This document shows positions 1 to 58,117 of a DNA stretch of 58,117 bases, in pieces. The translations under genes were made by a program, and so were the position numbers. How positions within the stretch are numbered: the stretch's first letter is position 1; every line of letters starts with the position of its first letter. This DNA is from a bacterium (GTDB taxonomy: Bacteria > Patescibacteriota > Minisyncoccia > UBA6257 > MFKM01). The notes under the pieces are model-generated. The model ran no database searches. It was not told the DNA's origin and worked only from the letters and a program-made list of their open reading frames with translations. The stretch lies in assembly GCA_030693325.1 (NCBI GenBank), contig JAUYAV010000005.1, positions 1 to 58,117 on the forward strand. The letters are read 5' to 3'.

Positions 1-735
1 CTTTTAAAGAGAATATGGCTTGGCCAAGATAAAAAATTAGGCAATTTGGATTTGATAATCACGCCGCCTTTTATTTATTTGGAGCCGTTATTATTGAAAG
101 CCAAAAGTTTGAGGTTAAAAGTTAAATTCGGAGCGCAAAATTGTTTTTGGGAAAATCAGGGCGCTTACACCGGCGAAATTTCTCCGCTGATGCTGAAAAA
201 TTTGGGAGCGGAATATGCGATTATAGGCCATTCGGAAAGACGAAATTATATGCGGGAAAGCGATGAAATGATTTCAAAAAAAATAAAATCGGTTTTTGAA
301 AACAAATTGACTCCGGTTTTATGCGTGGGCGAGACCATGGAACAAAGAGCGAAGGGGATGCGCAAAAATACAGTTCAAGAACAGCTTAATAAAGATTTAA
401 GGGATATTAAAAATCTGAAAAATCATAATTTAATCATCGCTTACGAGCCGGTTTGGGCAATCGGCACCGGAAATTATTGCCAGCCGGAAGAAGCTCTGGA
501 AATGATAAAATTCATAAAAGAAATTTTTAGCTTGAATTCGGGCCAGCCATCCTGCGAAGAAAATATAAAAGTTTTATACGGCGGTTCGGTGGATTCAAAG
601 AATATCGCTAACTATCTGAAATATCCGGAAATTGACGGCGCTTTAGTCGGCGGCGCGAGCATCAAAATAAACGAATTTAAGAAAATCATTAATGAAGTAT
701 CTAAGGCAGTTAAAACTGAGCCAGCTCAAAAATAA
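1..735 (+). CDS. tpiA: Triosephosphate isomerase, 5' end cut by the window edge
   Basis: ORF 46..735 carries the TIM signature AYEPVWAIGTG and C-terminal LVGGASIK. The frame is open back to base 1 and the first residues align about 35 aa into TIM, so the start lies upstream of the window. Confidence 0.9.
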   Translation, partial: LLKRIWLGQDKKLGNLDLIITPPFIYLEPLLLKAKSLRLKVKFGAQNCFWENQGAYTGEISPLMLKNLGAEYAIIGHSERRNYMRESDEMISKKIKSVFENKLTPVLCVGETMEQRAKGMRKNTVQEQLNKDLRDIKNLKNHNLIIAYEPVWAIGTGNYCQPEEALEMIKFIKEIFSLNSGQPSCEENIKVLYGGSVDSKNIANYLKYPEIDGALVGGASIKINEFKKIINEVSKAVKTEPAQK

Positions 736-1849
736 AACCTGTCTTTTGCGGGTGGATTTGAATATTGAGTCGCCGGGAAAAGATGCTTTTCGTTTACAGG
801 CGATTTTGCCGACTATAAAATTTTTGATTAAAAACGGAGCAAAAGTGGTGATTTTAAGCCATCGGGGAAGGCCAAAAATAAATCTCAAATCTTCTCCCTG
901 CGGGAGATCTCGCGAAGCGAGACAAATCTCAAGTCTCAAAAATTTTTCCCTTAAGCCGTTTGCGGGAATTCTTTCTCAATTGCTTGGAAAACCGGTTCGT
1001 TTTATAGATTTTAGAAATGAATTTAGGGCATCCAAAATCCATAAAATCATCACTATCACGCGTGATAGTATTTTTCTTTTGGAAAATTTGAGATTTTTGC
1101 CCGAAGAAGAAAAAAATGACAGTCGCTTTGCTAAATTCTTAGCTTCTTTAGGGGATATTTATATTAACGACGCTTTTGCCGTCAGCCACAGAGAGAACGC
1201 CTCAGTGGAAGCCATCACTAAATTTTTGCCAAGTTATGCCGGTTTTCTTTTGGAAAAAGAAATTGAGAATCTTGACGCGGTAATAAAAAAATCCAAAAAG
1301 CCGTTAGTGGTAATTCTTGGCGGAGCCAAGGTCTCGGACAAAATCGGTTTAATAAATAATTTTCTAAAAAGTGCCGATTATTTCTTGATCGGTGGAGCGA
1401 TGGCCAATACTTTTTTCGCGCTTCAGGGTTTGCCTGTGGGCGATTCATTTTACGAAAAAACGCGAATAGATGAAAAAATAACACGGGAAATAACGCGAAA
1501 AATTATTTTACCGATAGACACTGTTCTTTATAAAAGAAAAATTTTGGATATCGGCCCGGAGACGGCAAAAAAATATAACGAAATCATCCAAAAAGCCGAA
1601 ACCATTATCTGGAACGGCCCGATGGGAATGTTTGAGGATAAAAAATTCGCCAAAGGAACGGAAGTGATAGCGGCCGCGGTTTTCAAAAATAAAAAAGCCA
1701 AAATCGTTATCGGCGGCGGAGAGACAATCGCTTCACTCAAACTTACAACTAAAAACAGAAATCTCTTTTTATCAACCGGCGGCGGAGCGATGTTGGAATA
1801 TTTAGCCGGGGAAAAATTACCGGGAATAGAAGCTTTAAAAAACAATTAA
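692..1849 (+). CDS. pgk: Phosphoglycerate kinase
   Basis: 385 aa with LLRVDLN near the N-terminus, SHRGRPK, GGAKVSDKI and C-terminal STGGGAMLEYL. Overlaps tpiA by 44 nt. Contains a short in-frame repeat insertion (see findings). Confidence 0.93.
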   Translation: MKYLRQLKLSQLKNKTCLLRVDLNIESPGKDAFRLQAILPTIKFLIKNGAKVVILSHRGRPKINLKSSPCGRSREARQISSLKNFSLKPFAGILSQLLGKPVRFIDFRNEFRASKIHKIITITRDSIFLLENLRFLPEEEKNDSRFAKFLASLGDIYINDAFAVSHRENASVEAITKFLPSYAGFLLEKEIENLDAVIKKSKKPLVVILGGAKVSDKIGLINNFLKSADYFLIGGAMANTFFALQGLPVGDSFYEKTRIDEKITREITRKIILPIDTVLYKRKILDIGPETAKKYNEIIQKAETIIWNGPMGMFEDKKFAKGTEVIAAAVFKNKKAKIVIGGGETIASLKLTTKNRNLFLSTGGGAMLEYLAGEKLPGIEALKNN

Positions 1850-3000
1850 TGATTGACCTGAATAAAAAAAATATCCCAAAAGCGATCAAACGTTTGAAAT
1901 TGGCCAAAAAAAGAAATGAAAAAATCGCCCTCTGGGGCGATTATGATGCCGATGGAATTTCCGGCACTTTGATTATCTATGAAGCGCTGAAAGATTTGGG
2001 CTTTGAAAATTTTTTGCTTTCACTTTCCGGCCGAAAAGGAATTTATAATCGGGGCAAAGAAGAAATAGAAAGATTCGCCAAAGAGGGGGTATCACTCATT
2101 ATTTCCGTTGATTTCGGCATTTCAGCTATTGAAGAAATAAAATTTGCCCGCGAAAAAGGAATTGATTTTATCGTGCTTGATCATCACACTCCGCTCAAGG
2201 TTTTGCCTAATGGCATTATTATTAATTACTCCAACGGCCGCAGGGCGGCGGCGGGAGTTGTTTTGGAATTTGTTAAAAATTTATATCGGCAAGAAAAAAG
2301 ACCAAAGAAAGAAATTGAGAAATTTTTTGATTTGGTCGCTGTTGCCACGGTCGCCGATAAAATTATTTTAACCGCCGCCAATAAGAAAATAATTTCTCAA
2401 GGCATTGAAAGGATAAATAAGGGCTATCGGCCGGCCCTTTTTGCTTTGGCTAAAAAAATCAGGATAAAAAAATTAACCCCTGACAATTTTGAGCGCTTGA
2501 TTGTCCGGATTAATTTTCCCAAAGGAATCAATGAAGAAAATAATTTTTTTAGATTGATGAGCAGTAAGGACGAAAAAGAGATTAAAAATTTGGTTAACGA
2601 GATAGAAATTGACTATCAAAAAGCTCAAAAAATCATCGGAAAAATTTTAAAAGAAAATTTTGCCGAGTCAACCGCTGATAAAATTCCGGTAAAAGTGTTT
2701 TTTGCCGAAAATAAATTCAATTGGCCTCAGCCTGGGATTAACGGTTTGGTCGCTGATGAAGTTTCCCAAAAATTCAAGCTTCCGGTTTTTGTTTTTAATC
2801 ATTCAGGCGATAAAATAAAAGCTTCGGGTCGGGCTCCTAAAGGTTTGAACTTAGTGAAAGCGCTGAGGACTTGTTCAGCCGATTTATTTTGTAATTTTGG
2901 CGGCCATCCCCGGGCCGCCGGCTTTAAAGCCCCGGTGGAAAATCTGGAAAAAATAAAAGAATGCCTGGAAAATTATTATAAATCCGGGAAACATAAATAA
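1849..3000 (+). CDS. DHH/DHHA1 phosphoesterase, RecJ-like (short form)
   Basis: 383 aa with DHH-family motifs DYDADGISG and VLDHH, plus the DHHA1 motif GGHPRAAG near the C-terminus. Shorter than canonical RecJ, so a RecJ versus NrnA-type role is open. Confidence 0.75.
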   Translation: MIDLNKKNIPKAIKRLKLAKKRNEKIALWGDYDADGISGTLIIYEALKDLGFENFLLSLSGRKGIYNRGKEEIERFAKEGVSLIISVDFGISAIEEIKFAREKGIDFIVLDHHTPLKVLPNGIIINYSNGRRAAAGVVLEFVKNLYRQEKRPKKEIEKFFDLVAVATVADKIILTAANKKIISQGIERINKGYRPALFALAKKIRIKKLTPDNFERLIVRINFPKGINEENNFFRLMSSKDEKEIKNLVNEIEIDYQKAQKIIGKILKENFAESTADKIPVKVFFAENKFNWPQPGINGLVADEVSQKFKLPVFVFNHSGDKIKASGRAPKGLNLVKALRTCSADLFCNFGGHPRAAGFKAPVENLEKIKECLENYYKSGKHK

Positions 3001-3006
3001 TTTTTT

Positions 3007-3609
3007 ATGAAAAATAAAAAATATTTTGCTTATTGTGTTCCTTCGACAGCCGTAAACGGTATCGCCGATAATTGGGAAGATTGCAGGGGTAAAGTGTCCG
3101 GAAAACCTAATGCCCGATATAAGGGTTTTGAAACTAAAAAAGAAGCCGAGGAATGGCTGATGGCCGGGGCTGATTATTCTTTTAAGGGCGGTCTTGAACC
3201 GGGAATTTATTTTGACGCGGGAACCGGAAGAGGAAAAGGCGTTGAAGCAAGTGTCACAGACGAAAAAGGCCAGAATCTTTTAGCAGAAATTTTACCTAAA
3301 AAAAATCTTAATAAATTCGGGAAATATGTTATTGCCGGCGGCGCGACCAATAACTACGGAGAGCTTTTGGCTCTTAATCTGGCTTTCAAGATAGCAACTA
3401 AGAGGAAAATTAAAAAGATTTTCGGCGACAGCCGACTCGTGATAAATTTTTGGTCAAAAGGTTTTATAAAAAAAGAAAATGTTTCAAAAAAAACGTTTGA
3501 CCTCACTGATGAAGTTTTCGCTTTACGGCAAAAATTTGAAAAAGGCGGCGGGAAAATCAGGCATATATCCGGAGATAAAAATCCGGCGGACCTGGGTTTT
3601 CATAAATAA
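3007..3609 (+). CDS. rnhA: Ribonuclease HI with N-terminal hybrid-binding-type domain
   Basis: N-terminus (YFAY...GI..NWEDC...V.G....YKGFETKKEAEEWL) resembles the RNase H1/viroplasmin N-terminal domain. The C-terminal half has RNase H carboxylates in context: IYFDAGTG, NNYGELLAL, IFGDS, NPADLG. Confidence 0.8.
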   Translation: MKNKKYFAYCVPSTAVNGIADNWEDCRGKVSGKPNARYKGFETKKEAEEWLMAGADYSFKGGLEPGIYFDAGTGRGKGVEASVTDEKGQNLLAEILPKKNLNKFGKYVIAGGATNNYGELLALNLAFKIATKRKIKKIFGDSRLVINFWSKGFIKKENVSKKTFDLTDEVFALRQKFEKGGGKIRHISGDKNPADLGFHK

Positions 3610-3618
3610 AAAAATATT

Positions 3619-3636
3619 CCGCGCCGAATGGCGCGG
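3619..3636. terminator. Bidirectional hairpin between rnhA and rnpB
   Basis: CCGCGCC-GAAT-GGCGCGG stem-loop. It is followed by a T-rich run on the plus strand and by TATTTTTTTATTT on the minus strand. Confidence 0.6.
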
Positions 3637-3644
3637 GGATATTT

Positions 3645-4106
3645 TGTTGGCAAGCTATAAGCCGGATTCTGTATTTGGTGATAATTTATCTGGGCTTTCA
3701 ATTACTTGAAAGCTCTAGCAGCACCCTCCGACTTTCGTCAGAGTACGACTTTGCACCCGATAAGGATTTAGCCGTTTCACTCTTCGACTTCATTCAGAGC
3801 AAGCCCTGAACTATTTCGAAGATTAACCCCGAAGGGTCTTCTGGTCCTTTCGAACCAGAACGTCACTGCTCGCACCTCTAAGCTTGCGCTCGGCGGCCGT
3901 TAGCCGCTATCTTCTACTAGGTGTCCGGACTTTCCTCTATCGCCACTGCTCCGCAGTGGCACGCTGATTTATGCCGATTTAAGCTGATTTATGCGGATAC
4001 TTTTTTATCAGCATTTATCAGCGGCTCCGACGATAGTCGGAGTATCAGCATTAATCCGCATGTCATTGCGAAGCAATGACGACAGCTATCACCTGGCTTA
4101 CCAGCA
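3645..4106 (-). ncRNA. rnpB: RNase P RNA (bacterial type A-like) with expanded P3 region
   Basis: The minus strand reads GAGGAAAGTCCGGAC (3923..3937) and ACAGAATCCGGCTTAT (3657..3672). P1 can form between 4096..4103 and 3648..3656. P2 is GGTGATA/TATCACC between 4087..4093 and 3677..3683. End coordinates are approximate. Confidence 0.85.
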
Positions 4107-4111
4107 GTTTC

Positions 4112-4139
4112 AGAATACAAAATTTACCGTAGTTGTCAA
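4112..4139 (-). promoter_or_regulatory. Candidate sigma70-type promoter for rnpB
   Basis: Minus strand TTGACA (4134..4139), a 16-nt spacer, then TATTCT (4112..4117). This places a start a few nt upstream of the proposed P1 5' strand. Confidence 0.4.
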
Positions 4140-4186
4140 TAAAATGATTTTGAGAATTGAGATAGGTTATAATTATAGTTTGGGAA

Positions 4187-5020
4187 ATGATAAACAATAA
4201 AGAAATCATCCAGGTCAAAAATCTTGTCAGGAATTTTGGAAAAATAAAAGCCGTTGACGGAATTTCTTTCTCAGTGAAGGAAGGGGAGTTTTTTGGGTTT
4301 CTCGGCCCTAATGGAGCCGGCAAGACAACCACGATGAGAATTATCTGCACTTTATTGGCGCCGACTTCCGGTCAGGTAAAAATCAACGGCTATGATGTGG
4401 TTAAAAATCCGGATGGCGTAAGGCGTTCCATTGGAATGGTTTTCCAGGAAGAAAGTTTGGATGAAAAATTGACGGCTTGGGAAAATTTAAAATTTCACGC
4501 TATTTTATATGATATTCCTTCCAGCCAGCAATCTTCCCGAATAATTGAGGTTTTGGAAATGGCTGGATTAGTCGGCCGTAAAGACGATTTGGTAAACACT
4601 TTTTCCGGGGGAATGAAAAGGCGGTTGGAAATCGCCCGTGGACTGCTTCATCGGCCGCGAGTTTTATTTTTGGACGAGCCAACTATGGGTTTGGATCCCC
4701 AGACCCGCCGGCATATCTGGGATTATATTCAGGATTTAAGAATCAAGGAATCTATCACCGTTTTTCTGACGACTCATTACATGGACGAAGCGGAGTTAGT
4801 TGATCGGGTGGGAATAATTGATAACGGCAAAATCATCGCTTTGGACACAGTCGCTAATCTTAAAAAACAGGTTGGCGGCGTTTCAAACCATTTAACCTTA
4901 GATGATGTTTTTTTGGCTTTAACCGGTTGGCAGATTCGCGAAGAAGCCGCCAGCGACAAGGACAGAATGGGCCGGGAAAACCGCCAGCGGAAAAGCTTAA
5001 ATAATAACCATAAAAATTAA
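4187..5020 (+). CDS. ABC transporter ATP-binding protein (ABC-2/DrrA-like)
   Basis: Walker A GPNGAGKTT, signature FSGGMKRRL, Walker B VLFLDEPT and H-loop TTHYMDEA. Confidence 0.92.
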   Translation: MINNKEIIQVKNLVRNFGKIKAVDGISFSVKEGEFFGFLGPNGAGKTTTMRIICTLLAPTSGQVKINGYDVVKNPDGVRRSIGMVFQEESLDEKLTAWENLKFHAILYDIPSSQQSSRIIEVLEMAGLVGRKDDLVNTFSGGMKRRLEIARGLLHRPRVLFLDEPTMGLDPQTRRHIWDYIQDLRIKESITVFLTTHYMDEAELVDRVGIIDNGKIIALDTVANLKKQVGGVSNHLTLDDVFLALTGWQIREEAASDKDRMGRENRQRKSLNNNHKN

Positions 5021-5025
5021 TCTTT

Positions 5026-5841
5026 ATGAACCTTCCCTATATTTTTAAATCTATCTATGTTCTTTGGTATAGGGAGCTTTTACATTATTGGCGGGACCCG
5101 GTGAGAGTAGTGGCTTCAATTATGATGCCTGTTGGTTTTTTAATTTTTGGCAGCGGACTTTCTTCAATCGTCGGCAAATTCGCCAGTGAAGTCGTAGGGC
5201 CGCAGGCTAATCTGATTCAATTTCTTTTTCCGGGGGTTTTAGGGCTTTCGATTTTCTTTGTGGCTATTTTTTCCGGGGCGTCGGTTATTTGGGACAGGGA
5301 ATTCGGATTTCTTAAAGAAATCCTGGTGGCGCCTATCAGCCGAGCAGTGGTGGCCTTGGGTCGGATTGCCGGCGGTGCCACCATAGCGATGATTCAGAGT
5401 TCAATTCTTTTAGCCATCGCACCATTTATCGGCCTGCATCTTTCTTTCCTTATTTTTATAAAACTTTGGTTTTTGATGCTTCTGATTTCTTTGGCCCTGA
5501 CCGCCTTCGGAGTACTCATCGGCAGTTTAGTGCGCACCACGGAAGCCCACCAGATGATAAGCTATTCTTTGATTGCGCCGATGGCTCTTTTAAGCGGCGC
5601 TTATTTCCCCCTGAAAAATCTGCCTTTTTGGATGGATTTTCTAGTTCGCTTCAATCCTTTCACTTACGCCGTTGACGCCTTGCGGCAGACGATTTTGAAT
5701 TTTTCCCAGATTACGGTGGGAGTAAATATTTTCGGCAAACCCATAATTTTTTTGGGAATTTTCGGCGACGTCCTTATCGTTTTTGTTTTCGGGATAATAA
5801 TGACTGAATTGGCCATCTGGGCTTTTTCCCGGCTGGATTAA
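5026..5841 (+). CDS. ABC-2 type transporter permease
   Basis: 271 aa, about six predicted hydrophobic spans, starting 5 nt after the ATPase gene. This is the typical ABC-2 exporter pairing. Confidence 0.8.
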   Translation: MNLPYIFKSIYVLWYRELLHYWRDPVRVVASIMMPVGFLIFGSGLSSIVGKFASEVVGPQANLIQFLFPGVLGLSIFFVAIFSGASVIWDREFGFLKEILVAPISRAVVALGRIAGGATIAMIQSSILLAIAPFIGLHLSFLIFIKLWFLMLLISLALTAFGVLIGSLVRTTEAHQMISYSLIAPMALLSGAYFPLKNLPFWMDFLVRFNPFTYAVDALRQTILNFSQITVGVNIFGKPIIFLGIFGDVLIVFVFGIIMTELAIWAFSRLD

Positions 5842-5871
5842 ATTTTCCTGCAAGTTTTAGAAAAAAATAAA

Positions 5872-5898
5872 AAGGGCCGATTTTTTAAATCGGCCCTT
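5872..5898. terminator. Bidirectional rho-independent terminator between convergent genes
   Basis: AAGGGCCGATTT-TTT-AAATCGGCCCTT hairpin flanked by an A-run and a T-run. It lies between the permease stop (5841) and the radical SAM stop (5904). Confidence 0.75.
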
Positions 5899-5903
5899 AA
5901 TTT

Positions 5904-7448
5904 TTATTTTGACATTCTGGAGGTCTGAAATTTTTCCAGTTTTTTCAGAAATGCCTGGTGTTCGTAGCGCTTAAGCCATTGCTTGATCAAAAGATGTCCT
6001 CCATAACGAAAAATATCGTTGCGCCAACCGCGATACCAGCGCTGCCAGCCCCTTATTAAATAATCAAAAGGGAAAGCCAGCGTTTTTAAAGGAATTCTCA
6101 CAAAACTTAGCGGGTTATAATGCCACCCCATAAGTTTTAAAGGCAACTCCTGGAGCTCCTTTAAAGTCATATTGTTCGGTTGATAACAAGCATAGCTTCC
6201 GTCATATTTGCCCCAAGGGACAACGTCTAACGGGAAAAGCCGTCCTTCCTGTTCCAATCTGATTCGTAAATCCGTTCCTACGAGCGGAACCGGGCGTAGA
6301 ATTTGAACAGTATCCAGCCGGCATCGGCGAATAAATTTTTTAAACTGCCGGAATCGTTCTCGGGCGCTGATAGTGACGGCAATTCCTTTCAACGGATAAC
6401 CGAAGATGAACATCCCATGGACGAAAAATCCGTAGCTGTGGAAAATTTTTGTCCATTTGACCATATCCGAAGACAAATATCCTTTTCTCATGGCTATTAA
6501 TTCTTCGTTGATAGGGGATTCGTATCCGATGCAGACCGTCCTGACACCGGCTTTTTTCATAGCCGTCAGCAGGATACTGTCTGTGGCCGCCTCCAATCTT
6601 ATCTGGACCGTGAAGTCAAGCCCGAAGCCGTATTTTTGAGATATCTTTTCAAAAAATTCCAAAGCTCCGGCGCGGTCTTCTTCCATTCGGTCGTCCACGA
6701 TAAAAAATGTTCCCGCTCGTCTGGTTTCCGCCAGCCATTTCACTTCTTCAAAAAGATACTGACTGGTGGCCCAATGAGGCTTTCCGCGAACCGAGCAAAA
6801 TTCACAGTGTTTGCCGCAACCCCGGATTCGGCCTATCGGATAAATTTTCACTTTGGCGAATCTTAACAGACCAAAATTCGGAAAAGGCAAATCATTCAAA
6901 TCAGAAACTTCCATTTTTTCCGGAAGATTGGTTTTGATTTGCGCGTCCTGCCAATATGATATTCCCGGAATTTCAGAAAGAGGTAATTTTTGCCAAAGGG
7001 CTTGAAGGAGCCGTTGAATTATTTCTTCGCCGTCGCCATGGACTACAACATCAATTCCTTTTCTAAGAGATTCTTCCGGGGAATAATGCGCGTGCCACCC
7101 GCCGGCAATCACGGCTACTCCTTCGTTGCGGTAGAAATCGGCTATTTGCCAGGCCCGTTCCATTGTGCTGGAGAGGCCGCAGAACAGGCCAATAACCGCG
7201 GCGGGATTTTCTCCCTGGAGAGTTTTGTGGTCAGGCAGGCCCTCATTGTCTCGCGGTCCCTTGTGATAATTATTTTCATCAATGACTTCCGCGCGCCAGC
7301 CCCACAATTTATCAGCGACGGTGGCTATTATAATCGGCCCTAAGGCGGTGATTCTTTCGGCGATAGGGGTGAAAATATTTATTTCTCTGAAAGCCGGGAT
7401 AATCATCCGGAACAGCGGCCATTCCCCATTTCTTTTTATTTCTTTCAT
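5904..7448 (-). CDS. B12-binding domain radical SAM protein
   Basis: 514 aa with CxxxCxxC cluster motif CGKHCEFCSV. The N-terminal third looks like a cobalamin-binding Rossmann domain (VIGLFCGLSS...VIAGGWHA). Confidence 0.8.
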   Translation of the reverse strand: MKEIKRNGEWPLFRMIIPAFREINIFTPIAERITALGPIIIATVADKLWGWRAEVIDENNYHKGPRDNEGLPDHKTLQGENPAAVIGLFCGLSSTMERAWQIADFYRNEGVAVIAGGWHAHYSPEESLRKGIDVVVHGDGEEIIQRLLQALWQKLPLSEIPGISYWQDAQIKTNLPEKMEVSDLNDLPFPNFGLLRFAKVKIYPIGRIRGCGKHCEFCSVRGKPHWATSQYLFEEVKWLAETRRAGTFFIVDDRMEEDRAGALEFFEKISQKYGFGLDFTVQIRLEAATDSILLTAMKKAGVRTVCIGYESPINEELIAMRKGYLSSDMVKWTKIFHSYGFFVHGMFIFGYPLKGIAVTISARERFRQFKKFIRRCRLDTVQILRPVPLVGTDLRIRLEQEGRLFPLDVVPWGKYDGSYACYQPNNMTLKELQELPLKLMGWHYNPLSFVRIPLKTLAFPFDYLIRGWQRWYRGWRNDIFRYGGHLLIKQWLKRYEHQAFLKKLEKFQTSRMSK

Positions 7449-7479
7449 TACTGCCTCCTTTTTTATTTTTTAAGGTTCT

Positions 7480-7508
7480 TTCAATTTATTTCCTAAATAG
7501 AGTATAAT
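7480..7508 (+). promoter_or_regulatory. Candidate promoter upstream of the FKBP gene
   Basis: TTCAAT (7480..7485), a 17-nt spacer, then TATAAT (7503..7508). Confidence 0.4.
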
Positions 7509-7643
7509 ACGATTTTTTTGAAAATTAAAACCCCAAACTTCAAAATCCCTAGGAATGGGGATTTTGAAGTTTTACGGATAAAAACAGAAAATAATTTTTT
7601 ATGTTATCATATATTTTCAATTTGGTATAAAATAAAAAGTATT

Positions 7644-8132
7644 ATGGATAAAAATCTAAAAATTTTGCTGATTATCATGGCCATCGTTATTGTGGCAACG
7701 GGGATTCTTGCTTTTTCAAAAAGCGCGAGTCAAAATAAAGAAGCAAATATTAATACTATTATTAATAATCAAAATCAAATGAAAAACGAAACTTTGGCAG
7801 ATGGTTTGCAAATTATTGACGAGGTTGCCGGCACCGGCGCGGAGGCGGCAGCCGGAAATATCGTCAGCGTCAATTATGTCGGCACCTTAACCAACGGCAA
7901 AAAATTTGACAGTTCTTATGACAGGAATCAGCCGTTTTCATTCGTTTTGGGAGCAGGGCAGGTGATTAAGGGTTGGGATGAAGGAGTGGCGGGAATGCGC
8001 GTTGGCGGCAAAAGAAAACTGGTTATTCCGCCGGATTTGGCTTATGGCGCTCAAAGTATTGGCAATGGCTTGATTCCCGCGAATTCAACTTTGATTTTTG
8101 AAGTGGAGCTTTTGGGGATTCAGGCGCAATAA
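7644..8132 (+). CDS. FKBP-type peptidyl-prolyl cis-trans isomerase, membrane-anchored or secreted
   Basis: C-terminal FKBP domain ([55 protein letters not shown]). I chose the ATG at 7644 ([15 protein letters not shown], a hydrophobic N-terminus) over the upstream TTG at 7518. Confidence 0.88.
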
Positions 8133-8138
8133 TTTTTT

Positions 8139-8402
8139 TTAATTGTTATATTTAATTTTTAGAAAAAGTTGAGCGATGCCGATGGCAAGCCCAATTCCGT
8201 TGGCGAGAATTATTGGCAACGCGGAAAGAAGAAGTCCGTATATCAGCCAAAGACAGCAGTTAATAATATAAATAACAACCATTCCTATTGAGAGGTCGGC
8301 GGTTTTTTTGCTTTTATAGGATTTGATTATTTGCGGCAACATCAGAAACGTTCCGACAACCGCCGCGATATAACCGATTAAGTTGGTGAAAATGTGAGGC
8401 AT
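8139..8402 (-). CDS. SemiSWEET / PQ-loop family small sugar transporter
   Basis: 87 aa, three hydrophobic helices and the PQ motif (LMLPQIIKSYK). The ORF-track extension to 8525 reads antisense through a tRNA, so the ATG at 8402 is used. Confidence 0.75.
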   Translation of the reverse strand: MPHIFTNLIGYIAAVVGTFLMLPQIIKSYKSKKTADLSIGMVVIYIINCCLWLIYGLLLSALPIILANGIGLAIGIAQLFLKIKYNN

Positions 8403-8440
8403 AAATATTTTTTTAAATAATATTATTGATTTTCTAAGTG

Positions 8441-8511
8441 CTGGGAGACAGGGATTCGGACCCCGATACTGGGCTTCAAAGGCCCATGTCCTACCATTAG
8501 ACGATCTCCCA
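8441..8511 (-). tRNA. tRNA-Gln (anticodon UUG)
   Basis: Minus strand TGGGAGA TC GTCT AATGGTA GGAC A TGGGC CTTTGAA GCCCA GTAT CGGGG TCCGAAT CCCTG TCTCCCA G. Full cloverleaf, no encoded CCA. Confidence 0.9.
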
Positions 8512-8569
8512 ATATATACAAACACTAACTAAAATACTTAAAAACTTAAAGCATGGTGTCTTCCGGTTT

Positions 8570-9706
8570 TTAGTGTTTTAGTCCTTCAGTTTTTAAATTC
8601 TCTACTATCGCCACTTCTAACGGAATAATCGGAAACTGGCTGTAGCGCATCTGGCCGTAGGCCTTGATTAAAGATTTTAAAAGTTCCAAATGTTTTTCTT
8701 TTATTAATTCCGTGTGGCTTTTGAGTTTTTCCAGGGCTTCGGGAGCTAATTCTTCTTGAAAGGCCTTTTCCAAGGTTGGTTCAAATTTTAAAACCAGCGC
8801 CTTTCTTAGATATTGAATTAAATCTTTATTAAACTGAACCAAATTATAGCCGTCATCCTCAATCTCCGCCAGTTCCTTGAGAGATTTATCAAGCTGCCCC
8901 TTCAGAAGCGTTTCGGCAAAAGCCGCTATTTTGGAGAAAGTGACTTTGCCAACCATTTTTTCCACTTCATCCACGCTTATTTTCTGATAACCGAAAGACA
9001 ATAACTGGTCCAGGAGTGATTCCGCGTCCCGGAAACTGCCTTCAGCTGAAGCCGCGATTAATTCTAAAGCGCCGGTGGAAATTTCCAGTTTTTCGCTTTC
9101 GGCGATTTTTTTCAGTTTTTCCCGGATTACCATCAGGGGGATTTTTTTGAAATGGAATTGCTGGGTTCGGGAAACAATGGTGGCGGGAATTTTTTCAAAC
9201 TCGGTGGTGGCTAAAATTAGAATCACGTGTTCGGGCGGTTCTTCCAAAGTTTTCAAAAGAGCGTTAAAGGCCTCTTTGGTTAACATATGCGCCTCGTCAA
9301 TAATAAAAATCTTTTTTTTGAAAGAAGTAGGGGAGAGGCGGACGCTTTCTTTTAGATTTCGGATTTCATCAATGCCGCGGTTGGAGGCGGCGTCAATTTC
9401 AATAACATCCATAGCCGAGCCTTGGTCAATTTCCACGCAGGCTGCGCAGGAATTACAGGGTTCGCCTTTTTTGGCGAATTCTTCGTCTTTTTGCCGGGTC
9501 AGGCAGTTGGCGACTTTAGTGATTAAACGGGCGGCCGTGGTTTTCCCCGAACCTCGAGGGCCGGAGAAAAGATAGGCGTGGGAAAATTTATTCTGACTGG
9601 CGGAGTTTTTCAAAATCCGGCTGATTATTTCCTGGCCGAGTAAATCCTCAAAAGTCCGCGGCCGATATTTGCGATAAATAGCAAGAGCCATAAGGTGATT
9701 ATACAA
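8570..9706 (-). CDS. dnaX: DNA polymerase III subunit gamma/tau (short form)
   Basis: YRKYRPRTFEDLLGQE, Walker A GPRGSGKTT, zinc module CNSCAACVEI, DEAHML and SRTQ. Confidence 0.93.
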   Translation of the reverse strand: MYNHLMALAIYRKYRPRTFEDLLGQEIISRILKNSASQNKFSHAYLFSGPRGSGKTTAARLITKVANCLTRQKDEEFAKKGEPCNSCAACVEIDQGSAMDVIEIDAASNRGIDEIRNLKESVRLSPTSFKKKIFIIDEAHMLTKEAFNALLKTLEEPPEHVILILATTEFEKIPATIVSRTQQFHFKKIPLMVIREKLKKIAESEKLEISTGALELIAASAEGSFRDAESLLDQLLSFGYQKISVDEVEKMVGKVTFSKIAAFAETLLKGQLDKSLKELAEIEDDGYNLVQFNKDLIQYLRKALVLKFEPTLEKAFQEELAPEALEKLKSHTELIKEKHLELLKSLIKAYGQMRYSQFPIIPLEVAIVENLKTEGLKH

Positions 9707-9726
9707 TAAAATTTATAGAAAACTAA

Positions 9727-9754
9727 TAAAAAACCAGTTGTTTGGGACAACTGG
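9727..9754 (-). terminator. Rho-independent terminator after the phosphatidyltransferase gene
   Basis: The minus strand reads CCAGTTGT-CCCAA-ACAACTGG followed by TTTTTT. Confidence 0.7.
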
Positions 9755-9779
9755 CAAACCCTAAGATTCGATCCGAGAA

Positions 9780-10409
9780 TTACGCTGAATTTTCAGAGGT
9801 GGCCTTGAAGGCAAGATGGCCGATTATACTGGCGATTGCTAAAACCACTGACGGCCATAAAATTATTTGAGCCCAGAAAGGTCTTTGTAAAAGCAGGAGT
9901 GAAATTCCGATAGTTTGAAGAAAGAATTTCCATTTTCCCCAAAGGTTGGCTCCCAATTTTCTTTTAAATCCTTTTTGCTCTAGCATTGCTTTGCCGATCA
10001 AAGTTAAAACAATCAGGGTGAACTCAAATGCAATGATTAGCCAAAAAAGCAGAGGTGAAAGGAAAGAGGGGCCTTGGCTTAGAAATATTCCAAAAAGGGC
10101 AACTCCAGCCAATACCTTATCAGCGAATGGATCAAGGATTTTCCCGGCATCAGTTTCTTTTTTTCTTACTCTGGCAATCGGGCCGTCAATTAAATCCAAG
10201 AAAGCCCCAAAAATAAAAAACCAAAAAGCAATATCAGGTCTTTTATTCCAGAGAAAAAAAATGATCGGAAAAATACACAAAATCCTGATAAGGGTTAGTT
10301 GATCGGCGTTTAGCCATAAAGGCAGTGGCTTCAAAATGTTCTGCAGAAAATTTTCTTTGGCATCGGTTATTCTTTTCAGGGAAGTTTCAGTAGCGGCTAT
10401 TATATTCAT
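9780..10409 (-). CDS. CDP-alcohol phosphatidyltransferase family protein
   Basis: Family motif D(x2)DG(x2)AR...G(x3)D(x3)D, seen as DLIDGPIARVRKKETDAGKILDPFADK. Multi-pass membrane protein. Confidence 0.88.
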   Translation of the reverse strand: MNIIAATETSLKRITDAKENFLQNILKPLPLWLNADQLTLIRILCIFPIIFFLWNKRPDIAFWFFIFGAFLDLIDGPIARVRKKETDAGKILDPFADKVLAGVALFGIFLSQGPSFLSPLLFWLIIAFEFTLIVLTLIGKAMLEQKGFKRKLGANLWGKWKFFLQTIGISLLLLQRPFWAQIILWPSVVLAIASIIGHLAFKATSENSA

Positions 10410-10600
10410 TTATTCCTCCTTGTTATAAATATTTTTTTAAGGTTCTAATCTGTGCTTTTAATAAAGCATACTTTTGAAATTCTGTCAAAAATGCGCTTAG
10501 TGAACCCCGTTAGAGAACTATATTCTCTAACGGGGTGAATTATTTTGTTTTAATTGAATCAAGAATAATGGTATATTGTATTTAATTGTTATAAATTATT

Positions 10601-11908
10601 ATGAAATATTTGCTTTTTTTATTGATTTTGGCCGCTGGCGTCACTGTCTTTCTGTCCGCCAGTTGGCGGATTGAAGTTACGGTGGCCCCGACTCTTCCGG
10701 CTGCCAGCTTGGACGCGCCCGAGGCCTCTCAAGCCGGAAATCAAAAAACAACTCAAGCAACGCCAAAAATAACCGATATTGAAAATCAGAAACCGCTGGC
10801 TGATGCGCCGGAAATCATCAAGGCTATTTATTTTACCGGCTGGTCGGCCGGCAATTCGGCGAAAATAAAATATCTGATTGACTTGAAGAAAACCACGGAA
10901 ATCAATGCGGTGGTGATTGACCTTAAAGATTATTCCGGTTATGTGGGCTACGATATCCAGGTCCCGGAAGTTGAAAAATATGAAGCCAAAGAAATAAAAA
11001 TTCCTTTTATTAACCGTCTTGTCAAACAGCTCCACGATGAGGGGATTTATGTCATCGCCAGGATTACCGTTTTCCAGGACCCGCGGCTTGCCAAAGCCCG
11101 GCCCGACCTGACGGTTGAAAGCAAAAAAACCGGCGGTTCCTGGCTGGATAATAAAAAATTGGCTTGGATTGACCCGGCGGCCAAAGATGCTTGGGATTAT
11201 AATATCGCCATTGCCAAAGACGCGGCCAGCCGGGGATTTGATGAACTGAATTTTGACTACATCCGTTTTCCTTCCGATGGCGATTTGGAAGACATGGGAT
11301 TTCCTTTTTGGCAAAAAACACGGACTGACGCGGACTTAACGCGGACTAACGCAGAAACAAAAAGTGAAGTGATTAGGAATTTTTTCAAATATCTTCGTCA
11401 GCAATTGCCCGGCGTTAAAATTTCCGCCGACCTTTTCGGTTTAACGACTATCAACCAAGACGATTTAGGCATCGGGCAAATTATTGAAGATGCTTTTGAA
11501 TATTTTGATTTTGTTTCGCCGATGGTTTATCCCAGCCATTACGCTTCCGGATTTTTGGGATATAAAAATCCCGCCCTCTATCCTTACGAAGTGATTAAAT
11601 ATTCTTTAGATTCGGCTATCAAGCGTCTTATAGAATACAGCCGGCCGCAAATCGCCGTTTCCGTCTCCAGTTCAACCGCTGTCAGCTCAGTTACCGCGAG
11701 CTCAACGAATAACCAGCAGACGTTTGATTATCCGATGAAATCAAAAATACGTCCCTGGCTTCAGGATTTTAATCTAGGAGCCACTTATGACGCGAGTATG
11801 ATTACAAAACAAATCCAGGCTACCCAAGACAGTTTGGGAGATAACTTTAACGGCTGGATGCTCTGGAATCCATCAAATGTTTATATCAGGGAAGCGCTGG
11901 AGCGATAA
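10601..11908 (+). CDS. Putative glycoside-hydrolase-like TIM-barrel protein (DUF4015-like), secreted or anchored
   Basis: N-terminal hydrophobic anchor. IKAIYFTGWSAG...INAVVIDLKDYSGYVGY...WIDP...FDELNFDYIRFP resembles the DUF4015 putative glycosyl hydrolase family, judged from memory of the family and not from a search. Confidence 0.6.
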   Translation: MKYLLFLLILAAGVTVFLSASWRIEVTVAPTLPAASLDAPEASQAGNQKTTQATPKITDIENQKPLADAPEIIKAIYFTGWSAGNSAKIKYLIDLKKTTEINAVVIDLKDYSGYVGYDIQVPEVEKYEAKEIKIPFINRLVKQLHDEGIYVIARITVFQDPRLAKARPDLTVESKKTGGSWLDNKKLAWIDPAAKDAWDYNIAIAKDAASRGFDELNFDYIRFPSDGDLEDMGFPFWQKTRTDADLTRTNAETKSEVIRNFFKYLRQQLPGVKISADLFGLTTINQDDLGIGQIIEDAFEYFDFVSPMVYPSHYASGFLGYKNPALYPYEVIKYSLDSAIKRLIEYSRPQIAVSVSSSTAVSSVTASSTNNQQTFDYPMKSKIRPWLQDFNLGATYDASMITKQIQATQDSLGDNFNGWMLWNPSNVYIREALER

Positions 11909-11918
11909 CCAACAAAAT

Positions 11919-11955
11919 AAAAACCCCTCCGACATATGCCGGAGGGGTTTTTATT
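11919..11955. terminator. Bidirectional rho-independent terminator
   Basis: AAAACCCCTCCG-loop-CGGAGGGGTTTTT between convergent genes that end at 11908 and 11963. Confidence 0.8.
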
Positions 11956-11962
11956 TTAACTC

Positions 11963-12670
11963 TTATTTCTGGTCTATAATTTGTTGAATTAAATTTGTCA
12001 GGACTTCGGCTTCTTTTTGTTCTCCGAGCTGTTCGCCGGAACCTTCGCGATAATAAACGCCGCCTAAAACAATAGTGGGAATGCCTCCTTTGCTGTATTT
12101 GGAAAAAATGTCTTTGTCTTTCATATCGTTTGCGCTTGTTATCATAATGTCGTGGAAGCTGATTTTGTCGCCGAATTTAGCGGCTACCGCCTGAATAATC
12201 GGATGCTCCCACAAACAATGAGAGCAGCTGGTTGAACCGAAGAAATAAATTATCGGCTTGCCGTTTTCTTTGATAATTTCCTGGTTGGCCACTTTTATGA
12301 AGTCGCCGTCAACGGTTTCTCCGGCGGGAGGATTCGCGCTTGTTTTTGTTTCAGAAGCGGCCGTTCCTAAATTAATTGAGTCCGGGAATAACGTGCTTCC
12401 GTCTAAAGTTATGTAAGATTCAAAAATCTGGCTGTTGACATTGAGTTCCAGTTTGTAAAGGCCCTTTTCTTTATCTTCCTTGGCGCTTACCAAACTGGCG
12501 GTGCCTTTACCTTGCGAATCGTTGATATAGCTTACGGCCTTTTTGCCCGCTTCGTCGGCTGGTATTTTTTTTGTGGAGTTAAAGCCGGCGTCCTGAAATA
12601 AAAGAACAACCGAACCCACTAAAAGGATGATCAAAACGATGGTTAAAATTTTGTAATGAATTAATTTCAT
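11963..12670 (-). CDS. Membrane-anchored thioredoxin-fold (DsbA/Trx-like) protein
   Basis: N-terminal TM helix and the CxxC active-site context FFGSTSCSHCLWEHP. Confidence 0.7.
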   Translation of the reverse strand: MKLIHYKILTIVLIILLVGSVVLLFQDAGFNSTKKIPADEAGKKAVSYINDSQGKGTASLVSAKEDKEKGLYKLELNVNSQIFESYITLDGSTLFPDSINLGTAASETKTSANPPAGETVDGDFIKVANQEIIKENGKPIIYFFGSTSCSHCLWEHPIIQAVAAKFGDKISFHDIMITSANDMKDKDIFSKYSKGGIPTIVLGGVYYREGSGEQLGEQKEAEVLTNLIQQIIDQK

Positions 12671-12710
12671 ATATCTTTTAAAGATTATATTATAGAATAA
12701 AAGGTGTCAA

Positions 12711-13430
12711 ATGGCTTACGAACTGAAATTAGAACATTTTTCCGGTCCTATAGAAAAACTGCTGGAATTGATTGAAGAGAAAAAATTGGAGATTACCCAA
12801 TTAAGTTTGGCTCAGGTGACGGCAGATTTTTTGATTTATTTGACGACCGTGGAAAAAATGGCGCCGGGTATTTTGGCGGATTTTTTAGTGGTGGCTTCAC
12901 GTCTGCTTTTGATAAAATCCAAAGCCCTTTTGCCGAATTTAGTTTTAGACCAGGAGGAAGAACAAGAAATCAGGGACTTAGAGGAACGGTTAAAGATTTA
13001 TCAGGAATTCAAAATTGCCAGAGATCATATTAAGAATCTTTGGCAGGATCAACCCGTAATTTTCAGCCGGGAGTTTTTAGCTTCTTCGGGAATTACCTGC
13101 CTGCCGGCAGGCAGGTCTTTTTATCCGCCTAGGAAGATAAAGCCGGAAAATCTAGAGACAGCCTTGAATCGCTTACTTCAAGAGCTCCAGAAATTTATTT
13201 ACGAGACCAAAGATTTCAAATTGGAAGTAATCAATCTGGAAGAAAAAATGCGGGAATTTTTGAAAAGGTTGGAAATCGCCCAAACATTTAATTTCGGGAA
13301 ATTGATTAATTCCCAGCCCAAAGCCGAAATCATCACTTGTTTTTTGATGATTCTTCATTTAATTAAAGACCACTTAATAAGTGTCCAGCAGGAAAAACAT
13401 TTTTCCGAAATCACTATTGAAAAAATATAA
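12711..13430 (+). CDS. scpA: Segregation and condensation protein A
   Basis: N-terminal FSGPIEKLLELIEEKKLEITQLSLAQVTADFL is typical ScpA. Directly followed by scpB. Confidence 0.88.
   Translation: MAYELKLEHFSGPIEKLLELIEEKKLEITQLSLAQVTADFLIYLTTVEKMAPGILADFLVVASRLLLIKSKALLPNLVLDQEEEQEIRDLEERLKIYQEFKIARDHIKNLWQDQPVIFSREFLASSGITCLPAGRSFYPPRKIKPENLETALNRLLQELQKFIYETKDFKLEVINLEEKMREFLKRLEIAQTFNFGKLINSQPKAEIITCFLMILHLIKDHLISVQQEKHFSEITIEKI
13095..13116. repeat. Perfect 22-nt palindrome ACCTGCCTGCCGGCAGGCAGGT, copy 1, in frame inside scpA
   Basis: Read directly from the sequence. The core CCTGCCTGCCGGCAGGCAGG recurs at 32028..32047 and 49091..49110. Confidence 0.95.
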
Positions 13431-13451
13431 TTTTAAAATTATCATTAAAAA

Positions 13452-14009
13452 ATGGATGAGCAAATAAAAAATAATTTGACCGCGGCTTTGGAAAGTTTAT
13501 TGTTTATTCACGGCGAGCCGATTGATTTAAAAAAAATAGCCGAGCTTTTGGAAATCAAAAAAGAGGACCTGGAAGAAGTGATTGGCGTTTTTGAAAATAA
13601 ATTAAAAACTGATAATAGCAGGGGATTGGCATTAAACAGAATAGGCGACCAGGTACAATTAGCGACCAAACCGGATTTTCAGAAATTAGGCGAAAAAATC
13701 ATCAAGGAAGAAATCAAGGAAAATTTGACTCCGGCCGCTTTGGAAACCCTTTCTATAGTCGCTTATAACGGCCCGATGGCGCGGTCAATGGTTGATTATT
13801 TAAGAGGCGTGAACTCCGGTTATATTTTAAGAAATCTTCTGGTCAGGGGATTGGTTGAGCGTCATCCCGATCCCGAGCGGCCTTATGTATTCCTTTATAA
13901 TGTCAGTTTTGATTTTTTAAAACATCTGGGACTGAGTAAGCAGGAAGATTTGCCGGAATATTCAAAGTATAAGGAAGTATTAAAAAATATCACCGGCAAT
14001 GCGCAGTAA
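13452..14009 (+). CDS. scpB: Segregation and condensation protein B
   Basis: ALESLLFIHGEPIDLKKIAELL and two winged-helix-like halves. Sits next to scpA. Confidence 0.88.
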   Translation: MDEQIKNNLTAALESLLFIHGEPIDLKKIAELLEIKKEDLEEVIGVFENKLKTDNSRGLALNRIGDQVQLATKPDFQKLGEKIIKEEIKENLTPAALETLSIVAYNGPMARSMVDYLRGVNSGYILRNLLVRGLVERHPDPERPYVFLYNVSFDFLKHLGLSKQEDLPEYSKYKEVLKNITGNAQ

Positions 14010-15027
14010 ATTTCAATCTTTATTATTAGTTGTTTTGGTTTTTGTTTCTTTGTCGATTACCAAAGGAACAAAAACCGAGATTTCGGCTGTTAATCAGCCG
14101 GTTTCGTTTGCGGAATCGCTGGCGGTCAGCAGTTTGGCTCCCGAAGGGCAAAGCGGCGTAAGCGCCGAAGAAAGCTTTCCTCAGAACTTGCCGAAATTAA
14201 ATTATGGCAGCAGTCCTGATTTTTTGGGGAATTTGGTTGTTAATATCCCCCGGGGTTTTTTATCCGGGAATTCCGTTTCTTATCAATTGCCGGCCTCAAA
14301 CGAAACATTGGCAAATAAACGCCAACAGTCGCCGGATGTCATTTTGAAAACCAAAATCGCTTTAGTTTCAGATTTGGACAATGATAACGATTTGATAAGT
14401 TATAATAGCGATACTCCCTGGTCTTTAGCTTCTATTACTAAATTAATGACCGCGGTTTTGGCGATTGAAGAAATCGGCAATAAAGAAATTATACCCAGTG
14501 AAAACGCCCTTAATATTGAAGGAAATTTGGGAAAATTAGAAGCGGGAAAATTATACAAAGTTGATGACTTGATAAAAATAATGATGTTGACATCCAGCAA
14601 TCACGCGGCGATAGCCCTCGCGGATTTCTATCTTTTCGGCCAGGCGGAATTCGTGAACTTAATGAATAAAAAAGCGGTTGAACTGGGCATGAATCGGACG
14701 GTTTTCCGTGATCCGACCGGCCTCTCGCCGCTTAATCAGTCAACGGCTAATGACATCAGAAAATTAATAAAGTATATTGTTAATAATCACCCGGAAATAC
14801 TGGCTTGGAGCCGGGATAAAAGTTTTGGTGATTTTCAAAATATTAATCGTTTCGTTGAACGGCTTGATTTTTTAGGCGGCAAGACGGGAACTATTGACGA
14901 GTCAAAACAAAATTTAGTTTCTTTGTTTTTGGTTGATAACCGCCGGATTTTAATAATCGTTTTGGGAGCGGATGACCGTTTCGTCCAAACCCAACAACTT
15001 TTGGATTATTTGAAAAATGCCCAATAA
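13999..15027 (+). CDS. D-alanyl-D-alanine carboxypeptidase (serine peptidase S11-like)
   Basis: SxxK (SITK), SxN (SSN) and KTG (GGKTGT) motifs in the correct order, plus an N-terminal signal or anchor. Confidence 0.85.
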   Translation: MRSKFQSLLLVVLVFVSLSITKGTKTEISAVNQPVSFAESLAVSSLAPEGQSGVSAEESFPQNLPKLNYGSSPDFLGNLVVNIPRGFLSGNSVSYQLPASNETLANKRQQSPDVILKTKIALVSDLDNDNDLISYNSDTPWSLASITKLMTAVLAIEEIGNKEIIPSENALNIEGNLGKLEAGKLYKVDDLIKIMMLTSSNHAAIALADFYLFGQAEFVNLMNKKAVELGMNRTVFRDPTGLSPLNQSTANDIRKLIKYIVNNHPEILAWSRDKSFGDFQNINRFVERLDFLGGKTGTIDESKQNLVSLFLVDNRRILIIVLGADDRFVQTQQLLDYLKNAQ

Positions 15028-16084
15028 TACTCAAATTATTTTTCAGGTGGTGAGGATGCTGGTTCTTTTGGCCGTGTCTTTCGGAACGGCTTTTTTGTTG
15101 GCGCCGCTTTTCATCCGGCTTCTCCATAAATTCGATTTGACCAAAAAAAATATCCGCGATGCGGATGATACTCCGATTTTTTCGCGGCTTCACCAGGGCA
15201 AATCCCAGACGCCGACTATGGGAGGGATCATTATTTGGGGAACGGTTATTATTCTGGCAATTTTATTTTTAATTTTGAATAAAATCTGCGACGGCTTTTG
15301 GGGATATTTTAATTTTGTGAATCGCGCCCAAACCTATCTGCCTTTGGCGACGATGCTGATTGCCGGCCTTATCGGATTATTTGACGATATTCTGGGAATA
15401 TTGAAAATCGGCCCCAAGGGCGGGGGATTGCGGATGGGCTTGAAAATTATTCTTTACACTGCGGTGGCCGCTGTCGGCGCCTGGTGGTTTTATTCTCCAT
15501 CAATACTTAACTGGAACACTTTTTACGTTCCTTTTCTGGGGTATTTTCAAATCGGATGGTGGTATATTCCTATTTTTATATTTGTTATCATTGCGACCGC
15601 CTTTTCAACTAATGAAACCGACGGCCTTGACGGTTTGGCCGCCGGCACACTTCTGTTTGCTTTCGGTTCGCTTATTGTGGTTTCTTTTGTTTTAGGCCGT
15701 TATGATTTGGCGGCAATGGAAACGGTGATTTTGGGAGCGCTCTTGGCTTTTCTTTGGTTTAATATTTATCCGGCGAAATTTTTTATGGGCGACACCGGCG
15801 CCATGTCTTTGGGAGTAACCTTGGGAGTAATTGCTATGCTTACCAATACCGCTGTGTTCCTGCCGTTTTTCGCTTTAATTTTGGTGATTGAATCAATTTC
15901 GGTAATCATCCAGACGATAAGCAAAAAATTTTTTCACCGGAAAATTTTTCTTTCCACGCCGATTCATCACCACTTTGAAGCCATCGGCTGGCCGGAAACC
16001 CAGGTGACGATGCGTTTTTGGATTATCTCGGCTTTAGCCAGCGCTATCGGCTTGGTTCTCTTTTTCTTGGCAAGGTTTTTATGA
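15017..16084 (+). CDS. mraY: Phospho-N-acetylmuramoyl-pentapeptide transferase
   Basis: KxxTPTMGG, NETDGLDGLA, FMGDTGAMSLG and PIHHHFE motifs. Confidence 0.95.
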   Translation: MPNNTQIIFQVVRMLVLLAVSFGTAFLLAPLFIRLLHKFDLTKKNIRDADDTPIFSRLHQGKSQTPTMGGIIIWGTVIILAILFLILNKICDGFWGYFNFVNRAQTYLPLATMLIAGLIGLFDDILGILKIGPKGGGLRMGLKIILYTAVAAVGAWWFYSPSILNWNTFYVPFLGYFQIGWWYIPIFIFVIIATAFSTNETDGLDGLAAGTLLFAFGSLIVVSFVLGRYDLAAMETVILGALLAFLWFNIYPAKFFMGDTGAMSLGVTLGVIAMLTNTAVFLPFFALILVIESISVIIQTISKKFFHRKIFLSTPIHHHFEAIGWPETQVTMRFWIISALASAIGLVLFFLARFL

Positions 16085-16206
16085 TTTGACAAACTAAAAA
16101 AAGTATGCTAATATAATAGATATTAAGTTGAGATGTTTAACTAAGAGCCAAAAGGGAAACATCTCGCTGGGGATGTTGCTCTTTAAAAAAAGAAAGAGGT
16201 GAAAAG

Positions 16207-16533
16207 ATGGAAGGAATAAAAAAACCATGGCAATTGTTGATTAAACCGAGTAATCCTGATTTAATCGAAGAATCGAAAAACAAAGCTTGTCACAAAGCTC
16301 TGACTTTACTACTACATTTAGTAGATTTTATAGGGTGCGAAGAGAGCTTTAACCTAAAGGAATTAAAACTAGAAGATCAAGAAAGTAAGGGCAATTGTTT
16401 CATCGGTTTCACCGAAAAAGACATAGAATTCCTTTTGGGAAAGGGATTCTTAGATCAAGAAAGCAAGGGTCTATATAAAGTAAATAGCTCGGGGATAAAA
16501 TATCTCGAGCAAAATGATGCCCTAGGAGAATAG
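16207..16533 (+). CDS. Hypothetical protein
   Basis: 108-aa ORF with GAGG 6 nt upstream of the ATG and a terminator downstream. I recognised no motif. Confidence 0.5.
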   Translation: MEGIKKPWQLLIKPSNPDLIEESKNKACHKALTLLLHLVDFIGCEESFNLKELKLEDQESKGNCFIGFTEKDIEFLLGKGFLDQESKGLYKVNSSGIKYLEQNDALGE

Positions 16534-16549
16534 ATAGGACAATTATTTA

Positions 16550-16597
16550 CAGCCCGTTCTTCAAGGATAAAACCTTGGAGACGGGCTGTTTTATTTT
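16550..16597 (+). terminator. Rho-independent terminator
   Basis: CAGCCCGT...ACGGGCTG long hairpin followed by TTTTATTTTT. Confidence 0.7.
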
Positions 16598-16876
16598 TAA
16601 CTCCAATGAAATAATCTCAAAATTTTTCCTAAGCCAGCGTGTTGGAGCGAAGCCAGAAATTACCGAGCGAGGAGGAAGAAATAGGAAAATAGCGCTGTTT
16701 GAATCCCGAAGCGAAGCCCCGCTTAGCGGGGCGAAGCGGAGGTTGAGTTCGCCATTTTCCGTCAATTTTTGACGAGGAGCGAGGATAATTTCTCTGAGCG
16801 GAAATTTGCTGGCGGGAAAAAGTTTTGAGATTATAAATACCTAATCTGTTTTTATTTCATGTTATAATTATTTCAA

Positions 16877-18331
16877 ATGACAGTTCTTATTAAAAACGCC
16901 TTGATTTTTGACGGGTCGGGGAAGTTGCCGTTTAAAAGTGATATTTTTATTAATCACGAGCGAATTAATCGCTTGGGAAATTTTCCGCATCAAAGCGCTG
17001 ATAAAGTCATTGATGCCAGGGGAGCGATGACCACGCCCGGTTTTATTGACATTAATGCCGATGCAGACCATTACCTGACTTTATTTTCCGACCCCGGCCA
17101 AAGTGAACTTTTAAAACATGGAATCACCACTATTATTGGCGGCAACGCTGGTTCTTCTTTGGCGCCTTTAATTGACGGTTCTCTAAGGTCAATCAGAAAA
17201 TGGGCCGATTCTTCGCAGGTAAATGTAAATTGGCGTTCGGTTTTTGAATTTTTGAAAATTATGAAGCGGCGGAAATTGGGAGTGAATTTCGGAACTTTAA
17301 TCGGCCATTCCACCATTCGCCGCGCGATTATCGGAGAAGACCTGCGCGATTTGACCGAAAAAGAAATCAAAGTTTTTAAATACGTTTTAGAGGAAGGATT
17401 AAAAGAAGGGGCTTTCGGTTTTTCAACCGGACTGAGTTATGTCCATTCTCATAATGTTTCCAAATGGGAGATAGAAGAGTTGGTAAAAATAACCGCTAAA
17501 TTCAAAGGCGTTTATGCCACTCAGCTTCGCAATTATTCCGAAGGGCTGGCTTGGGCCATCAATGAAACTTTGAATCTCGCGAGAAAAACCGGCGCGAACG
17601 TGGAGATAAGCCGTTTTCAGCCGCTCAAAGAATTTGGAAATGATTATCTTGAAATCGCTTCTTTGATAGAAAAAGAAAAAATGCGGGCTCATATCCATTT
17701 TGACATTTTTCCCGCCGAAGCGAATTTGATGGACATTTATATGTTTTTGCCGGAGTGGGCCAGAAGCGGAGGTCTGGAGGTGATGCTTCAGAATATCAAA
17801 ACCCCCAGTATTAGAGAAAGGATTTTGATTTTTTTTGATCAAATCAAATTTGAAGATTTAATTATTGCCAAAGTCCCGTCTTTCTTGAAATTTATTGAAG
17901 GAAAATCTTTAACCCAATTCAGCGAAGCCCAAAATCTCGCGCCGACTGAGGCCTTATTAAAACTTATGGAATTGACCCAACTGAAGGCCGAGCTTTGGTA
18001 TAAAAATATTGATTTTCAAACTCTCTCTCAGCTTTTGATTTCGGAAAACGCCATTATCGCTTCCGGGGGATCGGTGAAATTTTTGAATTTGGTTCAGGAA
18101 AAAAATCTGATGCCTTTGGAAAAAGCCGTTATCAAGGCCACTTCTTCGCCGGCGCGCAAATTTAATATCAGAGAGCGGGGATTGCTTGCCGAAGGATATT
18201 TTGCCGACATCGTGATTATGCGGGACGGCCAGCCGAGCGATGTTTTGGTCAACGGCTCGGTTGTTTTGGAAAACGGAGAGATTAACGGCAGTCTGGCGCT
18301 GGCAGGAAAGGTTTTAAAACATAGTTTTTAA
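16877..18331 (+). CDS. Amidohydrolase family protein (N-acyl-D-amino-acid deacylase-like)
   Basis: N-terminal VLIKNALIFDGSG...VIDARGAMTTPGFIDIN is the D-aminoacylase-type fold start. The usual H-x-H after GFID is replaced here by NADADH, so metal binding or catalysis may be altered. Confidence 0.65.
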   Translation: MTVLIKNALIFDGSGKLPFKSDIFINHERINRLGNFPHQSADKVIDARGAMTTPGFIDINADADHYLTLFSDPGQSELLKHGITTIIGGNAGSSLAPLIDGSLRSIRKWADSSQVNVNWRSVFEFLKIMKRRKLGVNFGTLIGHSTIRRAIIGEDLRDLTEKEIKVFKYVLEEGLKEGAFGFSTGLSYVHSHNVSKWEIEELVKITAKFKGVYATQLRNYSEGLAWAINETLNLARKTGANVEISRFQPLKEFGNDYLEIASLIEKEKMRAHIHFDIFPAEANLMDIYMFLPEWARSGGLEVMLQNIKTPSIRERILIFFDQIKFEDLIIAKVPSFLKFIEGKSLTQFSEAQNLAPTEALLKLMELTQLKAELWYKNIDFQTLSQLLISENAIIASGGSVKFLNLVQEKNLMPLEKAVIKATSSPARKFNIRERGLLAEGYFADIVIMRDGQPSDVLVNGSVVLENGEINGSLALAGKVLKHSF

Positions 18332-18341
18332 TTTTTTGAAA

Positions 18342-19445
18342 ATGAGAGGCAAGACAAGACCAAAAAAAATTGATTATTTTTTTATTTTGCTGGTTTTTTT
18401 ATTGACGGCTTTCGGCTTGGCGATGCTGGCCAGCGCTTCCTCGGATCTGGGCAATAAAAATTTTCACGACACTTATTCTTACCTGAAGCATCAGGTACTT
18501 TACGGCTTACTTCCCGGTCTTTTGGGATTTTTTATTATGGCTAATGTTTATTACCGGCGTTTGGAAAAAATAAGTTTTATTTTATTAATCGTCAGTCTTG
18601 GGCTTTTGATTTTAGTTTTCACTTCCATGGGGGTTTTGTCCGGCGGCGCCAGACGCTGGCTTGCTTTGGGGAATTTTAGTTTCCAGCCGTCTGAAATCGT
18701 TAAATTCGCTTTTCTTATTTATTTGGCCGCCTGGTTAAGTAAGAATAAAGACCGGACGCAAAAATTTCTCAGCGGTTTTCTGCCTCTTCTTTGTTTATTG
18801 GTTTTTATCTGCGGCATTTTATTGGTTCAGCATTCAACCAGCGCGGCTATGATTATCGGCATTTCCGCGGTCGCGGTTTATTTTATCAGCGGCGCCAGAT
18901 TCAGGTATATTTTAGCCATTATTCTTTTGGGCGTTTCGGTTTTGTTTTTGGTAATTAATTTTACTCCTTATCGTTTTGACCGGATAAAGGCCTTTCTGAA
19001 CCCGCAAGCCGACCCTTTGGGGAAAAGTTATCAGCAGAATCAGACTCTTCTGGCTATCGGCTCGGGTCAGTTATGGGGTCGTGGCTACGGGCAATCAACG
19101 ACAAAAATTCATTATTTGCCGGAGCCGATTAGCGATTCTATTTTCGCCGTCATCGCCGAGGAATTGGGTTTTGTCGGCTCGACCGGTTTGATTGTCGCTT
19201 TTTTCCTTTTGATTTGGCGAAGTTTCGCGATTGCCGGTAAAAATCCGGATAATTTCGCCAAAATTGTGGTGATAGGTTTTGGTTTAATCGTGGGTTTGCA
19301 GGTTTTTATTCATATTGCGGCGCTTACGGGCGTGATCCCTTTAACCGGCGTACCCCTGCCTTTTATAAGTTATGGCGGCACGGCTTTGGCGGTTTCTCTG
19401 ACAATGGCGGGAGTTGTTGCTAATATCTCAAAATATAGTTATTAA
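18342..19445 (+). CDS. ftsW: FtsW/RodA/SpoVE family peptidoglycan polymerase
   Basis: Ten-TM SEDS pattern with FQPSE, HSTSAAM, LPEPISDSIFA and PLPFISYGGT. The first ATG is at 18342; the TTG at 18336 is an alternative start. Confidence 0.9.
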   Translation: MRGKTRPKKIDYFFILLVFLLTAFGLAMLASASSDLGNKNFHDTYSYLKHQVLYGLLPGLLGFFIMANVYYRRLEKISFILLIVSLGLLILVFTSMGVLSGGARRWLALGNFSFQPSEIVKFAFLIYLAAWLSKNKDRTQKFLSGFLPLLCLLVFICGILLVQHSTSAAMIIGISAVAVYFISGARFRYILAIILLGVSVLFLVINFTPYRFDRIKAFLNPQADPLGKSYQQNQTLLAIGSGQLWGRGYGQSTTKIHYLPEPISDSIFAVIAEELGFVGSTGLIVAFFLLIWRSFAIAGKNPDNFAKIVVIGFGLIVGLQVFIHIAALTGVIPLTGVPLPFISYGGTALAVSLTMAGVVANISKYSY

Positions 19446-19498
19446 CTTTTGGAATTTTGTTTAAAGCCGCCGATAGGTTAAACTAATTATAAGAAAAA

Positions 19499-20488
19499 AT
19501 GTTTGACGTAATCACAATCGGAACAGCCACTCGGGACGCCTTTTTTGAAGGAGTAAATTTTTTGAAAATAAAAGATTCCCGTTTTCGGGTAGGCGAGGGG
19601 ATTTCCCTGCCTTTCGGTTCAAAAATAGAAGTTCCTAAAATTACCTTTACCACCGGCGGAGTTGGGACGAATACCGCCGCCACTTTCGTCCGCCAGGAAT
19701 TAAAAACCGCAATCATTTGCCGGGTCGGCTCCGATATTTCCGGCGAAGAAATAATCCGCGCTCTTAAAAAAGAAAAAATAAATACTGAATTTATCCAGAA
19801 AGATAAAACCACTTCAACGGCCTATTCGGTGATTTTCCTGACTGAAAGTGGAGAGCGTACCATTCTTTCCTACAAAGGCGCCGGTGAAGATTTGACCGAA
19901 AAAGAAATTCCCTGGAAAAAATTAAAAACAAAATGGTTTTATATCGGTTCACTCGGCGGGAATGAAAAACTTTTACGAAATCTTTTTTCTTTCGCCCAAA
20001 AAAATAAAATTAAAATTGCCGGAAACCCCGGTGGCAGGGAATTGAAAATCTTAAAAGCCCATCCGGAACTTTTAAATAATTATGATGTTTTTATCATCAA
20101 CCAGGAAGAAGCCTCTTATTTGACTGGGGCTTCTTACCAGCGGGAAAAAGAAGTTTTCAAAAAATTAGACCATTGGGTCAACGGAATCGTTGTGATGACT
20201 AGAGGCCCGAAAGGGTTGATTGTTTCAGACGGAAAAACTCTCTGGCAAGCCGGAATTTTTAAAGAGAAAAAAATAGTTGACCGCACCGGCGCCGGCGATG
20301 CTTTCGGCAGTGGTTTTGTTTCCGGATTAATTCAAAGACAGGATGTTGAATACGCCATTTATTTGGGGAGCGCCAACGCCACCGCGGAAGTTGAAGTCAT
20401 CGGCGCCAAGCGGGGAATTATTAATAGAAAAGATTTCCTAAGGTCGCCCCGTTGGGGAAAATTGGAAATAAAAAGATTTAAGATATAA
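19499..20488 (+). CDS. PfkB-family carbohydrate kinase
   Basis: N-terminal GGVGTN-type motif and the C-terminal PfkB signature DRTGAGDAFGSGF. Confidence 0.85.
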   Translation: MFDVITIGTATRDAFFEGVNFLKIKDSRFRVGEGISLPFGSKIEVPKITFTTGGVGTNTAATFVRQELKTAIICRVGSDISGEEIIRALKKEKINTEFIQKDKTTSTAYSVIFLTESGERTILSYKGAGEDLTEKEIPWKKLKTKWFYIGSLGGNEKLLRNLFSFAQKNKIKIAGNPGGRELKILKAHPELLNNYDVFIINQEEASYLTGASYQREKEVFKKLDHWVNGIVVMTRGPKGLIVSDGKTLWQAGIFKEKKIVDRTGAGDAFGSGFVSGLIQRQDVEYAIYLGSANATAEVEVIGAKRGIINRKDFLRSPRWGKLEIKRFKI

Positions 20489-20497
20489 AATAAATAT

Positions 20498-21745
20498 ATG
20501 GATAAAGTTTCTTATCAGGAAAAAATCGCCAGAATTTTAAGAATAGAAAAACAGGCCGTAATTGATTTGGAAAAAGATTTGAACCGAATTACCGGCAAGT
20601 CCAATTTTCTTTATTCTTTGGTTGAAGAAAACGATAAAATGATTGACGATTCATTGGATAATCTGGGACTGGGCCGGAACTCCATGGCCTTGGACGTTTA
20701 TGACGCTTTAATTTCAAAAATAGAAAGTGATGATTTAAGAATTTTCCAGATGTTGAAGAATCCCGAGTTAACCAACCCCAAAGATTGCCAGCGGGTTGTT
20801 GATTTGGCGAAAGATATTTGCCCGAAACGTAAAGGATTTTTTCTTAAAAAAGAAATCGCCGAAGGATTTTTGAAAGCTGAACCCCCGCAAAAAATTATGA
20901 AAGCATTGGGCTATTCTTCAATAGAATCAATGCTGGCCAAAGAAGATTTATTGGAGGTTTACAGCGGTTTGCGGTTTTTGGAAGATTCGGAATGGCTCAA
21001 TAATCGTTTCTTTAAGCAGTATCAAAATTTAAAAGCCGCTGATTTTGAAGAGCGGGAAATAGAAGTTAGAGTCCTCGGTTCGCAGTGGAAAGAGGCGGCC
21101 GAGAAATTCGTCCAGAAAAAATATCACAATATAAGCCATCTTAAGGAACTGGGAGTAATTTTTGTCATACCCATCACTTTGAAAGTTTCAGGCGAAATTC
21201 TGCGCACTTTATCTCTTATCGCGCATTATTTTAATGAAGTTTATTTTTATTCCGACCTTATCAAAAATTTTTCTCAAAATAATCCCAAAGAATTTCCCAA
21301 AAATTTTATTTCACTTCTGCGGGGAGATGTTTTGGATAATTTACCGGCTCCTTCTTCCGACGAACACCGTTCTTTTTCGATTGTTCAGCGCTATTTGGCT
21401 AAAGATGACGAAAATGACCATCGCTTATTTCTTCCCCATGTTAACCCGGAAGCGCTTCATTGGGACAAAGCCGAAGAGGCCTTGGCTAAAATTGAAGGTC
21501 TGGATTTTTGGAAAGACCTGGATTGGATCGGCGATTTTTTCAAAATAGAAACCGGCGGAGAAATTCTTGTTAGTTTTAATTTAGTAGATACCGTGATGAG
21601 CTTGGTCAAAGAAAAGGAAATGATTAAATACTTGTATCACCATCAGGAAGCGCTTTGGAACAAAATTTTCATCAGTTATTTCGGTCGGGAAAAATTTGAG
21701 GAATTAATCAAAGAAAATTTCATCAAGGGTTGGTTTGAGGTTTAA
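20498..21745 (+). CDS. Hypothetical protein (415 aa)
   Basis: Long ORF tightly packed between the PfkB kinase and the class II aldolase. I recognised no motif. Confidence 0.6.
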   Translation: MDKVSYQEKIARILRIEKQAVIDLEKDLNRITGKSNFLYSLVEENDKMIDDSLDNLGLGRNSMALDVYDALISKIESDDLRIFQMLKNPELTNPKDCQRVVDLAKDICPKRKGFFLKKEIAEGFLKAEPPQKIMKALGYSSIESMLAKEDLLEVYSGLRFLEDSEWLNNRFFKQYQNLKAADFEEREIEVRVLGSQWKEAAEKFVQKKYHNISHLKELGVIFVIPITLKVSGEILRTLSLIAHYFNEVYFYSDLIKNFSQNNPKEFPKNFISLLRGDVLDNLPAPSSDEHRSFSIVQRYLAKDDENDHRLFLPHVNPEALHWDKAEEALAKIEGLDFWKDLDWIGDFFKIETGGEILVSFNLVDTVMSLVKEKEMIKYLYHHQEALWNKIFISYFGREKFEELIKENFIKGWFEV

Positions 21746-21758
21746 TAATCATAAATGA

Positions 21759-22646
21759 ATGTTTAATCTTAAAGAAATAATTCAAGAAGCTGAGAAAAAT
21801 AGGGTAGCTGTCGGTCATTTTAATATTTCAAGCTTGGAGCAGTTAAAAGCGATTTTTGAAGCCGGCCAGGAATTATCCCAAACGCAAAATAGAAAAATTC
21901 CGTTAATTATCGGCACTTCCGAGGGCGAGGGGGATTATGTCGGTTTTAAGCAGGCCGCGGTTTTGGTTAAAAGTTTAAGGGAGGAATTTGATTATCCGAT
22001 TTTCATCAACGGCGACCATATTCATTCCCTGGAAAAAGCCAAAGAAGTGGTTGAGGCGGGCTATGACGCCGTTATTTTTGACGCTTCCGCATCATCTTTT
22101 GAAGAAAATGTCGCGAAAACCAAGGAAGCCGTAATCTTTCTCAAGTCAATCAATCCGGAAATTTTAATTGAAGGAGAAATCGGGTTTATCGGCTCTTCTT
22201 CTAAGATTTTGAAAGAAATTCCCAAAGGAGCGGCTATTAAGCCAGAAGATTTAACCAAGCCCGAAGAAGCTAAAAGATTTGTTGAAGAAACAAAAGTTGA
22301 TTTATTGTCAGCGGCTGTCGGCAATATTCATGGAATGTTTAAAAACGCGCCTAACCCGAATTTAGATATTAAAAGAGTCAAGGATATCAGAGAAGTCAGC
22401 TGTGCTCCTTTGGTTTTACACGGCGGTTCCGGAATCAGCAATGAAGATTTTTTGGCGTCTATTGACGCCGGCATTTCCATTGTTCATATCAATACCGAAA
22501 TCCGTTTGGCCTGGCGGGAAGCCCTGGAAAAAAGCTTAAAAGACAATCCCGAAGAAATTGCGCCTTATAAAATAATGGCCAGCGTTATTGAAGAAATGAA
22601 AAAAGTAGTTGTGAAGAATTTAAAGATACTCAATAAATATTTATAG
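21759..22646 (+). CDS. fba: Class II fructose/tagatose-bisphosphate aldolase
   Basis: VAVGHFNISSLEQLKAI, GDHIHS, EGEIGFIGS and LVLHGGSG are class II aldolase motifs. Confidence 0.88.
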   Translation: MFNLKEIIQEAEKNRVAVGHFNISSLEQLKAIFEAGQELSQTQNRKIPLIIGTSEGEGDYVGFKQAAVLVKSLREEFDYPIFINGDHIHSLEKAKEVVEAGYDAVIFDASASSFEENVAKTKEAVIFLKSINPEILIEGEIGFIGSSSKILKEIPKGAAIKPEDLTKPEEAKRFVEETKVDLLSAAVGNIHGMFKNAPNPNLDIKRVKDIREVSCAPLVLHGGSGISNEDFLASIDAGISIVHINTEIRLAWREALEKSLKDNPEEIAPYKIMASVIEEMKKVVVKNLKILNKYL

Positions 22647-22676
22647 TCTTGAGATAAATTTTTAATTTGGAAATAA

Positions 22677-22718
22677 TTTACTATTGTAATTCCACGATCG
22701 TGGAATTACAATAGTAAA
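22677..22718. repeat. 42-nt perfect palindrome, copy 1 of a three-member family
   Basis: TTTACTATTGTAATTCCACGA|TCGTGGAATTACAATAGTAAA lies just downstream of the fba stop. Near-identical copies are at 46972..47009 and 47956..47993. Confidence 0.95.
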
Positions 22719-22725
22719 TAAAAAA

Positions 22726-23472
22726 ATGGATAAAATAATTTTAGAAATACGAGCCGGAGCCGGCGGCGATGAGGCCGCTATTTTCGCCGCGGATTTAAGC
22801 CGGGCTTATCAGAAATTTTCAGCGAAAAAGGGCTGGCATTTTTTTATTCTTGATTCCCATCAAAGCTCATTAAACGGATATAAATCTTTGGTGGCGGAAA
22901 TCAGCGGCGAAGGAGTTTATGAGGCCTTGAAATTTGAATCTGGCGTTCACCGGGTTCAGCGGATTCCGGCAACGGAAAAAGCCGGCCGAGTCCACACCTC
23001 AACGATTTCAGTGGCGGTTTTGCCGGAAGTGGAGCCGACACAGATTCAGATAAATCCCTCGGAGTTAGAAATTTCTTTTTTCCGTTCGTCCGGCCCCGGC
23101 GGACAAAACGTCAATAAAGTGGAAACAGCGGTCAGGATTTTGCATAAACCGAGCGGAGTGGTTGTCGCTTCTCAGGTTGATCGTTCGCAATCCGCGAACA
23201 AAGACCGCGCCATGAGTGTTCTTAGGGCCAAGCTTTTTGAATTCAAACAGGAAGAAGAGCATAGAAAACTTGGAGCGATACGCAAAGAACAAATCGGCTC
23301 GGGCGACCGGTCGGAAAAAATCAGGACTTATAATTTTCCGCAGGACAGGATCACCGACCATCGCATCGGCAAAAAATGGCACAATATAGAAAGCATTATG
23401 GAAGGAAATTTTGAACCGATAGTAAAAAGTTTTCAAAAAAATAACGATATGGAAGAAAAAGATAATAGCTAA
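22726..23472 (+). CDS. prfA: Peptide chain release factor 1-like, lacking N-terminal domain 1
   Basis: GGQ motif (SGPGGQNVNKVETAVR) and RF1-type PxT motif (RIPATEKAGRVHTS). At 248 aa the protein begins at the EIRAGAGGDEA segment that follows domain 1 in full-length RF1. Confidence 0.8.
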   Translation: MDKIILEIRAGAGGDEAAIFAADLSRAYQKFSAKKGWHFFILDSHQSSLNGYKSLVAEISGEGVYEALKFESGVHRVQRIPATEKAGRVHTSTISVAVLPEVEPTQIQINPSELEISFFRSSGPGGQNVNKVETAVRILHKPSGVVVASQVDRSQSANKDRAMSVLRAKLFEFKQEEEHRKLGAIRKEQIGSGDRSEKIRTYNFPQDRITDHRIGKKWHNIESIMEGNFEPIVKSFQKNNDMEEKDNS

Positions 23473-23537
23473 AAAATAATTCCGGATATTCGCAGACGGT
23501 TCATATTTTGTAGCCGGATATCAAGTTTGGAAATAAT

Positions 23538-24521
23538 ATGAAATACATAGACCGAGTTTATGGGGAATTTGAAATTAGCGAACCGGTTATTTTGGAACTA
23601 ATAAATTCCTCGCCAATTCAACGATTAAAAGAAATAGATCAGGTAGGATATCCTGAGCCTTATTTTCCAGGAGTAGCGCATTCGCGTTTCGAGCATTCAG
23701 TAGGAGTTTATTTACTTCTTAAAAAATATAATACGTCAATCAAAGAACAGATTGCTGGTTTAATCCATGATGTTTCTCATTCTGCTTTTTCTCATTGTAT
23801 TGATTATGTGTTAGATAGCGGTTCAGAAAAAAAACACAACCATCAAGATAATATTTTTAATAGTTATGTAAGAAAAACAGAAATTCCAAAAATAATAAAA
23901 AATCATAACTTTGATTTAGAATATATTTTGGATGATAAAAATTTCCCCCTAAAAGAGAAGGATTTGCCTGATTTATGTGCCGACAGAATTGATTACTCTT
24001 TGAAAGCTGCTGTTATTTTCGGCGAGTTAAATGAGCAAGTCAAAAATTATTTTCTGGAAAATTTATCAACAGAAAATAATAATTGGGTATTTAAAAATTT
24101 TGAAAGCGCGAAAAAATACGCCGAATTATTTTTTAAGTTGAATAGAGAATATTACTCCGGTTTTCCTTCAGCTTTAATGTTTAGAACGGTTGGGGATTGT
24201 TTAAAATATGCTTTACAAAAAGAATATATCTCTGAAAATGATCTTTATGCAACCGATAAGATAGTTTTGGAAAAAATAAAAAAATTTTTAGATAAAGACG
24301 AAAAATTGAGATTATTTTGGGAACGAATGAATAATAAAGTGAAAGCAATCAATAACCCTGATAATTTTGATGCTCAGGTATTTTGTAAATCAAGGGTTGT
24401 TGACCCTCTGTTTAAAGAAAATGGAATTTTAAAGCGAATATCGGAAGTTGACCCAAACTGGGGTGTTATAATAGAGCAAGAATTGAAGCCAAAGCAGTAT
24501 TTTCTGAAGTTTGAAAAATAA
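23538..24521 (+). CDS. HD-domain metal-dependent phosphohydrolase
   Basis: HSRFEHSVGV and LIHDVSHSAFSH form an HD motif pair. Confidence 0.8.
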   Translation: MKYIDRVYGEFEISEPVILELINSSPIQRLKEIDQVGYPEPYFPGVAHSRFEHSVGVYLLLKKYNTSIKEQIAGLIHDVSHSAFSHCIDYVLDSGSEKKHNHQDNIFNSYVRKTEIPKIIKNHNFDLEYILDDKNFPLKEKDLPDLCADRIDYSLKAAVIFGELNEQVKNYFLENLSTENNNWVFKNFESAKKYAELFFKLNREYYSGFPSALMFRTVGDCLKYALQKEYISENDLYATDKIVLEKIKKFLDKDEKLRLFWERMNNKVKAINNPDNFDAQVFCKSRVVDPLFKENGILKRISEVDPNWGVIIEQELKPKQYFLKFEK

Positions 24522-24526
24522 TATTT

Positions 24527-26659
24527 ATGTCCATTTTTTTAAAACGTCTTGAATTAAGCGGTTTTAAGTCCTTTGCCTCAAAGACGGTTTTGGAATTTCC
24601 GGCCGGCGTGGTCGGCATTGTCGGACCCAACGGCAGCGGCAAATCCAATATAGTTGATGCTCTTCGCTGGATGCTGGGAGAAAGAGAAGCCAAACAGCTC
24701 CGCGGCGAAAAAATTGAAAATCTTATTTTCAGCGGAACGCCTAAAAAAGCGGCCCTGGGGTTAGCCCAGGCCACTCTTTGTTTTGACAACAGCTCTCACT
24801 GGCTGCCGATTGATTTTGAAGAAGTGGTTTTGACCCGCAAGGTTGACCGCTCCGGAGTTTCCGAATTCTTCTTGAACCAGGAATCCGTTCGTTTGAAAGA
24901 CATTATTGAATTATTGGCGAAATCCAGATTGGGCACGAAGGGATTCACTATTGTCAACCAGGGGCAGAGCGATATTTTCGTGAAAAGTTCGCCCTTAGAA
25001 CGCCAGCAGATGATTGAAGAAATTATCGGGCTGAGAGAATTCCAAATTAAAAAAACTCAATCCGAAAATCAGTTGGATAATACGGTTATTAATTTGGAAA
25101 AAATCAAAGCGATGATTGAAGAAATTCAGCCGCATTTAAGAATGCTCCAGCGCCAGACCGGCAAATGGGAAAAGCGGAGCGCGTTTGAAGAAGAGCTGAA
25201 GAGCTTGGAAAATAATTATTTCTCTTTTAAACTAGCGGAAATAAAAAATACTTTGGCTGTCCTTGATAATCCCTTGGCGGTTTTGGAAAAAGAAATCAGG
25301 CAAAAGCAGAAAGAATTGGAAAATTTCCAGGGAGAACTGGCGAAAATTGACGAGCTGAGGTCGCGGTCGGCTGATTTGTTGGCCAAGCGTTCCGAGTGTC
25401 AGAGGGAACTAGGCCGTCTTGAAGCCAAGCTGGAAATATTGGCTTCGGCCGCTCCGGAAGAAATTGAGTATCACGCGAAAGATTTACTCGGGCTTATCAA
25501 AGAAATCAAAAATTTGTTGGAATCAAGTTTGCCGCTGGAACAGTTGGGAAAATTAAAAATAAATTTGGAGCAGGGGATTGAAAAAATCAACAAATTTTTT
25601 TCAGTTCCGGATAAATCCCTGGAGAATAAAGAAGAATTCTCAAAAATAAAAGAAGGGAAAGAAAAAATTATTAAAAATCTTGAATCCTTAAATGCCGAAT
25701 TATCGCAGTTAACGCAGAATGAAAAACGTTTGATTGAAAGTTTCAGGACCGTTGAAGAAAAAAGAGAGGAAATCAACCGGCTGGAAAATGAAAGAAATAA
25801 AATTTTCTTTGAAAAAGAAAAAGCGAATCTGAAATTTCAGGATTTGGAAATTCAGTTGAATCAAATCGGCCGGTCGGTGAAAGAATTTGGCAATTCTTCC
25901 GGCACCCAGCCGATAAATATTCCGGATTTGTCCGAAATAGAAAGGAAAATGTTCAGACTGCGAACCAATCTGGCGAGCATCGGCGATATTGACCCGGCAG
26001 TGGTCAAAGAAGCCGAGGAAACCGAACAGCGCTATCAGTTTTTATCGCACCAGTCTGTTGATTTGGAAAAGGCCTCAATTGATCTCAGAACTTTAGTCAA
26101 AGATTTGGATACGAAAATCAGAATTGATTTTCAGGAAGCGCTTAAATTAATCAATAAAGAATTTGAAAATTATTTCCGGCTGATGTTCGGGGGAGGAAAG
26201 GCGAAATTAAAAATAAAAACACAGGAAGTTAAATCAGAAATTGAGTCGGAGTATGAATTAAATGGAGAAGAAAACGAAAATTCCGCCGAGCCTAAATCGG
26301 CGCCGGTGATTGAAGAAGCGGGGATAGAAATTGAGTTAAATTTGCCGAGAAGAAGAATTACTAGTTTGGAAATGCTTTCCGGCGGCGAACGGAGCTTGGT
26401 TTCCATGGCCGCCCTTTTCGCCTTAATTTCGGTTAATCCGCCTCCGTTTTTGGTGCTTGACGAAATTGATTCGGCTTTGGACGACCGTAACGCCCAGCGA
26501 TTCGCGGAATTGATTAAAAAGTTTTCCGAGAAAACTCAGTTTATTATCATTACTCATAATCGTTCAACAATGAGCGTGGCCGATGTTTTATACGGTATAA
26601 CTATGGGAGAAGATGGCGTTTCTAAAATTCTATCATTAAAACTTGACAGCAAAAGTTAA
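24527..26659 (+). CDS. smc: SMC-family chromosome segregation ATPase, unusually short (710 aa)
   Basis: N-terminal head FLKRLELSGFKSF...GPNGSGKSNIVDALRWMLGE. C-terminal head LSGGERSL and FLVLDEIDSALD. Heptad-rich middle. Confidence 0.85.
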   Translation: MSIFLKRLELSGFKSFASKTVLEFPAGVVGIVGPNGSGKSNIVDALRWMLGEREAKQLRGEKIENLIFSGTPKKAALGLAQATLCFDNSSHWLPIDFEEVVLTRKVDRSGVSEFFLNQESVRLKDIIELLAKSRLGTKGFTIVNQGQSDIFVKSSPLERQQMIEEIIGLREFQIKKTQSENQLDNTVINLEKIKAMIEEIQPHLRMLQRQTGKWEKRSAFEEELKSLENNYFSFKLAEIKNTLAVLDNPLAVLEKEIRQKQKELENFQGELAKIDELRSRSADLLAKRSECQRELGRLEAKLEILASAAPEEIEYHAKDLLGLIKEIKNLLESSLPLEQLGKLKINLEQGIEKINKFFSVPDKSLENKEEFSKIKEGKEKIIKNLESLNAELSQLTQNEKRLIESFRTVEEKREEINRLENERNKIFFEKEKANLKFQDLEIQLNQIGRSVKEFGNSSGTQPINIPDLSEIERKMFRLRTNLASIGDIDPAVVKEAEETEQRYQFLSHQSVDLEKASIDLRTLVKDLDTKIRIDFQEALKLINKEFENYFRLMFGGGKAKLKIKTQEVKSEIESEYELNGEENENSAEPKSAPVIEEAGIEIELNLPRRRITSLEMLSGGERSLVSMAALFALISVNPPPFLVLDEIDSALDDRNAQRFAELIKKFSEKTQFIIITHNRSTMSVADVLYGITMGEDGVSKILSLKLDSKS

Positions 26660-26682
26660 AAACTATAAGCTAAAAGCTAATT

Positions 26683-26913
26683 ATGTTAGCCATTAAATTA
26701 AAAAGAATAGGAAAAAAAGGCCAGGCCTCGTTTAGAATTATTATTGCCGAGAAACGTTCAAAAATTAACGGCCGCTTTGTTGAGGACTTGGGCTGGTACA
26801 ATCCGCATACCAATAAGTTTAAAATTAATATGGAGCGGGTTGATTATTGGACAAAGAGCGGCGCTCAACCGACTCCGAGTATGAAAAATCTGTTAAAAAA
26901 ACAGAAAGTTTAA
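26683..26913 (+). CDS. rpsP: 30S ribosomal protein S16
   Basis: MLAIKLKRIGKKGQASFRIIIAEKRSKINGRFVEDLGWYNP is a typical S16 N-terminus. Confidence 0.93.
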   Translation: MLAIKLKRIGKKGQASFRIIIAEKRSKINGRFVEDLGWYNPHTNKFKINMERVDYWTKSGAQPTPSMKNLLKKQKV

Positions 26914-26997
26914 TTTTTAATTATATGGGAGGAAAAGGAATGTAATAAAAATATGAATTTTGATGCAGGAGGATCAATGTATTAATTGAAAAATGGA

Positions 26998-27026
26998 TTG
27001 ACTTTACCTTAAAAGCGTGTTATGAT
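26998..27026 (+). promoter_or_regulatory. Candidate promoter with extended -10
   Basis: TTGACT (26998..27003), a 17-nt spacer ending in TGT, then TATGAT (27021..27026). Lies upstream of the KH-domain gene. Confidence 0.45.
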
Positions 27027-27113
27027 GATTTATAAGTTTAATTTTTTTGAAAATTTGGATGTTTAGAAAAAAGGTCGAATATTATTGAAAAACTAGAAAT
27101 CTAGAAACTCAGT

Positions 27114-27425
27114 ATGACAGGTGATTATCAGGCGTTCCTTGAATTTCTTATCAAAGCCATTGTTGACAATCCTGACGATGTCAAGATTGAACGCAAGGTA
27201 GATGAGATGGGAGTTCTGCTTTCTTTGAAAGTTAACCCCCAGGACATGGGCCAAGTAATTGGCCGCCAAGGTGCGACAGCTAAATCTATTCGTTCTCTGT
27301 TGCGGATTGTAGGCGTGAAAAATAATGCCCGGGTTAATCTGAAAATTGAAGAGCCCGAAGGCAGCACTCGCTTCAATCAGCCCAGCGAAGGAGTACAGAA
27401 AGTTGTTGAAGATTTGAAGTTCTAA
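27114..27425 (+). CDS. KH-domain RNA-binding protein (YlqC/UPF0109-like)
   Basis: GxxG-type KH loop VIGRQGATAKSIRSLL, in the conserved rpsP-KH-trmD neighbourhood. Confidence 0.8.
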   Translation: MTGDYQAFLEFLIKAIVDNPDDVKIERKVDEMGVLLSLKVNPQDMGQVIGRQGATAKSIRSLLRIVGVKNNARVNLKIEEPEGSTRFNQPSEGVQKVVEDLKF

Positions 27426-27447
27426 TAAAAAGAATTCAAACTCATCA

Positions 27448-27485
27448 AAACCGTGCTATTATTTATTAATAGCGCGGTTTTTGAT
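27448..27485 (+). terminator. Hairpin plus T-run after the KH gene
   Basis: AAACCGTGCTATTA-loop-TAATAGCGCGGTTT followed by TT. It overlaps the upstream GTG-extended version of trmD, which supports the downstream start. Confidence 0.55.
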
Positions 27486-27515
27486 TGGGTAGATTTTTTT
27501 CCATCCATTATCTAT

Positions 27516-28196
27516 ATGGTTTTTGATATCATCACAATTTTTCCAGAGGCGTTTTCTTATCTTAATGAATCAATCTTAAAACGAGCCCAGAAAAAGGGTT
27601 TGCTTGAAATTAAAATTCACAATCTCCGGGATTTCACCGAAGACAAACATCGGAAAGTTGATGACAAACCTTATGCCGGCGGCCCGGGAATGGTAATTAA
27701 AATTGAACCCATTATAAAAGCGGTTCAATCTTTAACTAAAAAATCTAAATACTCAAAAACTAAAAGCTTAATTATTTTATTTTCTCCGGCAGGGAAACAG
27801 TTTGACAGCAAAATGGCAGTTGGATTGGCGAAAAAATGCGAGCGTTTAATTTTTATCTGCGGGCATTATGAGGGGATTGATGCGAGAGTTAAAAAGGCGA
27901 TTTCTGATATGGGGTTGAAAATTGAAGAAATTTCTGTCGGCCCTTATGTTTTGAGCGGCGGCGAATTGCCGGCGATGATTTTAATTGACGCCGTTTCCCG
28001 CCATTTGCCCGGAGTTTTGGGAAAAGAGGAATCGCTTGAAGAAAAACGCCTGGGTATCGGCGTGCCGGCCTACACCCGGCCGGAAATTTTTGTTCATAAA
28101 GGCAAAAAATATCCGGCGCCAAAAATTTTATTGTCCGGCAATCACGCGGCGATTGTTCAATGGCGAACCAAACATCGGCAAAAGAAAGATTTCTAA
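27516..28196 (+). CDS. trmD: tRNA (guanine37-N1)-methyltransferase
   Basis: MVFDIITIFPEAF, DDKPYAGGPGMV and the SPOUT knot region ICGHYEGIDARV...LSGGELPAM. Confidence 0.92.
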   Translation: MVFDIITIFPEAFSYLNESILKRAQKKGLLEIKIHNLRDFTEDKHRKVDDKPYAGGPGMVIKIEPIIKAVQSLTKKSKYSKTKSLIILFSPAGKQFDSKMAVGLAKKCERLIFICGHYEGIDARVKKAISDMGLKIEEISVGPYVLSGGELPAMILIDAVSRHLPGVLGKEESLEEKRLGIGVPAYTRPEIFVHKGKKYPAPKILLSGNHAAIVQWRTKHRQKKDF

Positions 28197-28239
28197 CGGG
28201 GATTGACCCCATAGAACAATTTTGTTATCCTTTTCTTTT

Positions 28240-28989
28240 ATGATAGAAACGGAATTAGACATAACCCAAAATAGCCATTTTAAGGAAATGCTTGAAGCGG
28301 GCATAATTTACGGCCACAAAAAAGCCAAGACCAATCCCAAGATGAGGCCGCATATTTTTTCCACCCGCAACGGCATTGAATTGATTGACCTTAAAGCCGT
28401 TATTTCGGCGCTGGATAAAGCCAGGGATTTTCTTAAAGAGAAAACCAGCCAGGGCGCGACGGTGTGCATGGTTGGCACTCAGCCGGCTGCCCAGAAACTC
28501 ATTGAAGATTTTGCCCAAAAACATAATTTACCTTTTATGACGCAGCGTTGGTTGGGTGGGATTTTAACCAATTTTAAAATTATCAACCAGCGGGTGAATT
28601 ATTATCTGGGGTTGAAAGCCAAAAAAGAGCAGGGCGAATTGGACAAATACACCAAAAAAGAACGGGTGAAAATAGATAAAGAGATAACTAAAATGGGAAA
28701 GGCCTTCAGCGGATTGGTTTATCTCAATAAACTGCCGGATGTTTTATTTGTGATTGATACTTTGGAGCATAAAAACGCGGTTCACGAAGCCAAACTCCTG
28801 AAGATTCCGGTAATCGCCGTTATGTCAACCGATTGCGACCCTTCAATAATTGATTATCCGATTCCAGGCAACGACCACAGCAAGGCCAGTATTGATTGGA
28901 TCCTGAAATATTTGGAACCGGCTTTTGTCAAAAGCGCTGAGCCCGCAGGAGAACTTTCGGTTCCACGTGAGGCAGGCAAAACTCAATAA
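28240..28989 (+). CDS. rpsB: 30S ribosomal protein S2
   Basis: [19 protein letters not shown] and the conserved core. The ATG at 28240 is preferred over the TTG at 28222. Confidence 0.93.
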
Positions 28990-29006
28990 TATTTTTTTAA
29001 TTATTT

Positions 29007-29459
29007 ATGGCCAAAGTTAATATTGAAGTTATTCAAAAACTTAGAGACGCAACCGGTGCCGGCGTGATGTCTTGTAAAAAGGCGTATGCCGAGGCGAACG
29101 GTGATTTTGCCAAAGCCGTGGCCCTTATTAAAGAACGGGGATTGGTCAAGGTGGAGCAAAAATCAGACCGTTCAACAGGCGCGGGGCTTCTTGAAACCTA
29201 TATCCACAATGACCGAGTGGGGGTTATGCTGGAACTTCGTTGTGAAACTGATTTTGTGGCTCGTTCGGATGTTTTTAAAGGATTGGCGCATAATTTGGTT
29301 ATGCAAATTGCCGCGATGGAGCCCGTTGATGTTAAAAATTTGCTTTCTCAGCCCTATATTAAAAACGAAGCAATGGCTATAAATGATTTGATAAAAGATG
29401 CTATCGCCAGAGTGGGGGAGAATGTTAAAGTAGAAAGGTTTTGCCGATACGAATTGTAA
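29007..29459 (+). CDS. tsf: Elongation factor Ts (short form, 150 aa)
   Basis: N-terminal UBA-like IQKLRDATGAGVMSCKKAYAEANGDFAKAVALIKERG and TDFVARSD. Follows rpsB as usual. Confidence 0.88.
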   Translation: MAKVNIEVIQKLRDATGAGVMSCKKAYAEANGDFAKAVALIKERGLVKVEQKSDRSTGAGLLETYIHNDRVGVMLELRCETDFVARSDVFKGLAHNLVMQIAAMEPVDVKNLLSQPYIKNEAMAINDLIKDAIARVGENVKVERFCRYEL

Positions 29460-29468
29460 ATAAAATTT

Positions 29469-29765
29469 ATGTACGATTTCATTCTTCAAATTTTTATAAT
29501 GGTCAGTTTGGGAACGGTTATTTTTTTGGCGGCTCGGGTTTTGCCGCGGATTAGCGAAACCGTTAATACCTCAAAAACAAAAGCTAATCGGTTCAGTTCT
29601 TTTCCTTTTGAAAAGATTGACGCGGCGGTTAACGCTTTTCTTGAGAAAACACTTCGTAAAATAAAACTGATTTTTTTGAAGATGGATAATACGATAAGCA
29701 AGTTGCTTGAAAAGTTCAAAAAAAATGGCGATGGCGGAAGCGCTGGTAATGGATTAACCAAATAA
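29469..29765 (+). CDS. Hypothetical small membrane protein
   Basis: 98-aa ORF with one N-terminal hydrophobic helix. No motif recognised. Confidence 0.45.
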   Translation: MYDFILQIFIMVSLGTVIFLAARVLPRISETVNTSKTKANRFSSFPFEKIDAAVNAFLEKTLRKIKLIFLKMDNTISKLLEKFKKNGDGGSAGNGLTK

Positions 29766-29803
29766 TGTAGAATATGGGCATTCCATCAATTAGCAGTTAA
29801 GAT

Positions 29804-29890
29804 GCGCAGGTGGCAGAGTGGTCAAATGCATCAGACTGTAAATCTGACGCCCTTGCGGCTACGCAGGTTCGAATCCTGCCCTGCGCACCA
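29804..29890 (+). tRNA. tRNA-Tyr (anticodon GUA), long variable arm, CCA encoded
   Basis: Acceptor GCGCAGG/CCTGCGC, anticodon loop CTGTAAA, T-arm GCAGG TTCGAAT CCTGC, ending ACCA. Confidence 0.92.
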
Positions 29891-29897
29891 AGCTACT

Positions 29898-29971
29898 GCC
29901 GAGGTAGCTCAGTGGTAGAGCAACTGTTTTGCTCCGATATTCTCAAAACTCTAAGTTTTGTTAGAATATCG
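29898..29971 (+). other. tRNA-like 5' half (acceptor strand, D-arm, anticodon-stem 5' strand) fused to a 16-bp AT-rich hairpin
   Basis: GCCGAGG TA GCTC AGTGGTA GAGC A ACTGT TTTGCTC is followed by the hairpin CGATATTCTCAAAACT-CTA-AGTTTTGTTAGAATATCG. No T-arm or matching 3' acceptor strand appears before the next tRNA. Confidence 0.6.
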
Positions 29972-29998
29972 AGAGTCCTCAATGTTCTAAAAAATTTT

Positions 29999-30070
29999 GC
30001 CACCTTAGCTCAACGGCAGAGCAACACTTTTGTAAAGTGAAGGTTCCGAGTTCAAATCTCGGAGGTGGCT
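29999..30070 (+). tRNA. tRNA-Thr (anticodon UGU)
   Basis: GCCACCT TA GCTC AACGGCA GAGC A ACACT TTTGTAA AGTGA AGGTT CCGAG TTCAAAT CTCGG AGGTGGC T. Confidence 0.92.
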
Positions 30071-30118
30071 CAGGTAAAATTTTAGAACATCGGGATAAAC
30101 AGCAGTCAAGAAAATTTT

Positions 30119-30191
30119 GCCTGGGTAGCTCAGTTGGCAGAGCACGTCTTTGGTAAAGACGAGGTCGGCGGTTCAATCCCGCCTCCAGGCT
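30119..30191 (+). tRNA. tRNA-Thr (anticodon GGU)
   Basis: GCCTGGG TA GCTC AGTTGGCA GAGC A CGTCT TTGGTAA AGACG AGGTC GGCGG TTCAATC CCGCC TCCAGGC T. Confidence 0.92.
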
Positions 30192-30247
30192 CAGGAATTT
30201 AGTTTACGAGTTTTGAGTTTATGAGTTAATGAGTAATGGATTAGCAT

Positions 30248-30595
30248 ATGTTTTTATTTGAAAATTTAGATGTTTATCAAAGAAGTTTGAAATTAGCTAT
30301 AAATATTTGTAAAATAGCTAATAATTTTTCTATAAAATTTTCTCGATTAAGGGATCAATTTATAGGTGCCGGAATTTCGGTTCCTTTAAATATTGCCGAA
30401 GGCTCGGGGAGGGATTCTCAAAAAGGAAAGAAAAATTTTTATAAAATCAGTCGGACATCGCTTTTTGAATTAATCCCGATTTTGGAAATTTGTTTAAACT
30501 TGGAATTAATAAATAAAATTGTGTATAATGAATTTAAAGAAGAGATTGAATCGCTTTCAAAAATGTTGAGTGGTTTAATGAAATCTTTAGAATAA
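30248..30595 (+). CDS. Four-helix-bundle protein (23S rRNA intervening-sequence protein family)
   Basis: FENLDVYQRSLKLA..., NIAEGSGR and FYKISRTSLFEL match the family pattern as I recall it. Confidence 0.8.
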   Translation: MFLFENLDVYQRSLKLAINICKIANNFSIKFSRLRDQFIGAGISVPLNIAEGSGRDSQKGKKNFYKISRTSLFELIPILEICLNLELINKIVYNEFKEEIESLSKMLSGLMKSLE

Positions 30596-30647
30596 ATAGG
30601 ATTAATTACTAATTAACTCATCAACTAATTACTCATTAACTTAAAAC

Positions 30648-30824
30648 ATGGCAAACGCAAAATCAAAATTTTCGGAATATTTAATAAGGCTGAAATGCGC
30701 CGTTTGTAAGCGGGTGAATTATTACACGCGCAAAAACAAGAAAACCGTTGAGAAAAAATTAGAATACAAAAAACATTGCAAGTGGTGCAAGAAACACACT
30801 ATTCATAAAGAAGCCAAGAAATAA
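30648..30824 (+). CDS. rpmG: 50S ribosomal protein L33 (58 aa, below the ORF-track size cutoff)
   Basis: My translation is MANAKSKFSEYLIRLKCAVCKRVNYYTRKNKKTVEKKLEYKKHCKWCKKHTIHKEAKK. It has the CxxC...CxxC zinc-type L33 pattern and a terminator follows. Confidence 0.85.
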   Translation: MANAKSKFSEYLIRLKCAVCKRVNYYTRKNKKTVEKKLEYKKHCKWCKKHTIHKEAKK

Positions 30825-30828
30825 AAAA

Positions 30829-30866
30829 GCCGCTGAATGATAATGATTCAGTGGCTTTTAGATTTT
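30829..30866. terminator. Bidirectional rho-independent terminator
   Basis: GCCGCTGAAT-loop-ATTCAGTGGC. The plus strand continues TTTTAGATTTT and the minus strand continues TTTTTTATTTC. Confidence 0.75.
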
Positions 30867-30883
30867 GGAGCATATCGCTCCTT

Positions 30884-31025
30884 GAATTCCAGTCGGATCT
30901 GGAAAAAAGTATATGTGGGGAGGCACAAGGCCGTGGTAAGAAGGCTAGCTACCTCCCGAAGCTAGCTGTTAGAAGCGCCACCGCCGCGTGTCCGCCCTCC
31001 CAGCTATTACCCGACAGGAGAATTC
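30884..31025 (-). ncRNA. Candidate structured small RNA: 142-nt GC-rich irregular hairpin (possibly 4.5S/SRP-like; identity uncertain)
   Basis: The arms pair from GAATTC (30884) to GAATTC (31020..31025). The minus-strand apex CAGCUAGCUUCGGGAGGUAGCUAGCC loosely resembles the SRP helix-8 CAGGUCCGGAAGGAAGCAGCC. It has its own minus-strand promoter and terminator. Confidence 0.45.
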
Positions 31026-31063
31026 GCCGTTCAGTATTGTTTTATTAAAAAAGTACTGCTATA

Positions 31064-31093
31064 ATTATAGCATAATTATTTATATTTTGTCAA
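31064..31093 (-). promoter_or_regulatory. Consensus-like promoter facing the candidate sRNA
   Basis: Minus strand TTGACA (31088..31093), an 18-nt spacer, then TATAAT (31064..31069). A plus-strand TATAAT (31060..31065) overlaps it and could serve tRNA-Trp. Confidence 0.5.
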
Positions 31094-31164
31094 GGGGGTG
31101 TGGTTCAGTGGTAGAATGCTTCTCTCCAAAAGAAGAGACCAGGGTTCGATTCCTTGCACCCCCG
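31094..31164 (+). tRNA. tRNA-Trp (anticodon CCA)
   Basis: GGGGGTG TG GTTC AGTGGTA GAAT G CTTCT CTCCAAA AGAAG AGAC CAGGG TTCGATT CCTTG CACCCCC G. Confidence 0.92.
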
Positions 31165-31168
31165 CTAA

Positions 31169-31795
31169 ATGTTCACTAAAGAATCTCTAATTAAAGATTT
31201 AGTCAAAGAGGGTTTTCTCAAAACTCTCTCTTTTATAGAGGCCTTTGAAAAGATTGACCGGCTTGATTTCGTCCCGGAAAAATTAAAAAATGAGGCCTAT
31301 TTCAATCAACCTTTGTCTATCGGGTTTGATCAGACGATTTCTCAGCCCTTGACAGTCGCCTTTATGCTGGAGCTTTTGGAACCGAAACCCGGCGAAAAAA
31401 TTTTAGATGTCGGCGCCGGCAGCGGCTGGGTGAGCGCTCTTTTGGCTTATATTGTCGGAGAAAAAGGAAAAGTTTGCGCTTTTGAAAGAATCCCGGAGCT
31501 CTGTGAATTCGGCAAGAAAAATGTCGCTAAATATAACTTTATAGAAAAAGGCATTGTGGAGTTTTTTTGCGGCGACGCTTCAAAAGGATATTCTGAAGAA
31601 GCGCCATACGACAGAGTAATAGCCGGAGCCGCCGCCGAAGAAATTCCTTCGGCTTGGAAAGAAGAACTTAAAATTGGCGGCCGCCTGGTGATGCCGGTTG
31701 GGCATAATATAATAGTTCTGGATAAAATCAGTTCAACGGAATTTGAAAAAAAAGAGTTTTTCGGTTTCAGCTTCGTTCCTTTGGTTAAAGATTAA
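31169..31795 (+). CDS. pcm: Protein-L-isoaspartate O-methyltransferase
   Basis: QTISQPLTVAFMLELL and the SAM-binding motif ILDVGAGSGW. Confidence 0.88.
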   Translation: MFTKESLIKDLVKEGFLKTLSFIEAFEKIDRLDFVPEKLKNEAYFNQPLSIGFDQTISQPLTVAFMLELLEPKPGEKILDVGAGSGWVSALLAYIVGEKGKVCAFERIPELCEFGKKNVAKYNFIEKGIVEFFCGDASKGYSEEAPYDRVIAGAAAEEIPSAWKEELKIGGRLVMPVGHNIIVLDKISSTEFEKKEFFGFSFVPLVKD

Positions 31796-31799
31796 AGTA

Positions 31800-31828
31800 T
31801 TGACACTTTCAAAGTTGTGCTCTATTAT
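31800..31828 (+). promoter_or_regulatory. Candidate promoter of the rplJL operon
   Basis: TTGACA (31800..31805), a 17-nt spacer, then TATTAT (31823..31828). Confidence 0.55.
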
Positions 31829-31835
31829 AGGATAA

Positions 31836-31917
31836 TAATCCGCAGAAAGTGGGCATAAACATAAGACCCGCCGAGGATTAAAAATTATTTTTTTCTGCGG
31901 ACGAAAGTCCGTTTTTT
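31836..31917 (+). promoter_or_regulatory. Ribosomal-protein L10-leader-like attenuator (anti-terminator/terminator alternative)
   Basis: TCCGCAGAAA (31839..31848) pairs with TTTCTGCGGA (31892..31901). The 3' strand overlaps the terminator CGGAC-GAAA-GTCCG plus TTTTTT (31898..31917). Located in the 5' UTR of rplJ. Confidence 0.6.
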
Positions 31918-32027
31918 ATTTCCCGATTTTGTATGAGTAAAACGAATTAACAAAATCGAGGACCCAGCACATAAAGCGTTATGTGTTGGGTGCTCAATGT
32001 TGTGGTAAAATTTACTTCGCATTGAGC

Positions 32028-32047
32028 CCTGCCTGCCGGCAGGCAGG
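32028..32047. repeat. CCTGCCTGCCGGCAGGCAGG palindrome, copy 2 (rplJ 5' UTR)
   Basis: Read directly from the sequence; identical core to 13096..13115 and 49091..49110. Confidence 0.95.
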
Positions 32048-32070
32048 TCGTAAATTTAAACAACATTGGC

Positions 32071-32559
32071 ATGAAATCAAAGGAACAAAAAATTGAAGAA
32101 TTAAAATCAGGCGAAGAGCTTTTCAAAAAAAGCCAGAGTTTGATTTTTGTTGATTTCGGAAAGGTTTCAACCGAGAAGATGTGGTTGCTGAAAGCGAAAC
32201 TCAAAAAAATTGACGCTCAATTTAAAGTTGTCAAAAAACGTTTGTTAAGAATCATTCTGAAGGAAAACAAAATTGATTTTGACCCGCATTTAATTTTTAA
32301 AGGGCAGATGGGAACGATTTTTTCCGGCAGTGATATTTCCTCGGCCGCCGGTCCCGTGTATAAATCTTTCGCGGGAATTCAGGTATTGGGCGCTTATGAT
32401 TTAAAAGACAAACAATTTTTAGCGGCTGACGCGTTTAAGAAGATTGCTCTTCTGCCGTCGCGGGAAATATTGCTGTCGCAATTGGTTGGAATGTTGGCGG
32501 CGCCGATAAAAATGTTTATGTTCGTATTAAGCGAAAAATCAAAAATGGTCGAAAAATAA
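32071..32559 (+). CDS. rplJ: 50S ribosomal protein L10
   Basis: 162 aa with an L10-like N-terminus (KEQKIEELKS...LIFVDFGKVSTEKMWLLKAKLK). Directly upstream of rplL. Confidence 0.88.
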   Translation: MKSKEQKIEELKSGEELFKKSQSLIFVDFGKVSTEKMWLLKAKLKKIDAQFKVVKKRLLRIILKENKIDFDPHLIFKGQMGTIFSGSDISSAAGPVYKSFAGIQVLGAYDLKDKQFLAADAFKKIALLPSREILLSQLVGMLAAPIKMFMFVLSEKSKMVEK

Positions 32560-32583
32560 TAAATTTTATTTCAAATTTAAAAT

Positions 32584-32958
32584 ATGGAAAAATTTAAAGA
32601 TATAATTGAAAAAATAGAAAAATTAACCGTGGTGGAACTCGCCGAATTGGTGAAAACTTTGGAAGAAAAATTCGGTGTTTCAGCGTCTATGCCGGCTTCG
32701 GCCGCCGTAGCCGGTAGTGAAGATGGTTCGGCTGCTGCTGTTGAAAAAACTGCTTTCAATGTTATCTTGAAAGTTAGCGGTGACCAGAAAATTAATGTTA
32801 TCAAGGTCATCAAAGAAGCTACCGGCCTTGGTTTGAAAGAATCAAAAGATATCGCCGATGGAGCGCCGAAAACTATTAAGGAAGGAATGAAGAAAGAAGA
32901 CGCCGAAGATTTGAAGAGCAAATTAGAAGCGGTTGGCGCGACAGTTGAAATTCAATAG
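32584..32958 (+). CDS. rplL: 50S ribosomal protein L7/L12
   Basis: N-terminal dimerisation helix, Ala-rich hinge and C-terminal domain [28 protein letters not shown]...[17 protein letters not shown]. Confidence 0.95.
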
Positions 32959-32985
32959 TATAGTTCTAAAACTATAAACTCAAAG

Positions 32986-33014
32986 AAGCCGATTGAATTT
33001 ATCGGCTTTTTTGT
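32986..33014 (+). terminator. Rho-independent terminator after rplL
   Basis: AAGCCGAT-TGAATTT-ATCGGCTT followed by TTTTGTTTT. Confidence 0.8.
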
Positions 33015-33033
33015 TTTATAATAAAAAATGATA

Positions 33034-33105
33034 GGGCGCATAGTTTAATGGTAAAACGTCGCATTCACATTGCGAAGAGTCTAAGTTCGATTCTTAGTGT
33101 GCCCA
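33034..33105 (+). tRNA. tRNA-Val (anticodon CAC)
   Basis: GGGCGCA TA GTTT AATGGTA AAAC G TCGCA TTCACAT TGCGA AGAGT CTAAG TTCGATT CTTAG TGTGCCC A. Confidence 0.9.
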
Positions 33106-33107
33106 CA

Positions 33108-33337
33108 ATGTTTTGTGTTTACATTTTAAGAAGTTTAAAGAACGGAAGAAATTATACTGGTATATTGAAAGACGTCTCAAAGAACATAATTTTGGGGAAA
33201 GTAAATATACTAAATTAACTAAACCTTTTGTTCTAATTTACAAAGAGGAATATCAAACTAGAAAAGAAGCGGTTCAGCGAGAACTATTTTTTAAAAGTGG
33301 AAAGGGTAGGGAATGGATAAAAAATAATCTTGGTTAG
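33108..33337 (+). pseudogene. GIY-YIG nuclease superfamily gene with a single-base frameshift
   Basis: From the ATG at 33108 the frame reads MFCVYILRSLKNGRNYTG and then stops. The frame listed at 33113..33337 continues YIERRLKEHNFGESKYTKLTKPFVLIYKEEY...REWIKNNLG. One extra base after ACTGGT would join both into a typical small GIY-YIG protein of about 76 aa. Confidence 0.75.
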
Positions 33338-33386
33338 AGCGGTCGCCTACGGCGACAGGCCGCTGGTTTGATCCCAGCAATGCCAC
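33331..33386 (+). pseudogene. tRNA-like 3' fragment (D-loop to acceptor 3' strand), Val(UAC)-like, non-canonical anticodon loop
   Basis: TGGTTAGAGC G GTCGC CTACG GCGAC AGGCC GCTGG TTTGATC CCAGC AATGCCA C. There is no matching 5' acceptor strand or D-stem upstream, and the anticodon loop is only 5 nt if the full stem forms. Confidence 0.5.
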
Positions 33387-33406
33387 GGCTAAAAAGGTGA
33401 GGGACA

Positions 33407-33442
33407 AATCACTCCGATATGATATTGGAGTGATTTTTTTTG
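33407..33442 (+). terminator. Rho-independent terminator
   Basis: AATCACTCC-loop-GGAGTGATT followed by TTTTTTT. Confidence 0.8.
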
Positions 33443-33547
33443 CGAGGTGGATAAGTTGTGTACAACTTTAAATCGCAAATTTTTAAAATCCGCTTAAACA
33501 AAGGGTTTTTGACCTTTATTTTTTTCTTAAAAGCAAAAATTTCTATT

Positions 33548-33576
33548 TTGACTAAATAAGGCCGGTGGTGTAAGAT
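33548..33576 (+). promoter_or_regulatory. Candidate promoter of the mraZ (dcw) operon
   Basis: TTGACT (33548..33553), a 17-nt spacer, then TAAGAT (33571..33576). Confidence 0.45.
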
Positions 33577-33582
33577 AAAATA

Positions 33583-33609
33583 AAAGTGGGGGAAGGTGGA
33601 TAAAGGTGT
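33583..33609 (+). promoter_or_regulatory. Candidate MraZ operator: three direct heptamers at exact 10-nt phasing
   Basis: AAAGTGG (33583), AAGGTGG (33593) and AAGGTGT (33603), each separated by 3 nt. They lie between the candidate -10 and the mraZ ATG at 33645. Confidence 0.55.
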
Positions 33610-33644
33610 GGATAAGTACCCCAAACTGTGGATAACTCAAATAT

Positions 33645-34076
33645 ATGTTCATCGGCGAATACCAACATAATTTAGATACTAAAGGAAGATTAGCCGTTCC
33701 CGCGAAATTCCGGGAAAAATTGGCTGGCGGCGCGATAATCACGCGCGGGCTTGACCATTGTTTGTTTGTTTTCGCTTCCAAAGAATGGGAGGTTCTGGCG
33801 CAAAAATTAATTAGTTTGCCATTAGCCCAATCCAATTCGCGGGCTTTTGTTCGTTTAATGCTGGCCGGGGCGATGGAAGCGGATATAGATAAACAAGGAA
33901 GAATTTTAACGCCCGATTATTTAAGAAAATATGCCGGCCTGAAAAAACAAGTAGCAATAGCCGGACTCTATAACCGGATTGAAATTTGGGATTCCGAAAA
34001 ATGGCAGGAGTATAAAACGAAGACCGAAGGAAGTTCAGATGAGATAGCGGAAAAATTATCGGAGCTCGGCATATGA
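33645..34076 (+). CDS. mraZ: Transcriptional regulator MraZ
   Basis: MFIGEYQHNLDTKGRLAVPAKFR and a second SpoVT/AbrB-like repeat (DKQGRILTP). First gene of the dcw cluster. Confidence 0.95.
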   Translation: MFIGEYQHNLDTKGRLAVPAKFREKLAGGAIITRGLDHCLFVFASKEWEVLAQKLISLPLAQSNSRAFVRLMLAGAMEADIDKQGRILTPDYLRKYAGLKKQVAIAGLYNRIEIWDSEKWQEYKTKTEGSSDEIAEKLSELGI

Positions 34077-34099
34077 GCATGAAGCGTGGAACATGAAAC

Positions 34100-35032
34100 A
34101 TGGAACATGAAACAGAAAATAATAATTACCGTTATGCTTCAGGCTCCATGCTTCATGTTTCAGGACATATCCCCGTTCTTTTAAAAGAAACAATAACTGT
34201 CTTAGATCCAAAACCGGGAGAATTTTTTATTGATGGCACGGTTGGCAACGGCGGACACAGTGTCGCAATTCTGGAAAAAATTGAGCCAAAGGGAACATTA
34301 TTGGGCACGGATTTAGATGAAACGACTTTACAGAAAGTGAAAGAAAAAATTACGGTAAATTCAAAATCAATTTTAGTCCAGAGTAATTATGCCGATTTGC
34401 CGGAAATTTTGAAAAGAGAAGATCTGCCTAAAGCCGATGGCTTGCTGTTAGACCTGGGTTTTTCTTCCGAGCAATTGACGACTGGCCGGGGTTTCAGTTT
34501 TTCCGGGCCCGAAGAGCCGCTGTTAATGACTTACGATCCTTATGCCGTTCCGGTAAAAAATTTGCTCAAAAGATTAAACGAGCCCGAATTGGCGGAAATC
34601 ATAAAAAATTTAGGAGAAGAACATTGCGCCAAAAGAATAGCTCATGCCATAAAACAGAATCGCTTTCCGATTGAAACCAATAAACAATTAGCCGAAGCAG
34701 TCGCAGGGGTTCTGCCTAAAAATTACGAAAGGGGAAGAATTCACCCGGCCACGCGAACTTTTCTGGCTTTAAGAGTTTACGCCAATCAGGAACTGGCCAA
34801 TTTGGAAAAGCTTTTAAATTCTTTAAACGAGATATTAAAAATCGGGGGACGGGTAGCTATTATTTCTTTTAACTCTTTGGAAGACCGGATAGTCAAAAAT
34901 TATTTTCGGGAAAAGGCCAAAGAGGGGAAAATGGAAATTTTAACAAAAAAACCGATTACTCCGAGCCTGGAAGAAATAAAACAAAATTCGCGGTCTCGTT
35001 CAGCCAAACTGCGAGCCGCAAAATTACTGTAA
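34100..35032 (+). CDS. rsmH: 16S rRNA (cytosine1402-N4)-methyltransferase
   Basis: HIPVLLKE, DGTVGNGGHS and DLGFSSEQL. The start is uncertain (ATG at 34100 or 34148) because the first about 50 nt overlap a repeat/hairpin region. Confidence 0.92.
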   Translation: MEHETENNNYRYASGSMLHVSGHIPVLLKETITVLDPKPGEFFIDGTVGNGGHSVAILEKIEPKGTLLGTDLDETTLQKVKEKITVNSKSILVQSNYADLPEILKREDLPKADGLLLDLGFSSEQLTTGRGFSFSGPEEPLLMTYDPYAVPVKNLLKRLNEPELAEIIKNLGEEHCAKRIAHAIKQNRFPIETNKQLAEAVAGVLPKNYERGRIHPATRTFLALRVYANQELANLEKLLNSLNEILKIGGRVAIISFNSLEDRIVKNYFREKAKEGKMEILTKKPITPSLEEIKQNSRSRSAKLRAAKLL

Positions 35033-35058
35033 TTGCAGTAATTACGGTAATTACCGTA
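35023..35058. repeat. Four tandem 9-mers (ATTACNGTA register; GTAATTRCN motif)
   Basis: ATTACTGTA ATTGCAGTA ATTACGGTA ATTACCGTA spans the rsmH stop and ends 7 nt before the ftsL ATG. Confidence 0.9.
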
Positions 35059-35065
35059 AAAACAT

Positions 35066-35353
35066 ATGACAATAATCCAGCCGGCTAAAAACAAAAATAA
35101 ATTGAGTCTGATATTACTTTTAATCGTTATTTTTTTTATGGCCGGGTTTTATATTTACGAATACAATCATATGGTTGGGCTTAAATATCAAGTTCAATCT
35201 TTGGAAAAATCATTGGCTGATTATCAAAACCAAAATTCAAACCTTAAAAGTCAATATTATCAGTTGATTGATCCGACTCGTCTGGAGGAATTGGCCAAAG
35301 AAAATGGCTTAATTATGGACCAGCGGCCGCAATATTTAGGGGCCAATTTTTAG
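35066..35353 (+). CDS. ftsL: FtsL-like cell division protein
   Basis: 95 aa with a single TM helix followed by a coiled-coil-like segment. It sits between rsmH and ftsI. The call rests on position, since the sequence is not diagnostic. Confidence 0.65.
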   Translation: MTIIQPAKNKNKLSLILLLIVIFFMAGFYIYEYNHMVGLKYQVQSLEKSLADYQNQNSNLKSQYYQLIDPTRLEELAKENGLIMDQRPQYLGANF

Positions 35354-35369
35354 GCCAATATTTATAATT

Positions 35370-36959
35370 ATGAAATTCCGTTACACTATTCTAGTAATAA
35401 TTTTTGCTTTGGTTTACGGAGGGTTGATTTTCCGGCTTTACAACCTTCAGTTAGAGCAGGGGTCAGGATATTTACAACGGGTTGAAGCCCGAGGGAAAAT
35501 TAGCCAGAATGACTTTGCCCGAGGCGTGATTTCTTTCACCGACCGCTACCAAAATTTAATTCCGGTGGCTGTCAGCAAAGAATTTTCAATAATCTACGCT
35601 GTTCCCAAAGAAATAAGTGAGCCGGAAAAAACCGCTGAAGTTTTGGCGCCGATTGTCGGAATCAGCCAAGCAAAATTATCTTCTCTTTTTTCCAATTCCA
35701 ACTCTCTTTATAAATTATTATTGGAGAAAGCCTCTGACGAACAGGTTCGGGCGATTGGGTCCCTCAATCTCAAAGGGATCTATGTTAAATCTCAAAATTT
35801 TCGTTACTATCCTTCCCAAAATTTAGCGTCTCAGCTTCTCGGGTTTGTCGGTGTCAACGATAAAAATAATCAACCAGTTGGTCTTTATGGTTTAGAAAGT
35901 TTTTATAACGATAAACTTCAAAATAATAAAAATTTACATTTAACCATTGATCGCAATCTTCAGGCCCGAGCGGAAGAAGTTTTGGATAATTTAATAAAAA
36001 AATTTGAAGCGACCGGGGGGACTGTCATTATAGAAAATCCGACAACCGGAGAAATTTTGGCTTTGACCAACAAACCTGATTTTGACCCGAACAATTACAG
36101 CCAAGCCGAGGTCGGTTTATTTTTGAATCCGGCCATTAAAAGTTTATATGAGCCGGGCTCGGTTTTAAAAGTGATTACCATGGCGGCCGGAATTGACAGC
36201 AAAAAGATTACACCGGAGACAACTTATTACGATACCGGGTCTGTGACTTTAAATGGCAGAACTATCAGAAACTGGGACTTTAAAGCTTACGGCAAAATGA
36301 CCATGACCAATGTGATTGAAAATTCCATCAACACCGGCGCGGTTTGGGCGGAAAATAAAATTGGTGATGATTTATTTTATAATTATCTTGTTAAATTCGG
36401 TTTGAATAAGCCGACTGGCGTTGATTTTCCGGAAGAACGAATGGGGAATTTGAGCAATTTGGAAATAAAAAATGCCAGCGCTATTAATTTTGCCACCGCT
36501 TCTTTCGGCCAGGGCATAGCGGTTACGCCGCTGGAATTGATTAACGCTTTTTCGGCAATCGCTAATGGCGGAAATTTAATGAGACCTTATTTTAACGCTG
36601 AATTAAAACCGCAAATCGTAAGACAGGTTATAAGCGCGGAAACCAGCCGCCAGCTGAAAGCGATGATGGTCTCAGCTGTTGACAAAGCCGGGGTAGCGGC
36701 TATTGCTAATTATCGCGTGGCGGGGAAAACCGGTACGGCGCAGGTGCCGGATTTCAAAAATGGCGGTTATACCTCGGATGTTATTAATAGTTATATCGGT
36801 TTCGCGCCGGCTGACAACCCCAGATTTATTATTTTTTTGAAATTAGACAAGCCCAAGGGAGCGCCTCTGGCCGGCCTAACAGTTGTCCCGGCTTTTAAGG
36901 AATTAGCTCAATTCGTTTTGAATTATTACAATATCCCGCCGGATAAACTAAGTAACTAA
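35370..36959 (+). CDS. ftsI: Class B penicillin-binding protein (FtsI/PBP2-type transpeptidase)
   Basis: N-terminal anchor, SxxK (GSVLK), SxN (NSIN) and KTG (GKTGTAQ). Confidence 0.9.
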   Translation: MKFRYTILVIIFALVYGGLIFRLYNLQLEQGSGYLQRVEARGKISQNDFARGVISFTDRYQNLIPVAVSKEFSIIYAVPKEISEPEKTAEVLAPIVGISQAKLSSLFSNSNSLYKLLLEKASDEQVRAIGSLNLKGIYVKSQNFRYYPSQNLASQLLGFVGVNDKNNQPVGLYGLESFYNDKLQNNKNLHLTIDRNLQARAEEVLDNLIKKFEATGGTVIIENPTTGEILALTNKPDFDPNNYSQAEVGLFLNPAIKSLYEPGSVLKVITMAAGIDSKKITPETTYYDTGSVTLNGRTIRNWDFKAYGKMTMTNVIENSINTGAVWAENKIGDDLFYNYLVKFGLNKPTGVDFPEERMGNLSNLEIKNASAINFATASFGQGIAVTPLELINAFSAIANGGNLMRPYFNAELKPQIVRQVISAETSRQLKAMMVSAVDKAGVAAIANYRVAGKTGTAQVPDFKNGGYTSDVINSYIGFAPADNPRFIIFLKLDKPKGAPLAGLTVVPAFKELAQFVLNYYNIPPDKLSN

Positions 36960-36995
36960 GTAATTACCGTAATTACAGTAATTTCTGTAATTACA
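36952..36995. repeat. Second array of tandem GTAATTACN 9-mers
   Basis: GTAACTAA GTAATTACC GTAATTACA GTAATTTCT GTAATTACA spans the ftsI stop and ends 9 nt before the murF ATG. Confidence 0.9.
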
Positions 36996-37004
36996 ATAAA
37001 AATC

Positions 37005-38249
37005 ATGAAAACTATTTCATTAAAAATTTTACGATGGGCTTTGAAAGGATTGGCCAAAAATTTTGTTTCGCGTTATCAGCCCGGCATTGTTGCGGTAACC
37101 GGCAGTGTCGGAAAAACTTCCACTAAAGAAGCGATTAAGGCCGTTCTTTCAAGAGAACGGCGCGTCAGGGCGACCAGCGGCAATTTTAACAACGAAATTG
37201 GAGTGCCGCTGACAATTTTGGGCGACTGGCAAAAAATTGAAAAACCGGCTTTCTGGTTCTGGGCAAGAGTAATATTATCAGCATTAATCCGCATTTTAAA
37301 TCCGCATAAATCAGCGTACCCCGAGATATTGGTTTTGGAATATGCCGCTGATCGGCCGGGCGACATTAAATATCTTTTGGAAATCGTACGGTCGCAGATT
37401 GCGGTGGTGACCGCTATCGGCAATATTCCCGCGCATGTTGAATTTTATTCCGGGCCGGAAGCCTTGGCTCGGGAGAAAAGCAAAATAGTTGAACAATTGC
37501 CGACAGTGGGATTTGCTATTTTAAACGCCGATGACGCTTTAGTACTGGATATGAAAAATCGGACTCGTTCCCAGATAATGACTTTTGGATTTAACGATTT
37601 CGCTCAGATAAAAATTACGGGATTTGAAAATTTTTCCGACAACGGGCCGACCGGCATCGCTTTTAAATTAGAATACGGCGGGAATTTTGTTCCGGTGAAA
37701 ATAAACGGCGCTTTTGGAAAAGGCCAGGCCTATGCCGCAGCGGCCGCTGCTTGCGTTGGATTGATTTTCGGAATGAACTTGGTTAAAATTGCGGAAGCCT
37801 TGGCTGAAAATTTCAAGCCGCCATTGCGAAGAATGAATTTGGTTAAGGGTGTTAAGGGAACTTTTATTATTGATGACAGCTATAACGCTTCGCCCCTTTC
37901 CATGCGGTTAGCCTTGGAAACGCTTAAAGAATTGAAAGCCAAAAGAAAAGTGGCGGTTTTGGGCGATATGCTGGAAATCGGAAAATATAGCCTGGAAGCC
38001 CATGAGGAGATAGGAAAGTTCGCCGCCGGCTTCGTTGATTTGTTGATAACTATCGGCCCCCGAGCTAAATTTATCGCCGAGGCGGCTGCTAAAGCCGGAC
38101 TGGATAAAGAAAATATTTCCAGTTTTCTTATCGCCGAAGAAGCCAAAAAAGAAGTGGAATTGAAAATTAAAAAAGGGGATTTAATTTTAGTGAAGGGTTC
38201 AAGGGCCATAGGATTGGATAAAGTAGTGGAGGAGATAAAACAGGTTTAA
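37005..38249 (+). CDS. murF: UDP-N-acetylmuramoyl-tripeptide--D-alanyl-D-alanine ligase
   Basis: Mur ligase P-loop VTGSVGKTSTKE, DDSYNASP and the C-terminal domain GDMLEIG. Confidence 0.9.
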   Translation: MKTISLKILRWALKGLAKNFVSRYQPGIVAVTGSVGKTSTKEAIKAVLSRERRVRATSGNFNNEIGVPLTILGDWQKIEKPAFWFWARVILSALIRILNPHKSAYPEILVLEYAADRPGDIKYLLEIVRSQIAVVTAIGNIPAHVEFYSGPEALAREKSKIVEQLPTVGFAILNADDALVLDMKNRTRSQIMTFGFNDFAQIKITGFENFSDNGPTGIAFKLEYGGNFVPVKINGAFGKGQAYAAAAAACVGLIFGMNLVKIAEALAENFKPPLRRMNLVKGVKGTFIIDDSYNASPLSMRLALETLKELKAKRKVAVLGDMLEIGKYSLEAHEEIGKFAAGFVDLLITIGPRAKFIAEAAAKAGLDKENISSFLIAEEAKKEVELKIKKGDLILVKGSRAIGLDKVVEEIKQV

Positions 38250-38265
38250 TTTAAGCAAAGCGGCT

Positions 38266-38337
38266 GGCCCCATCGTCTAGTGGTTAGGACGCTAGGTTCT
38301 CATCCTAGTAACACCGGTTCGACTCCGGTTGGGGCTA
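38266..38337 (+). tRNA. tRNA-Glu (anticodon CUC)
   Basis: GGCCCCA TC GTCT AGTGGTTA GGAC G CTAGG TTCTCAT CCTAG TAAC ACCGG TTCGACT CCGGT TGGGGCT A. Confidence 0.9.
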
Positions 38338-38349
38338 CTAAATAAAGTG

Positions 38350-38494
38350 GGGACTTCCGCCATTGCCTTTCAGAACCAGAATAATTTTGCTCCAGTGGCA
38401 AAATTTTCTTTGCCCTCGGCGCTGAAATTCGCCTGCGGCGAAACCAAACTTTCAGCGCCTGCGGGATATTCTTCAAGACAACGGCGGAAGTCCC
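38350..38494 (+). other. 145-nt element closed by a 12-bp perfect stem and holding two internal hairpins (candidate structured RNA or MITE-like element)
   Basis: GGGACTTCCGCC (38350..38361) pairs with GGCGGAAGTCCC (38483..38494). Hairpin A is AATTTTGC/GCAAAATT (38383..38405). Hairpin B is GGCGCTGAAA/TTTCAGCGCC (38418..38459), with nested TTCGCC-TGC-GGCGAA. Confidence 0.5.
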
Positions 38495-38545
38495 GTGGGG
38501 GAAGGGGGTAGAAATAAACTGATTTTGAAGTTAGAATAAATTTAA

Positions 38546-38881
38546 ATGAAAATTTTCAAAAATAGAAATTTTATTATAATTTTCGGGTTAAGTTTGGGAT
38601 TTTTGATTTTAGCGTCAGGAGCGACATTTCTTCGTTTGGCTGAAATCAAGACCCCTTTGATAATCCATTTTGACGCTTTCAAAGGAATTGATTTTTTGGG
38701 CGACCGATTTGACGTCCTTAAAATTTTAATTGTCGCTTTGGTGATTATTTTGATAAATTTGTTCTTGGCTGAATTTATTTTTGACCGCCAACGTTTTTTG
38801 TCGTTTGTTTTCGCTTATGTCGGCCTGGTAACATCGGCTTTGACTTTAATTGCCATAGCGGTTATAATTTCCATAAATTAA
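38546..38881 (+). CDS. Hypothetical membrane protein
   Basis: 111 aa with three hydrophobic helices. No motif recognised. Confidence 0.5.
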   Translation: MKIFKNRNFIIIFGLSLGFLILASGATFLRLAEIKTPLIIHFDAFKGIDFLGDRFDVLKILIVALVIILINLFLAEFIFDRQRFLSFVFAYVGLVTSALTLIAIAVIISIN

Positions 38882-38891
38882 CAATAAATTT

Positions 38892-39251
38892 ATGTTCGCA
38901 GTAATTGAACTCAACGGAAAACAATTTCTAATCAAAGAAGGTGACAAGATCAAAATTCAATCGCCAAAAGTCGGCGAAATTAAAGTTTTATTGCTCGCAG
39001 AACAACGCGGACTAAACGCAGACCAACGCGGAAAAAGTCAGCGTGAGTCCGCGTTAAGTCTGCAAGAGTCAGCGTGGGATGTAAAAATCGGAACTCCGTA
39101 TTTGGACGGCAAAAAAGTGGAAACCAAAATTTTAAAACAGGGGAGAGAAAGAAAGAAAATTGTTTTCCGCTATCAGTCAAAAACCCGCCGCCGGAAGAAA
39201 GCGGGCCACCGCCAGCATTATACGGATTTGGAAATAGTTTCAATAAAATAA
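38892..39251 (+). CDS. rplU: 50S ribosomal protein L21 with an in-frame insertion of about 26 aa
   Basis: MFAVIELNGKQFLIKEGDKIKI... and C-terminal KIVFRYQSKTRRRKKAGHRQHYTDLEI are typical L21. The segment AEQRGLNADQRGKSQRESALSLQESAW has no counterpart in L21 as I know it. Confidence 0.9.
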   Translation: MFAVIELNGKQFLIKEGDKIKIQSPKVGEIKVLLLAEQRGLNADQRGKSQRESALSLQESAWDVKIGTPYLDGKKVETKILKQGRERKKIVFRYQSKTRRRKKAGHRQHYTDLEIVSIK

Positions 39252-39278
39252 GCCCGATAAACATCGGGTCTATTTTTG
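39252..39278 (+). terminator. Rho-independent terminator after rplU
   Basis: CCCGAT-AAAC-ATCGGG followed by TCTATTTTTG. Confidence 0.6.
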
Positions 39279-39290
39279 TGATTTTATCCT

Positions 39291-39881
39291 TTATATTCTT
39301 TTTTCCAGGGCGCTTTTTAAAGTTTCTTCATCGGCAAACTCAATTTCTCCTCCGGTCGGTACGCCTTTTGCCAGATGGCTGATTTTTTGAGCCAGAGGTT
39401 TTAGTTCTTTTTCAATCAAGGAAGCGGTAAAATCGCCGAAGGTTGTAGGACTTAAAGCGATAATAATTTCTTTTACTTGCCCGCCAAATTCTTTTTTGAT
39501 TCTTTCGGCCAAACTTTTAAGCCGCAATTTTTGGCTGGGATCCAATTCGCCGTTTTTGGCCAAGCCGCCCAGAATAAAATATTGGCCGCTGAATTTTCCG
39601 GTTTTTTCCAGCGAAATTAAATCGTTTTCTTTTTCAATGATGGCAATTATATCCTTGCTTCTGTTCTCATCAGAACAGACAGGGCAATTTTCGGTATAAA
39701 TAAAAAAACAACGCTCGCAGGTTTTAAGTTTTTTTAGATTACCAATTGATTTTTCCAGGTTTTCAATTTCGTTTTTTCCGCTGTTCGCCAGATAGAAAGC
39801 CAGACGGGTGGCTAATCGCGGTCCGATTGAAGGAAGCTTGGAAAAAATTTCAATAAAATTTTTAATCGGTTCGGGAAACAT
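39291..39881 (-). CDS. recR: Recombination protein RecR
   Basis: LPSIGPRLATRLAFYL (HhH), a C4 zinc finger CERC...CPVC, and the Toprim segment DIIAIIEKENDLISLEKTGKFSGQYFILGG. Confidence 0.93.
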   Translation of the reverse strand: MFPEPIKNFIEIFSKLPSIGPRLATRLAFYLANSGKNEIENLEKSIGNLKKLKTCERCFFIYTENCPVCSDENRSKDIIAIIEKENDLISLEKTGKFSGQYFILGGLAKNGELDPSQKLRLKSLAERIKKEFGGQVKEIIIALSPTTFGDFTASLIEKELKPLAQKISHLAKGVPTGGEIEFADEETLKSALEKRI

Positions 39882-39899
39882 GCCAAATTTATTAAAATT

Positions 39900-41246
39900 T
39901 TAGAAATTAGAATTTTCTTGATGCGTCTTGTCTATGTTTTTAAAACTGACTCTATCCGGGTCAAACATTAGTTCCACGCTACCCGTCGGCCCATTGCGGT
40001 GTTTGGAGATGATAACCTCCGTTAAATTAAGTTCTTCGGGGCTGGCATCATTTCTTTCCCAATTTTTCCGGCAGAGAAGCATTACTACATCAGCGTCTTG
40101 TTCCAACGAACCCGATTCTCTCAAATCCGAGAGCCGCGGAATTTTTATTTCTCTTTGGTCAACCGCCCTGGAAAGCTGAGAAAGGGCCAATACCGGAGTT
40201 TTCAACTCCCGGGCCAGGGCTTTGAGCCCTCTGGATATTTCAGTAACTTGTTGAACCATATTATCAGAATTGGTTCTGGGTTGGATTAGCTGCAAGTAAT
40301 CAACGATGACCAATCCTAATCCTTGCTCAAGTTGCATTCTTCTTGCCGCCGAACGAATTTGAAGAATGCTGGGCGAGGGCGTGTCGTCAATAAAAATCGG
40401 CGCCTGGGAAAGACGGTCTAATGCTTCCTGAATCATTCCAAACTCCAGTTGGTCGTTTAATTTACCGGTGCGCAACCGCCAGAGAGTTACATTGGCTTCG
40501 GCGGCAATCAGCCGGTCAACAACCTGTTCCCGCGACATTTCTAAAGAAAATATTCCTACCGGTATTTTGTTTTTGACGGCGGCATGCCGGGCGATATCCA
40601 AGGCAAGAGCTGTTTTACCTAAAGAAGGCCGGGCGCCCAGAATAATAAAATCGGAACGTTGAAGGCCCGAAAGATTATCGTCAAGTTTAGTAAAGCCGGT
40701 GGGAACGCCTCTGATGGCCTCTTCGCCGCGGTGCAGTTTTTCAATTCTTTCATAAGCCGCCTGCAGTTCGTCTTTCAGTTTAATGTATTTTTGCGGCAGG
40801 GAATGCTGGGTAATGTTGAAAATTTTTTGCTCAACTTCGTCTAAGAGGTCTTCTACTTCAATATTCTCATAAACTTTTTCGTTGATTTCGGCCGAGGTTT
40901 GGATGAGGTCGCGCAGAACTTTTTTTTCTTTGACAGTTTTGGCGTAATGAGCAATATGCGAAGCCGTCGGCACTTCGTTGATTAAATCAGTGAGATAATT
41001 AACGCCGCCGATTTCTTCCAGCGATTTGTTTTCCTTGAGTTTTGTTGAAACGCTCAGCAGGTCTATCGGCTGGCTGTTGGTAAATAAATCAAGAACAACT
41101 TCGTATATTTTTTGATGAACGGGTTTATAAAAATCATTCGGAAAAAGAAAATCGGCCACTTTGATAATGGCGCCGGAATCAACCATCAGAGCTCCTAAAA
41201 CCGCTCTTTCAGTTTCAATGTCTTGGGGAGGAAGTTTCAAAGCCAT
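39900..41246 (-). CDS. dnaB: Replicative DNA helicase
   Basis: PPQDIETERAVLGALM N-terminus, Walker A GARPSLGKTALAL, Walker B LVIVDYLQLI, and SQLSRAVDQR. Confidence 0.95.
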   Translation of the reverse strand: MALKLPPQDIETERAVLGALMVDSGAIIKVADFLFPNDFYKPVHQKIYEVVLDLFTNSQPIDLLSVSTKLKENKSLEEIGGVNYLTDLINEVPTASHIAHYAKTVKEKKVLRDLIQTSAEINEKVYENIEVEDLLDEVEQKIFNITQHSLPQKYIKLKDELQAAYERIEKLHRGEEAIRGVPTGFTKLDDNLSGLQRSDFIILGARPSLGKTALALDIARHAAVKNKIPVGIFSLEMSREQVVDRLIAAEANVTLWRLRTGKLNDQLEFGMIQEALDRLSQAPIFIDDTPSPSILQIRSAARRMQLEQGLGLVIVDYLQLIQPRTNSDNMVQQVTEISRGLKALARELKTPVLALSQLSRAVDQREIKIPRLSDLRESGSLEQDADVVMLLCRKNWERNDASPEELNLTEVIISKHRNGPTGSVELMFDPDRVSFKNIDKTHQENSNF

Positions 41247-42145
41247 TTTTTTCTTCTAAATATTAATATTAAAATAATAGTCAAAAAAACACTCAGTCCA
41301 AGAATTAAGGTAACCAAAAAGGGTTTATCAGCCACTAAATCATTGATAAAATTTATCTGAAGAAAGGAAACTACAACCATTAAAGGAACCGTAACAAACG
41401 CCAGAACCGTAAAAATTTTCATTGTTTCATTGGTTTTATAATCTAAAAGCTGGGCGTTGGTGGTGTCAAAATCATTCAAAGTTTCTTTGAGCTTATTATA
41501 AGTGTGGACGACTTTCCAGTGGTCTTCCAAAGTGTCGGAAAAATAAATCTTTACTTCCGGTCCCCAAAATTTCACCCCGGCCGTTGCCAGAGATTCCAGG
41601 ATGTTTCTCTGCGACCAAGTGATGATTCCAAAAGTCGTCAAATCCCGTTTGATATAGGAAATCTGTTCCAGTAGTTCTCTTTCTCTCCTCTTGAATATTT
41701 TTTCCCCGACATTATTGACTTTTTCTTCAATATGAGCGAGTTGTCTTAAGGAATATTTATTGATTTGTCCCAACAAATAATAAAGCAAGTCATAGGTGCA
41801 GTTATTCCCTCTTTTAATTTTCTCGTTTTTTAAAAACGAAGCCAATCCGTCCAAGATTTCTAACTCCTGATAATGAACGGTGATAAAGACATCTTTTTTG
41901 ATTAAAATATCAATCTCGGCTTGCTGGGAGCATTTCTCTATTGGATTATATACCGGGAAATGAGTGACAATAAAAAGATAATGGTCATAGGCGTCAACAT
42001 TGGTTCTGGACGAGAGATGCGTCAGCTCGTCAAGAGTAATCGGATGAAAATCAAAATTATTTCTTAAAAAATGGATATCCAAAGGAGTCGGCGAATAAAT
42101 ATCAATCCATTTTAGACCTTCTTTGATTTCCAATATTTCTTTCAT
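41237..42145 (-). CDS. corA: CorA-family divalent cation transporter-like protein with a non-canonical pore motif
   Basis: CorA-like architecture: a cytoplasmic domain followed by two C-terminal TM helices (MKIFTVLAFVTVPLMVVVSFLQINF). The usual YGMNF is replaced by LQINF. Confidence 0.7.
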   Translation of the reverse strand: MKEILEIKEGLKWIDIYSPTPLDIHFLRNNFDFHPITLDELTHLSSRTNVDAYDHYLFIVTHFPVYNPIEKCSQQAEIDILIKKDVFITVHYQELEILDGLASFLKNEKIKRGNNCTYDLLYYLLGQINKYSLRQLAHIEEKVNNVGEKIFKRRERELLEQISYIKRDLTTFGIITWSQRNILESLATAGVKFWGPEVKIYFSDTLEDHWKVVHTYNKLKETLNDFDTTNAQLLDYKTNETMKIFTVLAFVTVPLMVVVSFLQINFINDLVADKPFLVTLILGLSVFLTIILILIFRRKKWL

Positions 42146-42247
42146 ATCTGTTATAATTATAATAAACCATATGAATCTTTACAAATTTATTCTTTTTCCG
42201 GCATTACCATGCTCCGTGGATAGTCAAGTTTATTTAGGAATGGATTT

Positions 42248-44344
42248 ATGAAAAAAATTTCTTTTTTAATTCTAAGTATTTTTTTAATTACACAGTTTTT
42301 AACTGTACAGCCCAGTTTTGCCGCTGCAACAGGACTTGACTATATGGAGTATTCCTCCGACGCTAACGCACGGGCGGCGTATGTGAGTAATGCTTATCTG
42401 TCAGCTACGGGCGGAACGGAAACGACCGTGGGAAGTGATAAAGTTCATACATTTGCTTCTTCGGGAACATTCATAGTTACTGGTTCAGGAAATGTTCAAG
42501 TTTTGGTAGTTGGCGGCGGGGCTAATAGCCCAGGTTCGGGCATAGGTGGCGGCGCAGGACAATATATATACAATAGTTCATTCGCAATTTCCTCCGGTTC
42601 TTATACAACTACCATAAATGGCCCTGGTGGAACATCTGTTTTTAGTAGTATAACAGCCAATCCTGGTAGCGGAGGTACATCAGGTAACGGTTATACTTAT
42701 GGTTCCCGTGCCAGTGGTCCTTATGGCGCAAGTAACGGCGCGGGTGGGGGTTCATCGGCAAATGGTGGTAATGCGGCTAACTATGGGGATTGGACTTATG
42801 GCGGAACTGCTGGAGCGGGAACTGCTAATTCAATTACAGGAACATCATTAGCTTATGCGTGCGGAGGCTCTGGCGGGCCTGATGGGGGAGGCAGTAATTA
42901 TGCTGGAATGTACGGTTCAAGAGTATATGGTGATGGCCAAGGTTCAACTGCAACGCTTTGGTTTCTCTACGAAGGCAGTAGTCCAAATCCCTGTAATGCT
43001 TTAGGCGGAGTAGTAATTATAAGATATACGCCAGTTACAACCTTACAATCTTACTCTGAAAGCACTATTAAAACTCAAGGTTCGTATTCCTTAAAAGGAG
43101 TCGCCACTACGGGGGCATTAAATAAAACTCTTACTCGCACAATCGGCTCACCGATAGATTTAACTGGCGCAAGTACGCTTAAATTTGATATTCGTGCCTC
43201 AAGGACAGGCAGTAATATAAAAATAGGCATCCGTGATAGCGGGGGAACGACAACCGAAACTACTCCCAATATAACCTCTGCTGACGCTTGGCAAACTGTA
43301 AGTTGGGATATATCGGGAGTTTCTAACGCCAATAAAGACGCGATAGATAGGATTACTATAACCGTAGTTAACGCCGATGCGGCGAATACTTTCTATATAG
43401 ATAATATATTTTCTCTGGCTTCTCCGACAATTTCTACTTCTGATGCCAGCGCCATCACCAGTTCCCAAGCCACCCTGAATGGGAATATCACCGATACCGG
43501 CGGAGAAAATAATACGGTGCGCGGTTTTCAATATGGGCTTGATACCGGCTATGGCTCGGATACGCACACCACCGGTTCCTACGGGACCGGCGTTTTTTCT
43601 GCCGACATCAGTAGCTTATCGCCAAATACCGCTTATCATTTCAGGGCTTATAGCACTAATTCTATCGGAACTTCTTATGGCGCGGACACTATTCTTACAA
43701 CTTCAGTAGCCGTTCCTGTAGTTGCGACAAACGACGCCACTTCCATAACCTCTTCTACTGCTACTTTGAATGGAGATATAACTTCAATTGGAGGGTCTAA
43801 TGTTTTAGAGCGCGGTTTTGATTGGGGGGTTTCTTCCGGAAATTATCTTTATGCTTGGACCGAAGCCGGCAGTTTCGGAACAGGCACTTTTGACCACCCT
43901 ATTACTGGTTCAAGTCAACCTATTTATTATTTCAGAGCTAAAGTTCGCAATCCAGCCGGCTGGGCGTATGGTTCTGAAATGTCATTTCTGACGGGGGTAA
44001 GGACAACCGGTACCCTTCTTTCTTTTATTTTTGACACCGGCGTTTCCGGAGGCGTAGCTTTCAACAGCATTATGTGGCTAGGGAACCAACCGGCAGGTAG
44101 CGCTGTAGGATTCCAGTTTGCTTCTTCTAACTCCACTTCCAGTTTTCCTACCCCCACCGGTCCCGGCGGCACTTCTCTTTCCACTGATACCTACAACCCC
44201 ACCGGGTCCGGCATTCCCATTGCTCTTAGTCGGGCTTACCACAACAACTACCGTTATTTCCGCTATCAGATTATTTTAGTAAGTAATTCGGCCCTAACCG
44301 CCGGCCCGAGAGTTGATGACGTGATTATCAATTGGTCGCCTTAA
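42248..44344 (+). CDS. Secreted/cell-surface protein: signal peptide, glycine-rich region, two tandem Ig/Fn3-like repeats
   Basis: Signal-like N-terminus ending SFAAAT. Gly-rich VLVVGGGANSPGSGIGGGAG... Internal repeats of about 95 aa (SITSS.ATLNG.IT..GG.N...RGF..G...). Visibly higher G+C than its neighbours. Confidence 0.7.
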   Translation: MKKISFLILSIFLITQFLTVQPSFAAATGLDYMEYSSDANARAAYVSNAYLSATGGTETTVGSDKVHTFASSGTFIVTGSGNVQVLVVGGGANSPGSGIGGGAGQYIYNSSFAISSGSYTTTINGPGGTSVFSSITANPGSGGTSGNGYTYGSRASGPYGASNGAGGGSSANGGNAANYGDWTYGGTAGAGTANSITGTSLAYACGGSGGPDGGGSNYAGMYGSRVYGDGQGSTATLWFLYEGSSPNPCNALGGVVIIRYTPVTTLQSYSESTIKTQGSYSLKGVATTGALNKTLTRTIGSPIDLTGASTLKFDIRASRTGSNIKIGIRDSGGTTTETTPNITSADAWQTVSWDISGVSNANKDAIDRITITVVNADAANTFYIDNIFSLASPTISTSDASAITSSQATLNGNITDTGGENNTVRGFQYGLDTGYGSDTHTTGSYGTGVFSADISSLSPNTAYHFRAYSTNSIGTSYGADTILTTSVAVPVVATNDATSITSSTATLNGDITSIGGSNVLERGFDWGVSSGNYLYAWTEAGSFGTGTFDHPITGSSQPIYYFRAKVRNPAGWAYGSEMSFLTGVRTTGTLLSFIFDTGVSGGVAFNSIMWLGNQPAGSAVGFQFASSNSTSSFPTPTGPGGTSLSTDTYNPTGSGIPIALSRAYHNNYRYFRYQIILVSNSALTAGPRVDDVIINWSP

Positions 44345-44408
44345 TGTTGATATTTTATCTATCAAGGTTGAACCTCAATAGTTTTCGTCAAGACCAGAGG
44401 CCGTAGTT

Positions 44409-44436
44409 TTGAGTTTTTGGTTTTAAGTTTTATAAT
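44409..44436 (+). promoter_or_regulatory. Candidate leuS promoter; the -10 ends 8 nt before the ATG
   Basis: TTGAGT (44409..44414), a 16-nt spacer, then TATAAT (44431..44436). The ATG is at 44445. Confidence 0.45.
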
Positions 44437-44444
44437 TTCCTTAT

Positions 44445-46958
44445 ATGTTTTACCCTTTCCAAAAAATTGAGAAGAAATGGCGGGCGCTTTGGGATAAAAA
44501 TAAAATTTACGAGCCGGATTTCAAGAAGGCTCAAAAACCTTTTTATAACCTGATGATGTTCCCTTATCCTTCGGCCGAAGGATTACACGTGGGTAATATG
44601 TACGCTTTTGTAGGAAGCGATATTTACGGCCGACTTAAGCGGATGCAAGGATACGATGTTTTTGAACCGATTGGCCTGGACGGTTTCGGAATCCATTCCG
44701 AAAATTACGCTTTGAAAATCAAAGCGCATCCGATGGAGCAGGCGAAGGTTTCCGAAAAACGTTTTTATGAACAGCTTTCGGCAATTGGCAATGGTTTCGC
44801 CTGGGATGAACATCTTGAAACTTACGACCCAGAATATTATAAATGGACGCAGTGGATTTTCGTTCAGATGTTTAAAAACGGTTTGGTTTACCGCAAAAAG
44901 CAGGCGGTGAATTGGTGTTTGGGGTGCAAGACCGTTTTAGCCGATGAGCAAGTGATTAGCGGAGAATGCGAACGGTGTTCCAGCAAAGTTATAAAAAAAG
45001 AATTGGAACAATGGTTTTTTAAAATTACAAAATACGCGGAACAGTTGCTTGAAAATCTGGAGAAAATTGATTGGTCGGAAAAAATAAAAATCGCCCAGAA
45101 AGAATGGATAGGGAAGTCGGAAGGCGCGGAAATTGATTTTTCAGTTAAAGATAGTGAAGAAAAAATAAAAGTTTTTACGACCCGGCCGGATACTTTGTTC
45201 GGCGCGACTTATATGGTTTTGGCGCCGGAACACGAGTTGATCTCAAATCTTAAATCCCAAATATCAAACATAAAAGAAGTTGGAACTTATATTAAAAAAG
45301 CGAAAGAAAAATCGGATTCGGAAAGAATAGAATTTAATAAGGAAAAAACCGGCGTGGAATTGAAAGGCATTAAAGCGATAAATCCGGCGAACAAAAAAGA
45401 AATTCCGGTTTTTGCGGCGGATTATGTTTTATCAACTTACGGTACCGGCGCGATTATGGCGGTGCCAGCGCATGACGAACGGGATTTTGAGTTCGCTAGG
45501 CGCTATGAACTTCCCGTTGTGGAAGTTGTAGCGCCGCTGATTTATGCGGATAGAAAGCAGATTGATGCTGATAACAATATCGGCATAAATCGGCAAAATC
45601 AGCATAAATCCGCGATGATTGAGCCGTATATCAGCGAAGGAATATTAGTAAATTCAGGCCGATTTGATGGAATGCCTTCCGAAAAAGCCGGATGGGAAAT
45701 CACGAAATTAACTAACGGTAAAAAAACAATTCAGTATCATCTTCGTGACTGGCTTATTTCAAGGCAGCGCTATTGGGGCGCGCCGATTCCGATGATTTAT
45801 TGCGAGGCGTGCGCGAAATTAGGAAAAGGGGATAAGCCGGAGATGCCGGGCTGGTACGCGGCCCTGGAAAAAGATTTGCCGGTTGTTTTGCCGTATGTGA
45901 AAGATTTCCGGCCGAAAGGGACAGGCGAATCGCCGCTGGCGGCCGACAAAAAGTTTTATGAAGTTAAATGTCCCGAATGCGGCAAGACGGCGCGCCGTGA
46001 AACCGATGTTTCCGACACTTTTCTTGATTCCGCCTGGTATTATTTGCGCTATCCTTCGGTGAGTTCAGGAACGGCCGATGCGGAGCCCTGGAATCCGGAA
46101 ATAACAAAAAAATGGTTTCCCGTGAATCTTTACACCGGCGGCGCCGAGCATTCGGTGCTTCATCTGCTTTACGTGCGTTTCGCGGCACTCGCGCTTCACG
46201 ACTTGAAATTGCTGGATTTCGGTCCGTCAGAGGCGCCTAGAGGAGAGCCGTTTCCCAAATTCCGCAGTCACGGCCTTTTGATAAAAGACGGCGCTAAGAT
46301 GTCAAAGTCAAAAGGAAATGTGGTCAATCCGGATGAATACATTAAAAAATTCGGCGCGGATGCGCTCCGGATGTATCTGATGTTTTTGGCGCCTTTTGAA
46401 CAGGGCGGCGATTTCCGCGATGAGGCGATTATGGGAATCGTGCGTTTTCTGGAGCGGGTTTGGGAATTATCGGACAAAAAAGAGGTGAAAGACGGTTGGA
46501 AAACCAAGGAGATTATTTTACAAAAAACCATCAAAAAAATTACCGAAGATATTGAAAATCTTAAATACAACACCGCCATTTCCGAATTGATGAAATTTAT
46601 TAAAATTTTGGAAGAATATCCCGATAAAAACAATTTTGAAATTTTCCTTAAACTTCTCGCGCCTTTCGCGCCTTTCATCGCTGAAGAGCTTTGGAGAAAA
46701 CTCGGACATAAAAAATCCATTCATTTGGAAAATTGGCCCGAGTATAATCCGCAGTTAATTAAAGAAGATAAATTTGAACTTATAATTCAGGTTAACGGCA
46801 AATTCCGGGATAAAGTTTCGGTTCCCCAAGAAATTACCGAAAAAGAAGCCGAAGAGTTGGCGGTTTCCCAAGAAAAAATCAAGAATTGCTTAAAAGACAA
46901 AAAGATAGTAAAAACAATTTTTGTCGCAGGAAAGCTTATTAATTTAGTTGTCAATTAA
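44445..46958 (+). CDS. leuS: Leucine--tRNA ligase
   Basis: Class I HIGH region (PYPSAEGLHVGN), KMSKS (GAKMSKSKGN), the CP1/editing region and the zinc motif CLGCKT...CERCSS. Contains an in-frame repeat insertion (see findings). Confidence 0.96.
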   Translation: MFYPFQKIEKKWRALWDKNKIYEPDFKKAQKPFYNLMMFPYPSAEGLHVGNMYAFVGSDIYGRLKRMQGYDVFEPIGLDGFGIHSENYALKIKAHPMEQAKVSEKRFYEQLSAIGNGFAWDEHLETYDPEYYKWTQWIFVQMFKNGLVYRKKQAVNWCLGCKTVLADEQVISGECERCSSKVIKKELEQWFFKITKYAEQLLENLEKIDWSEKIKIAQKEWIGKSEGAEIDFSVKDSEEKIKVFTTRPDTLFGATYMVLAPEHELISNLKSQISNIKEVGTYIKKAKEKSDSERIEFNKEKTGVELKGIKAINPANKKEIPVFAADYVLSTYGTGAIMAVPAHDERDFEFARRYELPVVEVVAPLIYADRKQIDADNNIGINRQNQHKSAMIEPYISEGILVNSGRFDGMPSEKAGWEITKLTNGKKTIQYHLRDWLISRQRYWGAPIPMIYCEACAKLGKGDKPEMPGWYAALEKDLPVVLPYVKDFRPKGTGESPLAADKKFYEVKCPECGKTARRETDVSDTFLDSAWYYLRYPSVSSGTADAEPWNPEITKKWFPVNLYTGGAEHSVLHLLYVRFAALALHDLKLLDFGPSEAPRGEPFPKFRSHGLLIKDGAKMSKSKGNVVNPDEYIKKFGADALRMYLMFLAPFEQGGDFRDEAIMGIVRFLERVWELSDKKEVKDGWKTKEIILQKTIKKITEDIENLKYNTAISELMKFIKILEEYPDKNNFEIFLKLLAPFAPFIAEELWRKLGHKKSIHLENWPEYNPQLIKEDKFELIIQVNGKFRDKVSVPQEITEKEAEELAVSQEKIKNCLKDKKIVKTIFVAGKLINLVVN

Positions 46959-46971
46959 GCCCAGCCCAAAT

Positions 46972-47009
46972 TACTATTGTAAATCCACGATCGTGGAATT
47001 ACAATAGTA
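46972..47009. repeat. Palindrome family copy 2 (one mismatch)
   Basis: TACTATTGTAAATCCACGA|TCGTGGAATTACAATAGTA, 14 nt after the leuS stop. Confidence 0.95.
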
Positions 47010-47053
47010 GCTTTAATTATAGTAAAATAATTGATAATATTAATTAAGAAAAT

Positions 47054-47929
47054 ATGTCAAAAATTATCGGCATAATTCTTTTAGTGGCGGCGGTTTTTGT
47101 GATTTCCCTGGTATGGAAAACCGCGCCTGCTAATAACCTGCTTAGTTCAAACCCGAGCGAAACCGCCGCGCCTCAGACCAATGTTTCTACAAATTATTCT
47201 ACAAATTACAGTCCATACTCGGCTCCGAGCGGTGGAACCACAATTTCCGCTCCTTCAAAGCCCGAGGCTACTCCGCTCAATCAAAGAGTTCGTATTAGCT
47301 CCGCTAATATTTCCGGTTATCCCTTGCAGTATTCCCATATCACCCTTTATAGTAGTCTCAAAAAAGGGGAAACGATTGACATCACCGGCTGGAAAATCAA
47401 AAGCAACAAAAGTGAAGCAACTATTCCCCAGGCCATTGAGATTTATGACCTGTCCGGCTACAGCGTAGACGGCGATATAATTCTTAAACAGAGTAATTAT
47501 GTGGATTTATACAGCTTATCCAGCCCTGTGAATAAAAATTTGCGGCTGAATAAATGCAGCGGCTATCTGGCGCAAAGTTATAATTTCGGGCCCGTTTATT
47601 TGTCTTCCGGCTGCCCTCGTATTTCATCTTCGGAAATCAGAAATCTTTCCGGCCAATGCCAGTCATACATTCAATCTCTTGGTTCCTGCCGGACGCCCGA
47701 CCTTAATTTTTCCAACTCTTTGCCGGGGAATGACGAAGGCAACGCCTGCCGGGCTTTTTTACAAAACATCGGTTACGCCAGCTGTGTCTCAAGCCACAGA
47801 AACGATGCCGATTTTCTTTCAAATAATTGGATAGTTTGGCTTTACGGCCAAATAACTCTTGATCCCCAGCACGATTATCTGCGGCTTTACAACGCAAGCG
47901 GGGATTTAATGAGCGAATACAGCTATTAA
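47054..47929 (+). CDS. Hypothetical anchored/secreted protein (possible lamin-tail-like beta domain plus Cys-rich C-terminus)
   Basis: N-terminal TM helix. The segment RVRISSANISG...ITLYSS...IDITGWKIKS resembles LTD-type domains, which is a weak call. The C-terminal half contains eight Cys. Confidence 0.55.
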   Translation: MSKIIGIILLVAAVFVISLVWKTAPANNLLSSNPSETAAPQTNVSTNYSTNYSPYSAPSGGTTISAPSKPEATPLNQRVRISSANISGYPLQYSHITLYSSLKKGETIDITGWKIKSNKSEATIPQAIEIYDLSGYSVDGDIILKQSNYVDLYSLSSPVNKNLRLNKCSGYLAQSYNFGPVYLSSGCPRISSSEIRNLSGQCQSYIQSLGSCRTPDLNFSNSLPGNDEGNACRAFLQNIGYASCVSSHRNDADFLSNNWIVWLYGQITLDPQHDYLRLYNASGDLMSEYSY

Positions 47930-47955
47930 AATAAAAAAGACAATCAAAAAATAGC

Positions 47956-47993
47956 TACTATTGTAATTCCACGATCGTGGAATTACAATAGTA
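47956..47993. repeat. Palindrome family copy 3 (perfect)
   Basis: TACTATTGTAATTCCACGA|TCGTGGAATTACAATAGTA between convergent genes ending at 47929 and 48024. Confidence 0.95.
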
Positions 47994-48023
47994 AACCAAA
48001 TATTGATTTACTAAAATTACTGA

Positions 48024-49061
48024 TTACCGAATTGTCTTTTCCGCTAAAGTCATTTTAATATCAATTTCTTTTTCGTCTCTTAAAACTTTTAATTTTATAG
48101 TTTCGTTCACCGCCATATTCTCCAAAAAATCCTGAATGGGTTTATCGGTCGTGATTTTTTCTCCGTTAATTTCCAAAAGAATATCTTTTTCTTTGATACC
48201 CGCTAAATCAGCTGGACTATTGGGAATAATAGCGTGTTCTTCGTGAGCAATCAGAGCTCCATAATCAACAGACAGTTTAAGTTTTTCCTTAAGATTTTGA
48301 TCAATGCTTAAATAGCGGATTCCTAAAAATGGCCTTCGGATTCTTCCGTATTTTTTTAAATCCTCAAGGGCTCTTTTGGCTGCGTTGATGGGAATAGCGA
48401 AGCCGATGTTTTCGGCGTCAAAAACCACCGCCACATTAATGCCGATGGTCTGGCCGAATATATCAACCAGCGGTCCGCCGGAATTGCCCGGGTTGATGGC
48501 GGCATCGGTTTGAATCAAGCCTCGCAATTCCTGAATGGAATTGACATCGGCTTGAGCGGCGATGGAACGGCTTAAGCCGGAAACGATTCCCGAAGAAACC
48601 GTGTTTTTGAAAAGCCCCAGGGCGTTTCCGATGGCCATAACAGTTTGTCCTAATTCAATTTCATTGGAATCGCCGAGTTTGACTGTCGGAAATTTTTTGC
48701 CCGAATCAGTGATTTGAAGAATAGCGACGTCATTAAGCGGGTCGCGGGCCAGAATTTCCGCTTTCAATTTTTTATTGTCGCTAGTGACAACCATATATTC
48801 CGCATCGGCGTCAGCGACAACGTGCCTGTTGGTGATAACTATGCCTTTTTCGTCAACGATAAACCCCGAGCCGCCTCCGATTTTCACCATTCCGCGGCTG
48901 TCAATGTTTTCTTCGGGAATGTCGGTTTTTGAATTAAAAAGAGGAAATTCTTTAGTCAATTCTTGTTCTAGTTTTTCAAGGTTTTTGGAAATGACGATAG
49001 AAACCACGGCCGGCATTACCTTTTTAATCATTGTAATAAGAGGGGATTTTTCTTTTCGCAT
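48024..49061 (-). CDS. htrA: HtrA/DegP-family serine protease with one PDZ domain
   Basis: Catalytic context TNRHVV, D...DVAIL and GNSGGPLV, with a C-terminal PDZ. I chose the ATG at 49061 (MRKEKSPLITMIKKVMPAVVSI). The ORF-track extension to 49280 reads through a tRNA and a palindrome. Confidence 0.9.
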   Translation of the reverse strand: MRKEKSPLITMIKKVMPAVVSIVISKNLEKLEQELTKEFPLFNSKTDIPEENIDSRGMVKIGGGSGFIVDEKGIVITNRHVVADADAEYMVVTSDNKKLKAEILARDPLNDVAILQITDSGKKFPTVKLGDSNEIELGQTVMAIGNALGLFKNTVSSGIVSGLSRSIAAQADVNSIQELRGLIQTDAAINPGNSGGPLVDIFGQTIGINVAVVFDAENIGFAIPINAAKRALEDLKKYGRIRRPFLGIRYLSIDQNLKEKLKLSVDYGALIAHEEHAIIPNSPADLAGIKEKDILLEINGEKITTDKPIQDFLENMAVNETIKLKVLRDEKEIDIKMTLAEKTIR

Positions 49062-49090
49062 TTTTTTATTATACCATGCGGTGGGGGTGA

Positions 49091-49110
49091 CCTGCCTGCC
49101 GGCAGGCAGG
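49091..49110. repeat. CCTGCCTGCCGGCAGGCAGG palindrome, copy 3
   Basis: Read directly from the sequence. Lies between tRNA-Ser and the htrA start. Confidence 0.95.
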
Positions 49111-49131
49111 GATTCAAACTCACGAACAAAG

Positions 49132-49217
49132 CGGAAGCGGGAGGATTCGAACCTCCGAGGGGAATTTCCCCAACTGGTTTTCAAGACCAGCGCCATAAAC
49201 CACTCGGCCACGCTTCC
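49132..49217 (-). tRNA. tRNA-Ser (anticodon UGA), long variable arm
   Basis: Minus strand GGAAGCG TG GCCGAGTGGTTTATGGCG CTGGT CTTGAAA ACCAG TTGGGGAAATTCCCCTC GGAGG TTCGAAT CCTCC CGCTTCC G. Confidence 0.9.
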
Positions 49218-49255
49218 GCTTTGTTCACTAGTTTTTCCCGCCGTTGGCGGGATTG

Positions 49256-49335
49256 CGATTTGTAGATAAAATTTTAACAAATTTTATACAAATCGGGAAC
49301 AAGACTACCGCCTTAAACCACTCGGCCACCCCACC
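49256..49335 (-). other. Second tRNA-like 5' half (type II, Ser/Leu-like) fused to a long AT-rich hairpin
   Basis: Minus strand GGTGGGG TG GCCGAGTGGTTTAAGGCG GTAGT CTTGTTC, then the hairpin CGATTTGTATAAAATTT-GTT-AAAATTTTATCTACAAATCG. No T-arm or 3' acceptor strand. Lies directly upstream of tRNA-Ser. Confidence 0.55.
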
Positions 49336-49383
49336 CTTCCATTTTCTTTATTATTTTTCTATTATAATTTAATCAATCCGAGA

Positions 49384-49412
49384 TTGAAAGGCAAATTGAT
49401 TATTTGTATAAT
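49384..49412 (+). promoter_or_regulatory. Candidate promoter of the tRNA-Arg/tRNA-Val pair
   Basis: TTGAAA (49384..49389), a 17-nt spacer, then TATAAT (49407..49412). The predicted start falls at or next to tRNA-Arg position 1 (49420). Confidence 0.5.
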
Positions 49413-49419
49413 TCATTTA

Positions 49420-49491
49420 CCCCTCGTAGTTCAATGGATAGAACGGGAATCTCCTAAGTTCTAAATGCAGGTTCGATTCCTGCCGAGGGGA
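49420..49491 (+). tRNA. tRNA-Arg (anticodon CCU)
   Basis: CCCCTCG TA GTTC AATGGATA GAAC G GGAAT CTCCTAA GTTCT AAAT GCAGG TTCGATT CCTGC CGAGGGG A. Confidence 0.88.
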
Positions 49492-49499
49492 TGAATGAA

Positions 49500-49574
49500 G
49501 GGCGTTTAGCTCAGTGGTAGAGCGTTTCGTTGACATCGAAAAGGTCGGAGGTCCAATCCCTCCAACGCCCACCA
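49500..49574 (+). tRNA. tRNA-Val (anticodon GAC), CCA encoded
   Basis: GGGCGTT TA GCTC AGTGGTA GAGC G TTTCG TTGACAT CGAAA AGGTC GGAGG TCCAATC CCTCC AACGCCC A CCA. Confidence 0.9.
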
Positions 49575-49618
49575 GGCAGGATTTTGCACATTGATAAGCT
49601 CTATGGTACGATTAAAAA

Positions 49619-50305
49619 ATGAAATCACGCTATCATCATTTAAAGCCGAGAATAATTGCCCTTCGTAAATCAGGCAAAACATATACCGAGATATGTAAAA
49701 TTATTGGCATAAATATTTCGAAAGGCACTTTATCTGACTGGTGCGGCAGTATTTCGCTATCCCCTGAACAGCAGCAAAGAGTCGAACGTTCAATCAAAAG
49801 AGGCACAAAAAAGGGGCAAGCAGTCGCATTGGTTGTTAATAAGCTGAAAAGAGAAAAGTATATCCAAGCCATAAGAGATAGAGTGAATCATCTTCCCGAT
49901 AAGTTAAAAGATGAAAATACTTCAAAAATTGCGCTTGCAATGTTGTACTTAGGAGAGGGATCGAAAACCAAGAGGGGATCTTTAATGTTCGGCAATTCAG
50001 ATCCATTGGTTATACGTTTATTTTTGGGCTTGTTGAGATACTGTTACGATATCAACGAAAATAAATTTCGTTGTACGCTTCAATGCAGAGCTGACCAAGA
50101 TATTAAAAAACTGGAAAAATTTTGGTCCAATATTACAAAAATTCCGTTTTCGCAATTTTATAAAGCAAGGATTGATCCGAGAACCATAGGAAAACGATCA
50201 AAGAAAAAAGATTATAAAGGCGTTTGTAGAATAGATTATTTTTCTGCGGATATTTTTAATGAGCTTCAAATTATTATTGAAATTATTGGTAATATAGAAT
50301 TTTAA
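49619..50305 (+). CDS. HTH plus LAGLIDADG-like homing-endonuclease-like protein
   Basis: N-terminal resolvase-type HTH (RKSGKTYTEICKIIGINISKGTLSDWC). Central IALAMLYLGEGSKTKRGSLMFGNSDPLVIRLFLGLL resembles single-motif LAGLIDADG proteins, judged by eye. Confidence 0.5.
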   Translation: MKSRYHHLKPRIIALRKSGKTYTEICKIIGINISKGTLSDWCGSISLSPEQQQRVERSIKRGTKKGQAVALVVNKLKREKYIQAIRDRVNHLPDKLKDENTSKIALAMLYLGEGSKTKRGSLMFGNSDPLVIRLFLGLLRYCYDINENKFRCTLQCRADQDIKKLEKFWSNITKIPFSQFYKARIDPRTIGKRSKKKDYKGVCRIDYFSADIFNELQIIIEIIGNIEF

Positions 50306-51888
50306 TCGGGCCTATAGTTTAATGGTAAAATAAGTCGATGGCATCGACTAGTTGGGAGTTCGATTCTCCCTAGGTCCACTAATTGAGATTTATCACCGGC
50401 AAAATGCTGATTTAACTCGTAAATATAGCCTAATTTGGCGGTTCCAAATCCTTCATTTCGTCTGTAAGGAATTCCCTCCGGAAATATCAGCTTTTGGAAC
50501 TTTGATTGCAGGGGTGGCGCCAAATCAAACCACTGCCGGCCGAGATTGCGAATAAAACTGGTTGCGTAGACTAAGGCAGCTTCAATATCAAATTGTTCTA
50601 TTTTCGCTTCGCTTGAAGAAATTTTGACAGCGGCGACTTCGTTTTCTACCTCTTCTTTCCGTTCAATAAACTCGTCTTTGGTATAAGAGCCGTCCTCGCG
50701 CATCTCGCAGATGCGTTTTTTCTTTGCCTCGAGGAGTTTTAATTGTTTGGCATATTTCTCGGCTTCAAGTTCAAAAATTCGCCCTTTTTCCTGCCATAAA
50801 TCGAGGACAGTTTCTTTAAATACCTTGAGAAATTTCTCTTTCGGCGTAACCTGTTCGAGATAAACCAAAAACTCCTTTTCAAGATCAAGCTTATGAATGC
50901 CTTTGCCGAACATTGAGCATTCTTTGTTTTGGCAGTGGTAATAATAATATTTTCCACCATTACCCCGGGGAGCGCTGCCGGTAAGGGGTCTTGAGCAATC
51001 AGCGCACAGTACCGTCCTTCTGAGCGGGAAGTGGGGATTATATTTATTATGTTTCACTGTCCTTGTCTTGCCCGAACGAACCAGCATAATCTGATACATT
51101 TCATCCTTTGTGATCATGGGGCTGTGAAGTCCGTTTACGTCTTCACCGGTCCACGGATTGAAGATGATTCCCGCGTAGAATTTCAGATACTTTCCCAAAA
51201 TCCTATCTACTAATTGCGGGGTGCTTTTGGTCCCCCGGATATCTTTAAGGCCCCATTGATCCATCATCCGGGCCAGCTCAACCTGCGAGTACAGCCCCTT
51301 TGCGAACTCTTTAAGGGCTTTTTGGATAATCGGGAAAATCTGCTCGTCCGGCGGATCGGGCTGAGTTTTTTTCTCGCCTCGTTTTTTGAAATGGGAACAC
51401 TTATAGCCGAGAGGCTGTCTCCAGGGAAAGATTCCCTGGTTTATTCTTGTGAGCATTCCATCGCTGCATCTTTGTTTTCGGATGGCGTTATCATATTCGG
51501 CTGCCCCGGCCAGCACGGTTTCGATGAATTTTTCCGCCGGCTTGTTGCCGATGGGTTCGGTTACCGAGTGGAGGGTGGTGCCGTAATCCAGGAGAATTTT
51601 GCGGACGGCGAAATGGTCTTCGGTGTTGCGGGCGAACCTGTCAACTCGCAGGACAATAAAGGCCTGGATTTGTTTTTTGTTCTTTCGGCAGAACTCCAGC
51701 GCTTCCAGGAATTTTTTTCTGTTATTCAAACTCAAGTCCTTGGCGCTTTCGCCTTCTTCCCGGAAAAGGGCCACGATTTCAAGGCCTTTCTGCTCGCAGT
51801 ATTTGCGGCAGAGTTCCTCCTGAAATTCGAGGGAGGTTCCTTTGACCTGCTCATCGCTTGATACTCTTGTATAGATAATACCTTTCAT
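50302..51888 (-). CDS. Large serine recombinase (integrase)
   Basis: MKGIIYTRVSSDEQ catalytic-serine motif, a resolvase domain, a recombinase domain and the zinc ribbon CADCSRPLTG...YYYYHCQNKEC, then a coiled-coil-like C-terminus. An alternative upstream ATG lies at 51936. The last about 25 codons are antisense to tRNA-Ala. Confidence 0.88.
   Translation of the reverse strand: MKGIIYTRVSSDEQVKGTSLEFQEELCRKYCEQKGLEIVALFREEGESAKDLSLNNRKKFLEALEFCRKNKKQIQAFIVLRVDRFARNTEDHFAVRKILLDYGTTLHSVTEPIGNKPAEKFIETVLAGAAEYDNAIRKQRCSDGMLTRINQGIFPWRQPLGYKCSHFKKRGEKKTQPDPPDEQIFPIIQKALKEFAKGLYSQVELARMMDQWGLKDIRGTKSTPQLVDRILGKYLKFYAGIIFNPWTGEDVNGLHSPMITKDEMYQIMLVRSGKTRTVKHNKYNPHFPLRRTVLCADCSRPLTGSAPRGNGGKYYYYHCQNKECSMFGKGIHKLDLEKEFLVYLEQVTPKEKFLKVFKETVLDLWQEKGRIFELEAEKYAKQLKLLEAKKKRICEMREDGSYTKDEFIERKEEVENEVAAVKISSSEAKIEQFDIEAALVYATSFIRNLGRQWFDLAPPLQSKFQKLIFPEGIPYRRNEGFGTAKLGYIYELNQHFAGDKSQLVDLGRIELPTSRCHRLILPLNYRPD
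50308..50378 (+). tRNA. tRNA-Ala (anticodon GGC) with G3:U70
   Basis: GGGCCTA TA GTTT AATGGTA AAAT A AGTCG ATGGCAT CGACT AGTT GGGAG TTCGATT CTCCC TAGGTCC A. Confidence 0.9.
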
Positions 51889-51919
51889 AATCCTGTTTAT
51901 GCTTAATCGCGAGGACACA

Positions 51920-52174
51920 TTAGCGTTCTTGTCCATTAAAGTAAAGTCGCGGATTTCGCTTCTTTTTGCGGCATTCCGGGGGCATGTTTGCGGATTCTGT
52001 CTCGTTTAAAGGCGGGCGCTTAAGATCGTTTAATTTATCTGTTCTTTTTTCCTCTTGCCATTTTCCAAAGATAATCTCGGCGAGCAGATAAAATCCATCC
52101 CTGATTTCCTGGATTTCTTTATCCGAGAGGGTGGGGTCGTTTAACAGCTCTTTTGTGCGTTCAAGACTAAGCAT
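51920..52174 (-). CDS. Hypothetical protein
   Basis: 84-aa ORF packed between the RuvC-like and recombinase genes. No motif recognised. Confidence 0.45.
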   Translation of the reverse strand: MLSLERTKELLNDPTLSDKEIQEIRDGFYLLAEIIFGKWQEEKRTDKLNDLKRPPLNETESANMPPECRKKKRNPRLYFNGQER

Positions 52175-52175
52175 T

Positions 52176-52790
52176 TTATTTTCGCCTGGTTTTTAAATAA
52201 CAGATCCCCAGCCCCACGGCGTCAAACATGTGGCTCCAGTACTTTTCTCTAATTTTTCCAAGTCTCTGTTTATTTTTCCGCTTATCCTGGCTTAACATGA
52301 TTTCTAATTTCGCGTGGTCTGATTTTGGATCCTGATTCAGATGGTTTTTTAATTCCGGATAATCGGATTTTTGATCCTCTTCCAGGCGGTTTTTTAGTTC
52401 CGGATAGATGGACGCAGCCAGCTTTGCCACGTCCTTCTTGGCGGCCCTGTCGTTTCCGCAGATTATTTTTCTTACGGCCAGCGGCGAAAACTCACAGACT
52501 TTTATTCTTTCCTTCCCGGCCAGAAACTTGATCTCATTGATTATCGCTTCCAGTAATTTTGATTGCCTGGTCAAGGAAAAGATGGATCTTTCTATCGCCA
52601 GAACGTCCGGAGCATAATCCTCAATCAAAGAGGAAAATACTTTTCTGATTTCTTTCAGCCTTTTTTCGCGGGAACCTTTCAAGTTCAAGATTTTTACCAG
52701 AGAGATGATGAGCTCTTCGCCCTGGAAAACGGCTATTCCCTGAAAGTGGGTACCCGGGTCAATCGCAATTATTTTCTCCTCCTTTTTCAT
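52176..52790 (-). CDS. RuvC-like Holliday junction resolvase-fold nuclease with an internal tandem repeat
   Basis: IIAIDPGTHFQGIAV (first Asp), VLAIERSIF (Glu) and C-terminal HMFDAVGLG follow the RuvC D-E-D/H-D order. The tandem 15-aa repeat is YPELKNRLEEDQKSD / YPELKNHLNQDPKSD. Confidence 0.65.
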   Translation of the reverse strand: MKKEEKIIAIDPGTHFQGIAVFQGEELIISLVKILNLKGSREKRLKEIRKVFSSLIEDYAPDVLAIERSIFSLTRQSKLLEAIINEIKFLAGKERIKVCEFSPLAVRKIICGNDRAAKKDVAKLAASIYPELKNRLEEDQKSDYPELKNHLNQDPKSDHAKLEIMLSQDKRKNKQRLGKIREKYWSHMFDAVGLGICYLKTRRK

Positions 52791-53136
52791 ATTTTTGAAC
52801 TAGATAATTAAACAACGCGCCTTTCGACTTTTTTATTTTGCTTGCAGGAATCTCCTTTACTTGGCTGTAGATTTTTCTCAGGACGCTTCCCGGATATTTC
52901 CGGCAGACCGAAAGATAAAATCCCAGACTCGCCTTATCGTTTAATCCTTCGGCCAAATCTCTGGCTAAAAGTTCTTCTTTCGTTAAAGTGAAGGAATTTG
53001 ATTCGTTATCGTTAGTATCGATACGAACGATATTATTATTTTTATTATCGTTATGATCGTTTCGATTATCGTTATCGATACTATCGTTACGATCGTTAGG
53101 TGCGCTGTTCATGTTTTTTATTTTCGGCTTGGACAA
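52759..53136 (-). CDS. Hypothetical protein with an Asn/Asp-rich N-terminus and a possible winged-helix C-terminus
   Basis: 125 aa. The N-terminal 45 aa are low-complexity N/D. The C-terminal ELLARDLAEGLNDKASLGFYLSVCRKYPGSVLRKIYSQVKEIP looks DNA-binding, which is a weak call. Confidence 0.5.
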   Translation of the reverse strand: MSKPKIKNMNSAPNDRNDSIDNDNRNDHNDNKNNNIVRIDTNDNESNSFTLTKEELLARDLAEGLNDKASLGFYLSVCRKYPGSVLRKIYSQVKEIPASKIKKSKGALFNYLVQKYEKGGENNCD

Positions 53137-53154
53137 AAATTTCGACCTTTTTGG

Positions 53155-53454
53155 TTATCGCAAAACATTCGTGTTTTGGCGTTTTGGGCCAAGCAGCTTC
53201 ATTCTTTCCCCGATTTTTTCCTGCCATTCCTGCCGGTAATCGAGAAAAACGTCCTCGACCGTTCTCCGGGTGACGACGGCCAGCCCGATGGCGTTATAAA
53301 TGCCGGGTTCTTTTTCGCCCCTTTCCCATTTGGAAATCTGGGAATGATCCATTCCCATGAGAAAAGCCGCTTCTTTCTGGCTGAGATTTATCGCCTTCCG
53401 GCAATTGTGAATCCTGTTTCTTATTCTCGGTTTTCTTTTTGACTGATTTTTCAT
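53155..53454 (-). CDS. XRE-family helix-turn-helix transcriptional regulator
   Basis: INLSQKEAAFLMGMDHSQISKWERGEKEP is a classic HTH_XRE pattern. Confidence 0.85.
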   Translation of the reverse strand: MKNQSKRKPRIRNRIHNCRKAINLSQKEAAFLMGMDHSQISKWERGEKEPGIYNAIGLAVVTRRTVEDVFLDYRQEWQEKIGERMKLLGPKRQNTNVLR

Positions 53455-53497
53455 GTTGTCTTGGTCCTAAAATTTCCCGGCCGAATCAAGCTGTCCG

Positions 53498-53644
53498 TTA
53501 AGAACGATCGCTATCTGTAGAAGCCCCGGCCAAAAGATCGGCGATTCTTGCCAGGAAGCCTTTTATTTTTTTCAACTCCTCTTCGGAAAAGGCCTCCCGC
53601 AATATCCCCGCGAGTTTTTTTAACTGTTCCTGTTTTTCTTCCAT
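53498..53644 (-). CDS. Possible small helical protein (48 aa, below the ORF-track cutoff)
   Basis: My translation is MEEKQEQLKKLAGILREAFSEEELKKIKGFLARIADLLAGASTDSDRS. It lies upstream of the XRE gene and in the same orientation. It competes with the listed 53511..53708 ORF, which looks like junk. Confidence 0.35.
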   Translation of the reverse strand: MEEKQEQLKKLAGILREAFSEEELKKIKGFLARIADLLAGASTDSDRS

Positions 53645-53679
53645 TACTTTTGAGCCTAACAACCGGCGCCAGATTAATA

Positions 53680-53737
53680 AATAAAGTAAAATTTGAACTT
53701 TCGGACACGTGTCCTGAAAGCCGAATTTTACTTTATT
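53680..53737. promoter_or_regulatory. 58-bp imperfect palindrome in the divergent control region (candidate operator)
   Basis: AATAAAGTAAAATT...GGACAC|GTGTCC...AATTTTACTTTATT: 14-nt perfect outer arms and a 12-nt perfect core, with mismatched segments between them. Confidence 0.5.
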
Positions 53738-53942
53738 GATGATGGGTTGCTTTAGTTTTTTAATTAGACCGGAACCTTAAAAACTTAAAAGGGGGTGATA
53801 AGAATGTTTTAATGGTCGGAGGCCCATGACCAGAGGGACTGGGAAATAGCGGAAAGCCTGGCCGATTTTTTATCAGCCAGGCTTGTCTGAATAACAACAC
53901 AAAACGGGAGTTTTGTCAACAGACAGGAAAGGGGTGAGCAAG

Positions 53943-54179
53943 ATGAACTTGAATGAACTGGGCAATAGAAAAGCGATGATCACCATCGCCGGTGAGGAAG
54001 TGGAGGTCAACGCCTCTGACTCCGTGAAGGACGCCTTAAAGCGAATCCTTCAGGAAAAAGGCATTGATTCTTTTACCATCCTGGTTGACGGTAAAGAGGT
54101 TACCGCGACCGAAGATCTGCCGCAGGCGTTTTCCGGACATGTAATTGAAGTGGAAAGATACGTCAAGGCGGGAAGATAA
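53943..54179 (+). CDS. Ubiquitin-like (ThiS/MoaD-type beta-grasp) protein, 78 aa, C-terminus ...YVKAGR
   Basis: The size and pattern MITIAGEEVEV...DALKRIL...ILVDGKEV...GHVIEVERYVKAG-R parallel ThiS/MoaD proteins, which end in GG. GGGGTGAG precedes the ATG at 53943. First gene of an operon with E2-, E1- and JAB-like genes. Confidence 0.6.
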   Translation: MNLNELGNRKAMITIAGEEVEVNASDSVKDALKRILQEKGIDSFTILVDGKEVTATEDLPQAFSGHVIEVERYVKAGR

Positions 54180-54254
54180 CGAACCGGAGGCAGGCAAAGG
54201 GGGTTTTAACACTCTCCTTGCCTGCCTTCTTTCTTGAGAAGGGAAGGAGAAAAG

Positions 54255-54842
54255 ATGATTGATACAAAGCTTATAGACCGGGCAAAGGAAAAATCAAAGG
54301 TCATCGCTGAAATAGATTCTTCCTGGCGAAAGTTCGTGGGCCTTTTGAAAGAAAATACCTTTGCCGTGCCTTTCAAGGCTGACTACGCGGCGTTGGTAAA
54401 GGATGGTTGTTTTTTGGTTGAGGGATACAGCGGCCCGCTTTTCGTGGATAAGCTCTGTTGCAAAGGCAAGGCCTACCAGCTCAAAAAGCCGGTTGCGTAT
54501 TATCCTTTCAGGATATACGGGGTCTATGACTCGGGGAGAAATTTCCAGAGATTTGTGGCCGCGCCGGAAATGGGTTTTCACTACCTTGGGCTAAGCAACG
54601 AGGGACACGGTATCTGCACCGGGGACATCCAGTACGTAAACCCGGATTCCCTGCCTGCTTTGAAAGAAGTTTGTTTAAAGATTGCCAGGGCATTCCGGGT
54701 GATTAACCTTGAGTCATTGGGCACGGTTTTCCTGCCCGAGGAATACGCTTCCTTAAGAAACATCCTTTCGGACAAAGACACGGACTCAAAGATAAAGTTG
54801 GAGAAATTGCTTTCGGAGAATCTGATTGCAGAAATACTTTAA
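54255..54842 (+). CDS. E2 (UBC)-like protein candidate
   Basis: 195 aa. The segment YPFRIYGVYD...FHYLGLSNEGHGICTGD resembles the UBC active-site flap (HPN...G.IC). GGAAGGAG precedes the ATG. The call rests on position between the Ubl and E1 genes and is not proven. Confidence 0.5.
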   Translation: MIDTKLIDRAKEKSKVIAEIDSSWRKFVGLLKENTFAVPFKADYAALVKDGCFLVEGYSGPLFVDKLCCKGKAYQLKKPVAYYPFRIYGVYDSGRNFQRFVAAPEMGFHYLGLSNEGHGICTGDIQYVNPDSLPALKEVCLKIARAFRVINLESLGTVFLPEEYASLRNILSDKDTDSKIKLEKLLSENLIAEIL

Positions 54843-54857
54843 GGAGGTGATTTATTT

Positions 54858-55799
54858 ATGTTGGGAAACGCGCTTTATGAAAGGCAGAACCTGATAGCGG
54901 ATCTGGATATCCCCGAGGTTGCCACAGTCATCGGCGTAGGCGGCACGGGTTTTTGGACGGCCGTCTTCCTGGCGATGTCAGGGGTTGAGGAAATAATCCT
55001 GGTGGATAAGGATATGGTTGAGGCTTCTAACTTGAACCGCCTGCCGCTGAAGGATTCGCTTATCGGGGTGAAGAAAATAAACGCGGCCAGCGATTTCATC
55101 AGCCAGATACGCAGTCCGGTAAGAATCGAGGCCCATGACCTGCGCATTGAAAAGCCGCAGGACTGTACTGTCTTGAGGGGGATGGTTTTCTGCTGCACGG
55201 ATAATTTAAAGAGCCAGCAGATTGTCTGCGCTTATTGCAAGAAAAACAAAATTCCCTACCAGAGGATAGGTTATGACGGAACAATCTTGAACGTTTCAAA
55301 AACATTCCCTCTTTCCTTCAAGGAAGAGGTTGGGGAAACTGGTTATAGCGTTACCCCGTCCTGGGTTATTCCCGCGGTTTTTGCCGCGGCAGCCGGGGTA
55401 TCCTCAAAGCTCTACAAAGAGCTCTGCCTGATGGATGATATCGGCAAAATCAATATTCAGAACTCTTCGTTTGTTGCCGAGGGGATCCTTGATGAGGCGA
55501 GGGAAGAGGAAAAAGAAAATATTATTGAGAATATCCATGAATACATACCGGACAGCTACGGCTGTTGCGAGGACTGCAATCGTGTTGATCCTGACAACGG
55601 CGATTACGGCTATTGCCCTGATTGCGAAGAACGTTACAACGAAGATGATTTGAAAGAGATAAAAGAAAAAGCGCGCAATGAGGAATATGACCGGATAATT
55701 GAGCAGATTGAAACGGGAGAAATCAGCGATGCAAAACTCATAGCAGCCATTAAAAAATGGTGTGAGCAAAAGGAGGATACAGAGAATGTTAGAAAATGA
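54858..55799 (+). CDS. ThiF/MoeB/E1-family adenylyltransferase (ubiquitin-activating-enzyme-like)
   Basis: Rossmann motif VIGVGGTGFWTAVFLAMSG, VDKDMVEASNLNRL and VFCCTDN, then the zinc-type pair CCEDC...CPDC and an acidic helical tail. A strong AAGGAGG RBS precedes the start. Confidence 0.85.
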   Translation: MLGNALYERQNLIADLDIPEVATVIGVGGTGFWTAVFLAMSGVEEIILVDKDMVEASNLNRLPLKDSLIGVKKINAASDFISQIRSPVRIEAHDLRIEKPQDCTVLRGMVFCCTDNLKSQQIVCAYCKKNKIPYQRIGYDGTILNVSKTFPLSFKEEVGETGYSVTPSWVIPAVFAAAAGVSSKLYKELCLMDDIGKINIQNSSFVAEGILDEAREEEKENIIENIHEYIPDSYGCCEDCNRVDPDNGDYGYCPDCEERYNEDDLKEIKEKARNEEYDRIIEQIETGEISDAKLIAAIKKWCEQKEDTENVRK

Positions 55800-56580
55800 T
55801 CTTCTCAAGAGAAGTAATATTCTGGAAGTAAAGATAAAAAATTACGGCGAATGCGGCTTTTGCAGCGATTTGGATAATCAGGAAACCTTAAAAATTCCCT
55901 GGGATATCTGGAGTCAGTGGCTGCATCTCAGCCAATGCTTGGGTAGCAAGGAATGGGGAGCGGTATTCTGGATAAAGGATAATTCCGTTACGCGCTTTAA
56001 GATACCCAGGCAGGAGGTTAGCTCGACTGACTGCGAATTCAAGGAAGAGTTAGGCGGTGACGGCATAGTGCATTCGCACCACGACATGGGGGCGTTTCAT
56101 TCAACTCAGGATGACCGCCACGCAAGAAATCTCTATGCCTACAGCATCGTTCTTTCAAACGCAAAAGGCTACGAGGCGACTAAAAGGATAAAACTGCCCT
56201 GCGCCGGTTTTGGCTATGTCAGGGTGGAACTGCGACTGGTCGATCTTCCGGATGTTGAGCTTTCAAAGATAACCGAAAGGCCGATCATTGAAGCTTACAT
56301 TCCGGCAGAGACACAGGATGAATCTCCCTGCGAAAAATGCGCCACCGGTGATTGCGGAAACTGTAAGCTTACGGACGTAGCCCGGCTGCCCTGCGATAAC
56401 TGCGTAAGCCTCAAGTGCAAGGAATGCCAGTTTACCTTTGCCGACACGGTTGATATGTTTCCCTTTTGCAGCTTGTGCGAGGATGGATTATGTAACCAAT
56501 GCGACAGGCTCGCCAAGTATTTGGAGAACTATCCGGATGACAAAAAATGCTTTGAGCATCTTCTTGTTGGCAAAACCTAA
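55786..56580 (+). CDS. JAB/JAMM (MPN+) metallopeptidase with a C-terminal six-CxxC zinc-ribbon-like extension
   Basis: Exact JAMM spacing H-x-H-x7-S-x2-D in VHSHHDMGAFHSTQD (56071..56112). AGGAGG lies 8 nt before the ATG at 55786. Overlaps the E1 gene by 14 nt. The C-terminus has CEKC, CGNC, CDNC, CKEC, CSLC and CNQC. Confidence 0.85.
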   Translation: MLENDLLKRSNILEVKIKNYGECGFCSDLDNQETLKIPWDIWSQWLHLSQCLGSKEWGAVFWIKDNSVTRFKIPRQEVSSTDCEFKEELGGDGIVHSHHDMGAFHSTQDDRHARNLYAYSIVLSNAKGYEATKRIKLPCAGFGYVRVELRLVDLPDVELSKITERPIIEAYIPAETQDESPCEKCATGDCGNCKLTDVARLPCDNCVSLKCKECQFTFADTVDMFPFCSLCEDGLCNQCDRLAKYLENYPDDKKCFEHLLVGKT

Positions 56581-56603
56581 TAATGAAAAAGGAGGCTATA
56601 ACC

Positions 56604-56930
56604 ATGTGGAATAAGCCAGGCCCTGAAGAGCTTGCAAAAATTCCGGTCATGTACTCAACCGAAAGCGTGTCCTTAAAGGAAAAGATGATTCACATGCACT
56701 TCTTTTTGGGAGGATGCGACTGGTATGCGGCTGAGTACGATTCTGAAAGCCGGATATTTTTTGGCTTTGCCATACTCAACGACGATCTGGAGATGGCGGA
56801 ATGGGGATACTTTTCTTTGCAGGAATTGTGCGATCTGAAAGTAGGGTTCCTCGAGGTGGACAGGGATTTGCATTTTGAACCGAGAAAAGCGATGGAAATA
56901 GAAAGAATCAGACAGGCGGAAAGGAGGTAA
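56604..56930 (+). CDS. DUF2958-like protein
   Basis: MHFFLGGCDWYAAEYDSESRIFFGFAILNDDLEMAEWGYFSLQELCDL matches my recollection of the DUF2958 family common on plasmids and ICEs. AGGAGG precedes the ATG at 56604; an alternative ATG lies at 56583. Confidence 0.65.
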   Translation: MWNKPGPEELAKIPVMYSTESVSLKEKMIHMHFFLGGCDWYAAEYDSESRIFFGFAILNDDLEMAEWGYFSLQELCDLKVGFLEVDRDLHFEPRKAMEIERIRQAERR

Positions 56931-57000
56931 TGAATCTGTTTGGGAAAAAGATGTATCGGTATTAGAGAGAATAGAAAGAAACCAAAAAAAGGAGGAAAAG

Positions 57001-57345
57001 ATGCGTATCTTAGCTAACTACGGATGCAAAACCAACGGCGAGAGTTATTCGGTAACCTTTGAGACCATGGGCGATGTCAGCAAGGAAAAGGCGGAGTCAA
57101 CCATTGATGAACTCTTCGGCTTGGCCAAAGAGGCAGTCAAAAGGCAAATTGAAGGCAAAGTCCCGGGTCCGAAACAAGAAAATTCCCAGGAACCGCAGCC
57201 AAAGAATCCTGACGCGCCGGCCAGCAAGAAACAGGTAAACCTCATTATCAAACTGGCCAAGGAGAAAGGGAAATTTATTGAAAATCCTAGCGCCTTAACC
57301 ATGACTGAGGCCAGCCAGACCATTGAAGAACTGATGGCGGTGTAG
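57001..57345 (+). CDS. Hypothetical protein (114 aa)
   Basis: A strong AAGGAGG RBS. Last gene before the operon terminator. The C-terminal APASKKQVNLIIKLAKEKG...LTMTEASQTIEELM looks like a helical module. No firm family call. Confidence 0.55.
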   Translation: MRILANYGCKTNGESYSVTFETMGDVSKEKAESTIDELFGLAKEAVKRQIEGKVPGPKQENSQEPQPKNPDAPASKKQVNLIIKLAKEKGKFIENPSALTMTEASQTIEELMAV

Positions 57346-57414
57346 CGACAACAAAGAAAATTCTTTCCTCTGGTGCTTAAATTCTGAAAATCGGAGACAA
57401 AGAATAACAACAAC

Positions 57415-57456
57415 GGGAGTCAGTGATTAAATTCATTGACTCCCATTTTTAATTTT
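57415..57456 (+). terminator. Strong rho-independent terminator ending the Ubl/E2/E1/JAB operon
   Basis: GGGAGTCAGTGA-loop-TCATTGACTCCC followed by ATTTTTAATTTT. Confidence 0.8.
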
Positions 57457-57982
57457 GTGAGTTGTAAGTGGGGTATACAGGGAGCGAGCTTTGCAGTGGC
57501 GAATGAAAAAAAGAAAGTTAACATAACGATGTTATGTCTAACCCAAGTCCGCAATCAGCGTTCCTTAATAAAAAAATTCAGGCTGATTGCGGGCGCAGGG
57601 CGAAGCGAAGGGGTGAGGCAAGGGCAAGTGCCTATAATTCGAATTATAGGCAGGGAGGTTTAAGCTAAAAAATTGGAGAAATTGAGGCTCTAATTTTTTA
57701 GCGACCCCGCAGGGGATAAATCGACCGGGCTTGTCCGACCCGAAGGGATGCCGAACCCCTGAGCCGCTTTCTCTTTTTTATGAGCCTTTTCCGGCGAGCG
57801 ACACCGTTTTCCTCGTCCTTGACAAGTGGTTTAGAAGGTGATACCGTATAATCAGTTAAGTCATTGTTCTTTAACAATTTACAGAAGATTCCTCTTTTTG
57901 TAGGGTGAAATCTGGTCCTTATCCTTAGGATGTGCTTAAGGGTATTAGGGGGCAGATTGAACCTTAGAAAAGGAGAATAAAC

Positions 57983-58117
57983 ATGGCAAAACAAATAACC
58001 TGTGAAGAATTCACCAAATATGTATGGTTTTACCTGGAAGGAAAGCTGGATTTCATTCGAGAGAAAAGGTTTGATCAGCATAAGAAAGCCTGCTCGAAAT
58101 GCAACGAGTTAAGTTCT
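57983..58117 (+). CDS. Possible zf-HC2 anti-sigma-factor-like protein, 3' end cut by the window edge
   Basis: AAGGAG lies 7 nt before the ATG. MAKQITCEEFTKYVWFYLEGKLDFIREKRFDQHKKACSKCNE fits the C-x(n)-YL.G.L-x(n)-H-x3-C-x2-C pattern. Open to the window end. Confidence 0.45.
   Translation, partial: MAKQITCEEFTKYVWFYLEGKLDFIREKRFDQHKKACSKCNELSS

Follow-up and report, generated by a model that had tools for sequence, protein, structure and literature searches.

The RNase P RNA gene of the bacterium studied here carries the sequence of a self-contained rod of ~148 nt at the place where type A RNAs have a short P3 hairpin, and the core of this rod is built of 10-nt units in inverted arrays, which belong to a dispersed repeat family specific to this genome. 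The host is a tiny groundwater Candidatus Paceibacterota (CPR) bacterium with a 0.66-Mb genome (G000); its rnpB gene is located in a stretch of 58,117 nt, referred to below as the window. Four other genomes of the same genus (G001–G004, including the sister genome G004) and further relatives were used for comparison. The P1 and P2 helices, the position of the rod and its membership in the repeat family are demonstrated. The rod is probably a real internal part of rnpB, selfish or neutral in nature, which resembles either the Rickettsia palindromic elements (RPEs) or expansion segments and is kept in the mature RNA; its retention, its neutrality and the mechanism of its spread are what we infer from the available evidence.

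A putative promoter of rnpB was identified on the minus strand at 4112..4139. It consists of a −35 element TTGACA (4139..4134), a 16-nt spacer and a −10 element TATTCT (4117..4112), matches the consensus at 10 of 12 positions, and is the sole such site on this strand between positions 3400 and 4400. The same layout is kept in G001–G004. Transcription would start at about 4105, a few bases past this sigma-70-type promoter, and the predicted type A RNase P RNA would comprise ~463 nt including the expansion (3643..4105, minus strand, both ends being putative). The extension of the 5′ end beyond the Rfam alignment is based on the promoter and on P1/P2 covariation, while a terminator-like intrinsic hairpin followed by a T run (3619..3636, minus strand) lies directly after the P1 3′ strand. 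An earlier reading of the window, made from its sequence only, had stated that P1, P2 and the P4 strand can all be placed, and all of them were indeed located on the minus strand. The P1 5′ strand (4094..4105) pairs with 3657..3646, with two mismatches among 12 positions and eight contiguous pairs (4103..4096 with 3655..3648), and the P2 5′ strand GGUGAUA (4087..4093) pairs perfectly with UAUCACC (3683..3677). The P4 5′ strand GAGGAAAGUCC (3927..3937) was assigned by sequence and by the Rfam alignment. Both conserved P4 strands (GAGGAAAGUCC and ACAGAAUCCGGCUUA) are found in rnpB; P1 and P2, which close the molecule, would be formed by the 5′ part of the RNA with its 3′ end, and the catalytic core would be normal after P4. 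The distance from the end of P2 to the P4 strand is 149 nt (4086..3938), close to the ~145 nt given by the sequence-only reading.

The upstream P1/P2 strand is common to five rnpB genes of the genus. In this sample of five related sequences, 92 of the 95 P1/P2 cells are paired, and changes on both sides occur at 5 of the 19 pairs, a number that was reached in none of 500 shuffles and compares with 0–1 in slid controls. For helix 1, 95% of the cells are paired and three pairs are altered on both sides; for helix 2, the respective values are 100% and two. The P2 variants are GGUGAUA/UAUCACC in G000 and G004, GGCGAUA/UAUCGCC in G001, and GAUGAUA/UAUCAUC in G002. The comparison of rnpB from related genomes, which the sequence-only reading had recommended, revealed that the other genes of the genus keep the promoter, and that in four same-genus genomes the P1/P2 5′ strand lies upstream of the gene's own P3. 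Moreover, the junctions of the expansion are as in the Rfam consensus: a single G follows P2, and no nucleotide separates the rod from GAGGAAAGUCC. The position of the promoter, the conserved upstream P1/P2, the both-sided pair changes and the consensus-like junctions support the location of the expansion inside rnpB, between P2 and P4, which makes the previously proposed expansion at P3 the likely arrangement.

The expanded "P3" (3938..4085, minus strand) was delimited by its minimum free energy (MFE) fold and by its match to G004. Judging by this fold, the P3 position holds one self-contained, branched stem-loop of 148 nt as opposed to the usual hairpin of ~20–35 nt. In the MFE structure, 4084..4067 pair with 3938..3955 and onward, giving a near-continuous basal stem of 18 bp with further duplex beyond it. 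The MFE of the rod is −73.6 kcal/mol (z = −9.55), and none of 200 shuffles folded as well. Two hairpins had been described at the ends of this segment, and both were recovered on the minus strand with 8-nt arms that are 100% complementary: hairpin A at 4062..4080 (arms 4080..4073 / 4069..4062) and hairpin B at 3942..3960 (arms 3960..3953 / 3949..3942). The 3-nt loop of hairpin B is GGA, as described, whereas that of hairpin A is UUC and not the tetraloop UUCG. The two hairpins can alternatively serve as the 5′ and 3′ halves of the basal stem of the rod, and they are better paired with each other in this way, the one-rod fold having −77.9 kcal/mol versus −68.4 kcal/mol for separate terminal hairpins. 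The internal hairpin CUCCGAC-UAUC-GUCGGAG is present at 4042..4025 (minus strand), as reported earlier, and represents a branch of the rod by sequence and fold. The core (3963..4059, minus strand), to which the matches with other loci of the family are confined, contains 10-nt units of the ATAAATCNGC type, with three tandem units at 3998..3963 and inverted copies at 4059..4044 and 4023..4006. The reiteration of units noticed previously is real and exceeds chance, but recurrence elsewhere is limited to the centre of the rod (~64–126 of the 146-nt query); no copy outside rnpB has the terminal hairpins or the CUCCGAC hairpin.

When up to one mismatch was allowed, GCATAAATCNGC had 12 matches in the window, whereas 100 shuffles gave 1.48 on average and 5 at most. 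A pattern of two units matched the genome 31 times versus 0–2 times in each of five Markov-2 simulations, and the reversed two-unit pattern, used as a control, gave no matches. The family was defined by the two-unit pattern, since the single 10-nt unit with one mismatch was found at chance level (425 matches versus 403–460 in 10 simulations). In total, 17 loci belong to the family, including helix 6 of 16S rRNA and 12 sites that lie in frame within 11 ORFs, 10 of which are Pfam-named (LeuRS, LigA and GatA among them). The reading frame stays open at each of the 12 ORF-internal sites, where the stop codon of the unit is avoided and the peptides ISINQR/NQHKSA or LIYAD are read. The copies are modular, with 1–4 units of 10 nt and an overall length of 20–80 nt. 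The match between the rnpB units and an in-frame element of leuS, noted by the sequence-only reading, was recovered at 45536..45613 (plus strand) based on unit matches; this palindromic copy, located in the editing domain of LeuRS, has a fold z of −5.48. The leuS insert of ~22 aa is absent from G003, and the respective stretch is missing in G001, G002, and G005. Another in-frame copy, identified by two-unit matches, is found in a Mur ligase gene (37277..37315, plus strand). The LeuRS and GatA inserts lie in length-variable loops that relatives are without. The tip of 16S rRNA helix 6 bears a 120-nt insert of the same 10-nt units (fold z = −12.24), which is not in G003, and inverted unit arrays are found in the palindromic copies of leuS, C11:114433, and 16S. 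The earlier proposal that one family occupies an essential protein gene as well as a ribozyme holds, and even understated its spread, which includes 16S helix 6 and the 12 in-frame sites. The search for further RNA hosts (23S rRNA and others) gave no Rfam match at C20:132000-138500, the end of C3, the start of C12, or C15:16400-18400, and a weak BLAST match at C20:136348, considered as one more RNA host, was rejected because it lies in an AT-rich spacer.

Like RPEs, the family has dispersed palindromic copies in frame in unrelated genes, with recurrent peptides. Sequence homology to a known RPE family would not be expected, as the organisms are unrelated. The ends of the rod pair over 18 bp in the manner of the terminal inverted repeats of MITEs. 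No consistent target-site duplication was seen at the inspected junctions of leuS and of rnpB in G000 and G004, and Y1 transposase (IS200/IS605, RAYT; PF01797), the sole transposase family searched, was not found in G000.

According to a heuristic count, the distance from P1 to P4 is 32–57 nt in 19 of the 25 measurable relatives and ~168 nt in G000; of the 30 loci considered, three were without the exact P4 motif, two without a candidate, and one (L013) was ambiguous. Short P3 hairpins are present in G002 and G003, and the RNA of G002 is plain (325 nt). In G004, the P3 is short and normal, and the rod is located between P5 and P7. The idea that the rod is an ancestral P3 split by an insertion was rejected, since G004 has the same stem elsewhere next to its short P3; the same observation supports the view that the rod of G000 replaces P3 rather than lengthening an old one. 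The rod block 4083..3941 is 97% identical to G004:C20:13068-13210, and the flanking genes of the two genomes share a lower identity (85–94%), a difference that might point away from neutrality, to constraint or a recent transfer. The placement of the rod in G000 and G004 is explained by no single simple event. One contig of run X3 has 3937 joined to 4084 via 31 other letters and then continues into the rod; this joint is the arrangement of G004, of which X3 is possibly not independent. Among the genome contigs scanned, the only other rod carrier was the contig of G004, and the rod was not found in the metagenome contigs scanned. Two-unit matches number 16 in G004 and are absent from G001, G002, and G003; some repeat sites are common to G000 and G004, and some are found in G004 only. 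Different units occur at the same position in other genomes: the P3 region of G001 (~160 nt) is made from its own heptamer, which is also inserted in frame in its gatA, and that of G034 (~137 nt) is made of other units. Genome comparison demonstrates turnover of the family, apparently via gain and loss of whole copies. A DNA contig of run X1 (13,137 nt) covers 3600..4160 and is identical to the window save one deletion of 20 nt (two units), but it is not independent support, since it may derive from the source sample of the window itself.

Based on these data, the following explanation is preferred. The rod would persist because it folds on itself and holds a peripheral position, so that the ribozyme core would be undisturbed and the rod would stay in the mature RNA. 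The same family, which extends the tip of 16S helix 6 (120 nt) and adds short peptides in variable loops of housekeeping enzymes, would turn over through slippage of its 10-nt units as well as through whole copies being gained or lost.

The rival that survives best, although we consider it unlikely, holds that the rod is transcribed and then cut out by a duplex-specific nuclease such as RNase III. The functional RNase P RNA would then be split into a short 5′ fragment that contains the P1/P2 strands and a second fragment comprising the remainder, with P1, P2, and what is left of the rod keeping the two together. A precedent is set by fragmented rRNAs, whose pieces are held together in this way, and the 19 pairs of P1 and P2 could likewise join two pieces. 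The genome encodes RNase III (C20:198366-198758), and the long duplex of the rod, with its 18-bp basal stem and more duplex beyond, is a plausible substrate of this enzyme; however, bulges and the branch interrupt this duplex, and RNase III of E. coli prefers ~22 bp of regular duplex. Short insertions at known intervening sequence (IVS) sites in CPR 23S rRNA are read as RNase III-cleaved in the available part of PMC11270868. Against excision, all of the 12 ORF-internal sites are in frame and without the stop codon of the unit; in mRNAs, the element thus seems to be retained and translated, not removed from RNA. In each of the six RNA runs listed, a fraction of 0.04–0.08 of the sampled words was found. 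Two of these metatranscriptome runs (X15 and X16) gave short contigs that cover conserved parts of the core only (~3661..3938), none of them extending over 3942..4160; these contigs come from relatives, as judged by their many differences from the rnpB core.

The 10-nt motif might also be a protein recognition site or a DNA signal such as an uptake sequence, with the rod recruited to rnpB and 16S rRNA for a purpose possibly tied to the undetected protein subunit of the genus, an explanation to which we give a slim chance. No match to RnpA (PF00825) was obtained in G000 or in the five genomes of the genus (assemblies 87–96% complete), and a lineage profile of RnpA gave nothing at E ≤ 1. The best six-frame match in G000 has an E-value of 1.1, and 6 nt separate rpmH from the yidC-like gene that comes next. 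The apparent absence of RnpA from the genus could possibly be due to divergence or assembly gaps; among bacteria such an absence would be unusual, if confirmed. A search for HARP (PF08745) had no match, which gives no sign of an RNA-free RNase P relaxing selection on rnpB. The contrast between the genus (RnpA in 0 of 5 genomes) and its relatives (found in 18 of 18, once the genus and the three families without it are set aside) speaks for such a role, as do the genome specificity of the motif, its presence in two stable RNAs and many mRNAs, the 97% identity of the rod between G000 and G004 despite the different sites, and the length of the unit, which equals about one helical turn. On the other hand, G002 is also without detectable RnpA, yet its RNA is plain with a short P3, and G003 has a short P3 too, so the rod is not tied to the absence of RnpA. 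The sites also differ between the sister genomes, and other lineages have unrelated units. As an uptake sequence, ATAAATCAGC is rejected: 24 exact copies in 661 kb are too sparse, known uptake sequences occurring about once per kb. A bolder version, in which RNase P RNA is a platform for movable RNA modules and the motif-bearing rods are functional in a genus without detectable RnpA, is a speculation that we would not expect to hold. In this view, one and the same rod of ~144 nt can be housed at P3 in one species and at the P5–P7 junction in its sister. If true, the rods might recruit a shared RNA-binding protein, either as a stand-in for RnpA or as a coupling of tRNA processing to the ribosome, and the family would be an undescribed bacterial generator of expansion segments acting on RNAs and proteins alike.

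The weakest alternative concerns the 5′ boundary. The Rfam model RF00010 aligns to 3957..3642 (model positions 1–367; E = 3.8 × 10−31), and rnpB scores 105.1 bits, just above the gathering threshold of 100; the failure to align P3 and the true P1/P2 accounts for this narrow margin. The 5′ end is placed at 3957, an outcome that the sequence-only reading had named as counting against itself, but the alignment has four non-canonical pairs in P1 and one in P2, and P3 is deleted from it; its P2 strand is GGCGAUA (3945..3939), with a C-A mismatch against the P2 3′ strand. That the RNA starts near 3957 without P3, the repeat being only upstream flanking DNA, would agree with the score above threshold and with the single mismatch of GGCGAUA, but can hardly be right given the mispaired P1 and P2, the lack of a promoter-like site near 3960 (the sole one on this strand being that at 4139..4112), the upstream P1/P2 strand conserved and covarying across five genomes, and the rod of G004, which is downstream of P4 and is not flanking DNA there.

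With the rod read as an internal part of rnpB, the covariance model accepts the gene but misplaces the 5′ end inwards by 148 nt, losing P1–P3, and in G004 it loses P4 too; rnpB genes of CPR bacteria that harbour inserts of this kind will therefore probably be given wrong boundaries or be overlooked. An unrelated self-folding rod of repeats would be able to take the place of the entire P3 in a bacterial RNase P RNA, and the finding of this rod at a different junction in a closely related genome offers a natural experiment on the tolerance of the ribozyme to insertions. Although the genome of 0.66 Mb has little spacer DNA, the repeat family survives in permissive loops of essential RNAs and proteins. 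Since different lineages have different units in the same loops, the origin of expansion segments would be directly testable in bacteria.

Keyword searches of the open-access literature found no description of a repeat-built P3 expansion or of in-frame repeat inserts in CPR bacteria, but several known systems share features with the present one. Cyanobacterial rnpB reportedly contains STRR repeats, with a tandem heptamer array in P12 (Vioque, 1997). The family of G001 is likewise a heptamer, whereas the units of G000 are 10 nt long and lie in inverted arrays that form a rod, which is located at P3 (G000) or between P5 and P7 (G004), and the family extends to 16S rRNA and, in frame, to proteins. 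Expansion segments of eukaryotic rRNA are said to grow by "compensatory slippage" (Hancock and Dover, around 1990). As in that process, a helix would be lengthened here by motifs and their complements on opposite arms, and the sites in one genome share motifs; unlike there, the host is a bacterium, a ribozyme is affected as well as rRNA, and the units are also found in coding sequence.

Rickettsia palindromic elements (Ogata et al. 2000, 2002) are ~150 bp long and have a family consensus, according to the accessible part of a review on MITEs (PMC10969869). The same part describes them as palindromic, dispersed, inserted in frame in unrelated housekeeping genes with a recurrent peptide, and tolerated by the host proteins, all of which applies to the present family. 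The copies described here differ in being modular (1–4 units, 20–80 nt), with units specific to one pair of genomes within the genus, and in being found also in rnpB and 16S rRNA, while the accessible part of PMC10969869 contains no RPE in rnpB. Lui et al. (2021; PMC8172020, as partly available) described large helix extensions in the RNase P RNAs of CPR bacteria. The extended or missing helices, the scores near or below Rfam thresholds and the need for manual refolding reported there recall the present gene; however, the named example is an extended P15, and the available portion of PMC8172020 mentions no P3 expansion, dispersed repeat, or change of site. Finally, bacterial rRNA IVSs, in the part of PMC11270868 at hand, are extra self-pairing hairpins at the helix tips of stable RNAs and are similar in this respect to the rod, but here the host molecule is RNase P RNA, and the in-frame copies in mRNAs argue that the element stays.

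On the minus strand of the window, the RNase P RNA gene (rnpB) is preceded by a sigma-70-type promoter (TTGACA, 4139..4134; 16-nt spacer; TATTCT, 4117..4112). After a spacer of about 6–7 nt it continues with the 5' strand of P1 (4105..4094), the 5' strand of P2 (GGUGAUA, 4093..4087), a single G (4086) and a self-pairing segment of 148 nt (4085..3938), hereafter the rod. Next come GAGGAAAGUCC (3937..3927) and the RNase P core, and the gene ends with the 3' strand of P2 (UAUCACC, 3683..3677), the conserved ACAGAAUCCGGCUUA, the 3' strand of P1 (3657..3646) and a terminator-like hairpin with a T run (3636..3619). Two perfect 8-nt hairpins, a CUCCGAC hairpin and reiterated 10-nt units, all described in the sequence-only reading, are present within 4140..3615; the first hairpin, to which a UUCG loop had been assigned, has a 3-nt loop when its arms are 8 nt. 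Eleven tRNA genes elsewhere in the 58-kb window also exceed the Rfam threshold, and several form clusters at 29804..31164 and 49132..50378.

The Rfam model RNaseP_bact_a matches 3957..3642 (105.1 bits; gathering score, 100), and its 5' end thus falls within the repeat segment. The sequence-only reading had stated that such a start would refute it, the repeat then being only upstream flanking DNA. However, the alignment deletes P3 and marks five pairs, four in P1 and one in P2, as non-canonical; its 5' end is therefore not trustworthy. Four lines of evidence (the promoter, the conserved 5' strand, covariation and the gene order in the sister genome G004) support a 5' end near 4105. The promoter is the only promoter-like site on the minus strand in 3400..4400, and its layout is conserved in G001–G004, the other four genus members compared, which also keep a 5' strand matching GCTGGYAAGYCAGRYGATAGCT with their own P3 directly next to it. 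When the five full-length genes of the genus are aligned, 92 of the 95 cells of the proposed helices, P1 with 12 pairs and P2 with 7, hold standard pairs, and five pairs have changed on both sides, a number reached by none of 500 column shuffles; when the helices were slid by 1–3 columns, pairing was 20–65%, with 0–1 both-side changes. P2, for instance, reads GGUGAUA/UAUCACC in the window's own genome (G000) and in G004, GGCGAUA/UAUCGCC in G001, and GAUGAUA/UAUCAUC in G002. This covariation supports the upstream 5' end without proving it, five related sequences being few. In G004, moreover, the rod is situated past P4 and so cannot be upstream flanking DNA.

Rfam matches to RNase P RNA were obtained in 40 of 41 related genomes, above the cut-off in 20 of the 41. 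Among 30 loci fetched, P1 was located heuristically, by complementarity to the sequence past the 3' conserved motif; the exact P4 motif was present in 27, and 25 of these gave P1 candidates. By this heuristic, the P1-to-P4 distance is 32–57 nt in 19 of the 25 loci, while the longest distances are about 168 nt in G000, about 160 nt in G001 and about 137 nt in G034, a relative outside the genus. Two other loci are intermediate (L023, 81 nt; L007, 64 nt), L013 has no clear value, and within the genus the P3 of G002 and that of G003 are short hairpins. The expansion between P2 and P4 proposed from the sequence alone is unusual in size among these relatives. The rod junctions reproduce the P3 layout of the Rfam consensus, with one G after P2 and the rod end abutting GAGGAAAGUCC.

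The whole 471-nt region folds with a z-score of −10.9, and the 146-nt segment alone has a minimum free energy (MFE) of −73.6 kcal/mol (z = −9.55), a value matched by none of 200 shuffles. In the MFE structure the terminal hairpins unfold and anneal to one another, forming an 18-bp basal stem (4084..4067 with 3938..3955), beyond which further stem sections lead to a three-way branch carrying the CUCCGAC hairpin and a hairpin built from the units. A fold constrained to keep both local hairpins is less stable by 9.5 kcal/mol (−68.4 versus −77.9 kcal/mol).

In G004, a block 97% identical to window 4083..3941 is found at another site of the same gene. The order there is P2, a normal short P3, GAGGAAAGUCCGGACACCUA, the rod and the P7 region, which places the rod between P5 and P7; a small extra hairpin occupies the P5–P7 spot in G001 and G003. 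The short P3 of G004 is nearly the same as that of G002, whereas in G000 it is missing and the rod stands in its place. Since G004 has both the short P3 and the rod, the basal stem belongs to the rod and not to an old P3, and in G000 one helix has replaced another. No single simple event converting one arrangement into the other was found, and no clear target-site duplication was seen at the rnpB junctions of G000 and G004. Assembled DNA contigs from two sequencing runs show both orders: that of G004 in run X3, which may not be independent of G004, and that of G000 over 3600..4160 in a 13,137-nt contig of run X1, which may be the source sample. Over this interval the X1 contig differs from the window by one 20-nt deletion (3963..3982), exactly two 10-nt units of the three-unit tandem array, which suggests variation in unit number in the population or between assemblies. 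Further lineage-specific insertions are seen elsewhere in rnpB: besides the extra P5–P7 hairpin, G003 (L018) carries ~70 nt inserted ahead of the P8 loop and an AT-rich insert of ~110 nt in the P15 region, and G004 (L042) has ~47 nt more than G000 in the P12 region.

The protein subunit RnpA (PF00825) was matched in 18 of 26 genomes searched; none of the five genus genomes gave a match, nor did three relatives outside the genus (G005, G011, G012). In the five genus genomes, a profile built from the RnpA proteins of four relatives retrieved nothing at E ≤ 1. A relaxed six-frame scan (4321 ORFs), whose best hit in G000 had an E-value of 1.1, showed no RNR-type motif. At the canonical rnpA locus of G000 (contig C20, 10874–14002; L085), only 6 nt separate rpmH from a yidC-like gene downstream of it. 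A search for HARP (PF08745) likewise gave no match. Since the assemblies are 87–96% complete, an RnpA gene that is strongly diverged or missing from them is possible. The rod is not tied to the apparent absence of RnpA, because in G002 and G003 RnpA is likewise undetectable but P3 is short.

The host, a Candidatus Paceibacterota bacterium, has a genome of 0.66 Mb, in which only the central part of the rod (query positions about 64–126 of 146) recurs. The two-unit pattern ATCNGCNNWAATCNGC has 31 matches in the 661-kb genome, versus 0–2 in each of five Markov-2 simulations and none for the reversed control pattern. These matches fall into 17 loci: two stable RNA genes (rnpB and 16S rRNA), 12 ORF-internal sites and three spacers or gene boundaries. 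Two loci, C12:5 and C3:6732, seem to be versions of one, which may reflect strain variation or assembly redundancy; C3:6241–6747 (contig end) and C12:5–511 (contig start) both end or break at a repeat copy.

According to Rfam, helix 6 of the G000 16S rRNA (C20; L031, 684..2298) is extended at its tip by an insertion of 120 nt, in which the 10-nt units lie within a longer stem (fold z = −12.24); this insertion is absent from the 16S of G003. The 16S sequences of G001 (C15, L067), G002 (C111, L064) and G004 (C10, L065) break at a contig end at positions 27–57, before helix 6, and an assembly-breaking repeat at helix 6 would produce such ends. A separate AT-rich 16S insertion of 75 nt, near model position 458, is not made of 10-nt units. 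No 23S rRNA was found within 6.5 kb downstream of the 16S (C20:132000–138500, L073), and the rRNA genes are apparently unlinked, in line with what passages of PMC8172020 report for CPR bacteria.

The 12 ORF-internal sites lie in 11 ORFs, 10 of which were named by Pfam: two Mur ligases, LeuRS (editing domain), LigA (adenylation domain), a GatA-type amidase (two sites), RecG, ribulose-phosphate 3-epimerase, a Wzy_C/TPR protein, a class I aminoacyl-tRNA synthetase and MiaA; the remaining ORF, of 156 aa, has no name. At all 12 sites the frame is open and the same reading phases are used, giving the peptides ISINQR...NQHKSA (forward) and LIYAD (reverse). The 10-nt unit contains TAA in one phase, and the ORF arrays end or reset before TAA comes into frame. 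The LeuRS insert adds ~22 aa relative to G003 and, like the two GatA inserts, occupies a loop whose length varies among relatives. By hand comparison, the uninterrupted leuS site of G003 (L070) resembles the first unit (window 45550..45570) at 15 of 21 positions, which hints that copies may seed at sites already resembling a unit. The observation behind the sequence-only reading is confirmed, and its interpretation, that one repeat family entered both a ribozyme and an essential protein gene, is supported and extended to 16S rRNA and to 12 sites in 11 ORFs. A second, unrelated family, a near-perfect palindrome of ~40 nt, has many copies in G000 and occurs in G004; copies in the window lie at 46969..47009, about 22661..22723 and 47956..47995, and one lies directly past the leuS stop and looks terminator-like.

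The two-unit pattern has 16 matches at nine loci in G004 and none in G001, G002 and G003, with one diverged copy of the family in G002. Sites common to G000 and G004 are recG, C11:17791, C3:6732, an aminoacyl-tRNA synthetase gene (C17:14425) and rnpB, at a different position within the gene. Three sites are found in G004 only; the leuS copy of G000 is absent from G004, which has another short insert there. Because the G004 assembly is 89% complete and yielded no gatA, the number of G000-only sites is uncertain. In G001, a dispersed heptamer of its own, CATCAAG (15 matches with up to one mismatch, versus one for the control), builds the ~160-nt P3 region and is read in frame as HQASSVK in gatA, in the same GatA loop as a G000 copy. 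In G034, from another family of the order, the ~137-nt P3 region consists of inverted arrays of different ~10-nt units with small flanking hairpins. Thus, the phenomenon is recurrent in the order, with the same permissive loops and lineage-specific units.

According to the best reading of these data, the rod would be transcribed and, as we infer, kept in the RNA as a self-folding peripheral helix that leaves the core undisturbed. Retention is argued for indirectly by the mRNAs, in which the clear frame constraint on the family indicates that it is not removed. It is possible that RNase III, which is encoded in the genome, cuts the rod out and leaves a two-piece ribozyme. The spread of the family is probably a mix of gain and loss of copies and unit slippage, as in the 20-nt variant. 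A Y1 transposase was not found in G000.

Repeat-invaded rnpB genes and in-frame palindromes like the Rickettsia palindromic elements are kinds already known, and a keyword search of open-access papers found no prior description of the combination seen here. Both the structure of the rod and its context across the genome are striking, and they offer a system that can be tested. Among the closest precedents are STRR repeats inside cyanobacterial rnpB, reportedly described by Vioque in 1997, and the compensatory-slippage view of rRNA expansion segments. Another close precedent is provided by Rickettsia palindromic elements, which have entered housekeeping genes without breaking the frame (review PMC10969869). 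Large helix extensions in CPR RNase P RNAs, with P15 as an example, and short IVS-like insertions in CPR 23S rRNA appear in parts of Lui et al. 2021 (PMC8172020) and of PMC11270868, respectively. The G000 rod differs from all of these in its site, with P3 replaced, and in its relocation between sister genomes; the family differs in its modular, palindromic build from 10-nt units and in being one genome-specific family present jointly in a ribozyme, rRNA and proteins.

Follow-up and report, generated by a model that had tools for sequence, protein, structure and literature searches.

We propose that four consecutive genes on the forward strand of the window (the whole 58,117-nucleotide stretch analysed here) encode a self-contained, reversible module for conjugation of a ubiquitin-like protein (Ubl), which is carried by mobile elements and most likely has a role in conflict; we put the probability of this reading at roughly 0.6. 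The cassette packs a complete set of components, a Ubl, an E1, a candidate E2 and a predicted deconjugating peptidase (JAB), into ~2.7 kb. Its function is the less certain part: by analogy with Bil, the module would most likely tag proteins of competing phages or of the host. The cassette is related to the bacterial "ubiquitination-like" systems but had not been catalogued among them before, and nearly all of its occurrences are on mobile elements and phage-like contigs from Omnitrophota, a phylum whose members are often ultra-small and about which little is understood. The demonstration that bacterial pathways of this kind (CBASS Cap2/3, Bil and Bub) conjugate proteins is recent, and each new family has brought unexpected chemistry or targets. 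The present cassette is of interest in that it is minimal and complete, resembles class 6d/PRTRC in composition, includes a family of Cys-containing proteins without known relatives, and has its home in mobile elements or phage-like contigs. Its target, once worked out, could show what a mobile element gains from ubiquitin-like tagging of its own, and the cassette could reveal how much divergence an E2 tolerates without losing its function.

All four genes were confirmed on the plus strand: the 78-aa Ubl at 53943-54179, where translation starts at ATG and the listed position 53913 is an upstream TTG; gene 2, a 195-aa Cys-protein in the E2 position and thus a candidate Ubl carrier, at 54255-54842; a single-domain E1 of the ThiF/MoeB type at 54858-55799; and a 264-aa JAMM/JAB metallopeptidase at 55786-56580, whose start is most likely the ATG at 55786, with AGGAGG 8 nt upstream, and not the GTG at 55762. 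The original prediction described four consecutive, partly overlapping genes with strong Shine-Dalgarno sites; the genes and a GGAG-type site before each of them were recovered, whereas overlap is confined to the E1/JAB junction (14 nt) and the Ubl and gene 2 are separated by 75 nt. Two further co-transcribed genes follow, as had been noted: a DUF2958 protein (56604-56930, plus strand; Pfam DUF2958, 1e-7), which has homologues on plasmids and adjoins the cassette in 14 of 91 related loci, and, as the last gene of the operon, a 114-aa ORF with an AGGAGG site (57001-57345, plus strand) without a significant family match in Pfam or NCBIfam. A strong intrinsic terminator (57415-57454, plus strand), consisting of a 12-bp stem and a T run, closes the six-gene operon.

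The predicted gene order, Ubl-gene 2-E1-JAB, is constant across the 91 related loci, and where contigs are long enough the cassette neighbours are the Ubl in 76/76, the E1 in 60/60 and the JAB in 45/47 cases. Because the loci were collected via the cassette itself, that it is universal in these elements follows from the way they were sampled; its conservation across the 91 loci is more than chance. The spacer between the Ubl and gene 2 contains a GC-rich hairpin directly 3' of the Ubl stop codon (54187-54228, plus strand; an inverted repeat), for which a leaky terminator and an RNA stabiliser are candidate roles. All 67 distinct spacers of related loci fold in this way (mean MFE -27 kcal/mol, mean z -6.5), with 48 different stem sequences among them. 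Such a hairpin would raise the Ubl transcript above that of the enzymes, which would fit a tag that is consumed.

The 78-aa protein, originally only a beta-grasp candidate, is confidently predicted to be a beta-grasp ubiquitin-like protein. Its AF2 model (pLDDT 82) has the element order bb-a-bb-b, and the best 50 Foldseek hits in the PDB are all beta-grasp/ubiquitin-like proteins or fusions with a Ubl/SUMO tag, mostly Ub, SUMO, NEDD8, FAT10, ISG15, MoaD and ThiS (probabilities 0.92-1.0, TM ~0.5). By sequence it belongs to neither the ThiS/MoaD nor the ubiquitin Pfam families: ThiS gave no match, and DUF348, RBD, Fer2_4 and ubiquitin matched only below threshold. The C-terminus looks functional. 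An invariant RYVKAG ends at Gly77, followed here by one more residue, Arg78, and the same terminus is retained in relatives whose gene-2 protein is only ~23% identical as well as in the viral contig L095. Gly77 is terminal in 83 of 175 distinct Ubl sequences and followed by one to three variable residues in the other 92, while the L095 protein has a four-residue tail. Counted against conjugation is that the terminus is Ala-Gly and not Gly-Gly. Since the tail varies from zero to four residues, and given the action of JABs in Bub, Bil and CBASS, we infer that the Ubl is made as a precursor from which the JAMM peptidase trims the residues after Gly77.

The enzyme that would activate this terminus has 313 residues and one ThiF domain at residues 23-134 (Pfam ThiF, 1.6e-23). 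The motifs by which it had been called a ThiF/E1 adenylyltransferase are all in place: GVGGTG at 26-31, DKDMVEASNLNRL at 50-62, CTDN at 113-116, and CxxC at 237/240 and 253/256. GxGGTG, N58/R61, D115, C190 and the four C-terminal cysteines are invariant, and the C-terminus comprises a CxxC...CxxC zinc ribbon and an acidic helical tail. Profile searches of the PDB matched TcdA, PaaA, UBA5, MccB, ThiF and MoeB. The best NCBIfam models, UbaA, MoeB and ThiF, score 56-64 bits against cut-offs of 159-450; all biosynthetic equivalog scores lie 4-8x under their cut-offs, and a rhodanese domain is absent in Pfam searches. These comparisons support assignment to a non-biosynthetic ThiF type. With its ATP-binding motifs intact, a homodimer-type ThiF E1 would adenylate Gly77, possibly followed by thioester formation on the invariant Cys190.

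A sulfur-carrier or small-molecule pathway would use the same parts differently. In a ThiS/MoaD/CysO-like version, the E1 would thiocarboxylate the Ubl and the JAB would process a Ubl-Cys adduct as Mec+ does; an MccB/PaaA-like pathway would instead modify the C-terminus of a peptide. Consistent with such a pathway, the best sequence matches of the E1 include MoeB, ThiF, TcdA, PaaA and MccB, triads of Ubl, JAB and E1 are known in sulfur assimilation (PMC1779556), and a Cys follows the Gly in 78 of 175 Ubl sequences. Yet the equivalog scores are those given above, the tail after the Gly is variable and not fixed, the extra Cys-protein and the Zn-rich JAB are strictly linked to the other genes, the setting is a mobile element or phage, and rhodanese, ThiG, ThiH, MoaE, CysM and sulfurtransferases are absent from every neighbourhood scanned. 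As the original prediction had also remarked, no thiamine or molybdopterin biosynthesis genes lie nearby, and we regard this pathway as highly improbable.

The fourth protein had been described as a JAMM peptidase with exact HxHx7Sx2D spacing and a large Cys-rich extension, and both features are borne out. The motif lies at 96-109, the active site (Glu56, His96, His98, Ser106 and Asp109) is intact and invariant in 23 sequences, and the match to Pfam Prok-JAB is above threshold (29.1 bits, cut-off 25; 1e-6). Fourteen cysteines are conserved; the N-terminus has a CxxC, three CxxCx4CxxC units make up the C-terminal domain, and a profile search of the PDB with this protein returned not one solved structure. 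In the conjugation model, this peptidase would both mature the Ubl and undo its conjugation.

Gene 2 is the part of the cassette for which an E2 function is an inference from context, namely the order of its structural elements, a His-x11-Cys pair and its position in the operon, because neither profile nor fold searches yield a significant link to UBC/E2 proteins or to any other known family. In alignments, the HGICTG motif at 118-123 contains Cys121, the one residue that never varies among 60 sequences whose identity falls as low as 18-20%; His109, Pro79 and Ser154 are near-invariant. His109 lies 12 residues upstream of Cys121, compared with a spacing of 10 in UBE2D2, in the motif FHYLG and not HPN. 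The AF2 model (pLDDT 82) consists of a helix (4-32), four main strands (44-103), a short strand (107-109), a low-confidence loop (112-125) that carries Cys121, and three helices (133-146, 162-171 and 178-187), which is the UBC order. Among the best 50 Foldseek hits in the PDB, 12 are E2s and these have the highest TM-scores (0.25-0.33), with E >=0.5 and none significant. The protein has no match in Pfam (UQ_con and Prok-E2 included), NCBIfam, PADLOC or PHROG, 59 diverse relatives have none in Pfam or NCBIfam, its profile matches no E2 among PDB profiles, and hhalign against E2s gives a probability of ~1%. Of the earlier description as a 195-aa protein with a UBC-like HGIC(T) active site, the motif, the invariant Cys and the element order therefore stand, while a UBC fold is not established.

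The same data bear on the possibility that the 195-aa protein is not an E2 at all and that conjugation requires the E1 only, as in archaeal SAMPylation or urmylation, with the Cys-protein acting as substrate, adaptor or unrelated enzyme such as a His/Cys thiol peptidase. That a confident AF2 model finds no significant neighbour among solved E2s points this way, as do the missing profile link to any E2 family, the best BFVD matches, which are uncharacterised phage proteins of ~400 aa, and the varied N-terminal domains of distant family members. Against it, gene 2 is fixed between the Ubl and the E1 at every locus, its single invariant residue is a Cys preceded by a His as in HPN...C, its elements follow the UBC order, and E2s are enriched among its weak Foldseek hits. 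We consider an E1-only pathway unlikely. If gene 2 is indeed the E2, the Ubl would be handed from the E1 to Cys121 of the 195-aa protein. Neither an E3 nor an effector or target is identifiable, and with no E3 encoded the fast-diverging 195-aa protein would itself pick the target lysine, a task that could otherwise fall to the Zn-rich tails of the JAB or the E1. The gene-2 family comprises ~100 protein clusters without a relative in Pfam, NCBIfam or the PDB. As a thioester carrier, the gene-2 protein would then be either non-canonical or diverged to an extreme degree, because its fold matches no solved structure, and it is tempting to speculate that the cassette represents a sixth, unclassified family of prokaryotic ubiquitination-like systems, a pathway of phages and miniature integrative elements of Omnitrophota that tags host or rival-phage proteins as a weapon of the mobile element and not as host immunity. 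We offer this reading tentatively, at clearly less than even odds.

The parallel originally drawn with Bil and Cap2/Cap3 is sound as an analogy but does not make the cassette a member of either, and features that define Bil, Bub, CBASS Cap2/Cap3, PRTRC/class 6d and the ThiS/MoaD carriers are in each case missing from it. The nearest system in composition is Iyer's class 6d, which we take to be the PRTRC cassette of TIGRFAMs. Class 6d/PRTRC cassettes are widespread on plasmids and ICEs, and to our knowledge have never been characterised. The operons described as class 6d (Iyer, Burroughs, Aravind 2006, PMC1779556) encode a standalone Ubl, an E2-like protein, an E1-like protein and a JAB, often on mobile elements. 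The cassette shares with them its link to mobile elements and its division into four separate genes, which encode a small beta-grasp protein whose C-terminus carries a Gly, an E2-like protein that contains a Cys, an E1 free of rhodanese, and a JAB. Moreover, PRTRC_A is the sole NCBIfam model touched by the JAB (E 1.8e-4), and the E1 touches PRTRC_ThiF (E 0.045). These scores nevertheless fall far short of the curated NCBIfam cut-offs (21.1 versus 101.8 bits for PRTRC_A, 13.1 versus 144.75 bits for PRTRC_ThiF), and PRTRC_B, PRTRC_C, Pfam Prok-E2 and Prok_Ub have no match in the cassette. The class 6d E2-like protein has a conserved His downstream of its Cys, and its operons include an alpha-helical partner and a ParB homologue (PMC1779556). 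Here, in contrast, the conserved His109 is upstream of the Cys and none is conserved downstream, the JAB has Zn-ribbon modules in place of the JAB-N domain, and neither an alpha-helical partner nor ParB is a conserved neighbour in the loci scanned.

Bil Type I/II (BilABCD) likewise has separate Ubl, E2, JAB and E1 genes and thioester chemistry, most Type II Ubls are a single beta-grasp domain, and the Bil E2 is thought to choose the target because no E3 is encoded. PADLOC 2.0 includes Bil models; in our PADLOC search, only Cap2-type E1-E2 models matched, and these matched the E1, the other three proteins having no match. No Bil chain was among the PDB profile hits of the cassette proteins. The E1, with 313 aa and one ThiF domain, does not conform to the Bil E1 as defined (PMC11601596), and the order Ubl-E2-E1-JAB differs from that of Bil. 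Bub (6E/DUF6527) resembles the cassette in that its Ubl is matured by a JAB cut right after a conserved Gly, and Citrobacter BubCD is among the PDB profile hits of the E1 (8e-7). Bub, however, involves Ser/Tyr oxyesters, an E2 without Cys, a DUF6527 serine protease and Ubl-E2, JAB-E1 or E2-E1 fusions (PMC11601596), whereas we find four separate genes, the invariant Cys121 and no DUF6527 among the neighbours scanned. With Type II CBASS the cassette shares the E1/E2/JAB logic, and the Rossmann half of the E1 matches PADLOC Cap2 models (best 8.9e-12); it differs in its true beta-grasp Ubl and in a gene 2 that does not match the E2 part of these models, it has no effector, and neither an E2-E1 fusion nor a CD-NTase was seen in the window and 41 long loci. 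Finally, archaeal SAMP/UbaA/JAMM and ThiS/MoaD-ThiF/MoeB systems likewise combine a small E1 of the homodimer type with a JAMM protein and a beta-grasp protein whose C-terminus carries a Gly; the low E1 scores (56-64 versus 159-450 bits), the lack of sulfur-transfer partners, the extra linked Cys-protein and the mobile location set the cassette apart.

The cassette sits on the minimal integrative island that had been predicted. A tRNA-Ala (50308-50379, plus strand; ARAGORN, Rfam) marks the left edge within the 3' end of the ORF for a large serine recombinase, the island integrase (50302-51936, minus strand; Pfam Resolvase 8e-26 and Zn_ribbon_recom, PHROG integrase 1.5e-63). A RuvC-like Holliday-junction resolvase (52176-52790, minus strand; Pfam RuvC 7.8e-13, with NCBIfam and PHROG matches) and an XRE/cI-like HTH repressor whose transcription runs in the direction away from the Ubl operon (53155-53454, minus strand; Pfam HTH_3 1.3e-11, PHROG transcriptional repressor families) follow, and a 64-nt palindrome found by repeat search (53677-53740), a candidate operator or terminator, lies upstream of the operon in the control region from which transcription diverges. 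Related cassettes are found in small integrative elements with SpoVG, DUF2958, DUF6876 or HerA-like genes, together with serine or tyrosine recombinases and excisionase-like HTH proteins. A CPR-type genome, as originally supposed, was not confirmed, and the MAGs with related cassettes are mostly labelled Candidatus Omnitrophota, not CPR; the host, too, probably belongs to Candidatus Omnitrophota and not to CPR. Nor is such machinery an isolated oddity there: the module recurs in ~100 protein clusters.

This setting raises the alternative that the same biochemistry serves the element's or phage's own programme and not defence, tagging host or element proteins on induction, such as the SpoVG-like nucleic-acid-binding protein that is tightly linked to the cassette, for purposes of host takeover, counter-defence, or control of excision or replication. 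The operon faces the cI-like repressor across the palindromic control region in the manner of an early operon, and it makes up about half of the ~7.3-kb island, which has no other cargo. In 'type A' elements a HerA-like ATPase and the integrase flank the cassette, all transcribed in one direction, SpoVG adjoins the cassette in 34 of 41 loci, and on phage-like contigs (L092 and L095) the genes surrounding more distant relatives are of early type. DUF2958 and DUF6876 are also typical leading-region genes of plasmids or ICEs. However, the window lacks SpoVG, and several loci share one conserved chromosomal site with no recombinase nearby, suggesting that the host has retained them. We regard an own programme of this kind as possible but rather doubtful and favour the conjugation module with a role in conflict. 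In line with that role, the divergence of the cassette is mosaic and rapid, and it is greater than that of the host flanks.

We conclude that the Ubl gene, the gene for a 195-aa Cys-containing protein (gene 2), the E1 gene and the JAB gene of the window make up a cassette that is a variant of the already known ubiquitination-like systems. The four genes head a six-gene, co-transcribed operon on the plus strand, in the order Ubl (53943-54179), gene 2 (54255-54842), E1 (54858-55799), JAB (55786-56580), DUF2958 (56604-56930), and a 114-aa ORF (57001-57345), and this operon is closed by a terminator with a 12-bp stem (57415-57444). Each of the six genes is preceded by a GGAG-type ribosome-binding site, and the 14-nt overlap between E1 and JAB is the sole gene overlap in the operon. 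On the opposite strand, across a control region, lies an XRE/cI-like repressor gene (53155-53454), followed to its left by a RuvC-like gene, a large serine recombinase gene and tRNA-Ala. A zf-HC2 anti-sigma-factor-like ORF that starts at 57983 and runs off the contig end on the right (57983-58117) is probably the first host gene beyond the island, which thus measures ~7.3 kb, roughly half of it taken up by the operon.

The genetic linkage of the cassette is strict. Among 91 loci gathered from GTDB genomes, JGI metagenomes and contig look-ups, gene 2 is accompanied by Ubl in 76 of 76, by E1 in 60 of 60 and by JAB in 45 of 47 loci with enough flanking DNA, and the order Ubl-gene 2-E1-JAB is constant even where gene 2 is only ~23% identical. 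The four-gene set described in the original prediction is therefore real, while the accompanying remark that it sits in a CPR-type genome is unsupported: 8 of 13 related GTDB loci are labelled Candidatus Omnitrophota/Omnitrophica, as are the named NCBI homologues, and MDP2940108.1 from an Omnitrophota MAG belongs to the E1 cluster at 90% identity. Neither JAB nor the 195-aa protein had a tblastn match among GenBank phages or PLSDB plasmids, and E1 matched only generic ThiF proteins there; among these are members of a Legionella ThiS/YcaO/TfuA cluster and of a Mesorhizobium Bub operon, both of which served only as references.

The Ubl sequence belongs to no Pfam Ubl family. Its AF2 model, built from 27 homologues (pLDDT 82), has the element order bb-a-bb-b, and the best 50 Foldseek matches listed from the PDB are all beta-grasp/ubiquitin-like proteins or Ubl-/SUMO-tagged fusions (probabilities 0.92-1.0), most of them ubiquitin, SUMO, NEDD8, FAT10, ISG15, MoaD or ThiS. 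The motif RYVKAG is invariant in the alignment, and 83 of 175 distinct sequences end with its Gly; in the others the Gly is followed by Cys (78), Arg (6), or M, VAR, G, Y, LV or KD, and the relative on the viral contig L095 carries the tail NVLR. Such a C-terminus is the classical signature of a modifier with a reactive terminal Gly and a trimmed-off tail. Nearly half of the Ubl genes add exactly one residue past the Gly, almost always the Cys counted here, and these Gly-Cys ends recall the CysO-Cys adduct that is cut by the JAMM enzyme Mec+.

Directly 3' of the Ubl stop codon, a strong GC-rich hairpin is found in 67 of 67 distinct Ubl-gene 2 spacers (54187-54228 in the window). Folding each sequence separately against shuffles gave a mean MFE of -27 kcal/mol and a mean z of -6.5, with a median uninterrupted stem of 13 bp and 48 different stem sequences; RNAalifold found no consensus in the spacers, as their hairpins are out of register with one another. 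The hairpin resembles an attenuator or stabiliser conserved within the operon, and a leaky terminator or stabiliser at this place would make Ubl more abundant than the enzymes, fitting a consumable tag.

The E1 is an intact adenylating enzyme by its conserved residues: Pfam ThiF covers residues 23-134 (1.6e-23), and GxGGTG, the nucleotide-binding N58/R61 and D115, Cys190 and a C-terminal CxxC-x12-CxxC are invariant. Its closest database matches are MoeB, ThiF, UbaA, TcdA, UBA5, PaaA and MccB, all far under curated cut-offs; BubCD matches at 8e-7, and the E1 matches listed contain neither a Bil nor a Cap2 chain. The protein lacks a rhodanese domain. The JAB protein scores above threshold with Pfam Prok-JAB and has an intact JAMM site, with invariant Glu56, His96, His98, Ser106 and Asp109, in addition to an N-terminal CxxC and three conserved C-terminal CxxCx4CxxC units. 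Compared with solved structures, the JAB family profile gave no match at E up to 1.

Gene 2 holds the E2 position. Its family is tight, with ~144 clusters at 90% identity and 99 at 50% among 1.84 billion representatives searched with the family profile A1, and in 60 sequences with identities as low as 18-20%, Cys121 is the sole invariant residue, with His109, Pro79 and Ser154 nearly so. The AF2 model (pLDDT 82, pTM 0.71) comprises a long N-terminal helix, four main strands, of which two form a hairpin of 18-20 residues, and a short fifth strand, then a flexible loop with Cys121 and three helices, a predicted element order that is that of UBC enzymes. By Foldseek, nothing in the PDB matches significantly (best E 0.5); E2 enzymes account for 12 of the 50 best matches and have the top TM-scores, yet these are only 0.25-0.33, and the best BFVD matches are uncharacterised phage proteins. 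In hhalign, four eukaryotic E2s and one Bub E2 gave ~1%. The window protein has no match in Pfam, NCBIfam, PADLOC, PHROG or PDB-profile searches, nor do 59 relatives in Pfam or NCBIfam, and the gene-2 profile retrieved no known E2 from PDB sequences. An attempt to bridge from this family to a known E2 family by iterative profiles failed, since none of the 99 A1 clusters matched Pfam or NCBIfam and a second search with the broader profile A3 returned the same close family. Position, chemistry and topology, rather than demonstrated homology, thus make gene 2 a candidate E2. The original prediction that a mobile island encodes machinery for Ubl conjugation is largely supported in its core; its E2 call is unproven. 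Ubl-E2 fusions were sought among distant gene-2 relatives and not found, their N-terminal extensions being other small domains. The representative search also returned P0306, a protein of 2954 aa in which ~10 stretches match residues 123-181 of the 195-aa protein; these may be a repeated helical sub-domain common to the giant protein and gene 2.

We compared the cassette with systems as defined in PMC11601596, bioRxiv 10.1101/2024.11.21.623966 and PMC1779556. Bil is ruled out by the single-domain E1, the different gene order and the lack of any model or structure match, Bub by the Cys in gene 2 and the lack of DUF6527 and of fusions, and CBASS by the missing CD-NTase and the missing fusion. 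A sulfur-carrier pathway was also rejected for the cassette. By composition, the nearest known system is class 6d, which we take to be PRTRC. The PRTRC JAB and ThiF models are the only specific matches of the cassette, and weak ones; set against the models and the published description of class 6d/PRTRC, however, the cassette stays below the curated cut-offs, carries the conserved His on the opposite side of its Cys, and is without the alpha-helical and ParB partners. A DUF2958-bearing plasmid had no PRTRC.

We suggest that the JAB would cut off the tail beyond Gly77, which would then be adenylated by the E1, possibly via a thioester on Cys190. Ubl might be handed to Cys121 and then joined to a lysine of some target without an E3, and the JAB may also undo the conjugation.

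The flanks of the cassette are variable yet typical of mobile elements. In one backbone, a wHTH-like protein, a 194-aa protein, a HerA/DUF87-like ATPase and DUF2958 precede the cassette, and SpoVG, small genes and a tyrosine integrase follow it; in a second, located at a conserved chromosomal site beside pilin-like genes, the cassette is preceded by SpoVG and followed by small genes, DUF6876 and an excisionase-like HTH; the third, that of the window, has the serine recombinase, RuvC and XRE repressor. The cassette closest to that of the window (locus L018, 87% identity) is carried in the first backbone, and the module therefore moves between backbones. Between genomes with ~90% identical host flanks, cassette proteins are 70-98% identical in discordant patterns, L052 and L077 sharing 94% in JAB and 73% in gene 2, which indicates recombination inside the module and fast divergence. 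Taking the locus pairs L052/L077 and L011/L077 together, JAB is 94% and SpoVG 98% identical, but gene 2 is 73% and E1 75%, with flanks at ~90%. Relatives at a greater distance are found on phage-like contigs. L092 encodes a phage exonuclease (5e-38) and phrog_18490, and L095 (IMG/VR UViG 3300037062_000005) has a terminase small-subunit match, a full cassette and, ~1.3 kb upstream of it, a second gene-2 paralogue. This paralogue (L095 4073-4693) is diverged (hmmsearch 1e-33) and retains the His and Cys.

Because the cassette is carried on mobile elements and phage-like contigs, is mosaic, and includes a fast-evolving presumptive specificity factor, its role is most likely a conflict function. 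Our slight preference is for a Bil-like role directed against competing phages; almost equally plausible is that the cassette takes part in host takeover or in the induction of the element itself, since the operon faces a repressor and is linked to SpoVG. The SpoVG-like gene, upstream of Ubl or downstream of JAB, adjoins the cassette in 34 of the 41 loci that span 6 kb or more (for example L011 9336-9638) and is absent from the window; its product could be a partner, regulator or target. In L006 (9048-9370 and 12906-13233) and L011 (9041-9356 and 12891-13193), a ~330-nt direct repeat, 81-98% identical, flanks SpoVG-Ubl-gene 2-E1-JAB and one small gene. It contains a TTGACA box, a SD and an ATG with the first codons MSQVK, has no Rfam match, and could be a duplicated promoter/leader or a recombination scar.

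At 50302-50379 of the window, the serine recombinase ORF spans the entire tRNA-Ala on the opposite strand, its last ~25 codons being the tRNA complement, which suggests an attachment site at or within the recombinase 3' end; a repeat search of the window found no attR repeat of the tRNA before its end. Rfam recognised tRNAs as the only known RNAs. The control region that separates the Ubl operon from the leftward side with the repressor contains a 64-nt palindrome (53677-53740), with two 32-nt arms that are 78% complementary; it may serve as an operator or as a terminator for both directions. A 228-aa ORF without family match lies between tRNA-Val and tRNA-Ala (49619-50305), and a 125-aa ORF inside the island (52759-53136) has a long Asn/Asp-rich low-complexity stretch.

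Follow-up and report, generated by a model that had tools for sequence, protein, structure and literature searches.

A family-specific tail of putative metal-binding cysteine knuckles on a JAB peptidase encoded with a ubiquitin-like protein

Bacterial ubiquitin-like (Ubl) conjugation systems (CBASS Cap2/Cap3, Bil and Bub) have lately turned out to be functional machineries of mobile and defence loci. The 58,117-nt stretch of bacterial DNA analysed here (the window) carries a cassette with candidate genes for each of these functions, and its most distinctive part is a cysteine-rich tail on the JAMM/JAB metallopeptidase (JAB) that closes it (Table 1). What is this tail, and what does it do for the peptidase? 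If it docks JAB to the Ubl or its targets, accessory finger arrays of deubiquitinases would have arisen in prokaryotes too; if its role is confined to stability, the gain is a modest one in annotation, a new Cys-knuckle domain family. We combined gene-order comparison, profile searches and alignments of JAB homologues, of which 140 were found at E ≤ 1e-3, to address these questions.

Table 1. Positions of the cassette genes, the tail elements and their neighbours in the window
Feature	Position	Strand	Remarks
Large serine recombinase	50302..51936	-	Resolvase E 7.9e-26, Zn_ribbon_recom; 3' end covers tRNA-Ala(GGC)
tRNA-Ala(GGC)	50308-50379		Overlapped by the recombinase 3' end; left edge of the cassette-bearing island
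Ubiquitin-like protein (Ubl)	53943..54179	+	78 aa from the start shared by homologues; ends ...VKAG-R
E2-like candidate	54255..54842	+	195 aa; invariant H109, C121 (I-C-T-G-D/E)
ThiF/MoeB-type E1	54858..55799	+	313 aa; one adenylation domain; C-terminal CxxC-x13-CxxC
JAMM/JAB metallopeptidase gene (P0001)	55786..56580	+	264 aa; 14-nt overlap with the E1 gene, stop codon included
N-terminal CGFC (C23, C26)	55852..55863	+	Candidate core Cys site with C83, C139
JAMM catalytic motif	55951..56112	+	E56 (55951-55953); H96-x-H98-x7-S106-x2-D109 (56071-56112)
Module A, unit 1, CEKC-x4-CGNC (C182-C193)	56329..56364	+	
Module B, unit 2, CDNC-x4-CKEC (C203-C214)	56392..56427	+	
Module B, unit 3, CSLC-x4-CNQC (C228-C239)	56467..56502	+	Invariant P-F precedes
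C-terminal motif Y245-x2-N248-Y249-P250	56518..56535	+	Invariant in the 13-tail alignment
DUF2958 gene	56583..56930	+	3 nt past the JAB stop; Pfam DUF2958 E 1e-7

The JAB gene most likely starts at the ATG at 55786, which is preceded by aaggagg at 55770-55776; a mechanically assigned GTG start at 55762 gives a protein of 272 aa. On this 272-aa reading, Pfam Prok-JAB (PF14464) matches residues 78-135 with 29.1 bits (cut-off 25). The catalytic motif E..HxH..S..D is complete, and the protein is predicted to be an intact peptidase. All five motif residues (E56, H96, H98, S106 and D109) are invariant in a 77-row alignment of the family; in a 120-row alignment four of them are present in 120/120 proteins and H98 in 119. 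An N-terminal CGFC, reported in the preliminary description, is present at C23-C26 and, together with C83 and C139, makes a candidate fourth structural Cys site, located in the core. These cysteines are retained by 119 (C23), 116 (C26), 114 (C83) and 120 (C139) of the 120 homologues, and the site also occurs in tail-less forms; the C83 equivalent is missing from a distant relative (L026).

The partners encoded with JAB differ in how readily they are recognised. The Ubl gave only a weak β-grasp-type match in Pfam (DUF348, E 0.004). Its end is well defined, with [AP]-G followed by no residue or one in all 16 aligned proteins; 15 of these carry K-A-G and seven stop at the glycine. The E1 has a single Pfam match (ThiF, E 1.6e-23, residues 23-134) and invariant GxGGxG, NLNR and TD motifs, and the tails of its homologues contain one to three CxxC pairs. 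Assignment of the E2-like protein, a candidate, rests on an invariant His...Cys motif and on an ESM Atlas lead, a cluster with 39% Prok-E2_D members (score 0.93). Pfam returned nothing for the window's protein at E ≤ 0.1, and for 13 members of its family at E ≤ 10 only a chance-level DUF5023 match (one member, E 0.13) with none to Prok-E2_D (PF14460). The PF14460 profile found no match in the window's own genome, and comparison of the E2-like profile with the PDB gave chance-level rows only (E 0.38-1.5).

The window and those close loci with all four genes on the contig share the gene order Ubl, E2-like, E1, JAB, as do two viral contigs. In each of the 20 close loci the E1 gene sits next to that for JAB; the E2-like gene is in place in 19/20 and the Ubl gene in 18/20, the misses being contig ends. 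A DUF2958 gene also adjoins the cassette in L013 and L016. The cassette recurs mainly in Omnitrophota-labelled metagenome-assembled genomes, and also in groundwater metagenomes and the two viral contigs. Around it lie small mobile-element genes (RuvC-like and HTH genes in the window, SpoVG and DUF6876 at other loci). The island does not stand out by its GC content. Another contig (C9) repeats 27 nt from the 3' part of tRNA-Ala; this repeat was considered as the second att site and rejected, as it is just another tRNA-Ala, of the CGC type, in ordinary chromosomal context. In cultured phage and plasmid collections, JAB had no match by tblastn, and the E1 matched only TcdA-like genes in four Acinetobacter records. 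None of the profile libraries searched recognised the cassette as a system.

Residues 182-239 of JAB hold six CxxC pairs, which form three C-x2-C-x4-C-x2-C units. The protein has 18 cysteines (23, 26, 51, 83, 139, 182, 185, 190, 193, 203, 206, 211, 214, 228, 231, 236, 239 and 255), and its CxxC pairs begin at residues 23 (CGFC), 182 (CEKC), 190 (CGNC), 203 (CDNC), 211 (CKEC), 228 (CSLC) and 236 (CNQC). The interval first given for the tail, 56329-56502, is exact: its first codon is the TGC of Cys182 and its last that of Cys239. Direct listing of the cysteines likewise confirms the initial count of 12 in 58 residues after the JAMM domain, and the suggested room for three sites is there, the 12 tail cysteines falling into three Cys4-capable units. 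Only the spacers had been put too long, at x5, x10, x5, x16 and x5; the true values are x4, x9, x4, x13 and x4. When JAB was shuffled with all 18 cysteines kept, only 2 of 100,000 shuffles placed six CxxC pairs in a span of 58 residues, and cysteine makes up 0.93% of the 50 ORFs in the window that have at least 150 aa; the tail CxxC pattern is not a product of chance.

Conservation of the tail is concentrated in these cysteines. Counting only homologues with a residue at the position, the 12 columns are 92-100% Cys in the 120-row alignment (100-104/109, 97/99-100, 99/106 and 97/97-98). An automatic count sorted the 120 homologues by module A (unit 1) and module B (units 2 and 3 plus Y-x2-N-Y-P): 77 have both, 18 have A only, nine have B only and four have neither. 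The other 12, sorted by eye, comprise six A+B-like proteins with an altered end motif, three B-like proteins and three with long-spacer CxxC pairs. The Y-x2-N-Y-P motif always accompanies units 2 and 3 and is missing from unit-1-only forms, and homologues of ~203-234 aa retain unit 1 alone. In L012 and L015-L020, module B is truly missing and not frameshifted, the second HSP being absent. A tree built on the core only requires 19 changes of architecture, and its starred branches force at least four changes for A+B, three for A and two for B; modules have been gained or lost repeatedly.

Such repeated loss is what would be expected if the tail were evolutionary baggage with no present function. 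This reading is highly improbable, given that the 12 cysteines, the P-F pair and Y-x2-N-Y-P stay fixed while their neighbours drift to 33-66% identity with the window's tail (13-tail alignment), and that 77/120 homologues retain both modules. The tail is nevertheless not essential to the peptidase, as 22 of the 120 homologues lack module B and four of these lack any tail CxxC. The earlier proviso that the tail might be dispensable is borne out in part, natural homologues existing without module A, module B or both. Because natural variants with zero, one, two and three units exist, the role of the tail is easily tested by comparison and truncation.

Database searches place the tail outside catalogued families, in line with the preliminary description, which knew no such extension on Cap3 or BilC-type JAB proteins: Pfam covers only the JAB core. 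A profile search restricted to the tail gave nothing above cut-off, so it does not correspond to a common, already classified domain. Against Pfam, the best E values of the tail alone were 0.33-4.3, far under the cut-offs and with no iron-sulfur family matched, and ten further homologue tails gave zinc-finger matches that were all sub-threshold. The tail profile had seven matches among 1.84 billion representative proteins, all of them in this JAB family, and in the ESM Atlas residues 176-264 had no usable feature match, with all structure rows at TM <0.5. Among the papers covered, a literature search found no description of this Ubl/E2-like/E1/JAB cassette and no Cys tail on the JAB of a Ubl cassette. 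Judged by its sequence, the tail is a domain-sized, metal-type cysteine module with no family assignment, restricted to this JAB family.

We consider it very probable that the tail units are metal-binding structural modules. From the cysteine pattern we infer that the two knuckles of each unit would pair with one another to form one Cys4 metal site, and the metal is probably zinc. Together with one catalytic ion and one possible ion at the core cysteines, the three tail sites would bring the load to ~5 metal ions per chain. Three divergent homologues carry long-spacer CxxC pairs at the tail position, with weak zinc-finger Pfam matches, all below cut-off. P0114 has one such pair, with a spacing of 14 residues, and P0118 and P0119 have four, with spacings of 12-20 residues. 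These tails would fit within-unit pairing and the idea that some small metal-stapled domain is generally needed. With only four residues, the stretch between knuckles is short, which speaks against Cys4 units, and cross-unit pairing or an iron-sulfur cluster may apply instead. A RING-type cross-brace was considered for module B. The RING consensus has long-short-long spacing, and the cross-brace was rejected because module B has the opposite, short-long-short (4, 13, 4).

Iron-sulfur clusters in these units, or a thiol/zinc redox switch tuning JAB to oxygen or oxidative stress, are an unlikely alternative to structural zinc; a redox role had been among the suggestions of the preliminary description. 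Clusters could be held by tightly spaced ligands that are all Cys, and the C-x2-C-x4-C motif occurs in at least one [4Fe-4S] enzyme. Record titles and run labels name groundwater, subsurface and sediment; that hosts from such places favour iron-sulfur proteins is an assumption. Against clusters stand the lack of a ferredoxin-type or radical-SAM-type motif and of any Pfam iron-sulfur match on the tail, the occurrence of the units singly and their free loss, and the divergent members with long-spacer pairs at the tail position.

For the function of the zinc-type knuckles we propose the following. JAB would be an active JAMM/JAB metallopeptidase serving the Ubl, whose gene lies three genes upstream. 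The peptidase would trim the single residue after the Ubl ...VKAG and would probably also strip the Ubl from whatever the ThiF-type E1 and the E2-like protein, with its Cys, have conjugated it to. Both activities have a model in BilC, which is reported to remove one residue past the glycine of its Ubl and to cleave conjugates as well (PMC10557695). The C-terminal 85 residues would lie outside the catalytic fold as a family-specific appendage of two independent modules. We lean, on the whole, towards accessory Cys4 (probably zinc) knuckles that serve docking or stability and not catalysis. The knuckles may offer a rigid acidic surface that docks JAB to a protein partner, which could be encoded in the cassette, be the Ubl itself or be a Ubl-target conjugate. 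The other option is that they simply make JAB more stable. Docking as such is a tentative assignment. Compared by eye across 20 loci, the type of JAB tail showed no correspondence with how many CxxC pairs the E1 tail has, nor with the extra residue at the Ubl C terminus, and so no partner is indicated.

The acidity of the tail bears on a further reading, in which the knuckles are a nucleic-acid-binding zinc-finger array that takes JAB to DNA or RNA belonging to the mobile element. Nucleic acids are bound by short knuckles elsewhere, and the small mobile-element genes around the cassette have DNA themes. Yet acidic residues outnumber basic ones in the tail (14 D/E vs 10 K/R), with a conserved acidic consensus in unit 1, and the constant companions of the JAB gene are those for the Ubl, the E2-like protein and the E1, not any DNA enzyme. 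Its net acidity makes nucleic-acid binding the least favoured function, and we regard it as very unlikely.

A more specific form of docking would have the tail bind the Ubl itself, as a reader of a second site or of tandem copies. Tandem zinc fingers confer chain selectivity on some eukaryotic deubiquitinases, and here up to three small Cys4-capable units stand in tandem on a Ubl peptidase. A relative of the cassette (L027) has two Ubl genes, each with two tandem copies and VKAG after each copy, and so encodes tandem di-Ubl substrates. The Ubl of the window is a single copy, however, and the L027 JAB tail has a different Cys pattern, which leaves the Ubl reader doubtful. It is the E1 tail of L027 that shares the C-x2-C-x4-C-x2-C style of the JAB tail. 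By analogy, the tail could be a prokaryotic counterpart of the ubiquitin-binding finger arrays of deubiquitinases, setting which conjugates JAB erases, with knuckles swapped between E1 and JAB holding the Ubl-E2-E1-JAB machine together; this we offer as speculation with a small chance of being right.

The nearest functional parallels to the tail are short zinc knuckles with Cys/His ligands and the tandem zinc fingers of eukaryotic deubiquitinases. Like them, it has very short spacing of ligand pairs, small independent units and a tandem array on a deubiquitinase. Its candidate ligands, however, are all Cys, arranged as C-x2-C-x4-C-x2-C, and any likeness is one of function, not of membership. 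The sole curated family matched by the JAB core is PRTRC_A (TIGR03735, E 1.8e-4), from a cassette that also resides on mobile elements (plasmids and ICEs; ParB-related) and includes a ThiF protein. The scores fall far from membership, with 21.1 bits for JAB (cut-off 101.8) and 13.1 for the E1 against PRTRC_ThiF (TIGR03736; cut-off 144.75). The match reaches position 184 of the 192 in the PRTRC_A model at JAB residue 147, so that the model has no room for the Cys tail. No NCBIfam PRTRC match at E ≤ 0.1 was found for the E2-like protein, the Ubl or two downstream ORFs, the contig ending 1.5 kb downstream. In the available portions of the literature, PRTRC protein A is mentioned as an annotation only.

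Further comparisons come from the Ubl systems themselves. As in Bil, a JAMM peptidase is encoded with a Ubl, an E2 (here the E2-like candidate) and an E1, and the Ubl ends in a C-terminal glycine with a short extension (here ...VKAG-R, zero or one residue). The order differs, Ubl, E2-like, E1, JAB as opposed to bilA-B-C-D, and the E1, of 313 aa, consists of one ThiF domain where that of Bil has IAD-AAD-CYS; for BilC, the available text mentions only the catalytic zinc (PMC10557695). A BilC structure is deposited as 8TYX, as stated in the accessible part of Chambers et al. Sequence comparison of the JAB family profile with the PDB found no solved structure at E ≤ 1, and neither the JAB nor the E2-like profile found a related one, in a PDB set that may not include Bil entries; no PADLOC model matches JAB, the E2-like protein or the Ubl, in a library that may likewise not include Bil. 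With type II CBASS, judging from the available text of PMC11601596, the cassette shares a mobile or defence setting in which a JAMM peptidase (there Cap3) opposes a ligase of the E1/E2 type. Here, however, the E1 matches the PADLOC 'E1-E2' models over the ThiF core alone and is not fused to an E2, and the Ubl is separate. Type I Bub (6E) also combines Ubl, E2, E1 and JAB functions in a tRNA-inserted mobile operon (PMC11601596, available text). Bub uses Ubl-E2 and JAB-E1 fusions, Ser/Tyr oxyester chemistry and a DUF6527 protease; the present cassette, by contrast, has unfused genes and an invariant Cys in its E2-like protein. With its separate Ubl, E2-like protein, single-domain E1 and JAB, the cassette is a compact fourth layout beside CBASS Cap2/Cap3, Bil and Bub.

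The JAB peptidase ends in a cysteine-rich tail in which six CxxC pairs follow one another as CEKC-x4-CGNC-x9-CDNC-x4-CKEC-x13-CSLC-x4-CNQC, running exactly from the Cys182 codon through the Cys239 codon. The preliminary description had recognized the six pairs but made every spacer too long (5, 10, 5, 16 and 5 residues); the remainder of its observation is confirmed, and its placing of the tail at residues 180–264 counts from the ATG at 55786. A mechanical ORF listing starts the gene at GTG 55762; aaggagg at 55770–55776 and the homologue alignment point to ATG 55786, giving a 264-aa protein (P0001). Cysteine accounts for 18 of its 264 residues, against 0.93% across the 50 long ORFs of the window, and six CxxC pairs fell within 58 residues in 2 of 100,000 shuffles of the protein retaining all 18 cysteines. 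Conservation is the stronger argument against chance: among the 120 homologues analyzed (those listed of 140 matches at E ≤ 1e-3 in 5.8 billion proteins), each of the 12 tail cysteine columns is 92–100% cysteine where a residue is present.

The peptidase core is intact. Its Prok-JAB domain scores above the Pfam cut-off; E56 and H96-x-H98-x7-S106-x2-D109 are invariant in a 77-row alignment, and H98 (119/120) is the sole catalytic residue below full conservation in the 120-row alignment. The latter also contains four conserved core cysteines, C23, C26, C83 and C139, the first two belonging to the CGFC (residues 23–26) correctly reported near the N-terminus. These may form a further structural site, a tentative reading because the homologue from viral contig L026 lacks the C83 equivalent.

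Tail architecture was classified in all 120 listed homologues. Three C-x2-C-x(3-5)-C-x2-C units followed by a C-terminal Y-x2-[ND]-[YF]-P occur in 77; 18 have the first unit alone and end shortly after it, 9 have units 2 and 3 with the C-terminal motif but not unit 1, and 4 have a tail without any CxxC. By eye, the remaining 12 comprise six three-unit forms that differ by additional cysteines or a slight change in the end motif, three two-unit-like forms, and three divergent proteins (P0114, P0118, P0119) with long-spacer CxxC pairs, 12–20 residues apart, instead. These classes indicate a tail of two modules: A, which is unit 1 (consensus P-C-x2-C-x-T-G-D-C-x-N-C), and B, consisting of unit 2, a 13–14-residue linker, P-F, unit 3 and K-Y-L-x-N-Y-P-E. 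Module B is truly absent, not frameshifted, at the related loci L012 and L015–L020, because the short JAB ORFs are complete in long contigs and no second HSP lies downstream. A core-only FastTree (residues 1–165) requires 19 architecture changes, its starred branches alone forcing at least 4 for A+B, at least 3 for A and at least 2 for B; since this quick tree is unrooted, these are counts of change in which gain and loss of modules are not separable. The tail is accessory to the peptidase: natural variants lack or halve it, and its cysteines are fixed while other residues drift (only 33–66% identity to the window's tail outside the cysteines). A tail without function is a very unlikely rival: its repeated absence speaks for this, its fixed cysteines against it.

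None of the searches placed the tail in a known domain. The Pfam match on the JAB protein is confined to the core, the tail alone reached a best E of 0.33 against Pfam, and zinc-finger rows for ten further homologues were all sub-threshold. NCBIfam gave a single weak core match, PRTRC_A (21.1 bits against a cut-off of 101.8), whose model stops ~8 positions past the matched core. The protein had no match in PADLOC or PHROGs, and in a sequence search at E ≤ 1 the JAB family profile matched none of the solved structures. Among 1.84 billion representative proteins, a profile built from 13 tails found 7 matches (E ≤ 1e-3), all JAB family members or short fragments of them; within HMMER's reach, the module therefore occurs solely on this family. 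The E1 of viral contig L027 has three terminal CxxC pairs four residues apart. Separately, a neighbour protein of 72–87 aa without a Pfam match ends in CxxC-x7-CxxC, resembling JAB unit 1. In CxxC style, both are loosely akin to the JAB tail.

We infer the metal identity, cysteine pairing and binding partner of the tail. Pairing within each unit is favoured by the existence of single-unit proteins and by the long-spacer CxxC pairs that occupy the tail position in divergent members; it would give three putative Cys4 sites that probably bind metal, with zinc the likely ion. An iron-sulfur or redox role is an unlikely rival reading of these cysteines. In unit 3, the conserved K-[LI]-A-K-Y-L directly after the second CxxC would fit a knuckle and helix-cap arrangement. 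As a rigid appendage, three such small sites would serve to dock a protein partner or to stabilize the peptidase. That the tail binds nucleic acid is an unlikely rival, disfavoured by its net acidic charge.

The partners form a compact cassette. JAB start and E1 stop overlap by 14 nt. The 313-aa E1 is of ThiF/MoeB type (Pfam ThiF, E 1.6e-23) with invariant GxGGxG, NLNR and TD motifs; its crossover region (invariant G-Y-x3-P-S-W) holds no conserved cysteine in the window or the L003–L027 E1 genes, and its C-terminus carries CxxC-x13-CxxC here and one to three pairs across homologues. Given this combination, one may ask whether any residue forms the E1~Ubl intermediate and, if so, which. The E1s at L021 and L022 have one CxxC only, insufficient alone for a Cys4 site. 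Upstream, in the E2 position, the 195-aa protein has invariant His109 and Cys121, the latter in I-C-T-G-[DE]; Pfam gave nothing at E ≤ 0.1 (one chance-level row at E ≤ 10), and its profile gave chance-level rows alone against the PDB (E 0.38–1.5). Its ESM Atlas neighbour cluster, with Prok-E2_D in 39% of members (score 0.93), offers a lead to that kinship, not a test. The first product, 78 aa and weakly assigned a beta-grasp fold by Pfam, ends ...VKAG-R; in 16/16 aligned orthologues at most one residue follows a terminal [AP]-G, and 7 of them are Gly-terminal. Two L027 proteins each contain two tandem Ubl copies with VKAG at the end of every one, an arrangement resembling polyubiquitin precursors and of a type on which a Ubl peptidase would act.

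Coordinates of the features discussed (window unless a locus is named)
Feature	Position	Strand	Remark
Ubl gene	53943-54179	+	
E2-like gene	54255-54842	+	
E1 gene	54858-55799	+	
JAB gene	55786-56580	+	
Six CxxC pairs of tail	56329-56502	+	
tRNA genes	8440-50379		11 in all; five within 49131-50379, just left of island
ORF, 228 aa	49619-50305	+	between tRNA genes
tRNA-Ala(GGC)	50308-50379	+	
Large serine recombinase	50302-51936	-	reads over tRNA-Ala(GGC)
Small CxxC-x7-CxxC protein	L005:10300-10515		cluster also in L006, L009, L010, L012, L013, L014 (seven loci)
Tandem di-Ubl genes	L027:3195-3698, L027:12151-12672		IMG/VR, 139.6 kb; beside related E2-like, E1, JAB set
Split E1 and JAB matches	L014:2566-3332		Omnitrophota-labelled
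ORF, 222 aa, contig C9	L032:8904-9572	-	

Every close locus with sufficient contig has the four genes together in the same order (20 loci: E1 and JAB 20/20, E2-like 19/20, Ubl 18/20), as do IMG/VR contigs L026 (18.9 kb) and L027. Nine of the 20 are labelled Omnitrophota/Omnitrophica, one more is Ca. Velamenicoccus archaeovorus, which we take to be a member of Omnitrophota, and the rest bear assorted MAG labels. At L014 the E1 and JAB matches are each split in two, so these genes are interrupted or contain sequencing errors. A sample of 300 further genomes from the phylum to which the window belongs contained neither the JAB family nor the cassette; genomes listed for that phylum are all 0.5–1.2 Mb, and the present one is 661 kb in 25 contigs (95.7% complete), the window being one whole contig of 58,117 bp. 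Here tRNA-Ala(GGC) has the cassette on its right; the recombinase is followed by RuvC-like and HTH genes and by a DUF2958 gene that begins 3 nt past the JAB stop, and SpoVG and DUF6876 genes lie near the cassette at other loci. As listed, the recombinase ORF crosses the tRNA by ~25 codons, and because its translated end resembles the tRNA read backwards, the edge of the tRNA is the probable position of the true stop or the attachment site. The 228-aa ORF had no Pfam match at E ≤ 0.01; the 222-aa ORF may be a LAGLIDADG-type homing endonuclease. In sequencing run X1, the likely source, crude contig-level depths over the 49000-58117 region are 30–32 left of the tRNA-Ala 3' end and 10.8 and 9.2 for two island contigs, breaking exactly at 50379. 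Given this fall, either about one third of the population carries the island or assembly joined it to the genome through shared tRNA sequence; neither reading alters the identity of the JAB protein. In run X2, from a second study, island pieces are 96–99% alike, with 3 differences over the 533-nt piece covering the tail.

BilC is reported to cut off one residue past the glycine of its Ubl and to cleave conjugates as well (PMC10557695). By this analogy, and because its peptidase motif is intact and it is tied to a Ubl needing at most one residue removed, the JAB protein would both process the cassette Ubl and release it from conjugates; that the tail reads the Ubl directly is a less likely rival to a docking or stabilizing appendage. 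Among the articles searched, in their main texts, no paper describes this cassette. In its working the cassette resembles the peptidase arms of Bil, Cap3 and Bub, but it departs from them in gene order, E1 architecture, and profile and defence-model library matches, and the uncharacterised PRTRC cassette is at best a distant cousin. Enzyme type and cassette sort are already known; the Cys-knuckle module is unclassified and family-restricted.
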